From NCBI GenBank assembly GCA_965603825.1, contig CBFDEM010000020.1, positions 558,001 through 622,000 on the forward strand: DNA of 64,000 nucleotides, read 5' to 3'. A model generated the notes under the pieces. That model had not been told where the DNA came from. It made no database searches and saw only the letters and a program-made list of their open reading frames with translations. Origin of the DNA: Blepharisma stoltei ATCC 30299 (lineage: Eukaryota > Protista > Ciliophora). Of the stretch, positions 1-64,000 are shown one piece after another (position 1 is the stretch's first letter; each line of letters begins with the position of its first letter). The position numbers and the translations under genes are program-made.

Positions 1-506
1 AGTCTCTTAATCAAAGACATAAATTAAATTTTATTTTTGCTTAAAATTATTCATTTTGGTAAAATCATTTCAATTAGTCTATTTTTGAAATTAAATAAGA
101 ATGTTTATATCATTATAAGTTTAATAATTTGAGATCATTTTGATTTATTTTTTATATTTATTTGATAAGATATTGCATTCTATTCTAAATTATATGACTT
201 GAGTATTTCATATAATCTACAAATATTAAATGGAAGCATAAATAAACTAAAGCCCTTCTATAATTATCAAAAAAAATATTGTAATTATTTGAATATCTTA
301 GAACTATTTTAAATTATTTTCTTTTTAAAATTTTATTTATTTTTGAGGGGTTTTTAATTTTATTTTTTTGCTCTAAATAATTGATAAATTTTCATAAATT
401 TTAATTTTCTTCAAATGTAACACAATTCAAACTGCATTTGGCGGTAAATGATAAACCAGAGTATATAAATAATATATGTCAGTGTGCCATTATAAAGAAA
501 TATATA

Positions 507-1544
507 ATGGATATGATCGAAAGCCCTATAAAAAGAAGCTCAACACTGCCTGATCTCTATCCTGCAAAATTGAAGCATTCTCCAGCCTTAAAAGCTGTTT
601 CAAAGCACATAAAGCTGCCCACAGAAAGGCCACTCAAACTGAAGCCTTTGAATAGCCTTATTATTAGTAAGCCAACAAAACCAGTATTATCAGTTTCAAA
701 CAAGGCCACTTGGGACCTTCGCGCATCATATTCAATGGGAGACCTAAAGCTTGGAAAATGCTTGGGGAGAGGAACCCAAGGAAGAGTAGTCTTAGCTACT
801 ATAAAAGACAAGGAGTGCGCTGTAAAAATAATGCACAAGGCCGAAAAGAAGGCAGGCGAGCTCGAATGAAATATCCTTAGCTCAAGCAAATCCCCATTTC
901 TTATAAGCAGCTATGGAAAAATAAATGATAAAGATCACATGTATCTTATTTTGGAATTAATGGAAGGTGGTGATTTGTTCCATCTTATCAGAAAAAGAAA
1001 ATTAAATCCCACAGAAATTTCGTTTATTTGTGCAGAAATAGTTTTGGCCCTTGAGCATCTCCATAGCTTAGGGGTAGTTTATAGAGACTTAAAACCCGAA
1101 AATGTAATGATTGACTCATCTGGACACATTAAGTTAGTAGATTTTGGCTTGTCAAAAGTTATTGGAGATGAGCGAGCATGTACAACTTGTGGATCTCCAG
1201 AATACATGGCTCCTGAGGTTATAAGGAAGCAAGCTTATTCCTATAGTGCGGATTGGTGAAGTTTCGGAATCCTCGTGTATGAGCTATTTCATGGATATAC
1301 ACCATTTAAAGGAGAAACGAGTGCTGAAACTTATGAAAACATTTTGGAAGGTGAAATCAGCTTTTCCAGAGTTGATATTGTAGCTGAAAATTTCATTAGG
1401 AGTTTATTAAACCCGGATCCTAAATTAAGACTTGGTCACTCGGAAAGTGATATTTTTAGAATAAAGCGTCACAGTTTTTTCAGAAAAATTGACTGGGCTG
1501 CTACACAAGAGAAATCGCAGTCTTTATTGAATAAGAATCATTAA
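507..1544 (+). CDS. AGC-family (PKA/RSK-like) Ser/Thr protein kinase, ~345 aa
   Basis: ORFs 438/939/1275 share one frame and join across TGA=Trp at 867 and 1257 (restores ADW-W-SFG). GRGTQG, AVK, YRDLKPEN, DFG and APE motifs are intact. ATG 507, TAA 1542-1544. Confidence 0.9.
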
Positions 1545-1715
1545 ATGATTCAATAAGTACACTAAAATAAACAATAAAATATATTAATTTCATTTTCAGC
1601 TAATGACAATAATCTAGTTTTTAACATAAAATTTCTACTTTCAGCCTTTTTTTAAGCACAATCTTAATTCTGCAATAGGTTAAATTAGATGTGTCATTAA
1701 ATTTAGAGTCTCCTA

Positions 1716-2465
1716 CTATAATACACTAAAAAGAGGCGATTTATCTTCTGTCATGTCCTGCCTAAAAGCTTCTAACTCTTCTTCTATTTCATCGACACTC
1801 AAAATTTCGCTTTCAGATTCTGATGCTGCAACTTGTCTTTTCCCGGGTAACTCCAGCAGTGAGTCAACCATTTCATCATAATCCTTTATGCTTTTTCTCT
1901 TTTTGGTACTGCAGATAAGACTATTGTATTTAGCGTTTGCTTCCTTAATGCTAGCAGTTGCCGAGCAGTCTGTGATCAAAAGCCAATTATTGAAGCTGAG
2001 CTTGAAATTAGCAAAAAGTCTGTTTAGATGCTGCTCAAAAGGCTCCATATCGTCGTTCATACTCATTTTTGCAAGATAGGCTGTATAAATAATCAAGAGT
2101 CTGGGCTTGATTGATCTGTCTTCCATTGATGCGCTTTCCAAAAGTACTGCTCAGTATAAAATCTCTATTTGATTCAGTAGAAGGAGATCAGCAATTGAAT
2201 TAATCATTGAATAAACTTTCTTGCAGCATCAAGATAGATTAAGATGGGATTCTAATGCTAGTTTTTTTAGTAATTGCTGTCTTATATAGCTTACACCTGA
2301 AGCATGGAATTCTCGATAAAGTTCATTGTAAACTAATAAAAAAGGGGTTTGAGGGGGAGATTTGAGAATTGCTGACTCAGCAAAGTCAAGGGGGGAGAAT
2401 AGTGAGTCACTTGAGCGGATATTGCATTCAATGTTCAAGCCAAAGTTTCTAATTCTTGATACCAT
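1716..2465 (-). CDS. hypothetical protein, ~249 aa
   Basis: ORFs 2229..2465 and 1716..2141 are in frame; the linker contains only TGA codons (HLNLS-W-CCKK...EILY-W-AVLLES). Confidence 0.7.
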
Positions 2466-2851
2466 TTATATTTCTTTTATGCTCATTGAATATGGAATTA
2501 TTTTTATCAATGCCTTGCCGAGTTCAAATCTGTTTCAATTACAACTCAGCTTGCAGCCTTAAATTATTGGCTTATTTATTATTGTAATTAGCTCTCAATG
2601 GACTAAACCTTATACTTAAATTAATTTGTTTAGTCGGCTTAGATAATAAATTCAACCTGCTTTAACTCTACGTTGTTAATATTTTCATCTTTATATTGCG
2701 GTATATATATAATTCATGCTATTTTAGCATTAATAAGCACACTTAAATCACTTTTGCTTTATCTTGCTAATGAATTATTTTTTTGAAATTAATAAAATTT
2801 CTTTTGATTATTCTAGAAATAAAAAGATCGTTAGTTATTTAAAAAACTCTC

Positions 2852-3424
2852 TTACTGGGCTTTCTTTGAATAAATTTCATAAAGCATTCTTGTTTCGACC
2901 AATATTGCCATAAAATAGACCACAGCAACCCAAGCAGTTAGCATGATTCCAATCGGACTTCTCTGCCATAGAGCATATCCAAAGAAAGTCAAGGAGGAGC
3001 CCCAATACATCGGGTCCGCACAAATCGAGAAAGGAAAAGTCACAATTGGCTCGTTATGTATAAAAATTCCAAAGTAGTCACCAAGGAATGTGGCATAAAA
3101 TCCAAGTTTGTAATATGATGTGAGGACAAAGAATTGTCCTAGCAGTATACTAAGCCAAGCAATAAAATCTATGAATATATTTGCAGTCTCAAATTTGGGC
3201 TGGCTGTTCATGGCTTCTTGGAAGCAGTATCCTCGAGTAATGTTCAATACTAAGATTAAAATTGCTGATGCAATGATTGCTATTTTTTTGCGCTTGCAAA
3301 ACAGCATTGAAATAAGATTGGATCTGTACTCAACCTGTGCGATTGCGTTCCATACTACTGGATTCAGAGCAATCATACCAATTGCATGGAGAACTGTAGG
3401 ATGGTTATAATTAATTAAATCCAT
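2852..3424 (-). CDS. PEMT: phospholipid (phosphatidylethanolamine) N-methyltransferase, PEMT/Opi3 family
   Basis: Hydrophobic 190 aa with NPVVWN, LGFYATFLGDYFGI and TFPF...DPMYWGS motifs typical of PEMT/Opi3. Confidence 0.88.
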   Translation of the reverse strand: MDLINYNHPTVLHAIGMIALNPVVWNAIAQVEYRSNLISMLFCKRKKIAIIASAILILVLNITRGYCFQEAMNSQPKFETANIFIDFIAWLSILLGQFFVLTSYYKLGFYATFLGDYFGIFIHNEPIVTFPFSICADPMYWGSSLTFFGYALWQRSPIGIMLTAWVAVVYFMAILVETRMLYEIYSKKAQ

Positions 3425-3531
3425 TTTTGTATATTCACTTAATTTTTATCAAAACGCTTAGCGGGCTGAAATTAAGCGTTTATATATAGATTGAAGAAAT
3501 AAATCATTCAAATGGCATTAAATATTTAAAT

Positions 3532-4254
3532 ATGGATGAGAGAGATTGTAAGTAATAAATAGCTGAAGAAGTTCCATCACTAGATTTAGAAGAAAAAGAG
3601 GAAGGCACTAATTGAATTGAATGATTTTGCAATATTGATGGTCACGAATTCTTCTGCCAAGTCCCTGAAGACTTTATACGCAATTCTTTTAATTTATATG
3701 GCTTTCGCTCTCTAATCCCTCGATTTGACGAGGCAATTCACATGATTCTTTCAAAGGAAGTCCCAGATGATGAAGACTTCGATAATGAAGTATTCATGGG
3801 CGTATATCAATCAGCAATTGATTTATACGGACAAATTCATGCAAGATTTATTCGATCTCCTTTAGGATTAGCCATAATGAAAGAGAAATACTTGTCAGGG
3901 GAATTTGGGATATGTCCTAGAGCTTTATGTGATGGCCAAAACGCACTTCCGCTTGGGGAATCTGAAGAGTTAAGAGAGTATGGAGTTAGGCTATTTTGTC
4001 CTAAATGCAAAGAAGCCTATATTCCATCGAGAAGGTACGAGAATGTTGATGGAGCCTGCTTTGGGATGTCTTTTCCACATATATTATTAGAAACTTACAC
4101 AGATTTGTATATATATGAGAAAGGGGAAGAGTTTATCCCAAAGCTGTATGGCTTTAAAATATATGGGCACAGAGGCTCTGAGTACTATGAGGAGCCAATT
4201 GAAATAGAGGAAGAAGAAAAATTTGTTGAGGAGGCTAAAGAAGCTGTCAATTAA
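3532..4254 (+). CDS. CSNK2B: casein kinase II regulatory (beta) subunit, ~235 aa
   Basis: ATG 3532; 15-nt intron 3548-3562; TGA at 3613 and 3622 restore W-IE-W-FC; LYGQIHARFI, CPRALC and FCPKC zinc finger, DGACFG. Confidence 0.93.
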
Positions 4255-4417
4255 TTATGAAGAGCTTTAAATAATTGAAATGGGTAGGCTGAAGCAAAAG
4301 TTAAAAAATATGCTAAAGTTAATAAATAAACTGCACATTATTTCATAAAGAGCCAACAAAAATTATTTAAGTGCACGCGGCATATTTAATTGAAGCTCGA
4401 CACTTTATTATAATAAG

Positions 4418-4669
4418 TTATTGACTTATAGTTGTTTTGTGATTCGGCTGTACTTCAGATTCTTCGTCATCGCTTTCCTGTATGCTATTAGTAGAACTTT
4501 CTGAACCCAGCAAACTAAGAAAGGTTGGACTTTTTATTAAAATCGATGTCGCTGATGGCTGGATTTGCATGACAGGCGCATAATAAAGTCTACAAGCCTT
4601 GTAACTCAAATTTATTCTGCTTATCTTAGCTACCCTTGCGACATTCCTGGCGTATGCGAACAACCCCAT
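4418..4669 (-). CDS. small hypothetical protein, possible mitochondrial presequence
   Basis: 83-aa ATG-TAA ORF filling the gap between two genes; Arg/Ala-rich N-terminus lacking acidic residues, acidic tail. No family recognised. Confidence 0.45.
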   Translation of the reverse strand: MGLFAYARNVARVAKISRINLSYKACRLYYAPVMQIQPSATSILIKSPTFLSLLGSESSTNSIQESDDEESEVQPNHKTTISQ

Positions 4670-4728
4670 ATTTTTATGATTATAATTTTCTGCATGAATT
4701 ATCTTATTTAAATCATATAAAATTAACT

Positions 4729-5875
4729 ATGGAATACCCTCCTCCTGTGGAGATCAGGATCGAAACCAGAGTATTGCCTAAGACCAAGAAAAACCTTGAG
4801 GAGCAGGCAAAACGAGAAGCCTATGAAAAGCAGCTGGAAGAAGAAAGAAAACAGCAAGAAAAACTCAATCAGGCCCAGCAGCAGAAACTTCAAATGGAGA
4901 AGTTTGAAAAAGAAAGGCATAAAATTGAGCAGGAAAAGAAAAGACATGAAGAAGAACGCAGAAGGAAAGAAGAAGAGGAACAAAAGAGCACACTCGAAGG
5001 GAGGCTTGCCAAGTTTGTATCAGATCTTACGCATAACCAGACACCATCAGAGTTTTCTTTATCAGGGGTAGAAATGAGCAATGTGAGGTGGAGGATTTTG
5101 GCAAGCTGCTTAAAAAAGAACCTAACACTGAAAGATCTTCACTTGTCGAGAAAAGGAATAACCGACGAAGAAGGCGAAGAAATAATCAAGAGTCTCAAGC
5201 ACAATAATACGTTGGAAAAGCTGGAGATGGAAGGAAATCAGCTGGGGAAAAGCAGTGCGAGACAAATTGGGGAATATTTAGCGACTAATGATAAGTTGAA
5301 ATATTTAGACCTTGAAGGAAATGAGCTATATGATACTGACATTGTGGATACCACAAGTATTATTGCTTTAGCTGAAGGAATCAAGAAGAATCAATGCTTG
5401 ATTTCGCTAAATTTAAGCTACTGTAATCTAGATCGAGAATGTGGCCGAATACTAGCCCAAGCTATGCGTGAAAACCAAACCATAATCCACTTCGATTTCA
5501 GAGGCAATGAATTTCCACTCGAAATTGTACGAGACATCACAAACAGCTTAAAAAGAAATAAAGAGCTCTACAATATGTATAGACTTGAAGAATGGAAAGA
5601 AAGAAAAATAGCTCACAGGGAAGATGAATATACTGAAATGATTGACATCACTTTGCAGCAAGAACATATCAAGAAAATGAGTAAGAATTATTATAGACAT
5701 TATCAGCAGAGAAGAAGCAGGAAAACGAGAAAAAGAAAGCAGGTGGGAAGAAGAAAGGCTCAAAAAAGAGTATGAGATGAAGAGAGAAATGGAAAAACTC
5801 ATGAACGAAGCCAAGAAAAGACAAGAAAAAGGCAAGAACAAGAAAAGAGGCAAATCGAAGAAGAAAAAGAAGTAA
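4729..5875 (+). CDS. coiled-coil plus RNI-like leucine-rich repeat protein, ~376 aa
   Basis: ATG 4729; LxxLxLxxN repeats (LEKLEMEGNQL, LKYLDLEGNEL, LISLNLSYCNL); 16-nt intron 5681-5696 shifts into a charged C-terminal frame ending KKKKK-TAA at 5875. Confidence 0.85.
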
Positions 5876-5892
5876 ACTCGTATTTTAAGTTA

Positions 5893-6549
5893 TTAAATGC
5901 AGCAATTTACTCTAGACCTTTGCGTTAGCTGAGGAATCAGCACATTTCCAAAACTTTCGTTGGTTTTCATTCCTTTGTGAGTTCTTGATTTTACAGAGTA
6001 TATTTCTATATGCCATTTACCTTGGAGAAGATTTTCAAACGCTTCCCTGACTCTTGTAACAGTCACAGCACTAGTTTCTTCAAACAGCATCCCATGTTCC
6101 TGAGCAAATTTTTGCCCCATTTCTGTGCTCACTTTTTTCATAAGCGGTGTAGTTTGACACAAATCGATTTTATTTCCTACTAGCATAATAACAATATCTT
6201 CTTCGGCATTTTCCTTTAGATCAGCCAGTCATTTTCTCAGATTAATAAAAGATTTTTCACTAGTAACATCGTAAACAAGCAAAGCCCCAACTGCTCTTCT
6301 ATAATGTGCACTGGTAATTGATTTATACCTTTCTTGTCCAGCCGTATCTCATATCTGCGCACGAACAGTACCGCCTGATAATAAGGGAACAGTCCTGGTG
6401 GCGAATTCTACTCCAATTGTTGAAGTAGGGTTCTTTGGCAAGGTTCCTTTTATGTAGCGCGAGAGAAGATGAGTTTTCCCAACCCCTGCTTCTCCTACTA
6501 AGACAATTTTATATAGATAATCTGAGTCTTCGTCTTGAGAGTCTTGCAT
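5893..6549 (-). CDS. Rab11-like small GTPase, ~213 aa
   Basis: [18 protein letters not shown](TGA 6349)-[18 protein letters not shown]-terminal CCI prenylation motif; probable in-frame 15-nt intron 6006-6020. Confidence 0.92.
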
Positions 6550-6592
6550 ATATGAAATTTATAAGTTGAATATCTGAAATTTGGATTTATAA

Positions 6593-7117
6593 ATGGCAGC
6601 CAAAGACATCAAGAAAATCGTCAATATTCTGGCTTATGCAGGAATTGCAAAACCAACTGCCAAGCTAGGCCAAGCTCTAGGGCCACTTGGGTTGAATATG
6701 GCTCAGGTTTGCAAGGAATTAAATGAAATGACGAACCATATTCGCACAGAAACACCAATCAAAGCCAAACTCTATGCAAGATTCGACAAAACTTATACAA
6801 TTGAGCTCCAGTCACCTCCTACAAGTTGGATGATAAGGAGAGCTGCAGGAATTGTTGTAAAATTCAATTAGAAAGGATCGCCTGCTCCTGGGCATGAAGA
6901 TGTAGGGGTAATCTCTGTCAAAAGCATTTATGAAATCGCAAAGCTTAAGCAAGAAATGGATAAGGAATTCCAAAAAATTAGTTTACAAAGTATTTGCACT
7001 GTAAAATATATGTAGCAAATTGTAGGAACTTGCAAGTCTATGGGCGTGAGAATAGTGGAAGAAAGAACCAAGCCTAATTCAAGAAGAATTCTTGTTAGAA
7101 AAATAGGACAAAAATAA
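6593..7117 (+). CDS. MRPL11: mitochondrial ribosomal protein uL11m, ~164 aa
   Basis: AGIAKPTAKLGQALGPLGLNM and IYEIAKLK...IVGTCKSMG motifs; 15-nt introns 6857-6871 and 7001-7015 each remove an in-frame TAG. Confidence 0.9.
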
Positions 7118-7328
7118 TAGGCTAATAAGTTTCTATTCTAAAAGTTTTTAAGTTTTATAATAAATATTAAACTGATATTTGCATGAACTAAATAAAGAAA
7201 AGAAGAAAGTTGAATGAAGCTGATAAACTGGCTAGAATTATAAATCCAGCTAAAAAATTCCAAACTACCTCAAATAAATATTTATGCATCTCTCTTCTCC
7301 AAATTCTATAAGTAGTGAACCAAAATAT

Positions 7329-7754
7329 TTAATTAGTTTTCTTTCCATTGCTTTTCTTTGGCTTTTCTCCCTCTGAGCTTGAATCTTCATATTCTTCTGA
7401 CTCTTCCGCGCTGCTTTCAGGCTCCTCCTCTCCCTCTCCCTCACTTTCACTTTCTTCGCTAGCGTTTTCTTCTAATTCCTCTTCAGAGCTGCCTTCTTGT
7501 TCCTCCGTATGCCTCTCTCTGAACTTTATATACCCAGCTAAATCAAAATCTTCATCTTCTCCGTGTTCTCCCTCATCAGATAATAATGGCGGTTCTTCTT
7601 CGGATGACTCTGAAGCGTTAGGAGCGAAATCTTCATCTGAACTTTCTCCAGCTTCTTCTAAAATTTTTGCTTTTTTTGCAGGTTTTGGCTCATTTTTGCC
7701 ATTGGCTTGGGTAGTTCTCTTTGCTGGGGTTGGTTCTTTGCGTTCTCCTGACAT
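7329..7754 (-). CDS. acidic Glu/Ser-rich protein with basic termini (possible nuclear or histone-chaperone-like)
   Basis: 141-aa ATG-TAA ORF with long E/S tracts and NLS-like PAKKAK and KPKK; function is inferred only. Confidence 0.65.
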   Translation of the reverse strand: MSGERKEPTPAKRTTQANGKNEPKPAKKAKILEEAGESSDEDFAPNASESSEEEPPLLSDEGEHGEDEDFDLAGYIKFRERHTEEQEGSSEEELEENASEESESEGEGEEEPESSAEESEEYEDSSSEGEKPKKSNGKKTN

Positions 7755-7910
7755 TTTGCTATTTAATATATCGAAAAGAAGTGTGGAGTAAGATAAAGCA
7801 AAAAAAATAATAAAAACTCCTTAGGAGTGCATCAACAGCTCTAGATTTTATGTGAAAATTATAAATAGGGCTGACATCATAATATATAAAGAGCTTATGA
7901 AGAAGATTAC

Positions 7911-8690
7911 TTATTTAGCTATTTCTGCTGTAAGGGCGTTTTTGGCTCCTTCCTCTTCTGGCTTAGCTTGAGTGGAGATTTCTGGTGCATCTTTGTAAAG
8001 CTCCATAAGTTTAGCCACATCGATCTTTGGTCTCTTGATAACCTTGACTTTCCTGACATAGACATTCTGTAGTGGGAAAATGATTGCGCACTCCTTCACA
8101 ATCCTCTTGTTGATATCAGTTCCAATCAAAACCTTCACAAGACCTTTTAGGTCGTTTGACTGAGCTTCGTTTGCTAAGATGTTCATCATAGTCTTTCTGA
8201 TTTGTTTAATTTGTGAGGTCTTGGCATAGCAGGTCTTCTTAACTTGGTTAGCTCTTTTAGCTGTAAAGCCAATGCAGAACATCCTGACTTTGAAGTTATC
8301 CTTGGTCTCAACATCAATGTGGGCTTCAATGAGTGTCTGCCACTTTCTCAGCAGAGAGCAAAGCATGTCTCTGGTGAAATCAAGGCCATAGAAGTTTGTA
8401 AGGCATTGCTTTCCTTGGACTTCATCAACAATAAGCTTGACTTTTCTGTAGGCGAGTTCATCAGAATTCTGGAGGTCTGCGAGGTTGGCTTCGAAAACTC
8501 TTCCTTTAAGAGCGTCACTTGCAATTTTGGTGCCTGAGGTTTTGTTTACAAAAGTCTTGCCAACGTTTCTGACTGTGAAGGTTGAAGGAGCTTTAACTTC
8601 GAAGACTTCTTTTTTTGAGAAAGGATCTCCGACGCGTTTCTTTCCTCCTTTACGAGCACGTGAAGCCTGCTTGTTTTTGCCCTGTGCCAT
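7911..8690 (-). CDS. RPS3A: 40S ribosomal protein eS1 (S3a)
   Basis: MAQGKNK...DPFSKK...[11 protein letters not shown]...CLTNFYGLD...KWQTLIEA, the canonical eS1 sequence; intronless. Confidence 0.97.
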
Positions 8691-9203
8691 TTAATGTTAA
8701 CCACAGCTAACATGGAGCATAAGAATAAATGCTTATTGAGGATTCAATTAAAGGAAGAGTTTATGATAGTTTTAAAATGCTAGAGCAAGAGCAGTTGCAA
8801 GGAACCTAATGGTGAATTGAGTGACAATACAAGACTAAAAAAGATTAGAGAAAGTAAAAGCGAAGTTGTTAGACTGAGAAAAAAGTTGATGGATTCTTTT
8901 ATAGTGATGTTATATGTGTGATTTTGAAATAAAATTGAAGTGCAAATCACTTTATAATAAGAAGAGAGAGTAATTTATTAATCCAAGAAATTATAATCCA
9001 TAAGTATCTACGTTTAATTGCATTTAAACTATTCTTGAATTCCAATTCGTTATTAATTGCAGCTTATGTTGAATTTACTATTAGGAACGAACTATTAGCT
9101 TGCTGCTTTATTGCAGCAAATCCTTTTTTAATACAACTTTTCTAAATATGAAAAGAAAAGTAACACGCGACAGCAACAAGTTTAAACTTCGTTATAATTT
9201 GTA

Positions 9204-10427
9204 ATGGCCCTAAAAAGTAAAGCAAGCGGAGGATTTTTACTTAACCTATTCCAAGCTCGACTAAGCATCAGTGTAGCAAGCATTGGCACAATGAATCCCC
9301 AAGTTCACATCCACTATGGATGCTTAACTATGAAATCAAAAACAGCCACAGGCCAAGACCAGAACCCTCATTGAAACGAAGGGTTCAGCTTCGAAATAAC
9401 CGAAAACGAATTAGAATTAATTGTATACCATAAACCTCTCCTTCTTAAAGAAGTCGAGATCGGACGTTGCAATGTCAAAATCGAAGATACTGCAGGCTGA
9501 TTTGAAATTACAAAAGAAGGGAAAAAGGTAGGATCGATTAGAATTGCCTTAAGGGAAGAAAAAGAAACAAGTGTGCAGAGCACAAATCACTCTAGCAATA
9601 ATTCCTGGGACTTGCAAAACGAATATACCAAAAAATTAGCAGAGCTTGAACTTGAAAAAGAAGAAGTCAGCTTTTACAAGAAAAAATATAAGCTGAAATT
9701 AGAAAAATTGAAGCAAGAACGAAGGCGATTGCAAGGGTATGAAGAAGGAGTAATAACTGACGAAGCTTTAGGAATTTCAACTTCATTGGATGAGTTGAAA
9801 TATTCAAATTTCGAAGTCGCAGAAGAAAACAACTATTCAAGACATGATGGCAGCTTGAAATTAATTTTTGAAAAAATTCAAAAGCACACGAAAAAAATGC
9901 AGAACGCTCAAATGGAAATTATTAAAAGAAAACAACTTTTGAGGGCTCAAGAAGAAAATTTGGTTCAAGAGAAATTAAGAATTAAACAAGAATGGGAAAA
10001 TATGGAGAAGGCGAAGATTGAGTTTGAAGTGGTCAAAAAAAGAATAAGTGATGAGTACCTGAAATTGAAACATCACAAGCAGAAACTGAAATTACAGAAT
10101 AAGCTAATTGAGATGAATAAACAAAGGGCTAATAAAACAGCAAGGCAAAAAGAAAGGCATCAGCAAATTCTGGATAAGATCAAGAATTCGAAGAGTCCTG
10201 AGCAAAGCGATTGAAGTGAAAACCCTATTTGGACTGATAATGAGCCTAGTTTAAAGAATGATGCGATTGATTTCTCTTATACTCAGCCGAGAAGGGCACA
10301 GAGTATTGAAGGTCATCCACTTATTGATTTTCATACAGCCCGAACACCTCAAACTTCAGAAAAGCCAAGGCCTCCATTGCACCCGCTTTCAGCAAATTCA
10401 TCGTCACGATTAATTTGTTTTGAATAA
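9204..10427 (+). CDS. N-terminal C2 domain plus coiled-coil protein, ~407 aa
   Basis: ATG 9204; TGA=Trp restores the C2 signature NPH-W-NEGFSFEI; in frame with ORF 9573; reads through TGA 10212 to TAA 10425-10427. Confidence 0.8.
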
Positions 10428-10439
10428 TTATATATAATT

Positions 10440-11552
10440 TTAACAAATTGATAATATGAAATCTGCATAGACTGAGCAGTGATCTGAGGCCCAAATTTTC
10501 TCAGATTCACCATATCCGCATACTTCACATATGGGCGGAGCTTCAATATTTCTGAAATAAATTCGGTCAAGCCTTTCTTTTGGCCTTCATGAAGGGAAAG
10601 TGAGCCCATCTCCTTCCATATTGCCATTTTTCCAAGAATCTATCAATCCTCCTTTCGAAGATTTAAACAGATATTTTCCTTCTAAAAGGCGCGACGGAAG
10701 CTCATAATATTTTCTTATATTCATATCCCCCAAAAGAATTTGAGGAGTTCCATCATTTTCTTCATTCATAAAATTCAAAATATCTTGGGCTTGTTTTAAT
10801 TGCCCTTTAGGATCGTAAGTCATATGAGTATTGAAAACAGAAAAAATTTTTTTTGGATGCTTAATTGTCACTTTGAGACATGCTCTTTCTTCAGAATCAC
10901 CTAAGGCTTTAGTTAATTGTGCAGTTCTAACATCAATGATAGGATATCTTGATATTATAGCGATTCCTTCAGTAGAGCCGTTTTTATAAATCATTGACTC
11001 GTGAGAATAATGATAAGGATATTCAGGTAGAAGCTCTAAAAGTTCATCAAGCATATTTCTTTCACGAGCTTTATTAAGAATAGAAGAACCGAATATTTTT
11101 GATATAAAATTAGTCATTGAGTCAGCCCCCAAGTTTGGATTCCTGCATGCTTCTTGTATCCCGATAATATCTGGGTTTGCATTTTTGATTTGTTGTGCTA
11201 TTTTGTGGATTCGTACATCTCAGTTTGAATGCTTAGCGGCAGTTGCAAGATTATAAGTTTGAACCCTGATTATAGATGGTGTATCTAAATAAAACCTACT
11301 TCAATAATTTATATAGACCAGTGGGGATACTGAATTGATAATATGTGTCTCATACGTTTCATCAGTAATAGTAATTCAATTACCTGATTGCAAAACTTTC
11401 AGCTCAAAGTCGTTTGAATAATCTTCTAACACTTGAGCAACATATCTATTTAAATCCTACTGTTGAAGAGCATATAGTGGCAAGGATCGAAAATTAAAGA
11501 TTTGGTAAGTTCTTGATTCAGTAATTAATTTGAGAGGTGATTGCATCTCCAT
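10440..11552 (-). CDS. endonuclease/exonuclease/phosphatase (EEP) family protein, ~360 aa
   Basis: RVQTYN, PDIIGIQE, NTHM, LLGDMN, TFPS-W-RPKERLDRIY and SDH catalytic motifs; introns 11446-11460 (removes TAG) and probably 11285-11299. Confidence 0.87.
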
Positions 11553-11837
11553 GATTTCACCAGAATTTTTATTGTTTTTAACATTTCATTATTTTCTAAA
11601 TTAAAAAATATGAGTTTAATTAATTTTTGGAATGAAAAAATGCGCGAATTGCTTTTCTTTGCCAATAAAATGGAATCAGCTAAAACTTTTTAATGAAAAT
11701 ACTTTTATGAGCTAAGCTTCATTGTATTCATAAAAATTAAAATAAAACTCATTAAATTAAACAAAAGTTTTGATATAATCCAATTTAAATCGCTTGAAAT
11801 TGGAAAATATAAATCTGATCAATCGAAAATAAAAAAA

Positions 11838-11919
11838 CGACACCTATGAGATTTGAACTCATGCGGGGAGACCCCATTAGCTTAGCAGGCTAACGCCTTA
11901 ACCACTCGGCCAAAGTGTC
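11838..11919 (-). tRNA. tRNA-Ser(GCU)
   Basis: Reverse complement GACACTT TGGCCGAGTGGTTAAGGCG TTAGC CT-GCT-AA GCTAA, long variable arm, GTTCAAATC T-loop, acceptor stem; followed by a T7 Pol III terminator (11831-11837). Confidence 0.95.
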
Positions 11920-12153
11920 TGTTCAATTAATTAAGCCCATAAGAGTCTTTTGTATATTGAAAAATGAAAATCTGAAAATGAGAGCATTTTAATAATATTT
12001 CTTTGTAAATTGCATTCTTCACTAAAATTAGCTTTTCAAATCTTTGCATAAATAATGCTATAATGTTCAATGCAGACTCATTTATATCGCTGTTTTGAGG
12101 AGTCATTTATTCTGGTACCTATTCTTATCATGGAACTTAAATAGATTTAAATT

Positions 12154-15100
12154 ATGTCATTAGTCCAAGAAATTAAAATTGGTGACAATAGACTAACCAC
12201 CCACATATCAGACCAAGAGCAAGATACTCTATTAGAAGTCACTTTCCCAACTGTTCCCTGCCTTATTACTCATTTTTCCTTCTTGGTCAGAGACTCAGAG
12301 CAAGCAAATAAAATTTTTAAACTCAGCAGCATTGAGGCAAAGCGAAATGAAGAAGACGATTACACGAGTCTTCATGACTGCGAAATCCCTAATTTGGATC
12401 CCAATGTTGAGTTTCAACAAAAAGGCACAGTTGTGATGGTCCCTGCTTTAGGAGTTTCCCACTCAATCCGAATTATCTTTACATGTCATAATGATCCTGA
12501 AGACTGTGACGCTGAAGTAGCTGCTATATCAAAAAGAAGCCATTGGGCAGTCCAAGCATTTCAAGACTGCTATAGTGCTGTAGCAATTGTGGGGTTTAGT
12601 TTAAATGTGAGTCCTACAGCTTCTCATGTGGTAACTTTGCTCAATATTGCAAGCATTTTAAGAAAAGAGCCAGAAGGATCAGATGCTGACTATTTGGCAG
12701 GCTTAGCACTCATGAATGCAAGAAGATTCGTGCAGGCTTCAGAGTTGATAAGAAGAGCTGAGTCAAGATTTGTAGGGCCTCTTGATATGCCAACGAAAAC
12801 ACCAAGAAATTTTGGAACGCCTCATACAAGATCGCCATCAGCAACAAATAATAAAAAACTGCTCCGAGCTGCCAAACTTGAGCTATTGGTTGCTGAAGGG
12901 TTCAATCAGCATGGGCAAATTTTGGATAAATTAATTGCTTATGAGCATGCAACTGAACTGTATTTAGGAGGAACAGAATTAGATGCAGTGAGCTTAGACA
13001 GTGATATATATAGCAGTTTGCAGCGTTTACAGCCTCATCTTGGCAGACTTTTACTGAAAAATTTGCATGATAAGCTGGAACCTTTGAGAATGGCATGTGT
13101 AAGAGGGCTGGAATTTCTGATGGAAAACTTAGGCTGCTCTTTAGGCACTCAACTAATCCAAACTTTGAAAATTACAATTAAATCTTACCCGCTAGCAGCC
13201 CAAGCATTTTCATCAGATTCTTTTAACAATTCTTTAATGTCAGCAATATCTATAAGTGATATTATACATAAAGAAGAGCCCCCATCAGCGGGATTAATTG
13301 ATTCTTACAATCGTTTACTAGAAACCTGTTTGAGCACCTTATCTTCTGCATCTCCTCAGCTGTTGCATTTAATTTTCAATGAAGTTCTCTCTCATTACTT
13401 GCTGATTTCTGAACTTCCTAAAGACTTGAAAATCTATTTATTAAAATTCACTGAAAAAGTTACTACAATTTGCGAAGCTGATCTGGATTATTCAAACTCA
13501 CTTCTCACTGGGATTTTAAGTATGAGATCTTGTGAAGAGATCAGTGAGCATGCAACGAGAGTGTGGGAGCTTGTGAAAACCAAAGTTTTACCACATTATA
13601 CAGCTTCAAGACTCGAGTCACTTGTTAATTGGATTGTAGATGTACTGAAAGGAGACAGCTGCGAAGAGCACATCTCAAGTGTGCTAGAACTTGTTATATT
13701 ATTAGGAAAAAGAGAAGAAAATCAAAATTCTTTGATTAAGCCTAGACAAAGGCCTCAACTAAATCAGCTGATGAACCCACTGTTACAATGACTAGACTAT
13801 TCTGCGTCAAACCAAGAAAGGCTTGGACTATTTCAACAAGTGTGGGGATGCATCGCGGGAATTTCGATGAGCATGCCTGAAATCAATTTAGTCAAAATTA
13901 TGATGCCGCTGCTACAAAAAGTTAATGAATACTGCAAAATGGCAACTCTTCCACTGCCAATGCTCAAGTTTTTAAACGTTGTGCTTTCAGATCTTAAACC
14001 AGATTCAGCTTTTTACGAGTTTTTACTAGACTTTTTACCTAACTTTTGCCAATCAATTCCGAGCAACGTGCATGATGAAGTTTTTCAGGTTTTAAATCAG
14101 ATTCTCAGCTTTATTGGTGGATGCTTAAGTGAGCATCATTTAGAAGCGTTAATTGAAGGAGTTCTAGATCAATATACTGTAAAAAGCCAATCCCAAAAGC
14201 AGACGCGGACTTATTTGACTAATCTAATTGTCAGCCAACAAATGTACCTAGAATTTGTTCTTGATTATTGTTTTTTATTAAACCAGGATAACAACCTAGA
14301 CCATTTTAAATTTGACAGACAAAAAATTATTTTAGAGCATGATCATTTTCTTGAGAAATTGTCATTCGCTATAGAAGTTCTGTCATTATTAGAAAGTCCT
14401 CATTCAGAAATAGTCATTGGTCATATGGAACAAATTGGTAACGTCTGCCAAAAACTTCTAACAAGCAAAGACTCTCATGTAAGAATTAGAAGCTTAGAAG
14501 TTTTGAGGCTTTTAGGAGAAATCACTTTGATTTCTGAAGAAGATGACACTCTGTGTGTCAGCAAATTAATAGCAGCCACTGTGAAGCCTTATCTAGAAAC
14601 TGGAGAAGACGCAAAAGTTGTTTTTTATAGCTTGCAGCTTGTAGATATGATATTCAAAAATTTGCTTCCTCCAACAATTGATGAAGAGAGATACCAAGAA
14701 GCAAGGATGCTTGAAGCCCTTAAGCTTTGAAACGGGGTTCAAAACCAGATCTATTCTCCATGGAGCAATAACCGTGCCATTTCTTTCTCAATATTATGCT
14801 CTTGGGTGCAAATTGATATAAATCAGCTGAGAGCTCCTCTTCAGTCAAAACTTAAACTAAGCCTGCTTCCCCTTCTTTTATCTCTATTATCAAGCAAAGA
14901 GTCAGAGTCCAGAGCTGGAGCTTTAAACATTATGGGCTCCTTTTGCGGATTGAGTTTACCTGACACTGCGACCGATGTTAACACCTCTGTGTTTAAAAAG
15001 CACAGTGAGCAAATCCCAGTTGCGATTTGGGAGCAAGTTTTTCATTTGCAAGATGACTGGGATCCAATGATTAGAGATGCAGCATGCGTTCTTATTCAAC

Positions 15101-16128
15101 TATCAGCACCCAAAGAAGAAGTAAGGCGCTGCTATCAAGTGCAAAAAGAAGAACTATCGCTAAGGACTTTGAATATTGCCAATCTGGAAATTGAAGAAGG
15201 CAGTGAAAGTCCTGCTGATGAAAACATTTTTTGAGCTGAAAACTACTCAAGCCAAGAACTGGTACAACTTGTGAGCTTATTTAAGACAGATACGAAAAAC
15301 CCAAGCCAACTGTGGAATGAGCCCAGAGAAAACAGAGAAGGAGGATTAGAGTTTGGGAAGACTGAGGAGTCAAAGCCAGAGGATGAAGAGGAAACCTTAG
15401 AAGCCCTAGGAGTCATTGATATTGAGGATGAATTGCTTGAAGGCTGTGATGATGAAGCCAATAATTTCCCAGTCATAAAAAATAACTACGCAAAAAGGAA
15501 ACCTCAGCAAAAGCAAGTCAACCAAACAACTGAAGACCAAACTTGAAGCCGGCCTTTGAGGCCTCATAATTCATCACTGAGACCTTGCACTCCTCCAGCA
15601 AAAACTCAGCATGATCTACCAAGGGCAATAAGGCCTCAATCCCGGCATGCTATGCGTGATCCTATTATTATAGAAGATTCGAGCTCCAAACCGCAAGAGC
15701 CGATAGCCAAGCAGATGCCTCAGCCTCCTCCTGATTCTAAAGACCAAAAAAAGGAGATTCCAGAATTTGATATTGAAGAAGATATTGATATTGCTGATCT
15801 TGAAGAAGAAAAAGAAGAAGGACACTTTAGGCGCAACAGCTTAGAAGATTTAGAAGATCTACTGAACCCTGAGCCTGAGTTAAAATTAACCCCAGATTTT
15901 GATATACGAAATGGCAATAAATCACCTCAAAGCTCAAGGAAAAAAATTGAAGAAGAGCTTGCAAATAGACTAAAAAATTCAGTTTCTCAGCCTACAACTT
16001 TAAGCAAAATTTATCTTCAAAAGCCTGATCTTACTATTTTTAAAAAAAAATCTCGATCCCTGAACAACAGTTTAGTGAAAGGGAGAAGAGGTAGCTCTGG
16101 TAAATCAAATAAAAAACTGAAGCCTTAA
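12154..16128 (+). CDS. large alpha-solenoid (HEAT/ARM-like) protein with disordered acidic C-terminus, ~1324 aa
   Basis: Five ORFs in one frame separated only by TGA (13789, 14728, 15232, 15544); HEAT-like segments (LLTSKDSHVRIRSLEVLRLL, LLSSKESESRAGALNIM). Confidence 0.8.
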
Positions 16129-16203
16129 TTATAAATATTATAATAATTTTTTGAAAAAATTAAAATCGATCTTACTATAAGGATTGATTTTAAATAAATT
16201 ATT

Positions 16204-17505
16204 TTAATTATTACATGCCTCTTGAGCCATTTCACTTCGCAAACAATCCCATTCTAATAAAAACTGCTTAAATTCATGTATTGTGCACGCGTTTCTTATA
16301 AATGTATGCTTTTTTAGCATAGATGCGGTCGCTCTTTCAAAAGGATTCTTTTTAAGACACTCACTTATAAAGTTTGTAAACGAAAAGCTCCACTTATTTT
16401 GGCCTTCCAGCTGTGGTTCAGGGAGCTGAGGTAAGCAATTCATTACCTTCATTGGAGATTCATTTATGAAAGGAGGGTCACCTTGAGCAATCTCAATGGC
16501 TAAAATGCCAAGAGACCATATATCACATTTCATATCATAATGCTTTCCCTCGGCTACTTCTGGAGCCATCCAATAAGGAGTTCCAACTATTGTAGTTCTT
16601 GATGAGTTATCTGAGGTCAATTGCACACTAAATCCAAAGTCATTCAGCTTCACATAGCCCTAAATATAAAATACGTCTGAAGATAATAATACATTATCAG
16701 ACTTGATATCTCGATGAATTCGATGCTCTTGATGCAGCCATGATAAGCCCTTTAAAATTTCTCCGCATATATAAGCAATAATATTTTCTGGAATTTTCCC
16801 GTAGTTTTCTTTTATTAGAGCAGTTAAGTTGCACTTCATACACTCTAAGGCGACCCAGATTTCACTAATTGGAAATTACTTTTTATGCTCAAATGCTTTA
16901 TAGCATTCAATGATGTTTTCATGCTTAGAAATTTGAAGCAGTCCAATCTCATTTAAAATTTGGTTTTTCTGCTCTTTAGCTGTCACTTTTACCCTTTTCA
17001 GAGCCACTTCCCTGCCAGTCTTCTTATGGGTTGCCCTGAAGACTGATCCCGATCCACCATCGCCAATCTGAGAAGTAATTACATACTCTGATAGAGGGTC
17101 TTTAAGTGAAAGCTTTATTTTACTTTTCATTAGGCGCTTATACTGCTTTGATGAAATCAAATCTGCTAGATTTTCATCATCTGATTCTTCTAGGCAAGGT
17201 GAATCTGTATCAAGACGAACTAGCTGGCTCTCCATATCTCCATTAGGCTCAGGAGATACCCTGCAGTTATAAGAGAGGTGGCCTTCTTGTCTTCTGCACT
17301 GATAGCAAGGAGAACAAAATTGATAAGATTTAAAGGGCCAGAGCACATTGTGCTTTACAGTAAGACTACACCTCCGACAAAAAATTTTTTCTAATTATAT
17401 TCTACTGCAAACTTTGCATTTTCGCTTTTTACTAAAGAATGTAAATTCATAATGACAGTTAGTACACTCCGAACCTCGCCTGGAATGTGTTGTAAATGGA
17501 TCCAT
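16204..17505 (-). CDS. FYVE-like zinc finger plus STE20/PAK-like kinase, ~418 aa
   Basis: CTNC..FTFFSKKRKCKVCKKIFCRRCS...FCSPC; GDGGSG, VALK, IHRDIKSDN, DFG and GTPYWMAPE (STE20 signature); 15-nt introns 17391-17405, 16865-16879, 16660-16674. Confidence 0.88.
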
Positions 17506-17756
17506 TTATATGATATAGCATTGAAGTTTCAAATAAATATTGGCTCTATTAGTATTTAAATGTGAACATGGAGCAGTTGTATTTAATTTTTAATATAAAT
17601 CAAAGTGTATATAAAAATATCTATTTATATTGAATCGGGAATACAATATATTTTCTAAAACGAATTAATTTCTTTTTAATAAGCAGCATGAAAGCTAAAA
17701 GTATATATTTAATAAAAGTGTCCTTAAATTCTTAAATAAACGTCCCTATTATGCAT

Positions 17757-18656
17757 TTAACTTCTAGGGTAAATTAAGTTTTCAATTCTAAAAAAGTCAC
17801 GATCTTGAAGCGGAACAATCATACATGGAATCCCTCCTTCCATAGTTACTTGAATACCTACATCCCTTGTTCTAACTATCGGTGTTTGGGTCTTTTTATT
17901 TTCCATGTCTGCTGTAATCCTTTCATATACCTCTGGTCGTGCCGTAAACTTCCCAGTAAACTCTTCAGCTTGTTTTTCATCAAAAACTGAGTAATTTTTA
18001 TTATTTTCCTCAATTTCTTTGGGTGGCTCTTCCTCTTCAATTGGAGTTACTATCTTTTCAACCTCTACCTTCACCTCAGTTTCAACAGGCTGCTCTGCCA
18101 CTTTAACTGGGAAATCAATAGTTTCAAATTCTTCTTTTTCCTCCAATTTATCTTGATTTTCAGTTTCCTGCTCAACTTTCTCAGGAATTTTTGCAACTTC
18201 GATCAGAATATCAGACGATTCCGTGTTCTTTTCTGTACTTTCTTCTAATTCTTCAGGCTTTTTCACTTTCGGCCTATATCTTGGGGTGTTTTTTTTTTGA
18301 TAGCCTCTGACTTCTTCACTTTTTCTTGGCATATTGTTTAATTGTGATTTATCCTTTTTCCCTCTCTTATTGTTGCTCTGTTTTCTTCGATTATCAACTT
18401 GTTCCCAGTCGTCAAGATAGACACCGATGCTACTTCCATCACTGATTATTTTCTGGACAGCAGCATCTGCTTCTTCTTTGGTCGTGAACTGACTTACAAA
18501 AGTTTTTAGTCTGTCATCTGGCTCATTAGGGAAAAATGATTTTAATTCAGAGGCATAGCCGTCTAATGGATTCGAAGGAGGAGTTATTGGCTCCAGTGGA
18601 GCTGGCTGAGTTTTCGCTTTTTCTCTTTGCTCTAGAAATCGTCGCAAACTCGCCAT
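17757..18656 (-). CDS. hypothetical charged protein, 299 aa
   Basis: Uninterrupted ATG-TAA ORF; a short helical N-terminal region followed by K/E-rich low complexity. Confidence 0.7.
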   Translation of the reverse strand: MASLRRFLEQREKAKTQPAPLEPITPPSNPLDGYASELKSFFPNEPDDRLKTFVSQFTTKEEADAAVQKIISDGSSIGVYLDDWEQVDNRRKQSNNKRGKKDKSQLNNMPRKSEEVRGYQKKNTPRYRPKVKKPEELEESTEKNTESSDILIEVAKIPEKVEQETENQDKLEEKEEFETIDFPVKVAEQPVETEVKVEVEKIVTPIEEEEPPKEIEENNKNYSVFDEKQAEEFTGKFTARPEVYERITADMENKKTQTPIVRTRDVGIQVTMEGGIPCMIVPLQDRDFFRIENLIYPRS

Positions 18657-18767
18657 AGTTAATGTGTGAATTATAACTCATAATTGCTTGATGACAATTT
18701 AAATTAAAAATTTAGAAAGGGCAATGGAATTTAGGATAGAAAAAATTCTAGGTATAATACATGGAAC

Positions 18768-20747
18768 TTAATTTAGCTTGAACAAATTGGGGCTGCCTTT
18801 CAGCATAAAGCGGTGAGCAATATCAAAATCTCCTATTTCTCTTGGAGAATGGCAAATTATATCAGAGCCAGCTTGATAGCTGCAGTTACTCATCTCTCCA
18901 GCAATTCCATAGCCTCATCCAAAAATTCTTCCTTCTTCTGTTAAACATACAATACTATTGGCCCCACAATTTGCATCAATGATTTTTCCATTAATTTCAA
19001 TATTTACAGGGGAGCAGCTTGTTTTCACTCCTGTACCTAGAGCTAGCTGGCCAAATTCATTATCCCCCCAGACGAACAATTTGCCAGAGCTTGTCAGACA
19101 AGCTGAAAATAGCATGCCAGCTGCAACTTTTATTGCAGAATCTTGAATTGCGACAATAGTTGCATTATCACTCGTCATTTCGAACTCTATTCCTAGCTGG
19201 CCGTATTCATTTCATCCAAAAGAGTAAACTTTTCCTTCAGTATCCAAAGCGAGTGTGTGAGCTTCTCCACATGCAACTCCACATATTTGTTTTGATTTTT
19301 GAAGAAAATACTGATTTATGCAGGGCTCCAGCTGGACCAAGCCAATTTCGTCTTCTTCTAAATTAGAAAGGCCTAGGCCGAGCTGATTCACATCTCCTCT
19401 ACCTCATACTCATAGATCCCCTTGTTCTGATATAGCTGCATTATGATATGCCCCAGCCTCAGCATAAAGGAATCTTTGATTGCTCACTGATTCTATGTGT
19501 TTGGGAAAAACTAGTTTTTCTTTATTTCCATGCCCAAGGGCTCCACTTATTCCGTTTCCTCACGTGTATAATTTTCCGCTGCAAGTCACAAATATACAGT
19601 GTTCAGATCCGCAGGAAATTCACTTGACAGAATGATTGTAAGCAAACGTCAAAATGTCGTTCGAAAACCATGAAGTTAGTGATGGGCTCTGTTTTAAATA
19701 AGAAATAAATCCTATAGATGCTTTTTCATGCATTGAAAACTCCAGTATAGGTAAAGAAGTGTATCCACACACTGGAATCGCATATAAAATCCAAACCAAG
19801 CCTTCTGATTCAGTACGATGGCAGAGACAAATTTTTCTTATTAAAGGAGAATGCATATCATAGCCATCCAAGTGTATTGATTCGTGAATTTTGCTAGCTA
19901 TAGAGTGTGTTGTAAACATTGATGGCATCAAGACTGACCCTTCTTCCTCTGGGGATGAAAGGTCTTCTCAATAACTCTGAGACATAAAGTTATCTGAAAA
20001 ATCTGACGGAAGGAATAATGATATATTGTTATCGTTATTTTCAGAGACTAGCTCTGCCAAAAAGTCATTAGATTGGGTAGGAACATTCGGGACTGTAATA
20101 TAAGCTTCCTCACTTGACAAAATTTCATCTTCTTCGTATATAGTTCTATTATTTCCAAAATAGCTTGTACTTATGATGTCTGTCAAATTCGTTATCTCAT
20201 AGCTGAATCCTTCATTTTTTCTGACAGGAGATAGATCAGGAGATGTTTGTATTGAGCTGGAAGAAAAATAAATATTTTTCTCGTAATTTTGCATGAATCC
20301 TTCATGAAGCTGAATTATTTTTTCTCGATTTTCTCTTAAAATGGTTTGGCGATCTAATTCTTCACTTTGTGAAGTATGATCAATGCTTATTGAGGAGCTA
20401 AACTCCTGAGATTTGCTGACGTCAAGATTTTTCTCGAAGATTTCTAGCTTGAATTGATCGTTAATTGGTATTTCAGGATTTTCAAAAGGGGATTGATCAG
20501 AAAGTCGATTTATATAATTAATAATAGAATTTCTTTCAGACTTAACAAAGTCGAAGTCATAAATATAACTGCCAAGTGATTCTGACTTAGATGCCCTTAT
20601 TATTGGAAATTTGTAAGTTGGATCTACATTGATGTTTTTGTACTTGCTAAAAGATTTATAGGTTTCTGGGAGTCCTCTGTAAGTAGGGTTGGGTTTAATA
20701 GTTACAGGTTGATAGTTTGGAACGAAAGAACTCAGTTTTTGATAATT
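18768..20747 (-). CDS. RCC1-repeat protein (start codon uncertain; first ATG at 20294)
   Basis: One frame from 20747 to TAA 18768 interrupted only by TGA. RCC1 blades: ISCGSEHCIFVTCSGKLYT-W-GNG..GALG, AGAYHN...DL-W-V-W-GRG, VACGEAHTLAL...YSFG-W-NEYGQLG. Confidence 0.8.
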
Positions 20748-21130
20748 TTATTAATTCATTAATTCTCAAGATATAACTTATTCGAGGATTTTGCCTTATT
20801 TAATGCTCGAATTGCAGTTTAATAAAATCAAAGAACCATTTGATGCAAAAATAGCTTATTTAATAGCATCCTAAGTTTTAAAATATTATAAGATGCGAAA
20901 AGACTATAGAAAGCAATAATAGTAACATTTTAGAATTTCTGATTAGATACAGTTAATCTTAAATACATCTCGGGAAGTCCAGAAATGCTATCTTTGTAAG
21001 CACTAAGTATATTTGATTAAAATTTTTGACTCACCAAAGTGTGTCTTGACTTAGAAAAAGGTAGTTTTTTTGCCATTACCCAACAAGAATATGTTAAATA
21101 AATATATACGTTTTTTAAAATTATAATCAA

Positions 21131-22195
21131 ATGGACTCAGACACACAAGTAGACAAAGCTTATAGAGATTCAATTTTTATTAAGCTTAGGTCTTTACCAG
21201 GAAACCAAACCTGCTTTGATTGCTCAACAAAAAACCCAATTTGGTGCTCAGTAAAACTAGGAATTTTTATTTGCTATGGATGCACTTCAGTACATAGATC
21301 TCTTGGCACCCATCTCAGCTTTGTGAGATCTAGCGATTATGATATGTGAACTCTACGACAGCTAGCTTATATAGAGCTAGGTGGGAATAAAAGAGCAAAA
21401 GAATTTTTTAGATCTCATGGAATCCATGGTGCAGTTGACTATGCATCTCAAGTTGCAGAAAGATGGAGAAATGAATTAGCTGAACGAGTTGAGGAGTTGT
21501 ATCCTCGGGCGATCAAAAGGAAAGAATCTCACCCCGAAATTGATGAGAACCAAATAAAACAAATTGCTGATCCTCAGCCTACTAATAATATTGCTGAAGA
21601 GCGTAAAACAGAAGAAGTCAAGCAAAATGTCTCCAAGTCTTCAAATGTCACAAAACAAACAGTTCACATATTGAATAAACCAAAATACACCCCACCAGCA
21701 GAAACTCAGCACAAATTCAGGAAAACCAAGGTAGAAGAAACTGCATCTCCTATTAAATTTAAACCAGTCAGCTTTAAACCACAAATAGAAGAAGAGGAAG
21801 AGTTTTTCGATCCGCAGCCTTTAAAAGCCCCAGAGCGATCTCAGCCAGTGATACAACAAGAGCCAATTATACCTCAGCCAGCCCCATCTACAATTCAAAG
21901 AAAAAATATAGAGAAAAAAGGATTTGGAAATGAAGACTTCGAGCAACAAAGGATAAATGAGAGGGCAAGCAAGCAAAGATTAGCAGAGCTTTCATCTGCG
22001 AAATCTATTTCTAGTGACATGTATTTTGGAAAAATTGACAATAGCAGCACAAATAATGAAAAAATCGACTACATCAAAGAAGAAGCAGCCAATCTTGCAG
22101 AAGCTGCACGTGAAAAAGCAGGAGAGGTAATGAATATTTAGCTAAAATCTAAAGCAGCAAAGATATGGAGTTCCTTGCACCAAAGGTTTACATAA
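21131..22195 (+). CDS. ArfGAP2/3 (Glo3)-like GTPase-activating protein, ~349 aa
   Basis: CFDC-x16[20 protein letters not shown]..D.-W(TGA 21347), GGN; C-terminal [11 protein letters not shown] Glo3 motif; intron 22127-22141. Confidence 0.92.
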
Positions 22196-22243
22196 TATTA
22201 TATAGCAATATAAATCTAATTACAAAAGAATTACATTTGAAAT

Positions 22244-23704
22244 TTAAAAGTGCTTGGATAGGAGATCAGAGAATTCTTTGAGATCTATTTCTCCATCCCC
22301 GTTTTGATCAACTTGCTTTATTAACTCGTTTCACATTTCAATATCTTCTGAATTTTCATCTTTTAGTACGTATTTAAGCTCTTCAGCTGATATCTTCCCG
22401 CTTCCATCTTTATCGAAGGCATCAAAAGCATTCTGAAGATTTGCTACCGAAGTGAATTTCCTAATATCTGTAGCAGCTTTGAGAAATTCAGTATAATCAA
22501 TGTAGCCATTGTTGTCTGTGTCAACTTCGTCCATGATTTGGTCCAATATTTCTGGAGAAAAACCATCCAAATTTTCAAACCCATTTTCAAGCTCTTCCCT
22601 GCTAAGCTTTCCATCTCCATTTTGGTCTAATTTCCTAAATATTTCTCGTGCTTCTCGTAAGTCTTGAGAGCTAGCTAGTTGTGTGACTATAAATGTAATA
22701 ATTGCGTCCTTTATCTTATTTTCATTTTTGAAGCCTAGTAAGTTACTCAAAGAAGCTTTAATGACTTCATCTGACGTAGGTGGCTCTTGGAAATTGTTTT
22801 TGATCCAATCATGCTCCAGCGCATCTGATGCACTGATCCTTTCTTTTTCAGGAACCAGCAAGTGCTTGATTAAATCCTTCGCTTCCCTAGAGAGGGCTTT
22901 AAATGAGGTAGTAGACTCACTATTGTACTTTTCTTCTTTGATATGGTTTAAAATCTCCACCTCTGTAGTTCCATCGAAAGGTGGCTTTCCAGTTAATAAT
23001 ATGTACATTATAACACCAGCGCTTCACAGATCGCATTTCTCAGTATAGCAGTCTGCCAGCACTTCTGGGGCGATATAATAAGGAGTTCCCAATGATCCAT
23101 GAAGAAATTGGCCATTTTCATAATGAGTGGCTGCTCCAAAATCAATAAGTTTTATGCCTCAGCAATCAGACTTATCGTCGAGTAAAATATTTTCTGGCTT
23201 AAGATCTCTATGTGCAATTTTTTTCGAATGCAAATAAGCGAGACAAGAAAAAAGCTGTCTCATTATCAAAGCAGCTTCATGCTCCTTAAAGCACTTTCTC
23301 CTTACAATTGCATCAAAAAGTTCTCCACCTTTGCAGTGCTCCATCACAATGTAAAAATCCTCGGAGTCCTCGAAAAATTCGTAAGCCCTTATGATGTTTG
23401 GATGGTCCAATAACTTAAGAATTTCAATCTCTTCAAATAGCTTCTGCAGAGAATTGTTCTCAGAAAATTTTGATTTTTTAAAAATTTTTACTGCTCGGCG
23501 ATGCGCTGTTTTTTTATGGATACAAAATCTGACCTCTCCGAAGGCACCTTTTCCTAGGGTCCTACCTGATTGATAAACTTTTGTAAAAGGCTGATCATTG
23601 ATTTTTATGAAGGTGCTTGGTAGGATTTTAAGTTCATTGATCTGATTTAGCATAAATGTGGACATTGACCTAATTCTCCGTTTCTTGCTTGACGTGCAAC
23701 CCAT
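22244..23704 (-). CDS. calcium-dependent protein kinase (kinase plus 4 EF-hands), ~486 aa
   Basis: MGCTSS acylation motif; GKGAFG, HRDLKPEN, DFG, APE, CDL-W(TGA)-SAG; four EF loops DQNGDG, DTDNNG, DKDGSG, DQNGDG; joined across three TGA codons. Confidence 0.93.
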
Positions 23705-24488
23705 TTTATTATTGTGATCAAAATTTAAACTTACAAAATGGAAAACAATTAACTGCTCATTTAGAATTCGATAAATATTTGCTTTATACCTTAAGACCGA
23801 AAAAGTTATTAATTATAAATCTCAGATGGGCTTGGGATGCTAAGATATATAAATTATATCTTTCTTTTACTTCATTTTGAAACTTCCATGGGGCAATTTG
23901 ATCACATAAAATGCAAAATACTTAAAACTAAAGCCATAAATAATATGCGTAATATTCTTTAGGCTAATCTTATCTGCACTTTCTGACAGCTTGAAATTAT
24001 AGTATCATCCGCAAGATAATGCAGAATTAGGGTTATATGAATAATGGCAAAAGAAAATAAGGAGATTGTAATCTAAAGTATAATGAAATAACTATTAGAC
24101 TGGTTTGGGATAAAAAAATATTTTCTCCAAACTTTAGTAGGCTCCACATCAAATTGTAGAGAATTTGAATGCCGACTTATCCATATTTCTTAATCTTAAA
24201 TGTGAAAAACGCATATACAAATAAGAATAATAGAAATTTATAATCAATTATAAAAATTATAGTTAGTTGATTTCTCGAGAGTTTAACTCTAAATAGAGGT
24301 ATTTTGATATAATCCATCATTTCCATTATGAATTGATTGCAATTATATTGCAAGAGCAAATGGATTAGTTTTATTTGAAAATCAACCTAGTTCCTAAAAT
24401 CTTTTTTATTTTGATAATTTTTAGGGCATCTTTTAGATTATTTTATCCTAAATAGCACTCTCAAGAAATGAGTGAGTTTAAGTTTTAT

Positions 24489-25841
24489 TTATTCATTAAA
24501 TTCATCTTGAAAATCTAGAAGTTCCTTCGATAAGACCTCTAAATCTTCAATTTTTTCAGACAGTTGCGGTGGGGGAGTTTTTCTCACTGGTGTGTATGTC
24601 TTTGGAACATCTGTTTGAGTTTCTATGGAAAATGTAGATTTTTTTTCATTTAAAGTTTGAAAAAGAATATCTCTATCTCTTCTGAGTTCTCTGCATTGCT
24701 GCTCTAATTTTGTGATTTTTGATTGATGAAACTCTTTCTCCTTTTCGACTTCTTCAATAATTTGCTGTTGCAAATTATCACAATCCTGATTTTTAGCAAT
24801 TATTTCATCATTTTTATATTTAATTTCTTCTTCTAGGGCTTTAATTTCGTTTTGAAATTTAGATATCTTATCATTGCATTCAGATTCTAGGTCATTTTTA
24901 GTTTTCTGGGTTGAATTTTCAATTGCAGTTATAGAGTTGTTTAATTCAATAATAATATTATCCTTCTCAATTATATTTCCTTTTAATATTTCAGTATTTT
25001 CTTGATATTCTTTAATTTTTTGTTGAAGCTCATATATTATATCTCCTTTTTGTTTATTTTCAATATCTTTAAACTCGCTCTGCTTATGCTTATCTTCAAT
25101 CATTGCTTTATAATCATCATGAATTTTGCTTATTTCAGCTTTATGATTTTCAATAATACCATTTATCTCACTTTTGAATTTAATTTCCGTGATTTTTATC
25201 TGCTCTTTTAATAATTCAAGTTCATTTTTTAATAATAAATTTTCTCTGTTTTTTGCTTCTAATTCAACCTCACTTAATTTAGCTTTTAAAATATCCTCCC
25301 TCAATTTTTTGGTCTCTTGCATTTCTTCGCTAAGTCTTGCTTTTAATGAATTCTTTTCTCGATTATGTAGCATTTTGATTGTTTTGATTTTGCTCAAAGC
25401 AAAGGTCAGTCTATGATAATAGGTCTCAATCAAAGCAAGAACTCTTGTCGATCTTTCAATTTGATCACTCATATTGCTCTGCACACTCATTAAAACAGTG
25501 GCGCTCACTCCTTGCTGTCCAGCAGATTTTGCTTTCTGCTGGGAAATTTGTAAGTCTTTCTGCAGTCTCAAAATTTCAGAATTTAGCTGGCTTACTTGCT
25601 GATGGGCGCCTTCTAAAGAGTTTCTGACCTCTTGCTCTCTCACCCTTAGCCTCCTTTCCTCTTCTTTGAACCTCTTAACCTCAATAGAATGTGTAATTTG
25701 CTGTTGCTTATTCCTAACCAACTCTTCAAATACTTTAATTCGTCATTTTTTAGTTATTTGAAGAGGGTCATTGCTTTCATATTCCGCAAGAAGCTTTTCT
25801 AAGACTTCAATTTTCATCTGCAGGCTGTTTGAGCTTTGCAT
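24489..25841 (-). CDS. coiled-coil protein, CCHCR1/HCR-like, ~450 aa
   Basis: The frame extends through TGA to ATG 25841. KK-W-RIKVFEELVRNK and YHRLTFALSKIKTI resemble the CCHCR1 motifs RWREKVFALMVQLK and NRLSYAVRKVHTI (from memory). Confidence 0.7.
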
Positions 25842-25854
25842 AATAAATTATAAA

Positions 25855-27096
25855 ATGGAGCACGTGAGCGTTTTCCCTTTCAGTCTGAACAATTCAGCTG
25901 AAATTGTAGTCCTCGTCAGGAGAGATGGAGATTTTTATAGAGACCTTGGGGGTCATGTGCATGGGCAGCACTCCCCTCTTCATGCAGCTGCTAAGTATCT
26001 ATTAAAGCACTCACATGGAATGATAGCGCCTTCGAATATTGAAAGATTAATCAAGAAAAAGCCTCTTATCCCTGAAAATGATGAAGCTTTATTCAGAGAA
26101 ATTTTGGCAAAGTTAACCACTTTGCCAAGCCACATGTGCATAAGAAATGTGAGTAGCCATTTTGCATATATGGTGCCAGTTCCACATGTTGATCCCGAAC
26201 TCCTTAATACAAATCTAGAAGACACCAGCCTACATTGGATAAGAATAAGCACACTTTTTAGTGTTGAAGAATACCAGCGATTTTTCACTGCTTTTGATCT
26301 AGCTATTCTGAGCCAAGTTAACACAAATATGCTAAAGCAAGCAATTACCCTAGGAAAAGATCCTCTATATCGTATTATGAATTATATTGGAATAATCAAT
26401 TTAGAAGACGAAGCCCTGTGGCAGTACCATTTTGAAGCTTTAATTCTGTCAAACTGCCTTCAGGAACCTTATAGGAATAAAGAAGTTAAATGGATGTTTT
26501 ATGAATCAGAGCTGCCAGCTACAGAGGAATTAGAAAGAATTACAGCTTTCGTCATATTTGGATGGAAAGATAGACCAAGTGATGCTTTGACTGACTTCTT
26601 AGAGCGAATTATTCCAACAAAAAAAATCCTTGCAATCGGTTCTGCTGCAAATATGCTTTGCGAGATGCTGGGAGGAAGATTGGAAACTGCAGAAGAAAAC
26701 GCCCTTCCTGAGCTCACAGCTATTCATTTCACTGGAGAGTACTCAAAAGTCCCTTTTATTAGAAAAAATACATCAAGGCAAGAAGCAGCTCCAGAAGAAG
26801 CTGATATGTTTCTTTATATGTCAAAATATGTCCGAAGCCTTCCTGAGCCTGCAGTCATCATTGCAACTGCCAGAGAAAGTATTCCTGTTATTTATAATAT
26901 AGACAATGTCCTTTGTGTCCACGGCCACCCTGAATTTACTACCTCTTTTGTTGAAGAAATGATAGCTCCTGATCTGCTTGAGCAAGGGATCTGCCATGAA
27001 GAAGACTTGGAGAATATGAGAAAAGCCTGGGAAAGCATGCCAATACACAGGTACAGAGAAATTAGAGAAATTTGTGAGTTCTTTGTTTTAAGCTAA
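25855..27096 (+). CDS. degenerate Nudix-like domain fused to class I glutamine-amidotransferase-like domain, ~413 aa
   Basis: ATG 25855; DLGG...SPLHAAAKYLLKHSHG resembles a Nudix box; KILAIGSAANMLCEMLGG and VHGHPEF are GATase1-like. Confidence 0.75.
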   Translation: MEHVSVFPFSLNNSAEIVVLVRRDGDFYRDLGGHVHGQHSPLHAAAKYLLKHSHGMIAPSNIERLIKKKPLIPENDEALFREILAKLTTLPSHMCIRNVSSHFAYMVPVPHVDPELLNTNLEDTSLHWIRISTLFSVEEYQRFFTAFDLAILSQVNTNMLKQAITLGKDPLYRIMNYIGIINLEDEALWQYHFEALILSNCLQEPYRNKEVKWMFYESELPATEELERITAFVIFGWKDRPSDALTDFLERIIPTKKILAIGSAANMLCEMLGGRLETAEENALPELTAIHFTGEYSKVPFIRKNTSRQEAAPEEADMFLYMSKYVRSLPEPAVIIATARESIPVIYNIDNVLCVHGHPEFTTSFVEEMIAPDLLEQGICHEEDLENMRKAWESMPIHRYREIREICEFFVLS

Positions 27097-27113
27097 ATTT
27101 ATTTTCAAAAACG

Positions 27114-28634
27114 TTAAACAGTTATTATATTTGTGTCTCTTGACAGAAGGTCGAACTCATCAATAACTTTATCGAACTCAAAGGAATCCAGTTCTGAGTA
27201 AACGTTAAAGAAAGGGTGTGTGTGAAGTCTGGCAAAGGTCAAAGATTCTCTTATATAGCTGGGTGGTTCTAGTTTTTTGACTTTCGGCCGCTTTCTTCTG
27301 TTCGCACAGTCTTCTTTTGCCTTCTTAATGTTTTCCAGCTGATTTTCCAACTCTTCTAATGTGTTTCTATGATGATTCTCTTCAAAAGCACTTTGGTTCA
27401 AAAAATTCGCAAGGCTATCTTGAAATCTCTCATAAGATCTTGTGCACTCTTCGACAATGCATCTTAAGTCAATGTTAAAATTAGAAAGCTTATGAAAATC
27501 CCTAAACTTAGGATTCCCAGTTAAAAGTTCAAGCATGATCTGTCCATACATTTCAAGCAGTTTGGCTTCTGTTTCATGATGCGTATCTTCGTTTCTAAAA
27601 TCTCCAAACTCGACCCCTTTTAAATAAAGCTTTAAGCCGTTATCCTGAATAAATATATTAGCGCACGTGATGGGGTATAAAACACTGTGGGTGCATTTAT
27701 GCAAAAGATCGGTGAATGCATTTAAAAGCTCTTTAGCTCAATATTTGATCAATGTTGGTAGTTGCTCAATGGTTCTCTATATGACTCTTACCCCATTTAA
27801 AATCTTCCTAACAGTTATTCCTTTGAGTGTTTCAAAAAAATACAAGTTGCTTGTATCTGAAGAAATATCATCAAAGCCAAGATAATTATGGAAGTACTTT
27901 GATAAAAATAGCTGCTTATGAGCAGAAATTTTGTTAAAGAGCTTTGTAAGTACTTCACAATCCAATAGCAGCCTCGGAACAACTAATACTTCAACAGGAA
28001 TGTCTCTTTTAGCGCAAAATCCTTGTTGCCTAATAGTTCCGTCAGGATATTCTTGAAGCACTTTAATAGGCCGATTTCTATACTGCACGCTTCTCACTCT
28101 TTCTTTATGTCAAAGCTTTTCTATGTTTGCGGACTCCTCTTCTTGAAATATATGAGCTGTTAGGATTGTTTCAGATTTATCATAAATTTTATCATAAACT
28201 GATCTTTGAACGTCTTCGCTATAAGTGCTCAGCCTTGATGCCACATCTTGCAAAAGCTCTTCAGACTTTTGAATGGAGATATAGGATTTATAGATTTTAT
28301 ACAGAAGTTGAGCAAGCTCAGCTTCATTGAGACTTCCAGGATTCCATAGTTCAATTGCGTCGCGGGCTTGGATAAGCTTTGAATGCAGCTTAAGTGAGTA
28401 TTCAATTATTTTGTGAAACTCAGGGTTATCGACTATTTGCGCTATTGTTGCTATTGCACATTCAAAATTAACTGGTAGAGAAGGGCGGAATCTTTCAATT
28501 CTGCTTATGTCTTCAGTTGAAAATAAGTTGTTTTTCATAGCCAAAGCAATGAAAACGTTCCATGACTCTATGTTTTTTATTGCCTCATCTTGCGCAGCTG
28601 ACAAAAAGCACTCATGCAATTTTAGGAAGAGCAT
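27114..28634 (-). CDS. hypothetical protein with C-terminal pseudokinase-like region, ~501 aa
   Basis: Three ORFs joined by TGA 28110, intron 27777-27791 and a further TGA; IKY-W-AKELLNAFTDLLH...PITCANIFI...YGQIMLELLTG follows kinase C-lobe spacing without HRD or DFG. Confidence 0.7.
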
Positions 28635-28687
28635 ATACTTAAATGATTTTTAAATAATAAATTTTGATTTAATATAAAATAGTACAG

Positions 28688-30157
28688 CTAATCATCTTTA
28701 TTCTCATACTGCGAATTTTGACTTTTCAATCTTACAGGCAAAGGCTCAAAGCTAGGCGTCTTTGTAGGAGCATAATCAAAATCGCCCATAGAATTATTTT
28801 TGGATTGCAAAAGTGATGAGGCTACTGCTAGGCTAGCGAGAGTGGAAGCGTTTGTAAAAGGTTTATCTTGTGGAGGGCAATCAACAGAATGCAGCTTTAA
28901 TAATGGGACTCTGTTTACTGGAGGATTTGGCTGCGGATCATATGAATATCGAATCATGCTTTCTTTTGCTTCGTTTTTGTCAAGCAAGGTTTGAAGGGCA
29001 TGGTCAGCAACTTTGATCAGGTCTTTTAGCTCACTATTGGTATTCACACTTCCACTGGAAGATATAAAGCTTTGGTTTGCTCTTATATTTGACACTGATT
29101 TGCTTCTATTAAAAACTGAAACCCCATATCTTGGCTTAACATTCTTATATTTAGAAGGAGTGCTGGTTCTTGGCTTATGGTCATTTTCATCTTGCTCCCT
29201 TTTCTTGGTGGGAGATCGAGCGTTCATTAAGCGCTTTCCAGATTCTTGTGCCTCTTTTAATGTGAATTTTCTCTTCATTGGAGAACTTTCTTGGAATATT
29301 GGCTGGCCAGGTCGCCCATAGAACTCTTCAATTATTTTCTTTTCAGAAGTTAAACGTTCTTCTATTTCAGGGTCCAGAGGCCTAGTAGGATGCCTTGCTT
29401 TTACAATTTGAATTAAAGACTCTTCTTCGAGTTTTTCCTGATCTCTTTTCTTTTTTTCTAATTTTCCAAGTCTTCTTCGTGCATCATCTAAATAAGAAAT
29501 ACATGTAAGTCTTTGTATCAGCTCTCGGGCTTGGGATCTGTTGATTTGTCTGTTATCTCTTTTGAGATCTACAGATTCTTCTTCTTGTTTTTTCATCAAT
29601 TCCCTCTGTTCATGCACAAATCTCCTGTTTTCTATGTCTTCTTGCAACCTTTGGTACACTTTGTCAGCCATTGACTTTGGTATTTTCTTGATTGACTGGC
29701 TAATTTGGTTTTTCTCTTCCATTTCTGTGTAGGCTTTGAGATGTGATTTAATTTTAATTCTTCTATTTACATCTTCTAAAAGCCTATCAAAAACTTCAGT
29801 TTTCTTGGTAATCGAGGACCTACTTTGTGTTTCATTATATTGCGACATTGATTTTTGGAGCAAGGTTTTGCGATTTATATCAAAAACCATGCGGTCTACA
29901 AAATTCATACTGCTGGTATCAATATCTTTTAGTAACTGGGAAACTTCTTCAGGATTTATTTCAGCCATTTGTTCTTCTGTACTTGCAGGAATCTGCGAGG
30001 ACAGAGGAAATTCTTCATCAGAAAAAGCATGAGAGTCTTTTTGAAGCAGCCTGTTATTTCACCCAGGAATTTCAACTGATTTATTCAGCATGGTTGATTT
30101 GTAACAAACTGGAATTGATTCATCGTTGCTGTTTGGTATCATTTCTGGGGTTTCCAT
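28688..30157 (-). CDS. hypothetical coiled-coil protein with RLxxDxxRR-type repeats, ~484 aa
   Basis: Extends through one TGA to ATG 30157; VFDRLLEDVNRR, VYQRLQEDIENR and (after in-frame intron 29488-29502) IQRLTYDARRR. Confidence 0.72.
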
Positions 30158-30248
30158 CTTTTAAAACAGTTGCAAAGCAATAAAGAAACTCATTATGAGC
30201 TCGTTATAATAACAGCTACCTGTATAGAAAAACTAGAAAATTATAAAT

Positions 30249-31725
30249 ATGCGCGAATCAATTATGGCCTTTTTATTGATTTTATTTTCATATGTAAATG
30301 CAGTTACCCTTGAAGAGATAGATGGAAATATTGAACTACTAGAAAATTCTTTATATAAGTTTCAAAAAGCGAGAGATTTACTATTATTTGATGAACAAAA
30401 CGAACAACGCAAAGAGACAGACATCAAAGCACTTTCAGAATTCGTAAACAAAGAAGACTATTTGCTTAATAAGCTTCTACCTAGAGGGAAATTCAACTCT
30501 AGCTCTGAAGTACTCACAATGGAATTTATTACTCTGAGGCCTTTATCTTCATACAAAGATATAATTAATGGCAATAATTTAGGGATTGTTGTGACATCAA
30601 AGGATGGCTATATAAGGATTTATGATATTACAGGCAACTTGCTTATAGATTATGAACTAGGATATCAAACAAAATTTATAGCATGCACAAGCAACTATGA
30701 TGAAATGAAAATTGCAGTGATTACCCCCAGTCACAAACTTCAAGTTTTTATGATCTCAATGGAAAGAGTCAGACAAAACCAAACCGATGAAAACGAGAGG
30801 ATCCCAAATAGAATTGATTTTAATATCACAAAGGAGAACGAGGATGACTTATATGCAGGAATAAATGCATCTTCAATGATTTATTACGTAAAAACAGGCA
30901 AAAAATCTTGAGTAATAGGTGATGAAAAAGGAGGATTAAGCATCCATAGCTTTAACGGAACGTTTTTAAAAAGAGTAGAAACTGGATTTGGTGAAATATT
31001 ATCAATGGACAGATTTGGACATCACCTTGTATTTGGCTGCTCAAATGGAATTGGACTAATTAATTCAGGAAGCTTTGAAATTCATCACTTCTGTGAATCT
31101 GCAAAATCTACTTTGGTACCAAATAAAATAACTGGAGTAGTCATTGACACATCTGTCTCTACTTCAATTGTTTATGGAGCAACAGAAAAGAATGAAATTA
31201 TTATATTAGATACTCGCCCAAATGAAGAATCAGAAGAATTAGGATGCCACAGTAAAATTTATGCTAGTTATTAAAAAATTCGATCATGGATATTCATATG
31301 GGAATATTAAAATAAAGTCAATCAGAGGCTATTTATTAGCACTCAGTGAAGATGGAGAATTAAGATTTTATAACTCAACCGGCGTAAGAGAAAATGAATT
31401 CTCAAAGACGTTCAATGTCACAATTTCAAATGCTTATGGAAATAGTTTATTCAAAGTTAGCAGAATTCAAAATGGTGGAAATTTAATATCTATTGCAAAT
31501 AAGAGGGAGATAATGGTTTTTGAGTATGTTTTGCCTTATAAAGAAGGAGCAGGAGTCGAATTTGGTGGAATGAGATATATTATGTAAGAATCATATAGAT
31601 TATTTGTAGCGATTGGAGGAGCAGTTTTATGGCAGTATGTGAAAACAAACGAAAATGATAAGAAAAAGCATAAAAATAGTGATGATGAAAGCGAGATTGA
31701 AAATATCATTAGAAGAGCGAGATAG
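30249..31725 (+). CDS. type I membrane protein: signal peptide, beta-propeller-like ectodomain, TM helix, ~481 aa
   Basis: MAFLLILFSYVNA signal; WD-like strands (SKDGYIRIYD, SEDGELRFYN); TGA 30909; introns 31252-31267 (16 nt) and 31584-31598 restore the TM helix YIILFVAIGGAVLW; TAG 31723. Confidence 0.78.
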
Positions 31726-31788
31726 GGATAGTACTTATAATTAATAATCATATATTACCAAATATAAGGATTTTTAAGTTTATATAAT

Positions 31789-33057
31789 TTAAAATGTGTA
31801 TGCTAAGGCAGATCTCAAAACAAGTGTGGCTAAATCAATTCCAGATAAAATAGCTTTAATTGATGGAGTCCCTATGTTTAACACATGATTTTTCAAGTTG
31901 TTAAAAGCTGAAATAACTCACAAATCTGTATCTAATAGATCCAATGAGCTTAAAATTGTTCTTTCTTTTATCAAGCAAGCTAAAATCTACATTATAAATA
32001 CCTTAAAACAAGATTTAAATGATTCTTTTATTTCAATTTCATCAATATCAGAAACTGTTTGAATAACTACACTCACAGTATCAGAGCCTTTAAATAAAGC
32101 AAAAGTTTTGTCCCTTATTTTGATCATCTCAATATCTACAAAAAACAAAGATTCTTTTGTGAGAGAAACTATAGAAGACAATCCATTAGATTTACTAATC
32201 CTTTTAATAAATGGCACATTAATAGCAGAAAGTCTTTCAATACATATAATACCACTTTCCTATATGAGCATTACATAAAACATCATCTTCAATTTTTGGG
32301 GAATAATCTTTTGACAAAGAATAAGATTTATATTTAAATCAGTATGCATTTGGACAATTGAGCCAAATAGGGAAGAAAATTCATCGAAATTTACTATAGC
32401 TGATGCATTTTTATCAGAGGCTGTAAATGACTCAGGCAAAATCGATTCAATATATAACACTACAAGATATCTCTGCTCTTTTACTTTTAAATTATAAGGC
32501 ACTTCGAAGAGAAATCCATTATATTGAGAAATTGGAGAGAGTGAACTAGAATTTATTCTTAAAAATGAAACTCGATTCGATAGATAAGGAATATTGTCAT
32601 CTGAACAATCAATTGTTTTTAAGAAGCATTCGAGAATAATCAAACATAAATTTCTTTTATTTGTAAAAGGGCGAAGCTTATATAATGACTGGCTTAGAAT
32701 GTCAAGTATTAGGCTCATTTCTGTAAAATTCAGTCTAGCTAAATTCGCATTTAATTCTCTTTCAATTTTCAACTTTGATGCGTTGAGAGCTTTAGCAGCT
32801 TTAAATCACGAAGAGTATGGACATCTATCAAGAATTTCAATCATAAATGAAAGCATAAATATCCCTAAACTCCCATAGCTTTTATTAAATTTAATTCCTT
32901 CCTCAATAATTACAATTTCCAAGCAAGAGGATGCAGAGTCTTTTAGATATTCAAGTATCATCTCTTCAGAAACACACAATAATCCATCTTGGTTACAGAT
33001 ATTTCCGTTTAGAGCTTCTTTCAAGGATTCTTTTAATAGAATCATACTTTCCACCAT
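31789..33057 (-). CDS. MKKS: divergent chaperonin-like BBS protein (MKKS/BBS6-like), ~412 aa
   Basis: After splicing 32260-32274 and 31987-32001, LILCQKIIPQKLKMMFYESGILCIERLS matches the MKKS apical motif LVLCQKVIHPSLKQ...IIAIDRIG; chaperonin-like C-terminus GIDLATLVLR. Confidence 0.65.
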
Positions 33058-33153
33058 TACTTCTAAGCTCAATAAGATTCAATTTAATTTTTATATCTCA
33101 ATAGTTTTTCAATAAAAATCATCGAAGTTTGAGATTCTAAGCCAGACTTAAAG

Positions 33154-35799
33154 ATGAAAAATTCGAGTTCATCTAGAGAAGTATATAAACTTGAAAATAA
33201 AATGATGGATCTTATTTATTCTCTTTACTCAAATACCGATAATGAAACATTATATAATGATATAACCCCAAGAGATTATCAACTAGAAATATTAGAGATT
33301 GCAAAAGCTCGGAATACAATAGCATTCCTAGATACAGGAACTGGCAAAACTTTAATCGCAATTATGCTAACTAAATGACTTTCAGGAAAAGCTGTATTTC
33401 TTACCCCCACAAAAGCTCTGATCGAACAGCAGGATAGTGTAGCTAAAAAGTTTAATATTCGATGCGACTGGCGGTCAGGCAAAAAAGGTGAAAGTTGGAA
33501 CTCTATAAAATGGCAAAATTGGATATCGAAATTTGATTTATTATTTTTAACTCCTCAGCTCTTTCTTAATTCTCTCCGTCATGGGTATCTTCAAATGGAG
33601 CAGTTTGATTTATTGATATACGATGAATGCCACCATTGCAAAGGGGAGCACCCCTATTTCTCGATTCAAACTGAATTTTATTTCACCTCTCTGAAAAAGC
33701 CAAAAATCCTTGGGCTCACAGCGTCACCAGTTGTTACTGGACCAAAAGAGATCAAAGAACTGAAATCAGAGCTTAGCGATTTATGCTTATTTTTGGATTC
33801 TGACTTTGCTCAAGTAAACCGACGCTCTGTCAATCAAATTGCAAGTCAGGCTAAAGTAATAGTTAAAGGAGTAGATCATATTTCTGAATGCAAATCTGAT
33901 ATTATTGAAGAATTAAGTCTAATTATGAAATCTAATATAAACATGAGAGACCATTTTGACTCTGCAAAAACTGTATTTGAAAAAATAGGTGAAATTGGAT
34001 TAAAATATTACTTGAGGGATTTTCCATATAAAAATGAATTATTACATTATTTTGAAACGCAACTTGAGGAAGGATATTCTGAGCTATTCTTAGAGCTTGT
34101 GCATTTATTAAATGAGCACTTTAGTCTTGAAGAGTCTAGCCAAGTAATCATTTTAGCTGAAAGAAGAGTAACGGTATGATATCTTGTTGATGCATTAAAT
34201 TATTTTAGCAATTTATATAACTTGAATATAAAAGCAGGAAAAGTAGTCGGAATAAATCAAGGATCAAGAAGTTCAGAGATATGCAAAATGAAAAATTCCA
34301 GCCATGAGTATTCTTTGGACGATTTCAGGCTAGGGAATATTAACGTCCTTGTAGCAACAACAGTTGTTGAAGAAGGGATTGACATTCCTTCATGCAATTT
34401 TGTCATTAGATATGATAGCCCGCCTAATAATTTAAGATCTTACGTGCAATCTAAAGGAAGAGCAAGGGATAAAGATTCAAAATTTATTGTATTGACTCCT
34501 ATGCACAATCAAGCCGAAACAATCGATTTGATAAGAAGATTTGATTATATGATAGTATTTCTCAAAAATTTAGCTGATAAACCTATAACTAAGCCAGAAA
34601 GAGGAATGACATCATATGTATCTTTTAAGATTCCAGAAACAGGAGCAACTATAAGCACTGCATGAAGCGAGCTGTGAGTCAAAGATTTTGAAACAGCGCT
34701 GAAAAAATTGACAGGTGAAAAAATAAAATATGAAACATCATATATCCGAGAGGTCTCAAAAGTGAAAGGATATTCGGGAATAGTTAAATTTCCTTCCCTT
34801 TTTTGTATTGAGGATGTCAAATCAAGCAGACTGTATTGCAGAGAAAATGATGCTTTGAAAGATGCTATTGTTCAGGCGGCTGAAGCTTTGTACCAAAATG
34901 AATTCATAGATGAGTTTTTATTTCAATGCATAGAAAAAGGATTAAGAGCTACTGACTCAAAACTGCGATATAAAAATTCAAAATCCAGCGTATGCAGCCC
35001 TTTTGATGATAAAGCTTATCTCGAACAAAACTCAATTGAAAAATTCATTGGAAATCTCGATAGTTTCTATCATATATACAAACTAATCATTTCTGATCAG
35101 CAAAGCGAGCTATCACTAGGATTATTTTCAACTGCAGACATTCCTGAATGTCCATTTGATTTATTTTCATCAAAATATAATATAAATTCTTCAATAAAGC
35201 AAACTCAAAATCCATCCAGAATAAGAATGCAGCTTATAAGAACTGAGCGCTTTGATTTGAAAAATCTAAGCATGGTTAAAGCATTTCATTTAACAATTAA
35301 TTCAATTTTATGCTCTCAGTTTAACAGAACAAAAAGAAATATTTACGAAGAGCATATTGGGAATGCTGTATCTGATTTAGAGATTCAAGTGCCATTGTGT
35401 GTAGTCCCAATTTTAGATGACAATATAAATTGAAATATAATTAAATCAAATATTCTATTTTTAAGAAATCCAGCCAAATTTGACTCGAAATCTTATGAAA
35501 ATCTTGCTCTGAAGCTTGATACCAATGACTTGTATATTATCTTAGATATTTTATTTGATTCCCCAAAACATGAAGTTTATAATAATAATTCAAACCTAGT
35601 TGCTTGTATTGAAAGAGAAATTAATGAAGAATATTTATCTGTTCAAAAGTTTGATTGCCATGCAAATACTCAAAAAAAATATAAGGAATTTTTAAGGCGC
35701 TCAGATTTAATTTTTAGCCCAATTCCTACGTATTTCTTGAATTTGTGCAGAATGCTTCCAAATATTATAAGTAAAATAGATGAATTTTTATTTGGATAA
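33154..35799 (+). CDS. Dicer-derived protein: DExD/H helicase, HELICc, DUF283-like and platform-like regions, no RNase III, 881 aa
   Basis: One frame with five TGA=Trp (33376, 34177, 34663, 34675, 35431). [56 protein letters not shown] and [10 protein letters not shown] are Dicer-type helicase motifs; TAA 35797-35799. Confidence 0.88.
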
Positions 35800-36059
35800 T
35801 TCCAAGCAGCTGTTAAATATTTTATTTTCCAAGCATGCTATAATTTATTTCTTATTGAATTTAAAATTCTCCAAATTAATTAAAAAGTAATTAATTTTTC
35901 CATTTAATATCAAATTCCCAGCAGATTAAAAATTTAAAAATTCTTCACCCTTTATAGAGCCGATACTCCACCCTAAAAATTCCAATGCATCATAATCTGT
36001 TTTTTATAAACATATCATATCAATAATACCCTAATCCTAGAAAAATATTCCAACTGAAA

Positions 36060-37179
36060 ATGAAGCCAGGACAACTGTATATTTCTATGTAGAATCGTAA
36101 TGAAGACCATGACTTGGGGCCGGGACTCACACAATTTATTCGACTATGAGTCAAGGAATTGCATCAAAAAGCAATTTCAAACATCAAGCCCTTGCCAAGT
36201 CACTCGCCTAGAGACCGATATCAATTTACTATTTTCTCAGGCAGATCTCAAGCGAGCCAGCTCACATCCCGATATTCTTGCTACTATATATCAAGAAAAC
36301 GGCTCATTTTATATTAAATCCGAAGAAGAGCCGCTCTGGCAGGTTGTAAGATCTTTGAAAACCAGTAGTGGGCCAGGCCATGTACTGCAAAAAGGCGACA
36401 CCATAAAACTAGGAAGAGCTTGCTATAAAATAAAAGATCTGAATTCTGGCAATGACGACTCTTCAAGTGATCGGACACAAGAAAGCGAAGAAGAGTCAAC
36501 AAATGAAATTCCTGAGGAGTATGAAAATGGCGTCTGTAGAATCTGCTTCTGTGAAGGCGAGCCTGGGAATCCTCTTATCGTACCTTGCAACTGTACTGGG
36601 TCTGTAAAGCACATTCACTTGCAATGCTTGCAGAAATGGCTGTCTTACCATATGTCATCTAAGCAGTGCGAAAATTCTGCAGTTTATCACTGGAAAACAA
36701 TTGAGTGTGAGTTATGTAAAGGCGTATTTCCATTTAGTTTAGGTATAAAAGGAAAAGATTACAATTTATTCCAAGTGGAAAAACCAGATATTCCTTATAT
36801 TGTTCTTGAAGCAGCTGGCCAAAACAAAGGAAATGAAAAAGGAGCGCATGTCATTACTTTTTCGCAGCAGTCCTCAGTTATATTGGGAAGGGGACATGAG
36901 AGTGATGTCAGGATCGCTGATATTTCAGTTTCCAGGTGTCATGCAATTATAAAGTATGAAAAGAATCAATTTGTCTTAGAAGATAACAACTCGAAATTTG
37001 GGACATTGCTGCAAGTAGCAAGGCCGATAGAAATTCCACTGAATAATACAGTTGCATTACAAGCTGGAAGGACAGTGATGGCTTTATCTTTAAAAGCAAG
37101 CAGCTCAAATATCAGTGCTCTATATGATGCGTCACTGGATGAGGCTGAACATTATGCTCCTCACAAAAGGTCTCTATAG
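36060..37179 (+). CDS. FHA-like plus RING-CH (RINGv) plus FHA E3 ligase, ~367 aa
   Basis: TWGRDSHNLFDYES N-terminus; GDTIKLGR; CRICFC...PCNCTGSVKHIHLQCLQKW...CELCK; GRGHESDVRIADISVSRCHA...SKFGT; ATG 36060 with 16-nt intron 36077-36092. Confidence 0.9.
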
Positions 37180-37497
37180 TAGTGATTTTAATGATATAAT
37201 TTAGTTTATTATCCTCTCTATACGCTTTATTCTATATAATTTAAAAAAATTTGAAAGCAAGTTTGCATTCCACCTTCAGTTAGGAAGTCTGAGATACTTG
37301 AAAGGTTTATAAAATCCTATAAATCCCAAAATTTATTAAAAACAAAATATAACTGTAATAATCAATTCGTTTGTAGCTTGTAAGCTACTTGAAAACTTAA
37401 CAGGGTAGTGATAAGCTATATTGTCTCTTAAAATCAGTTAGAAGGAAGGAAAAATTAAGCTCAAGATATTTATTGTATAAACTTAAAAACATTTAAA

Positions 37498-38496
37498 ATG
37501 GAGCATGGAAATGTGCGAATTCGACCTGTGACTCCTCGAGTTATTGAAAGCCGGCAAGAAGACTCTCCAGATGAGTATGACATTCAAAAGCTTTTATCAA
37601 AACTAGCAAACATTTCGGTTTCTTCTTTTCAATCAATCAAAAGGCTTGAGTTGTGCATCAACACCGATGAAGTGCCTCTGCATAAAATTAGTGAAGAGTG
37701 TCCACAGCTCACAGAACTGAAATTAAATGGAAGTTCCTTAGAATCACTGAGAGATCTTGGCACTGGGTGGAATGAATTAACAATTCTATGAGTTGTTCGA
37801 ACAGGATTGGTGGAATTCGAAGGGATTTCTGCATTCCCCAAGCTTTCTGAACTTTATGCAGCGTTTAATGCAGTTACCGATTTGTCCTGCTTGATGTTTA
37901 ATGATACTCTGCAAGTCCTCGATATCGAAGGAAACCAAATCGGCGAGTGAAGTCAAATCGAGCAGCTAAAATACTGTGATCAGCTCTGGTCTCTTAATTT
38001 AGAAAGCAATCCAATAGTTAAGAACTTAGAATATCGGTCGAAATGCTTAGAAATGCTTCCACAGTTGCAGATTTTAGATGATAATCCAAGAGAGGCAACT
38101 GTGAGTGCACAAACTGAGACAAATTTTAATATAGATAGCAAAGAACCAGACGAGCTAGAACTAGTAACAAATTCGGTTAGAGAATCAACTCCCAAGCGGA
38201 AACAAGCAGAAATAAGGCCGAAAAGTGCAAACCCAATGTTCAGAGACGAAGGAGTTAGCCATCTAACAGAAGAAATTTTTAGCGGAAATCCGCTAAAAGC
38301 AATGAGGTATAGAAGGAACAGACTGTTTCAAGATAGAGCTAATTTTGATATTATGACTCTTATTAAAGAATTCAAAGTAGAAAACACCAAAGACTTCAAG
38401 CCTGTCCATGTTCCTCAAATGGTAAGAAGAACAAGAAAAGTAATGGCGAGGGAAAGGTTTACAGCAGATTATGAGACTAAAAAGAATGAAATGTAG
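37498..38496 (+). CDS. LRRC56: LRRC56/ODA8-like ciliary leucine-rich repeat protein, ~332 aa
   Basis: LTELKLNGSSLESLRDLGTG...IL-W(TGA)-V.RTGL...LSELYAAFN.VTDLS...LDIEGN closely follows LRRC56; ORFs joined across two TGA codons. Confidence 0.82.
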
Positions 38497-38576
38497 CTGA
38501 ATTATAGTTATCTATATCAAGTATTTTGAGTTCTATTTAATTTCACAATTTTTAAATTATCGCTTTGAATTTGTGC

Positions 38577-40016
38577 TTATTTTCTGTTCATTGATGCGAC
38601 AAATTCATCAAAGTCGACATAGCCGTCCTTATTACTGTCAGCTTCTGTTATGATATTTCTCCATTCTTCCTCAGAAACTTTATTTTTATAGTCAAGAACC
38701 TTTTTCAGGTCACTTTCTGCTATTTTTCCTTGAGAATTGATATCCAAATTTTTAAATATTTCAAACAAATTGTCTTTTGAAACGTACTTTGACTGCTCCA
38801 AACATAAAGTTAGAAATTCTGAATATGAAATTGTTTCTGAAAGCTCAGCGATTTTGCTGATTAGCCGATCTACATCGCCATGAGCATTCTTTATTCCTTC
38901 TACATGAGAAAATCCTTCCAGTAATTCTTTTTTACTTATAATTCCATCTCTGTTTGTGTCGAAAACTTGAAAAGCTTTGATGATTTCCTTTTCATCATCA
39001 GGCTCTATTGTCTGACTTATATATTCAGATACTACTTGAGAGAGCCCTGTTTGAGATTCATACTTTCTCAGTTTTCCAATAATACCAGATATACCTGAAT
39101 CCTTTTTGTTCGCTTGTACAAGTCATGGGTGAGTTAATGCTATAGAGGCTGAAATCCTAGCTATAGGGTCAATTTCAAGTAAATGCTGAAGCAAGAGAAT
39201 AGCTTGTGAAGAAATTCCTTTTAATTCTTTTAAATTCAACTGAAAAGGTCTTGTTTTTATTTCTTCAACGATTTCGATATCTGATTTACCTTCGTAAGGG
39301 ATATTGCCTGTGAGAAGGATGTACATTATCATTCCACAGCTCCATTCATCGCACTTTTCATTATAGTATCCCCTAATCATTTCTGGCGACATAAAGTATG
39401 AAGTCCCTTGCTGTCCCATCATCTTTTGCCCAGTAAGGAATGTGGATTTTCCGAAACCAACTAATTTAATATGCACTAGAGAGCCATCTTCAATTAAAAT
39501 ATGATTAGGGTCAATATTTCGATGTGCAATTCTTTTACTATGGAGATACGCAACCGTTGATAATATTTGTCTCATAATTATAGAAATTTTTTCTTCAGTT
39601 TCTTGAAATTCTCTAAGTTTATTAGTAAGCCTTTCTCCTTCACAGAAATCCATCACAATATAATGATAATCACCTGTTTCATTAAGCCCATAGCATCGTG
39701 GCAAATTTGGGTAATCAAGAACTTGCCAGACCTTAATTTCTTTTGGTCTTTCGATATTTTGATTTAATTGGTTCTCTGATTTGTTTTTGGAAATTCGCTT
39801 CAATATTCTTAACATTCTTGTAGATTTGTCTAAACATTTAAAAACTTCAGAGCGGTTGCTGCTTGAAATTAAAGTTACATCGGTAAAGGCTTCCAATGGA
39901 TCTTCTTGACGAATATTTAGAAGGGATTTAGGAATAACTTTTGAAACTGATAAGCTACTTTCAGACATTTTCATTGGAGCTGTAGCTCTTTTTGACTTGC
40001 TTTTAGTGCAGCCCAT
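38577..40016 (-). CDS. CDPK-like pseudokinase with EF-hands, ~479 aa
   Basis: MGCTKS; kinase fold with HRNIDPNH and LVGFG in place of HRDLKPEN and DFG; THP-W(TGA 39123); EF loops DTNRDG, DINSQG, DSNKDG. Confidence 0.85.
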
Positions 40017-40743
40017 ATTTTATATGTGTTCAAAAACAAAATTAAAATCCATTACTTTTCCGTTTTTGCCTGAAAAAATTATAGAAAAGCACATATATTA
40101 CACTAGTGATTTATAAAATCAGCCTAGGCTTGTTAAATTAAAAATATTCATATATATTAGCAATGTAGAAAAAGTTTAATAATATTCAATTTTTGATAAA
40201 AGAGGTTTTGTTGTATTCCAATTTTATATTAAAAAGCATCTTCGATCAGTTTTAATAATTTTTTTAATAAAAGTTAAAAGCTAAATTAATTTAATGCGTT
40301 TTTATTAATGAGTTTTAATAAGTTAGAAGTTTCAAGAAAAAATATATCGTAAAAATGAGTTAACTATAACTGAAAGTTCGTGCTATAAGCCCTTAAATCT
40401 TTGAGTTTTTGAAGACCACTGGCAAATGATCAAGATTTAGTGATAGAGTCTGCCTTATTAGCCGAAACTTAAACTGTCTATAATCAGAATATTCCTAAAA
40501 TTGAATGAATTATATTTTCATTTTATATTTATTTGGATAATTACGCACCAAGCAGAATATATAGTATCATTAAAAGAGATTTAATTTGTGCATCCCTTGA
40601 AAATTCATTGATTTTCAAAATATCAGAGGTGCAAATATATTTAGTAATAGCAATAAAATATGTCGACTTGTGAAAAATTAGATATATGATGCCTACTCAC
40701 AGCGTTTAAATTATTTATTAATATATCCAAAATTATACCTCTT

Positions 40744-41520
40744 TTAAAGAGGAGAATCGGCTTCAGTGCTTTCATATTCGCTTGACATCCACATATCGTT
40801 AATTTTTATTTGAATTTTCTCTAAAACGTGGTCTAATATTTGAAGATCAAAAGGATATTCCTTTCCAACAATTTTTAACCACTCTGCTTTAAATTCTCTA
40901 ACCCTAAATTTATCAAATGCACAGCAAATTGATGCTAAAGCAAGCAAAAAAGGCTTCTTAAATGCTAAATCTGTATCCAAATAGCATAATGCTGCATATG
41001 AATCAGCATTTTCTATTATACAGGAACAGTCGAAGTCTTGGCAAGTGCAAGCCAGTATATGTCTTATTATTTCAGACGCGGTAGGGATATCGAGTTTCCA
41101 AGCTAGAGTATTAAGTACGAACAATTCAGTTTGAATAATTGCTTCAATAGGAAACACCTTTTTACAAATTTCATACATTTGTGTTGGGTTTAGTTCTTTA
41201 ATATGTTCATATTTAAATGCAATGTTAAGTGCGACGATGCCAACTAGTCTCAAAACTTTTACGTGAGAGATGGATTTCAAAGACAGAAAAGAGTCAAAAT
41301 ATCTTATGCAATATTGAATTGAGTTGGATGTGCCACCCAAATAATCATTAACTTGGAAAAGCCAAAGAAGGACTTCATATCGGTCTTGAGGTTTAATTTT
41401 TTCATTTTGAGTTTTGGTGAAATAAAAACTTATGTCAGGATATTCCTAGATAGACTTTACCTTTGATAAAAGGTGAAATAATGTTTCTTTTGAGTAAGAG
41501 TGGGTGTGGTCTTTATTCAT
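40744..41520 (-). CDS. cyclin (cyclin N and C domains), ~253 aa
   Basis: ATG 41520; intron 41446-41460; cyclin box DRYEVLLWL...YFDSFL...LVGIVALNIAFKYE...TELFVLNTLAWKLDIPT. Confidence 0.88.
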
Positions 41521-42270
41521 TAAGTTTTAAGGTAATCAAGGGCGCAGAAATATGATACTGTAAAAGCTGCATAATTGCCATTAATTTATGCTTATGCTAA
41601 GTAAAGTGCGCCGCGTCAAATTTTATGTATTTGAAATATTATGGGTGCTGGCTTAGAACTGTTTTGCGAGCAATATAAAAACTTTCGAAAAATTTCAAAT
41701 TATAATCCATTAAAATGGTCGCCACTATAATAGCTTAGCTTATTTAGTCAAATTGCTTATTACAAGATTAATTAAGATAAATTTTAAATGCGATAATTGG
41801 TCAATAAACTGGTAGATATTTATAAAGTTAATTAATAAAGATCATAGATATATTTTAGGATGATAAAGCTGCATTAACAATCGCTATCTTTTGAATCTAG
41901 ATTTTCGAAAAAATTATCTTAAAAGATTTTCCTTTAATTTGCAGATCAAATTCGGATAATAGTTATTTTTTCTAATCAATTTTTAAAACAACTAATTAAT
42001 ATCTGCAGAAGCATTTGCTGAAAAAATAAATCTGAAAATTTATTTCCAAGAGTCAAAGCATAAGAAATAATCACAAAAATGGAGCTTCATATAAGCATAT
42101 TTTAATTTAATTAAGTTTATATTTCAATAAATATGAATATAGTATTATAAAGCTTAATCAGATCTTATAGGAACTATTTAAAAATTTCAAAACAACTATA
42201 ATATTTTATTTGATTAGAAATATAATTTCGTAATTATGATAAGAAAGTTCGCAATTAACTAAGATAAAAA

Positions 42271-42341
42271 TGGTTCTACTGAGAATTGAACTCAGATCTC
42301 AGGATTCAAAGTCCTACGTGCTACCACTACACCATAGAACC
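42271..42341 (-). tRNA. tRNA-Gln(UUG)
   Basis: Reverse complement GGTTCTA TGGTGTAGTGGTAGCACG TAGGA CT-TTG-AA TCCTG AGATCTGAGTTCAATTCTCAG TAGAACC A, followed by a T5 terminator. Confidence 0.95.
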
Positions 42342-42419
42342 TTAGTAAGAAAACATTTCTCTGATATTTACTTATACAATAATTAATATTCCATTTATTT
42401 GTTCATTGTATTAAAACAT

Positions 42420-42835
42420 TTGCATCTAAGGCATCGAAATTTGCCAAGTTTAATAATAGCAGAGAGCTATTGGATTTATACACAGGATAAGAGCCGGATT
42501 CAATTTCAGAAGAGAGCATAGAAAAAATAGTGAAACAATATCCAAAGTACGAGTCAATGAGGTCAAAACTTTGGGGAGGCTGGAACAGATAGAGTTCGAA
42601 TGGGTGAGAGACAACTGAGTCAAGAAAGAAATATACAGTGAGGAATTTGAAAGAGAGATGCAAGCTTGGAGGGAATAAAGCAAAATGCAACATATCGCAA
42701 GAGTCGACCTGGAAATTAAAAATTTTTCATTAGGAACTTGTAGCTGAAATTAACGAGAGAAATGGAAAGAAAGTACAGGGAAAGTCAAGGGGAGGATTCA
42801 AGCAGCTAAGAATTGGCATGTGGGCTAAAAAGTAA
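42420..42835 (+). pseudogene. possible degenerate coding remnant of unknown origin
   Basis: Purine-rich, higher-GC block that reads as charged helical peptide in shifting frames with scattered TAA/TAG; no intact gene. Confidence 0.3.
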
Positions 42836-42987
42836 TATAGGACTGCAATTGGGGAGCCCCATTTAATTTAAGTGTAGAAAAGTGTATCAAAACATTTAAT
42901 CCTATTTTCCTTATTAAATATACATTATTTTTAGTTATAATAATAGATTCGCATAGTTTGGTATCCTTTAACCAAAGGTTAATCGAT

Positions 42988-43743
42988 TTATAGTCTTCGA
43001 ACGGAACGTTGCATTGAAAGTATGAGCATCTTTTTCTCTTTTTTGAAAGGGCTTTGATAAAATTTCTTTGGGACTGACAGAAATTCAAATCTTGATGATC
43101 TTTTAGATTTCTTAGGTCTATACTTTCTTGGTAGCTTTGGAAATTCAAATGAAGAAACAGAGTAAGAAGGAGTCATTTTTGGGGAGTGAGTTCGTGTTCG
43201 AATAATGGAAGATTTAAATATATTACTTTCCTCAGTAAATGCATATGCATAATCTTTTGGAGACTTAAGTTTATCAATCATTGATTTATTGACGACAAAA
43301 GTTTTTTCTCGGTTTGAACTTAGATTTTCTTTTAGGCGGCGTAGAGATCCAGGCGATTTATCGAGGACACTTCTCCAAAGAGACTTTGATGCAGAGAAAT
43401 CATTTGAATTGTTTCCCTGATATCAAGGACCTATGTCATGCTTTTTCTCAAAATATCCAGAGCTCATTTTAGGCTCAGCAAGATCTCTAATGTAGCTTAC
43501 TTCTGTATTTGTTTGAGTTTCTTGAGTTTTTGGATTATTTTGAATTGTGTTTAGGGTAGCTGGAGAAGTCTCTGATTCTTTATTGACTTCAAATCAACTG
43601 CTTTGAGATTTTTCTTCTTTTAATCAGCTGAAATCAAAATCTCTATTATTAAATCTATTTTTCTCCAAAGGAGTTTTCTTATTCTGGCTGAATAGCTCAT
43701 CTAGTTTTATTTTTCTCTCTTGTCTAATCTGAAGTTTTCTCAT
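42988..43743 (-). CDS. hypothetical basic Ser-rich protein, ~251 aa
   Basis: ATG 43743 is in frame with ORF 42988..43281; only three TGA codons intervene. Confidence 0.7.
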
Positions 43744-44039
43744 AATAAATAATATAAACTCACCTTGAAAAATTAAAAATAAATAGAATCTTAAACACTA
43801 ATTTATATTTTCAAATTTTAAAAGAAATTACAGTTTTGCGGCGAATTTCTTATCAAAACATTTTTCATTTAATCTTCCAAGAATCTTCCATTTATTTTTA
43901 TAAACATTGAAGTTTTATTTAAAAGTTTGACGATAATATGATGTTCTTCTATGGAACTCGTAAAATTTATCAAAGTTTAGAATAAATTGTAATTTAAAAG
44001 AAATAATATTTAGATTTAGGACAGTTATATATTACAAAA

Positions 44040-47000
44040 ATGTCAAATAATGGAAAAGCCTTTAATAGACCGAAATCTTCAAGTACCTCAAATCTTCATA
44101 GAAAAGTAATTTCTATCTAGAAACCTTGGGACGAACGATTCTGACTGGGAAAACTTGCAGAATATGAGACAGAAAATGATCCCAACCGTATTATATAAAT
44201 AGAAAGAGAAATCCTCTCACGTGGAAATGAGTCTCAAAGAAACATAAGAATTCCAAGAATTGACCCTTTTTCTCCAGGACAAAGTCCAGATAGAACCCCT
44301 GTAAATGGCCGACGTCGATTGAGTTCTGAAGAATCTGTTACATCTTTGCTGCAATCAATCGAAAAAGAATGAGAGAAGCAAGGAATTCCTCAACCCCAGC
44401 GAGAAATGTTTAGAGTCTGTGTTTTTGGCATTCCAAGGCACAAATTAATCGCTGTAATAAACAAAGAAATTGAAGAACTGCAACAAAACAGAGCCCCAGT
44501 TCAACTTGCTTTGAGAGCAGTAGCTGCTAGAGAAGAAAGCCTCAGAAGCATCAAAGAAATGAATGAATATCTTGAAAGGGCTAATGATTGAGAAAAAATG
44601 AAAGATGTCCAGCTAGAAGCTGCAGAACTGTTGCATGCCCATCGAATGTTAAGTCTAAGCGCTGTTGAAACAATTGTCAGATGAAGAGAACAGCTAATGA
44701 ATGAAATGCTGATAAATAATTCTGAAAATGCGAAAAAAATAAAAATTTTGCCATTTTTTTGAGAAGGTTGGAACTATTTGGCAAAAATGAAATCAGATAT
44801 GGACTTTTTATTATACACAGACTATGCCAAAATTTTTCAATTTAAAGAATCTCTTGATCCAATGCTCATTAATCCAAGCATCCCAGGAAAAAAGAAGTCA
44901 AGTAAAGCTAAAGATAATTATTTTGTCGCAGACGGACAAGTATTGATACCTATACCAAGTGTCCTAATGAAGCGAGTGAAATGAGCTGAATCAATTATTT
45001 TAGATGAGCCAAATATTGAAGAAGAAGTTTTAGCATCCAAAGAACAAACTATCAAAGATCCAGACTTTAATAATCTTCCTCAAGCAATCATGCTTGAACT
45101 CTTTGAAGAAGGATTTGTCCGTGAGCTTGAAGACGCTGTCAATATTGCAAGAAATATGGAAATGAGCAGGCTAAATGAAATTGCAAGCAAGAACATCTGT
45201 GAAGAATTAGCAAAACAAGTAGCCTCTGAAATGTGTGAAGAGGTCGGTAAGCAGCTCTATAATGAAACTGCCCAAGACATCCTTGAAAAATACTTTGCAG
45301 CAAAATTAGAAAAAATGATCGATCTTGAAATAAATCAAATGTACTCAGCAATCGCTAAAGAAGAGCTTAAAAATGCAAAAGAAGAAGTAAAAATGGATAA
45401 AAAATTAAAAAAAGCCAGAAATGAAGAGAATATTGCATTATCAAAATTAATTTTCCAGGATTTGCTAGATGAAGCTCCTGATGCTTTAATTGAAGTTGCA
45501 TTTGCAGAATCTATAGATGAGCTTAATAAAAAGAAAATAGCAGACGAAGAACAAAAAGTTGCGATGCAAGCCAAAATTTCTGAATCCCTTGAAAAACACT
45601 TTACCACAAAATTAGATAAAATAATCAGCGAAGAAGTTTTCAAACAAGTTGAAGCAATTGCAAAAGAGGAGTTCAAGCTTGCAAAAGATGAAAGGCAAAA
45701 TGCCTCAAAATCAGAAAAGTTTTTTGAAGATGAACTATCAAGACAGCTCGAAGCAATTGTGAAAGAAGAATTAAAAATCGCTAGAGATGAGAAACTGGGT
45801 GTCACGATGGCAGAAAAGCTTGTAGATGATGAAATCTTAAGACAAATAGAGGCAATTGCAAGGGAAGAGGTTAAAATTGTCAAAGACGAGAAAGAACGAT
45901 TTTCAAGGGTAGATAAACTTATTGAGGATGAAATTATTGGCCAAGTTCAAGCTATTGCAAGAGAAGAGCTTAAATTGGCTAAAGATGAAAAAGAGCGCTT
46001 TGCGAGGGTCGATAAACTTATTGAGGATGAAATTTTAAGCCAAGTTGGAGCTATCGCGAGGGAAGAACTTAGGATTGCCAAAGAGCTAAAACAAAGCAAT
46101 GCAAAAATAGATAAACTCATTGAGGATGAAATTTCGAAGCAAATTGAAGCAATAGCAAAAGAAGAACTTAAAGCTGCTAAAGATGAAAAGCAACGCTTTG
46201 CTAGGGTAGATAAACTCATTGAAGATGAAATCTTAAGCCAAGTCGGAGTTATTGCAAGAGAAGAGCTGAAGCTTGCTAAAGAAGAGAAAGAAAGGTTTGC
46301 AAAAGTTGACAAACTGATTGATGGTGAACTTTTAAAGCAAATAGAAACTATTGCAAGAGAAGAGCTAAAAGCAGCCAAAGAAGATAAGCAAGACAATTTA
46401 CTGACAGATAAGATAATTAATGAAGAAATTCTAAGACAAGTCGATGCTTTGGCAAAAGAAGAGTTTAAGATTGCAAAGGAGCAAAAACAAAAAGAAATGG
46501 AAGAAAAAAAGGCAAAGGAGGAAACTAAAGGCCCAAAGGAGCAGAAGCCAAAAGAAATTGAAGATAAAAAAGCAAAAGCAGCTGAAAATGCCGCTCTAAG
46601 TAAAATATTTACACAAGAAATCTTGGAGAGCTACTTGGAGGCGATGGAAAAGGAGTATTCTCAATGAATCAATGAAGAGCTTGGAGAGCGAGAAAGAAAG
46701 TTTACAAGGGACATGACCCGACAGACAAGCATAAAGGCCAGGGACTTAATGGATTTTCAAGTAGCAGAAGCCATATCAAGAAATCTGATTGAAATTGCAG
46801 TAAATGATCTTAAACTAGATCAACTAAGTGAATCTGCATTAAAAGAAGCCATTGAACTGCGCAAAAAGACAACAAAAGATGAAGAAGCTTTAAAAAGGCT
46901 CCAAGAAAAAGAAAAGTCTGTGATGAATGAAAAAATTTGCAAAATTATATGCGAAGAATTAATTGATGAAATGGCTAGTACTGAAAAAATGAAAGTTATG

Positions 47001-47759
47001 GCTGAAAATATGATTGCAGCTGTACAATCAGAAAGGAAAAAATCAGTGCTGATGCCAAAACAAAGCCTAACCAAGGTAGAAACAGTTGAAGACCCTGAAG
47101 ATTATGGGAATGAGAACTTCACACCAGGCATACACAGCCCTAACGACTATTCTGTAAATTCTGAAGAGGAAGAAGAAAAAGATTTCTCAACAAGCAGCAA
47201 TTATATAATTGAAGGCTTAGGTCTAGATTTCGCAACAATTGATATGTTCAGAGATCTAAGCGGAATTGTTTTTCAACCATTAGGAGTGAAGCGTAACCAA
47301 ATCGTTCACGTTCTCAATGAATACTATAGATTTGTACCATCACTGAACCGTATAATTATCCCCGATATCGATCATTTATTAGATGAATTAGTCACTGGAA
47401 ACGATTTAAATTGGTATTGGGCAATTAAAAATGATAGAATTTTTGGAATGGTTGTGTACTCATTGGACTACGAAAGCTCAAGTACAAAAAACCTGATCAT
47501 TCATCATTTTTCGTGCTTATATGAAAGATCCTTTAGGCAGTTAGCTGAGCTCGCTATGGTATTTTTATTCCAAAAAGAAACTTGTGATGAGGTGAGGTAT
47601 CATTTATTGACACCTCCTGGAGCTGAACTTCAAATAGAGTATAAGAAGATCTTTTCAGATCTCAGCTGCCACTGGAGAGCACACAGATTTGTCCAGGAAT
47701 ATAACGCTGAAATAGTGGTAATGGGTCGAGAGCGAAATGAAAAGCCTGCGAAAAGATAA
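44040..47759 (+). CDS. large protein with globular N-domain, 9 x 33-aa helical repeats and C-terminal alpha/beta domain, ~1229 aa
   Basis: ATG 44040; introns 44106-44120 and 44188-44202; all downstream ORFs share one frame separated only by TGA; motif VETIVR-W-REQL...PFF-W-EGWNYLAKMKSDMDFL. Confidence 0.82.
45615..46505 (+). repeat. intragenic tandem repeat, 99-bp / 33-aa unit, about 9 copies
   Basis: GATAAACT recurs at 45912, 46011, 46110 and 46209; consensus DKLIEDEILxQvEAIAREELKxAKDEKxRFAxV. Confidence 0.92.
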
Positions 47760-47892
47760 AGTTTAATAGTGGAGTAAATGTAACTAACAAATTCAAATAT
47801 ATATCATAATCAACATTAATTGTAAAATTCAGTAGAGTTAATGATTCTTTATAATATATTATCCCTTTGCCATCTTAATTTACAAAATAAAT

Positions 47893-49638
47893 ATGATAAC
47901 CAGACTTTTGAGAAGAAGCATAGGCCTCACAAAAGTCCCTCATGCGTGGTTTGAGCCAGATCACCCTCTTATAAAGTCTGATAATGATTATAACGACTTT
48001 ACAAAGCATTTCGAAAAATTAGCGAAAAAAGAAAGAGAAAGAGGAAAAGGAAAAGAAGACGACTCAAATGCAAATTTGAGCTATATGGAGCACAATGCCA
48101 GTTCTGAAAGGATGTATGAAGTCAAAAGAGAAGACTTCATGAAGAATCAAGAACTAATTGCCATGTACTTGAAGCGCTATGCCAATTTGAATCCTGAATT
48201 AATTATTCAAGATGCTGAGGAAATTGAAGCAATCAAATTCGACACAAGGCTTCAGCAATTAGAACCTTTCGATACAAATTACCTTTATCACGAAATGGAA
48301 AAGCTAGAAGAAGCTGATGCAAGGTACATCTTTTCACGATTCAGCTTGCCCGGCTTCAAAAGACTATTAGATGTAGTTTTAACAAAAGCGCCTTTATTTG
48401 GGATCATGGTCCCAATGGCTGAATATGATAAATTGGCAAAAATCAATGTTGAAGTAGCAACTAAGATCTACTCGTTTAACTATGGAGATGGTATCACTTT
48501 TGACGATAAAGAAAGATCTCTATATAGAAGCATGCTTCTGCAACAATCAGCAACACAAGATTGGCTAGATAGCAGACCTTATCCTATGATCAATGAAGCT
48601 GAAAATAATTTTGTGACAGGGATGATCAACTGGCCTGGAACAGAAGACCAGGAATATACCACTCTTTATCGTCCCTATTATAGAGACTTCCACATTACAG
48701 ATGACACATATGATTTTAATGAAAAAACACCTTTTTTAGGAAGGATCGCTCGATCATTATGGCTAAGAACAATATACTAGTAAGCTTTATTCAGTAACCC
48801 AACTAAAGAAGGAAGTATATATGGCCATAAAATTATTGAAAGGCTTATAAAATACTTGAGCTGTCCTGAGTTCAAATATGGTAATTTCTATTCAGCTTTT
48901 GACCTGCCTGGAAGCTTTCTATCAAGAAACAACATTTTTTATATCCACATTTGACTTGTAAACGAAAGGCTAAACAATATTTGCAATGGAATCGTCGAAG
49001 ATTTATCCCATATCTCAGTTTTCAAACAAATCATCTCTTCTCAAGCCAGGAAAAGAGTAAGATCTGCTAAAACATTAATCCGAATGATTCAATCAATGAT
49101 CTCAACATTCGAAAAAGTGGCCAAAATAGAGACAAAGAAAAACATAGGCAGAGTAGCAATTGCTGACCAAAATAAAAAGAGGATCAATAATCTAAGTGAA
49201 AAATTCATGGAGCAAGTGACAAGATTGTTTCATGATCACTTTGTCATCAATCAAAAATCGGTGGATGGACTAGAAGAATTAATGCAAAAGACCTTTTTCC
49301 CTGGCTCTCCTAAGAGCATAAATAAGCCCTTTGTTCATCAAATTGGTGAGTATGTAATTAAGCATAGGGAATATTTAAGCACATTATCGATAAATGATAT
49401 CTGCCTTTGCAATATCGATTGGAATATTGATAGAATTGATAAGGAAGCAGTGAGAAAGAAAATAGAATTATTAAAGCCTGAAGAGGCAACAATCAAAGAG
49501 ACAGAGTTTAATAAGGAAGAGCTTGGAATTATCCATAATTTAGAAGAGTTTTTGCCAGAGCCAAAGAAAAGAAGTGAAGAGCCAGATATCAAGCCGAAAA
49601 GAAAATTCGATGATAAATACAGGCCTATTAAGTCATAA
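47893..49638 (+). CDS. mitochondrial protein with Cbp3/UQCC1-like region, ~576 aa
   Basis: Presequence MITRLLRRSIG; intron 48780-48794 removes TAG and joins ORF 49084; FYSAFDLPGSFLSRNNIFYIHI-W-LVNERL resembles the Cbp3/UQCC1 motif F...PDTF......LHVW...R. Confidence 0.68.
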
Positions 49639-49998
49639 TTTATTTTTAGAATTAGTCTATACACTATAAAATCAATAATAAGATTATAGTTAAAGATTTA
49701 AATATGCCCATTCTGCAAAATTTTTTGCATTTCAAAAATACTTTTCTTTTAAAGCTTGAAAATTAAAATTTCTCTAATGAACAATATGGCATTTAATAGA
49801 AATGATTTTAAATCTATTCATACTAAGATTTTGTAACGCTTACCAATAAAAGATCTTTAAAAACTAGATAGAGTTAAAAATTTAAACTTAAAAAATTATT
49901 GATAATGATGCCTTATGTGATCTGTCGGCATCGGAATATAAATACACGCCAATACTGATTAAAACTAATTTCTCGATTCTTAAGGGTGAATATAAAAA

Positions 49999-50820
49999 AT
50001 GTCAACCTCAAGCGGAACTTTAATCGTGCGTCCAATTTGTGCCAAGCTAACCCACGATACAGAAACATTCGGAAAGATGGATCCATACTGTGTTGTCACT
50101 ATAGGTGGCCAAAAGCACCGAACTGTTGTAGCTCACAGTGCTGGAAAATATCCAAATTGGCAGGACCAATTAGTTTTCACTAAATCAAGTGAAGACATTA
50201 TTTCTTTCGAAGTATGGGATAAAGACACAGCATCAGCTGATGATTTAATCGGAGAAGCTTCACTAGCAATTGCAACAATTCTGGCAAAGCCAAATTATGA
50301 AGAATGGGTTCCATTAACCTATAAAGGAAGAAAAGCTGGAGAAATTAGAGTTAATATAACTTTTCAGCCAAGCGCTCCTGTCCCTACTGTCCATGGAATA
50401 CCTGCTAATATGGTTAACATGGGCGGATATCAGTATGCTCCAATGTATCCAGTACCTGGACAGGCTCCTTATCCATACCCCTATCCATATCCTCCACAAA
50501 GCTATGCACAACCTCCTCCGTATCCTCAATCGATGTACCCAACATTAAACCCAAATCAACAACCCCAACCATACTATCCTCCTCAGCCAGGTTATCCTCC
50601 ACAGCAAGGATATCCTCCAAATGCTCAAAGACCACCTCAGCCTTATGGCTCAATCCCTCCTCCAGTGTCCCAACCTGGATATCTCCCATCTAACATTCAA
50701 CCTAGTTCAGCTCCTCATAACGCACCTCCATCCTACCCTCCTCAGAACCCTCCTCCAAGTTATCCTCCTCAAAATATGCCACAAGGCCAGCAAGGATTTT
50801 ATCCTTATGCTCCGAAATAA
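49999..50820 (+). CDS. C2-domain protein with Pro/Tyr/Gln-rich tail, 273 aa
   Basis: HDTETFGKMDPYCVV...YPNWQDQLVF...FEVWDKDTASADDLIG is a C2 domain with Ca-binding Asp residues; YPPQ repeats follow. Confidence 0.9.
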   Translation: MSTSSGTLIVRPICAKLTHDTETFGKMDPYCVVTIGGQKHRTVVAHSAGKYPNWQDQLVFTKSSEDIISFEVWDKDTASADDLIGEASLAIATILAKPNYEEWVPLTYKGRKAGEIRVNITFQPSAPVPTVHGIPANMVNMGGYQYAPMYPVPGQAPYPYPYPYPPQSYAQPPPYPQSMYPTLNPNQQPQPYYPPQPGYPPQQGYPPNAQRPPQPYGSIPPPVSQPGYLPSNIQPSSAPHNAPPSYPPQNPPPSYPPQNMPQGQQGFYPYAPK

Positions 50821-50843
50821 ATAATTACATTTTATATCGATTA

Positions 50844-53800
50844 TTATAAGAGTTTACTATTGACGTTAATAAAATCATATTCAATACCTTCATAAATACT
50901 ATCCCAGTCAGTTTCGCTCATTTCTGAGTTATAGAGCATGCAGTACTGAATTAAATTTTTCATCATGATTTCTAATTCTTCATAGTTTTCCGCTTCTAGT
51001 CAAGGAGTCTGCATTTTTCTGCTTAGTACAATTCCAACGCCTGCAGTGTCTTCAACTCTTCTGATCCTCTTAGCTACTGCTTTGAATCCTTTAATAAAAG
51101 GTTTTACCAGAAGAGGCATAAAATCATTTGAAACTCCTTCTGTGAGTTCAATTTCAGGGACGTCAAACAGATATAAGCACATGATTTCTTGGAACTGCAG
51201 AAGTTTAGTCGCAAGAAACATATCTACAAGCCTGAGTATTGAAAATATCGAAAACAAGCGGTTTCTCTGAGGAATCGTAGATATTAAAGTTGCATGAAAG
51301 TGGGGCCAGATTTGAATCCAGATATCTTTGAATAAAAAATTATCAAATTTTAGTGAAATCACTCTGATTAGTAAGCAGCAAGCAGGGATTAATTTGTCAT
51401 ATTTTATGTGTTCAGCAATCATTTCGTTTAAAGATTGTGTAAATTGTGCATAATCATCTTTGTTACCACTGTAGATTAGCAATGAAGCTGTAAGTAGATT
51501 TCTTAGAGCTGAGCATAAGTCACTTTGTGGCTTTCCAAATGTAACTTTTAAGAGATTTGACACTGGAGAAGAATTTTGGAAAGAGGAAGCCAATGAAATT
51601 ATTTTAGTCCACGACTTAAAAGCAGAAGGAGAAACACTGAGGGCTTCGAAGAATCCATTGCTTGTGATAAATTCGATGATAGTTTTTAGCACTGATTTAA
51701 AAATTCTTTCTCCCCCTGAATTAATAAGTACTCAGAGCAAAGAGCTTGCAGCATCAATAGCGCATGAATACTTGTCCAGCTCTGATAAAATCCTTTTCGA
51801 TACTTTTGTCATGATTCCAGTTTCTCTTTGCTCAGCATACTGCTCAGGCCACCCTAGCAAAATAGCATTTAAGCCAACTTTCGAGAACGCTCCCAGTACA
51901 AGAGCTCCTATATTTTTCCAGTTTCCACTGATTTCTTCTGGGTAATATAGCTTTAAAGGTTCCTGATCTCAATTAAGCGCCTCTTCAATTTTTTCAAACA
52001 AATTTTCTATTAAATCTTGCAGTTCCTTCCCTATTCTTCGATCTGAAATTGGATTATAAGTTTTTGTAAATTTAGATAGAGAGTTAAATATATATATAAG
52101 ATAAACCAGCATTTCCTTATATGTTGAATTTATAATCAGCTTTATGATAGATATTGAGATAATCCATATATTTTCTTCAAGAACCTCTAAATTGGAATCT
52201 GATTGATAGATTTCTAAGCATATATAAAAAAAATGGGCCATATTTAATTCTTTTCCTTCATAAAATTGTGGCTTTCTTCCTTTTCCATTTGACATTAATT
52301 CTAAACTGTCTAAAAGAATCTCTAAAAAACTATCCAGCTTCATATGGAAAAATGGGATGATTTTTCCAAAGGTTGGTAAATGGACATATGATTTCATCAT
52401 CGATTTGCTATGATAAACCCAAAAAGAAAATAATGAAGCCATAAACTCCTTGGGGTATTTGTGTAAAATAGGAGAAAAAAGAGACCGCAGCTCTTCACCA
52501 ATTTGCACTAAAACTCGAGTTGTAGATTTATAGTCCTTTTCAACAAGAAATGAGTTAGCAAGTGAAAACAAGCACCCAAATTCTTTAAAAAGCATTTCTT
52601 TTACTTGAGCTGGACACCAAGCTTTAATAGTGACTGTTTCATCAATTTCCAAAATTTGAAGCACAAGTGATCTTAAGCCTGATAAAAGGATAGTATTTTT
52701 GGTACCCACAATAATACTTACATACGAGTGAAGTAAGGATTCGAAATATTCAGTTAAAATATGTGGAGGTAAATAACAAATCATGAACCCTATTACTCTT
52801 GTAATAAATTTCATTCATAAAATACGAAGATATTGGTTTTCAGTATTTAGTCGCTTCAAAATTGAGTCTTTGAAAACAGATGAGGCAAGAATTTCAGTGC
52901 AGAAAGTTGGGTTAGATTCAATTTCAGAGTTAAAAAGAGCAGTCTGTATGACTACAAGTAATTGATTTTCCAATACAAAAGTTTTAGAAATTATTGAGTA
53001 GTACAAGCAGGATAAACTGGTTTCTAATATTTTATAAGCAATATCGCATGATACTCCTTTACCAAGCAGCTCCAAAATTTCGCACGCCACTTCCTGTATA
53101 GCTTTATTTTCTATTGGATTTTTTTCGCTTTCTGATGTAATAAACAGAAGTGAGCCTCCTATAATTACTTCCAAGTAAGTCTCTCCATTTACTTCATGTA
53201 AGCTGATGCAGTCTTTTGCATATTTACTTATCTCAGTTGATTTTATAGCTTCAATAAATGCGTCTTCTCCAAATTTGATAAGAGAAATTATTTTTTTCAA
53301 TGAATCAAGAACTCGGTTCACATCAAATAGCTTGCTGTATCTATATGAATTCAAAGATATGTTTGTCCTCTTAGTAGAAGGATGAAACATTATTGTGAAA
53401 ATAGGGTCAATAAGGCAAGATACTTTGCATTGAGCATGAATAATTCATTCTTTTGCTGTATGCCGAATAATTGGACTTTCATCAGTTAAAAAATCAATCA
53501 TAATAAAAACCCCATTGCAGTCTAACAAAATTTTTTGCATTTCATCTGGCCAGCTTTGTGCAGCTTTTTCTCAAAAGGTGATAAAAAGCCATATTGATTT
53601 TTCTCTTAAGTGAATATTTCCGTCTAATAATTGCAAAGCTAAAGATTCGTTTCATACAGCCTTCAGGTGGTCATAGGATTTTATTAAAAGCTTTATTGCA
53701 GTGTCTTGAGATGATGATTGTAAGAGACGTCAAAGAATGTGCAAATGCGCATATGTCATATGTGTATATTTCATATTTATTAGTATTTCCAAGCTTATGA

Positions 53801-55298
53801 GCTGCATTTCAGAGTTGCACCCAATAAAATCTTCGCTTAATTTTATTATTTCCCAGCAATTCAAGCCCATCATATTTAGTTTACACAAGTAATTTCCAAG
53901 CTGAAGAAGGAAGTTTTTATCAGGCTGAGGCTGTTTTGCAAGATTCAGATATAGTTCTACAGCTTTAGCTCCTCCTTCATTAGGCAAGCTTTCAAGATAC
54001 TCATTCAAAACATCACAAAGTTTTATTGCTTTTCTCTTATTTTCAATATTTGATAAGCAATATAAAATTGCATTCACAATCAAAAACGCAAAGTCTGGAG
54101 GACAGTCAAAGTACTTTGTACCGAACTCGAGAACTTTTAAGCAGAATCCAGATCGGTCTTCTAGATGTTCTAATAATAGTTTTTTGAAAGATTTCCAAAA
54201 GACTTCAGTTCTTTCATCCTTAAAAATCAGCAAAACTCTATTATTGAAATTATCCTTGACTTTCCAAATCTCATCTTCTACTATATGCCCAACATAGCTC
54301 ATGGCAATGTTTTCCAAAATTAAATCCCCCATACTTTCATCTTCTATAAGTACGTCAACAATTTTCATGCTTTTAAGCTTAACCTCATCACTTGCTCCTG
54401 CTTGAATTAATTTGTGATGGCAGTCGAATATTCTTTCCAGGGCTGTTTTTAGCGTATTTATGAAAATTCGGGTTTGCTTTTCATCAACTTCGTTTGGAAA
54501 TGCTCATTCCCAAAGTCTTCGAATTAGCGTGTGGTCTTTGGATTCCATTAAGAGTAAAGACCCTTCCATAAGCAAAACTTTGTGCTCAAGTTCTATATTA
54601 GGTGAAGATAAAGGAAAATAAGATTTTATTAAATCCATTGCATGCCTTTTCACTTTCATATTTGAGTCTGTCAAAGCTTCAAGTATTGCAGTAACAATAA
54701 GATTTCTATGAATACTGATATCCAGCCTTTTCGATAAATAAATTAAAGCAGAAAGTCTATGTCTTTTGTATTTGAGTAAAAGCCATAAAAGAATTCCATG
54801 AGTCTCGTATTTCATCACATTTGCACATCGATCCAAAATCTCAGCGACTTTTTGAAAATATTCCTGCTTCTCTTCAGCCCCTGATATCAGGCAGCAAATA
54901 AGCCCGCTTAAAATATGTTTGTTTTTGGTTATTTTCCCTATAAATACACTATCTATTAAATTCAGAAATTGTTCTTTGTTAGCGCAATATTGAAAGAATG
55001 AGAAAAGGCCTGCACAAAATAAATGAAAGTACTGATCTTGCACAGTTGATAGCAATGATTTATATATTTCAAGAGTTTTGCTGTGCAGACCTTGAGGAAG
55101 GCCAGGATTTAAACATTGAGCCAATCGAGTCGCCAATGTGGTTGTCAATTCTTCATCAAGTGTAAAGTCTTTACAAGAGTCAACTACCTGCTGGAGACTT
55201 TGGAGCCATTTCATTAAATCGCTTCATTCTCATTCTTTTGAGCTTTTCTCAAATTTTGCAAGCCTATTTTTGACCTTTTTATGATATTTTTCTTCCAT
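50844..55298 (-). CDS. DOP1: Dopey (Dop1) family protein, ~1484 aa
   Basis: FEKSSKE-W-E-W-SDL and RLAQCLNPGLPQGLHSKTLEIY (Dopey_N), RRLWE-W, LIDPIFTIMFHPSTKR, WPHF; one intronless frame interrupted only by TGA. Confidence 0.9.
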
Positions 55299-55506
55299 CT
55301 TATAATTGATATAATGATGTATTATCTCAGATTTAATGATATTATTGTACTGCTTAGAGTTTAAGACTAAAAAAATTGTTTCAGACTAATTTTTTGTCAA
55401 CATTTATTTTTACTGTTGTAAGGCTTAATATTATTATGTCTGTAATCTAAAATTTGGACTTTTGCTTAAAACATAAAAAAATATATCTCTCTTCTATAAA
55501 GAAAAT

Positions 55507-56319
55507 ATGAGTTCTTTTTTGAAACTTCTGAATCCTCTGAAATCAGAAAAATCTAGCCAGCATTGCAATATATGTAATGCTTCATTTAATTTGACTTTGA
55601 AGCCTCATGAATGCTCAGAATGCTATACTTTAGTTTGTTCAGAGCATGTAAATAATTCTCCCACAGACGATCCAGTTTGTGACGAGTGTCTTAAAGGAAG
55701 AATCAAAAAGGAGCTAAACGTAGAATACACATATCATCTATCATCTCTCAAAAAGGAACTATCTGAACTTAAAGCATTTAAAAGCGAAAAGAGAAAAGGG
55801 ATAGCATCGATGGACACAAAAATTAACGAATTGATAGATCAGACGAGATCTGAAGAGAAAACACATCATAAGCAGGTCGAAGATTTTGAGCAAAAAACAA
55901 AGGCTTCATTAGACCAAATTAAACAGCTTGAGGAAGAAGAAAAAAAATTAAAAAACGAAATAGAGAGATCTCAAGCAAACACAAAGCAATTAAAAGAAAA
56001 ATTAGTTTCAGTTAATGGAGCCCAACAATCCAGGAAGCTTGAAAAAACGGGATTAGAAACTGAGGTTGATGAGTTTAATGAGCAGGAAACGAAGCTATTA
56101 GAAGAAAACCAGCAGCTCATAACGTATCAAAGAGTAAGGACTATGTCTTGTTCGAAATGCCATAAAACTATAAAGCAGAGATTTAAAGAGAAAATTATAG
56201 AAATTCTGAGATTTGAGGGTCATGAAGAAATGATAGCAAGCCTTGAAGGGGAGATAAAGACTGGCAAGAAGGACCAAGAAGAGGTAACAAGAAATCCATG
56301 TGCTTGTGCTATAATTTAG
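55507..56319 (+). CDS. FYVE-like zinc finger, coiled coil and CaaX protein, 270 aa
   Basis: CNIC..F....HECSEC...VCSEH...VCDEC; long heptad region; CSKC; C-terminal CACAII prenylation motif. Confidence 0.8.
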   Translation: MSSFLKLLNPLKSEKSSQHCNICNASFNLTLKPHECSECYTLVCSEHVNNSPTDDPVCDECLKGRIKKELNVEYTYHLSSLKKELSELKAFKSEKRKGIASMDTKINELIDQTRSEEKTHHKQVEDFEQKTKASLDQIKQLEEEEKKLKNEIERSQANTKQLKEKLVSVNGAQQSRKLEKTGLETEVDEFNEQETKLLEENQQLITYQRVRTMSCSKCHKTIKQRFKEKIIEILRFEGHEEMIASLEGEIKTGKKDQEEVTRNPCACAII

Positions 56320-56467
56320 GTATATTTAATCACTCATCAATTCAGATTTTTTTATCAGATATATTACTAGTGGAAATTTTATTTATTGCAATAAATAATA
56401 AATTAACTTTTAAAAATTAATGAAATATTTATTTTTAACAATAGAAAATAAATTAAATAATTAAAAT

Positions 56468-59400
56468 TTATAATTTAGACAAAGTTTTGTGAAGTCGATT
56501 TCTTGGTGTAAGTGACTCATGAAATTTTCTTTGAATTAATCTGTTCTTTAGAAAGCTAGGACGCTGAGTTTGATTCTGAGGTGTCAAATATCAATATTCC
56601 CTCATATAAAGCCCTGAAAAACTTGTTGTAAATGGATCTTGGCTGACTTCTCGCTCCAATGGCATTTCTCTCACTCTTTTAACTCGATATTTTACATATC
56701 GAATATATTTGCCCATAATATAAAACTTATAGCTCAAATCGTCTCCAAAATCATAAAACTTTTCTAGCTTCCTTGCAATTATTTCTTTGGATTTTTTGAT
56801 TAGTCTAGCCCACTTATCGATTATTTGAGTAGAAATTGCTTTGCGATGTTTCGGCGATTCCAATTCTTGCATTTGAATTGGGATTTTTCGGATCAATAAT
56901 ATTAATTCATTACTCGCATCTTTATCAAGCATAGAAATAATTGTTGATTTATTGGCATAGAATAGCCCTGTTCCTAAATACCCTCTTAAAAATATTGTAA
57001 TATAATCATCAACCCCATCCATTATTCTTCTAACTATTACTCTTTCTCAGATTTTGGCTGGGTTTTCTAGTTTTTTAATTCCAAGAGATTGTGTTTCTAT
57101 ATCAAACTCAGCGCGATATTCTTTGATAGCCAGGCTGATTTTTGTGGTTTCTTCATTTATTCAATCTTTAAGCAATCTTTTTCCCTCAGTTTCATCTGGC
57201 TCATATACTTTTTTTAAAACTGGGAGTATTTTTTTAAAAGAATCTTTATTTTTTTCTCCCATTTCCCTTTTTTCTTTTAATAGTAATCCTTTAATCAAAT
57301 GTCCGTAAGAGTTATAGAAATCGTTAATCTTTGACTCTGAGTCTGTCTGCGTAAAAACACTGAATTTATCTCTAAAGTGCTCTTTAAGTTTTGAAACCAG
57401 TAAATCTTTCAATTTTATATTTTCTCCTATTTGATAATTTATTAAGTCTTCCAATTTCGCATTTTTATTCAATTGAAAATTTACTTGATGCTGGAATAAG
57501 GTTTGGTATAACGAGTCTTGGAATGATTTAACGATGGATGATGTTTGCTGTCGGATTAATTTAGAAGAGTTGTTATAGGAATAATCAATTTTATGCTTAA
57601 CTCGAGACCGAGATGTAGCTTCAGTTGACTGAGAAGTTGGGTGTTTATCAATTATTTCAGTAGTTGATTGAGGAAGTTCGAGATTGATTTTTATTTCTTG
57701 CTTAGCTTTTATTGGGGTTTCTGGCTCTTTTAAAAGAAATCCTGATGGATTTTTGCTTTTAGACTGTAAGTTTAAATTGTCTTGTTTCGAATCAACTAGA
57801 GAATTAGACAGAATATCTTTATCTTCCTTATCGCTTTTATCATTTTCTAGAAAAGTCGATATTTTCTCGGTTTCAGTCAAAAAAATTTGCGACTTTTTCT
57901 TCGCACTAGGCAATCTGGTGACTTCAACAGTATTTTCTATTTTTTGGCTTGGTACAGATTTATTTCGAAAAATTTCACTACTTCTATCTGTTTCTGCTCT
58001 TTGCGATGCTGATTTATTTCTTTTATTTTCCTCAATAGCTAAAATTTCTATTTTCGGCGGTATAATTTTTTCAGGTACTTGGTCCAAATCACTTTTTTGG
58101 TAAGCTGTCTTGTTCCTTCTTCTTCCTTCAGCTCCACTTTTTTCTTCAGATTTCTCTTCAATAGCAAGCATTCCTTGTTTTTCTTCTTTTAAAGCATTTC
58201 TAATAGATGGCTTAGCCGTGCTTCTTCTTTTAGGGTTTCTCTGAAATGCAGCTGCTTTTAATTTTGCCTCAGCTTGCTTATTTTTTTCTAACTGTTTGCA
58301 AGCTTGCTCTTGAAGGGTTGAATCAATCTTATAAGAATCAATAATTTTCAAAAGCTTTTGCTTTGTTTCATAGTCACATTTCAAAGCCATGCTTGACAGA
58401 GCACTACGAAAATCATTGAATAAAGCTATGAGCTTTTCAACAGTTTTTTTCTCTTCAAATTCTTCTTTTTGTAATTTAGATTCAAGTTTCTTGAATTTTC
58501 CTTTGTCAACCAATTTGCTGCATATATCTTGGTGCTCCTTAATGAAGTAGGTTTTCTTTACAAATAATAAAGAACAACTTTTTAGCTTACTAATATCTTC
58601 TTTTATTAGGGCATTTTCCTGGAATAATTCCCTGTTTTTTTCAACGGTGATACTAATTTTATTTTCTAGCCCTTTGATAATTCTTTCTGAATTTCTTAAT
58701 TTTTTTTCCAAAATACCTTTTGCTGCAGTAATAGTTGAGATGGCCTTCATTGCGCTAGGCAAATCATTAATTTGATCTATCGCTGTCGCCTTTAATAAAA
58801 TTTCATCTTCTCTTAGCATAGTCTCATATTCCTGACTAAGCTTGTCATTATATACCATCAAAATTCTATCAAATTCTTCCCTATGCATAGCAAATCTTTC
58901 CTCAAGTAAATTTTCTAATCGTTTAATTTTTAGCCCGCATTTTTCTTTAACCCAACTTAGCTTATAAAAATTTTTCCTTACCATTTCTTCATATCTTTTC
59001 TCAAATGCTTTCATTTCTTCCTTCAAAAGAGATTCTGCTTCTAAATGATTACTTCAGGATTCAGTTGATATATCCCTGATATCTAAGAAAAAAGGAGGCT
59101 CATATTCTGACATTTTGCTTAAATGCTTAACAAGCTTTTCGCTTTCTTCTGCTGTTTGAGTATTCGGAATAATCTCTTCGTCCATATTCTCTAATTCCTG
59201 CTTGGTATATTCAGAAAATATATCCTTAATTATACACAGTTTTTCATTCAAATTTTTGTAAAGCCCAAGAAACTTTCTGGCATCATTAGAAGCTGAGTAT
59301 GCGTAATCATATTCTAATACAGAAAATTTATTTTCCTTGGCATTTGGAGATGCTTCTTTATTTGGAAGGTAGCCAAATTTCTCTTTCACAACTTCATCTG

Positions 59401-59575
59401 TTATAATTGGGTAGAGCTTTAATATTGTGTTTAAAATTATTGATTGCACAGACTTTAATTTTAACATGTGCCTTGCTAGTTTTCGTTTTGTTTGGCCGCT
59501 ATCTCCAAGGAGAGATTCTTTATTCAGAAAAAAAGAAACAAAAAAATCCATGACTTCTGTTTTCAGCTCTTCCAT
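56468..59575 (-). CDS. large hypothetical coiled-coil / low-complexity protein, ~1035 aa
   Basis: ORFs 59054, 57161 and 56591 are in one frame joined across TGA codons; true stop TAA 56468-56470. Confidence 0.75.
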
Positions 59576-60038
59576 TTAGTGTAGATTGAATTTTTATAAT
59601 CAATTAAATATGAATCCTTGATATACTTGAGAACTAAAGAAGCTTAAGCTAGATTTGAAATAGGATAACTCAATCCTTTAGGAATGATAAAGCTTGACTT
59701 GATGAATTTAAATTTTATAAATCCTTTAAGCAATAAAATTAGCGATGCCAATATCATTCTGAATGCTCAATAAACGAAAGTTGGAGCTATGTGCAAAATA
59801 AAATAGCATTGAATCTTTAAATATTATAAAGATACCTTTAAGTTTCGTTAGAATTTGATCTTTAGAATTTTATTGAGACCTGAGAGAGCAGAGCACGTGG
59901 ATTTCATTTGGGTTCAAGCTCCTCTTCATTGCTTAATAAATCTTTAAAAATTCAAGCTTTGGATGGATTATGTTAGTTCTAAGAAAGTTCTATGCACTAT
60001 TTAATGTTAAACTTCATCCCATTTCTTAATAAAATTAG

Positions 60039-61715
<1,677 letters not shown>

Positions 61716-61750
61716 GGCTCAAGGTTAATTATCTAAGTTACTTTAATTTT

Positions 61751-62308
61751 TTAAAATTCTTGAGTGGCATATGTAATCACTTTTGATCTTAAAGATTTAT
61801 AGGAATTTCTTAATTCTTCATTTTGTGATAAAATTTGAAGCTTTTCAATGTTGATTCTAGAGATTTCTTGCTCCAACGAGTAAATTTTTTCAGATAACTT
61901 TGTATTTTCTTTCTCAAGATCTTGGATTTTGTTTTTTTCATTACGGTTTTCAATAACTTCTTGTGCCAGTCTGTCTACAGCTTCTTGAAGTCTTTTATTT
62001 TGCTGGTGGAGCTGGGTTTTTTCCATTGCAAGGTTTAAAATTGTATCATTAGCTTTTTGTGTGCAATTTTTAAGTTCTTCTTGAAGCTGCTCGAGTTGAG
62101 TTTCTTTGCTGACTTGCAAATCTGACTGGAGCTTTTTAACTTGCTCTCTATAGACCTCTAATTCTTCTTGTAAAGCTGCTGTTTTTTGGTCAATATATGG
62201 AATTGACGATTGATCACTGTGCCATACCAAATCAGATCTAGGAGAAAATCCTATGTTGGAACTGGATTCTAAATGAATTTTCTCAGAATAATTTTGATAG
62301 TCTTCCAT
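61751..62308 (-). CDS. hypothetical coiled-coil protein, 185 aa
   Basis: ATG-TAA ORF with a continuous heptad pattern; partly duplicated at 63920-64000. Confidence 0.75.
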   Translation of the reverse strand: MEDYQNYSEKIHLESSSNIGFSPRSDLVWHSDQSSIPYIDQKTAALQEELEVYREQVKKLQSDLQVSKETQLEQLQEELKNCTQKANDTILNLAMEKTQLHQQNKRLQEAVDRLAQEVIENRNEKNKIQDLEKENTKLSEKIYSLEQEISRINIEKLQILSQNEELRNSYKSLRSKVITYATQEF

Positions 62309-62399
62309 TTAAATCAAAATATTTTAATATTAATTATCGAAATTAAATTGATTCCCAAAATTAAGTACGCTGTTTGTAGAGTTGAATTGACAATGAAAA

Positions 62400-62635
62400 G
62401 CTAGTCCTATAAATTTGGTTCTTAGCCTTTCCTAAGCTTCGAGTTTTGGAGACTATTTTTTTCATTCTTTCTGCAGAATCCACATTAAGAACAAGTTGCT
62501 CAGTATTTCTAAGAATTGCCTCCACCACGCCAAGAAGAATTTTTCTCATAATTCTTGGTGTTCCGCACAATAGCTTGTCCAATAATTCGATGGGCAACTT
62601 AATCCATAAATCTTTGGATAACGAAAGCAATGCAT
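62400..62635 (-). pseudogene. lysozyme-like pseudogene (internally deleted)
   Basis: TGCCCATCGAATTATTGGACAAGCTATTGTGCGGAAC aligns to the neighbour's CPSNSCTSCLCGT; then WRGGGNS*KYWATCS*CGFC and KLEA*ERLRT align to its C-terminus. The catalytic core is missing; frameshifts and stops are present. Confidence 0.8.
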
Positions 62636-62743
62636 AAGTAATTAAAGATAGAAAATTAAGTTTCTATAATTCTTAATTAAATAATTTTGATAATATTCCA
62701 TTTAAATCATAATTGTTTTAAATATTTACCCTTAAAAAGAAGT

Positions 62744-63277
62744 TTATAATTGACTTCCAGAGTTAAGCTCATTGTTTTCCGCATCGATTTTATGAGAAAT
62801 TGATTGCTCTTGGCTTTGGGCTCTTAACCTTTCTTCAGCTTCAAGTCTTAAGAATTCATTCTCTTCATCCTCGCTGCAACAGTTGCATTTAGAGCAAGCT
62901 ACCCACTTACTCCAATTATTACCTCCCCAGCCCCATATCTTTTTAGCGCAAGCAAGGTTTGTTGATGGGTTACAAGTTGGTGAACCTCCACTGCATGAGG
63001 CCCAGTTGGAAGAGTTAATTTGCCATAAGCCAATGTCATTTGACCCATTAGTGTTATGGTTTTGTGCATTAGCATTCCCACCACTTTCATGAGAGGCAAT
63101 GCATTGGCAGCATGTTTGGCTCCATCCTGAATATTGAGAGCACCAAGAAGCAATATTTACTACGTTCTTTGTAGTTCCACACAAGCAGCTTGTGCAGCTA
63201 TTTGATGGGCAATTTCCTCCACAGGTATTTGCATAAGTACAGGCAAGGAATAAAGCTATTAGTACAATGCTCTTTAT
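62744..63277 (-). CDS. secreted c-type/SLT-like lysozyme, ~177 aa (apparent start is ATA, not ATG)
   Basis: Signal peptide (I/M)KSIVLIALFLACTYA, Cys-rich NTCGGNCPS, then CIASHESGGNANAQNHNTNGSNDIGLWQINS and NLACAKKI with catalytic Glu and Asp positions intact. No in-frame ATG. Confidence 0.8.
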   Translation of the reverse strand: MKSIVLIALFLACTYANTCGGNCPSNSCTSCLCGTTKNVVNIASWCSQYSGWSQTCCQCIASHESGGNANAQNHNTNGSNDIGLWQINSSNWASCSGGSPTCNPSTNLACAKKIWGWGGNNWSKWVACSKCNCCSEDEENEFLRLEAEERLRAQSQEQSISHKIDAENNELNSGSQL

Positions 63278-63547
63278 AATGATTATAGATTAATTTACTC
63301 CACTATTTAATTTCCAGCATTCTACAATTTTTTATTTAAGATGATAACTTTTTGCACAATTAAAAATTAGAATGAAACTTCAAATTCCAGATAATCCTAC
63401 TAAATGCATGCTTTTATATTGTTTTTAAGCTCAAAGAACAGTCTAGGATTTATTTTCACCAATAATTAGTAGAAAATATAATTAAAATTATAATCTATAT
63501 TTAAATATTTTATAAATTAATATGTTATTCTAAAGGCTTGAATCATA

Positions 63548-64000
63548 TTAAACCTGAGAATCATACCTAAGACCCCTATTTTTAGCAGCAAGTTCTTCAA
63601 CTAATCTGGCTTGGTCTTCTATTTCTTTCATTTGTGCTCGAAGTTCAAGAATTAATTTATCTCTTTCATCAGATGAATTACAACATCCACATGCTGAGCA
63701 TGCAGGCCAATATTTTCAACTATTTCAACCCCAAGCCCAAATTTTTTTTGCGCAATTTAAATTTGAGGTTGGAGAGCACGGTGGGTTACCATCGTTGCAG
63801 GATTCCCAATTTGTGCTGTTAATTTGCCAAACACCTATTTGTCGAGATCCATAGGAATTATAGCTTTCAGTATTTGCGTTTCCATTGCTTATATTTGATG
63901 CAATACATTTGACCTGCTATCTCAAGATCTTGGATTTTGTTTTTTCCATTACGGTTTTCAATAACTTCTTGTGCCAGTCTGTCTACAGCTTCTTGAAGTC
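63548..64000 (-). pseudogene. chimera: duplicated coiled-coil gene segment joined out of frame to the 3' part of a second lysozyme paralogue
   Basis: 63548-63910 encodes KCIASNISNGNAN...IGVWQINS...NLNCAKKIWAWG...CSACGCC-TAA; 63920-64000 copies 61912-61992; the lysozyme frame hits TAG at the junction. Confidence 0.8.
63920..64000. repeat. direct repeat of 61912-61992 (runs off window end)
   Basis: 81 bp identical except one T/C mismatch; offset 2008 bp. Confidence 0.95.

Follow-up and report, generated by a model that had tools for sequence, protein, structure and literature searches.

A Dicer paralogue without RNase III domains in the ciliate Blepharisma stoltei, with a helicase under Dicer-like constraint and an eroded PAZ motif

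The MAC DNA of Blepharisma stoltei ATCC 30299 encodes, within the 64,000-nucleotide window analysed here, a protein (Dcrd) that alignments and domain searches show to be a paralogue of canonical Dicer, from which the RNase IIIa/IIIb portion has been lost and in which the helicase, DUF283 and the platform-PAZ-connector scaffold have been kept. It is best read, with a probability of roughly 0.6, as a non-cleaving accessory factor that handles dsRNA in small-RNA biogenesis. Both the gene and the idea of a split Dicer are already known, as Dcrd (BSTOLATCC_MAC8391, 881 aa) was named in the SI of Singh et al. 2023 PNAS (PMC9942806), where helicase and cleavage activities were proposed to lie on separate molecules; the published protein agrees with the gene described here in organism, length, absence of RNase III and hypothesis. 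That account (PMC9942806) covers the Pfam architecture of Dcrd only; the platform-PAZ-connector fold, the erosion of the PAZ motif, the differing conservation of the modules and the overlap with the N-termini of the Dcl proteins do not figure in it, and no later literature on Dcrd was found. What the present comparisons add is evidence for a helicase under Dicer-like constraint, for a PAZ ruler that is eroding, for Dcl proteins that seem to have PAZ-like N-termini and for comparable truncations of independent origin. An earlier note, made from the DNA alone, had mentioned truncated homologues of Dicer in Blepharisma; this was correct, and the exact gene is Dcrd.

Results

The Dcrd frame is intact, and the chance of a TAA/TAG-free frame of 881 codons at this base composition (genome 33% GC) is ~2e-22. 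Five in-frame TGA codons (75, 342, 504, 508 and 760) precede the closing TAA (Table 1), of which codons 342, 504 and 760 match Trp columns conserved across other ciliate Dicers, and the translation with TGA as Trp equals database protein P0034 at every residue. The frame and this identity bear out the claim of the earlier note that the gene is intact and intronless, and the motifs that it quoted were all recovered. Hidden introns that might rescue the stop were considered and rejected. Only two GTA..TAG 16-mers occur in the gene, both within conserved coding sequence, and they are not introns because their length is not a multiple of three and one of them encodes the conserved motif VVPIL. Translated with UGA as Trp, the protein gave Pfam matches to ResIII/DEAD and Helicase_C, a Dicer_dimer match below threshold and no match to Ribonuclease_3. 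In a search of the 41.5-Mb genome, RNase III matches were confined to contigs C38, C10, C53 and C3, with none on C20, the contig of Dcrd. The intron test and the contig search agree with the earlier reading that no intron bypasses the stop and no RNase III follows it, and the spacer and unrelated gene said to lie beyond the TAA were found there.

Table 1. Features of the Dcrd locus, in positions of the window (aa, residues of Dcrd).
Feature	Position	Strand	Basis or remark
Dcrd coding sequence	33154..35799	+	881 codons plus TAA, no introns, UGA = Trp; identical to P0034
RecA-like domain 1 (aa 36-199)	33259..33750	+	Pfam ResIII 1e-17, DEAD 1e-16
Hel2i-like helical insertion (aa 200-325)	33751..34128	+	AF2 helices, pLDDT mostly 80-96
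RecA-like domain 2 and pincer helix (aa 326-474)	34129..34575	+	Pfam Helicase_C 5e-16, PDB matches
DUF283 / Dicer dimerisation domain (aa 488-600)	34615..34953	+	predicted dsRBD-like alpha-beta-beta-beta-alpha fold, AF2 pLDDT ~90
Predicted disordered linker (aa 602-629)	34957..35040	+	pLDDT <50
Platform-PAZ-connector-helix cassette (aa 630-881)	35041..35796	+	fold retained; Tyr motif and H...CxxC gone
In-frame TGA codons	33376, 34177, 34663, 34675, 35431..35433	+	read as Trp
TGA of conserved motif	35431..35433	+	conserved Trp of VPxxxxxI(D/N)W
TAA stop	35797..35799	+	aligned near Dcr residue 945, ~30 residues ahead of RNase IIIa
AT-rich intergenic spacer	35800..36099	.	300 bp, without coding potential for an RNase III domain
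RINGv and FHA domain protein gene	36100..37179	+	unrelated downstream neighbour, outside the system

Dcrd is most similar to Dcr (P0001; 1401 aa, contig C38), the single full Dicer of the genome, with which it shares 33% identity over 920 columns (blastp, E 7e-139) and is collinear across Dcr residues 32-945. The likeness extends over the helicase (44% identity), DUF283 (30%) and the platform-PAZ-connector region (20%), and in both genes TGA encodes one shared, conserved Trp (Dcr 346, Dcrd 342). Unlike Dcrd, Dcr runs on into RNase IIIa (978-1119) and IIIb, and possesses an H...CxxC element and a PAZ YYxxKY motif. Because RNase IIIa and IIIb are absent and the frame stops at the equivalent of Dcr residue 945, Dcrd is not a Dicer enzyme. 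The cut had been placed beforehand at the boundary between connector helix and RNase IIIa, with helicase motifs preserved, and the collinearity with Dcr and the motif alignment confirm this. In the tree, Dcrd fell within the heterotrich Dicer clade (support 99/99) on a terminal branch of 1.27 changes per site versus 0.65 for Dcr; its placement among the heterotrich Dicers is not fixed by the tree, and a clade of Dcrd with B. stoltei Dcr was not rejected (AU test, p 0.32). No orthologue was found among homologous proteins, protein representatives or metagenome contigs, where the closest sequence was Dcr of the same genome at 33%, an absence that weighs little since standard-code gene callers would fragment genes in which UGA encodes Trp.

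The helicase belongs to the RLR/Dicer type: a Hel2i-like insertion, characteristic of Dicer/RIG-I-type helicases, is present, and the top PDB matches are Dicers, DCLs and RIG-I (DCL3, AncD1D2 and RIG-I for RecA-like domain 1). Motif alignment identified PRDYQ, motif I (DTGTGKT), Ia (FLTPT), II (DECHH) and III (TASP) in the first RecA-like domain, and a further 12 motif residues together with motif VI (QSKGRAR) in the second; none of motifs Q, I, Ia, II, III, V and VI is disrupted. Of the helicase columns that do not vary among 14 ciliate Dicers, 79/85 (93%) are retained and none of those lost lies in a catalytic motif, while identity to Dcr (44%) is close to that between Dcr and Stentor Dcr (47%). 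When the AF2 model was superposed on the ancestral Dicer helicase 9mx5, the whole helicase gave a target-normalised TM of 0.71. This pattern of conservation shows a helicase constrained in a Dicer-like manner, with its predicted ATPase and RNA-binding motifs all present. Vertebrate Dicer helicases also have intact motifs, yet hydrolyse ATP poorly, and for this reason intact motifs are not proof of ATPase activity. DUF283 is less readily detected, as Pfam Dicer_dimer matched at E 0.004-0.02, under the gathering cut-off, but it is collinear with a Dicer_dimer domain that in Dcr does reach significance, and 4/5 invariant columns are conserved. The full AF2 model (mean pLDDT 82) has confident folds across all three modules and, among known structures, most resembles DCL4, Drosophila Dicer-2 and the ancestral Dicer helicase.

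In the C-terminal cassette, the platform-PAZ-connector fold is kept and the PAZ RNA-end-binding motif is eroded. The cassette matched its counterpart in ciliate Dicers (hhalign 98.8%, E 8e-17), 4ngf (Foldseek TM 0.57, E 1e-6) and human Dicer 4ngb_A (VIA-align Z 14.4, rmsd 3.3 A, 200 residues), and the connector helix retains its conserved Pro and Lys positions. However, only 5/13 of the columns invariant in ciliate Dicers are retained in this region: in place of the PAZ Y..YY..KY motif, common to ciliate Dicers, DCL1/3 and Piwi, Dcrd has EREINEEY, and the conserved H...CxxC element is gone. With identity to Dcr of only 20%, the C-terminal third is fast-evolving, a divergence that could signal partial decay.

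The genome also encodes three Dcl proteins (Dcl1-3, on contigs C10, C53 and C3; 736-751 aa), in which Pfam recognises RNase III domains only and no PAZ. With an RNase III pair and no N-terminal helicase, they have the opposite architecture to Dcrd. However, the ~300 residues that precede RNase IIIa in the Dcl proteins show a weak, collinear alignment to the platform-PAZ cassette (hhalign 57%, E 1e-4), with the motif VPxxxxxIDW present in both, so that Dcl1-3 seem to have platform/PAZ-like N-termini of their own. Because of this resemblance, the domain sets of Dcrd and the Dcl proteins overlap rather than complement each other. A simple gene fission into Dcrd plus Dcl was set aside on the same weak alignment, in which the N-terminal residues of each Dcl overlap the Dcrd cassette.

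Comparable proteins occur in other ciliate-type lineages. For example, a metagenomic eukaryote that also has a full Dicer encodes two RNase III-less helicase-DUF283 proteins, P0040 (687 aa) and P0041 (591 aa), both complete genes within their contigs and with no nuclease downstream. These are sister to the full Dicer P0036 (support 95/96) and, being derived from a different full Dicer, arose independently of Dcrd. Similarly, a 690-aa analogue from Paramecium tetraurelia (XP_001459306.1), upregulated in development, has been described (PMC9942806); it was not recovered by a word-based search with P0040. Like Dcrd, P0040, P0041 and, according to PMC9942806, the Paramecium protein are Dicer paralogues without RNase III, but all three end just after DUF283 and lack the platform-PAZ cassette.

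Discussion

Dcrd would act as a non-cleaving, ATP-driven module that binds dsRNA or translocates along it, much as the helicase-DUF283 portion of arthropod and ancestral Dicers does in isolation. The closest such modules are AncD1D2 (PDB 9mw6/9mx5) and the Drosophila Dicer-2 helicase, the best matches to Dcrd residues 36-600 (E 1e-22 to 1e-23, target-normalised TM 0.71-0.76), which according to their PDB entry titles are self-contained dsRNA-binding ATPase modules. These are laboratory fragments or parts of enzymes, whereas Dcrd is a natural stand-alone protein with a platform-PAZ-connector cassette in addition. Probably as an accessory factor, Dcrd would engage or remodel long dsRNA in small-RNA biogenesis, and the dsRNA that it has handled may then be cut by an enzyme with RNase III domains (Dcl1-3 or Dcr). 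Instead of measuring RNA ends, the remodelled C-terminal cassette may give structural support or a docking site for proteins.

A stricter form of this division of labour, the model put forward by Singh et al. 2023 (PMC9942806), would make Dcrd the obligate helicase/PAZ subunit, and a Dcl1-3 protein the nuclease, of a split Dicer that yields development-specific 24-nt scnRNAs. The genome content fits such a model, with three proteins that by Pfam consist only of RNase III domains and a fourth without any, as does a truncation that falls exactly at the connector/RNase IIIa boundary and leaves a connector helix with its conserved Pro and Lys, and, as the same authors note, expression of the Paramecium analogue rises during MAC development. 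However, the domain content of the Dcl proteins seems to overlap that of Dcrd, and with its PAZ motif eroded Dcrd would be unable to supply the end-anchor for measuring. In addition, the Dcl enzymes of Paramecium and Tetrahymena need no helicase partner to cut dsRNA in vitro. The losses of the PAZ motif and H...CxxC in Dcrd, together with the Dcl cassette overlap, weaken the simple picture of Dcrd as half of a Dicer, and the strict model is held here to be doubtful, if the strongest of the competitors. Somewhat less probable again is the alternative of the earlier note, a stand-alone dsRNA sensor or translocase, here taken as a sensor or regulator that needs no RNase III enzyme and recognises viral or aberrant dsRNA, or assists an RNA-dependent RNA polymerase, in the manner of RIG-I-like receptors and the nematode DRH proteins. 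RIG-I, MDA5, LGP2 and DRH-1 are strong matches in sequence and structure, and RIG-I-like receptors and C. elegans DRH-1/DRH-3 share the helicase subfamily of Dcrd, Hel2i and pincer included, and are nuclease-free dsRNA-dependent ATPases, as would suit a protein with constrained ATPase motifs and no nuclease. Against this, Dcrd has neither CARDs nor any other signalling domain, Pfam finds no RIG-I C-terminal regulatory domain (PF11648) and the platform-PAZ cassette stands in its place, and the tree makes it a recent derivative of Dicer within the heterotrich ciliates rather than an RLR; moreover, ciliates are not known to have a signalling pathway of the RLR kind.

As a decoy or negative regulator, Dcrd would compete with Dcr for dsRNA or for partners through DUF283 and the helicase and so damp siRNA production; what it retains is exactly the substrate- and cofactor-binding parts of Dicer without the catalytic part, but a passive competitor would not need an ATPase site as fully constrained as the invariant helicase columns indicate, and this role is improbable. 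The long terminal branch, the diverging C-terminal third and the lack of a detected orthologue might instead mark a decaying duplicate or pseudogene, or else an error of assembly or annotation, with a real transcript that runs on into RNase III exons. The open frame of 881 codons in a 33% GC genome, the high retention of invariant helicase residues, the confidently predicted folds in all three modules, the absence of RNase III coding potential on the contig with an unrelated gene beginning 300 bp downstream, and the same length in the published annotation (PMC9942806) largely refute this explanation, which is the least probable of all.

Beyond the accessory role favoured for Dcrd, it may tentatively be suggested that ciliates have split Dicer repeatedly, and that the helicase so freed works in trans on dsRNA of the germline, licensing or pacing scnRNA production in genome editing. 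Such a natural two-component Dicer would take in Dcrd of Blepharisma, the helicase-DUF283 proteins of Paramecium and of an uncultured relative, and the helicase-less Dcl nucleases. If Dcrd does work in trans with Dcl nucleases, it would constitute a natural experiment in which substrate selection and translocation by Dicer are parted from cutting, and would help to explain how the Dcl enzymes of ciliates handle very long germline dsRNA in genome editing.

Dcrd is an intact Dicer helicase gene without a nuclease

The RNase III-less Dicer paralogue, Dcrd, is a real and intact gene that was correctly read from the sequence at the first stage. Its 881-codon frame ends in TAA, begins at an ATG with a stop seven codons upstream, and is interrupted under the bacterial table solely by five TGA codons (75, 342, 504, 508 and 760), of which 342, 504 and 760 fall at Trp columns conserved across ciliate Dicers. 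Translated with TGA as Trp, it is identical to a protein recovered by library search (P0034, 881 aa), and the chance probability of an open frame of this length is ~2e-22 at local composition. The intact frame claimed in the earlier note is thus upheld, all of the motifs quoted there were found, and no intron rescues the stop, as the two intron-like 16-mers within the gene lie in conserved coding sequence.

TGA accounts for 5/9 Trp codons of Dcrd. Dcrd and the full-length Dicer (Dcr) place TGA at the same conserved Trp (Dcrd W342, window 34177-34179; Dcr W346, locus L012), and three genes spell the Trp of the VPxxxxxI(D/N)W motif with TGA: Dcrd (window 35431-35433) and the Dicer-like (Dcl) genes on contigs C10 (codon 123, L004) and C53 (codon 124, L005).

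Searched separately as five stop-free pieces, Dcrd matched Pfam ResIII/DEAD (pieces 1-2), Helicase_C (piece 3) and, below threshold, Dicer_dimer (piece 4), while piece 5 had no Pfam match; top PDB sequence matches were plant DCL3, DCL4 and DCL1, the ancestral Dicer helicase AncD1D2, animal Dicers and RIG-I/MDA5. Across the genome (41.46 Mb, 64 contigs), Pfam Ribonuclease_3 occurred only on C38, which carries Dcr, and on C10, C53 and C3, which carry the three Dcl genes; none was found on the window's contig, C20. The Dcr sequence matches a Blepharisma stoltei protein at 100% identity. Dcr is also the only helicase paralogue of Dcrd in the genome, and the two are collinear (Dcrd 39-880, Dcr 32-945; 33% identity, E 7e-139). 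Because this alignment ends at Dcr 945 and RNase IIIa lies at ~978-1119, Dcrd stops ~30 residues short of RNase IIIa, where the connector helix ends. The TAA is followed by a 300 bp AT-rich spacer and then an unrelated RINGv+FHA gene, which, with the lack of an RNase III signature, agrees with what had been described beyond the stop.

Positions of features in the window, in the Dcrd protein and at related loci
Feature	Position	Strand	Source
Dcrd	window 33154-35799	+	
RING-variant + FHA protein gene, directly downstream of Dcrd	window 36100-37179	+	
Protein kinase gene	window 39123-40016	-	
tRNA-Ser(GCU) gene	window 11838-11919	-	
tRNA-Gln(UUG) gene	window 42271-42341	-	
RecA1	Dcrd 36-199		AlphaFold2 model
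Helical Hel2i insertion	Dcrd 200-325		AlphaFold2 model
RecA2 + pincer helix	Dcrd 326-474		AlphaFold2 model
dsRBD-like DUF283	Dcrd 488-600		AlphaFold2 model
Disordered linker	Dcrd 602-629		AlphaFold2 model
C-terminal module	Dcrd 630-881		AlphaFold2 model
Dcl genes	L004 559-2811, L005 544-2751, L008 577-2829	-	
Two truncated paralogues (687 and 591 aa) and full Dicer (1406 aa)	L013 4001-6064, L014 2052-3827, L019 2001-6221		JGI sample 3300045971

The PAZ cassette persists as a predicted fold, and constraint is uneven across modules

An AlphaFold2 model of Dcrd built from 35 aligned Dicers (mean pLDDT 82) had DCL4, Drosophila Dicer-2 and the ancestral Dicer helicase as its best structural matches. 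Modelled separately (pLDDT 81), the C-terminal module matched the platform-PAZ-connector cassette of human Dicer by Foldseek (TM 0.57/0.57, E ~1e-6) and VIA-align (Z 14.4, rmsd 3.3 A over 200 residues; next unrelated folds, Z < 8), and its profile matched the corresponding stretch in 14 ciliate Dicers (98.8% probability, E 8e-17). These matches show that the segments first labelled platform-like and connector-helix-like were named correctly.

Constraint, counted as columns invariant in 14 full-length ciliate-type Dicers, is uneven across these modules. Dcrd keeps 79/85 invariant columns in the helicase (44% identity to Dcr), 4/5 in DUF283 (30%) and 5/13 in the platform-PAZ-connector cassette (20%). 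In a control that left out each full Dicer in turn, the omitted Dicer kept essentially all of the invariant columns. Identity between Dcr and Stentor Dcr, for comparison, is 47% for the helicase and 32% for the cassette. None of the six helicase columns lost lies in an ATPase motif. Gone from the cassette are an H...CxxC element and a Tyr-rich motif (Y..YY..KY), which a profile search aligned to the PAZ motif found in Piwi proteins and in Arabidopsis DCL1/DCL3. We infer that selection on the helicase for ATP-dependent dsRNA handling continues and that the cassette survives as a fold but has ceased to serve as an RNA-end ruler, a loss that fits the absence of a nuclease to measure for.

The H...C-x2-C element lies in the platform region (Dcr ~715-729; alignment columns ~115-135), is invariant in 14/14 ciliate-type full Dicers and is possibly a zinc knuckle; we know of no description of it.

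Origin of Dcrd and of other nuclease-free Dicer helicases

A maximum-likelihood tree built on the helicase-DUF283 region nested Dcrd in the heterotrich Dicer clade (support 99/99), together with B. stoltei Dcr, Stentor Dcr and relatives. Its terminal branch is double the length of Dcr's (1.27 versus 0.65). Its placement within this clade was left unresolved, and a Blepharisma-specific duplication was not rejected (AU test, p 0.32). Searches of 5.8 billion and of 1.84 billion proteins, and of metagenome contigs from JGI, found no Dcrd orthologue, a weak negative because gene calls are fragmented in UGA=Trp organisms.

Two helicase-DUF283 proteins from one JGI metagenome, P0040 (687 aa) and P0041 (591 aa), are encoded by complete genes with no nuclease downstream. 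In the tree they pair with P0036, a full Dicer of that sample, as its sister group (support 95/96). The full Dicer of this sample (3300045971) has 1406 aa and its two truncated paralogues are 46% identical to each other; all three appear to come from one uncultured eukaryote, whose truncation is independent of that in Blepharisma. A similarly built Paramecium protein of 690 aa is reported to be upregulated during MAC development (SI, Singh et al. 2023, PMC9942806). Together, P0040, P0041 and the Paramecium protein suggest repeated origins of nuclease-free Dicer helicases in ciliate-type lineages; unlike Dcrd, they lack the PAZ cassette.

Possible roles of Dcrd

B. stoltei encodes one Dcr and three RNase III-only proteins, Dcl1-3 (SI Appendix, Singh et al. 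2023, PMC9942806), with which Dcrd could be imagined to form a strict two-subunit Dicer. The Dcl proteins (736-751 aa) have ~300 residues preceding RNase IIIa that are without Pfam annotation, and this region gave a weak but collinear alignment to the platform-PAZ-connector profile (hhalign 57%, E 1e-4, 172 columns) and shares with the cassette the motif VPxxxxxIDW. As Pfam gives no PAZ there, a platform-PAZ-like N-terminus is suggestive only; if the homology holds, Dcrd and the Dcl proteins would overlap in domain content, rather than being two halves of one fission. A strict two-subunit Dicer of Dcrd and a Dcl is rather unlikely; the two might nonetheless cooperate in trans. The C10 Dcl further shows a weak dsRBD match at its C-terminus (E 1.7e-4).

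An RLR-like sensor, to which the RIG-I/MDA5 matches could be related, is quite unlikely beside the closer kinship with Dicers, and a decoy, itself non-cleaving, is very unlikely given a helicase with its ATPase motifs preserved. That Dcrd is a decay product or artefact, long branch and eroded cassette included, is scarcely credible beside its intact frame.

Dcrd and its main interpretation are already published (Singh et al. 2023, PMC9942806), and a literature search found no later publications on it. The best-supported mechanism (probability roughly 0.6) is a general one, in which Dcrd would be a non-cleaving Dicer derivative that binds or translocates on dsRNA in an ATP-dependent manner, as an accessory in small-RNA pathways.
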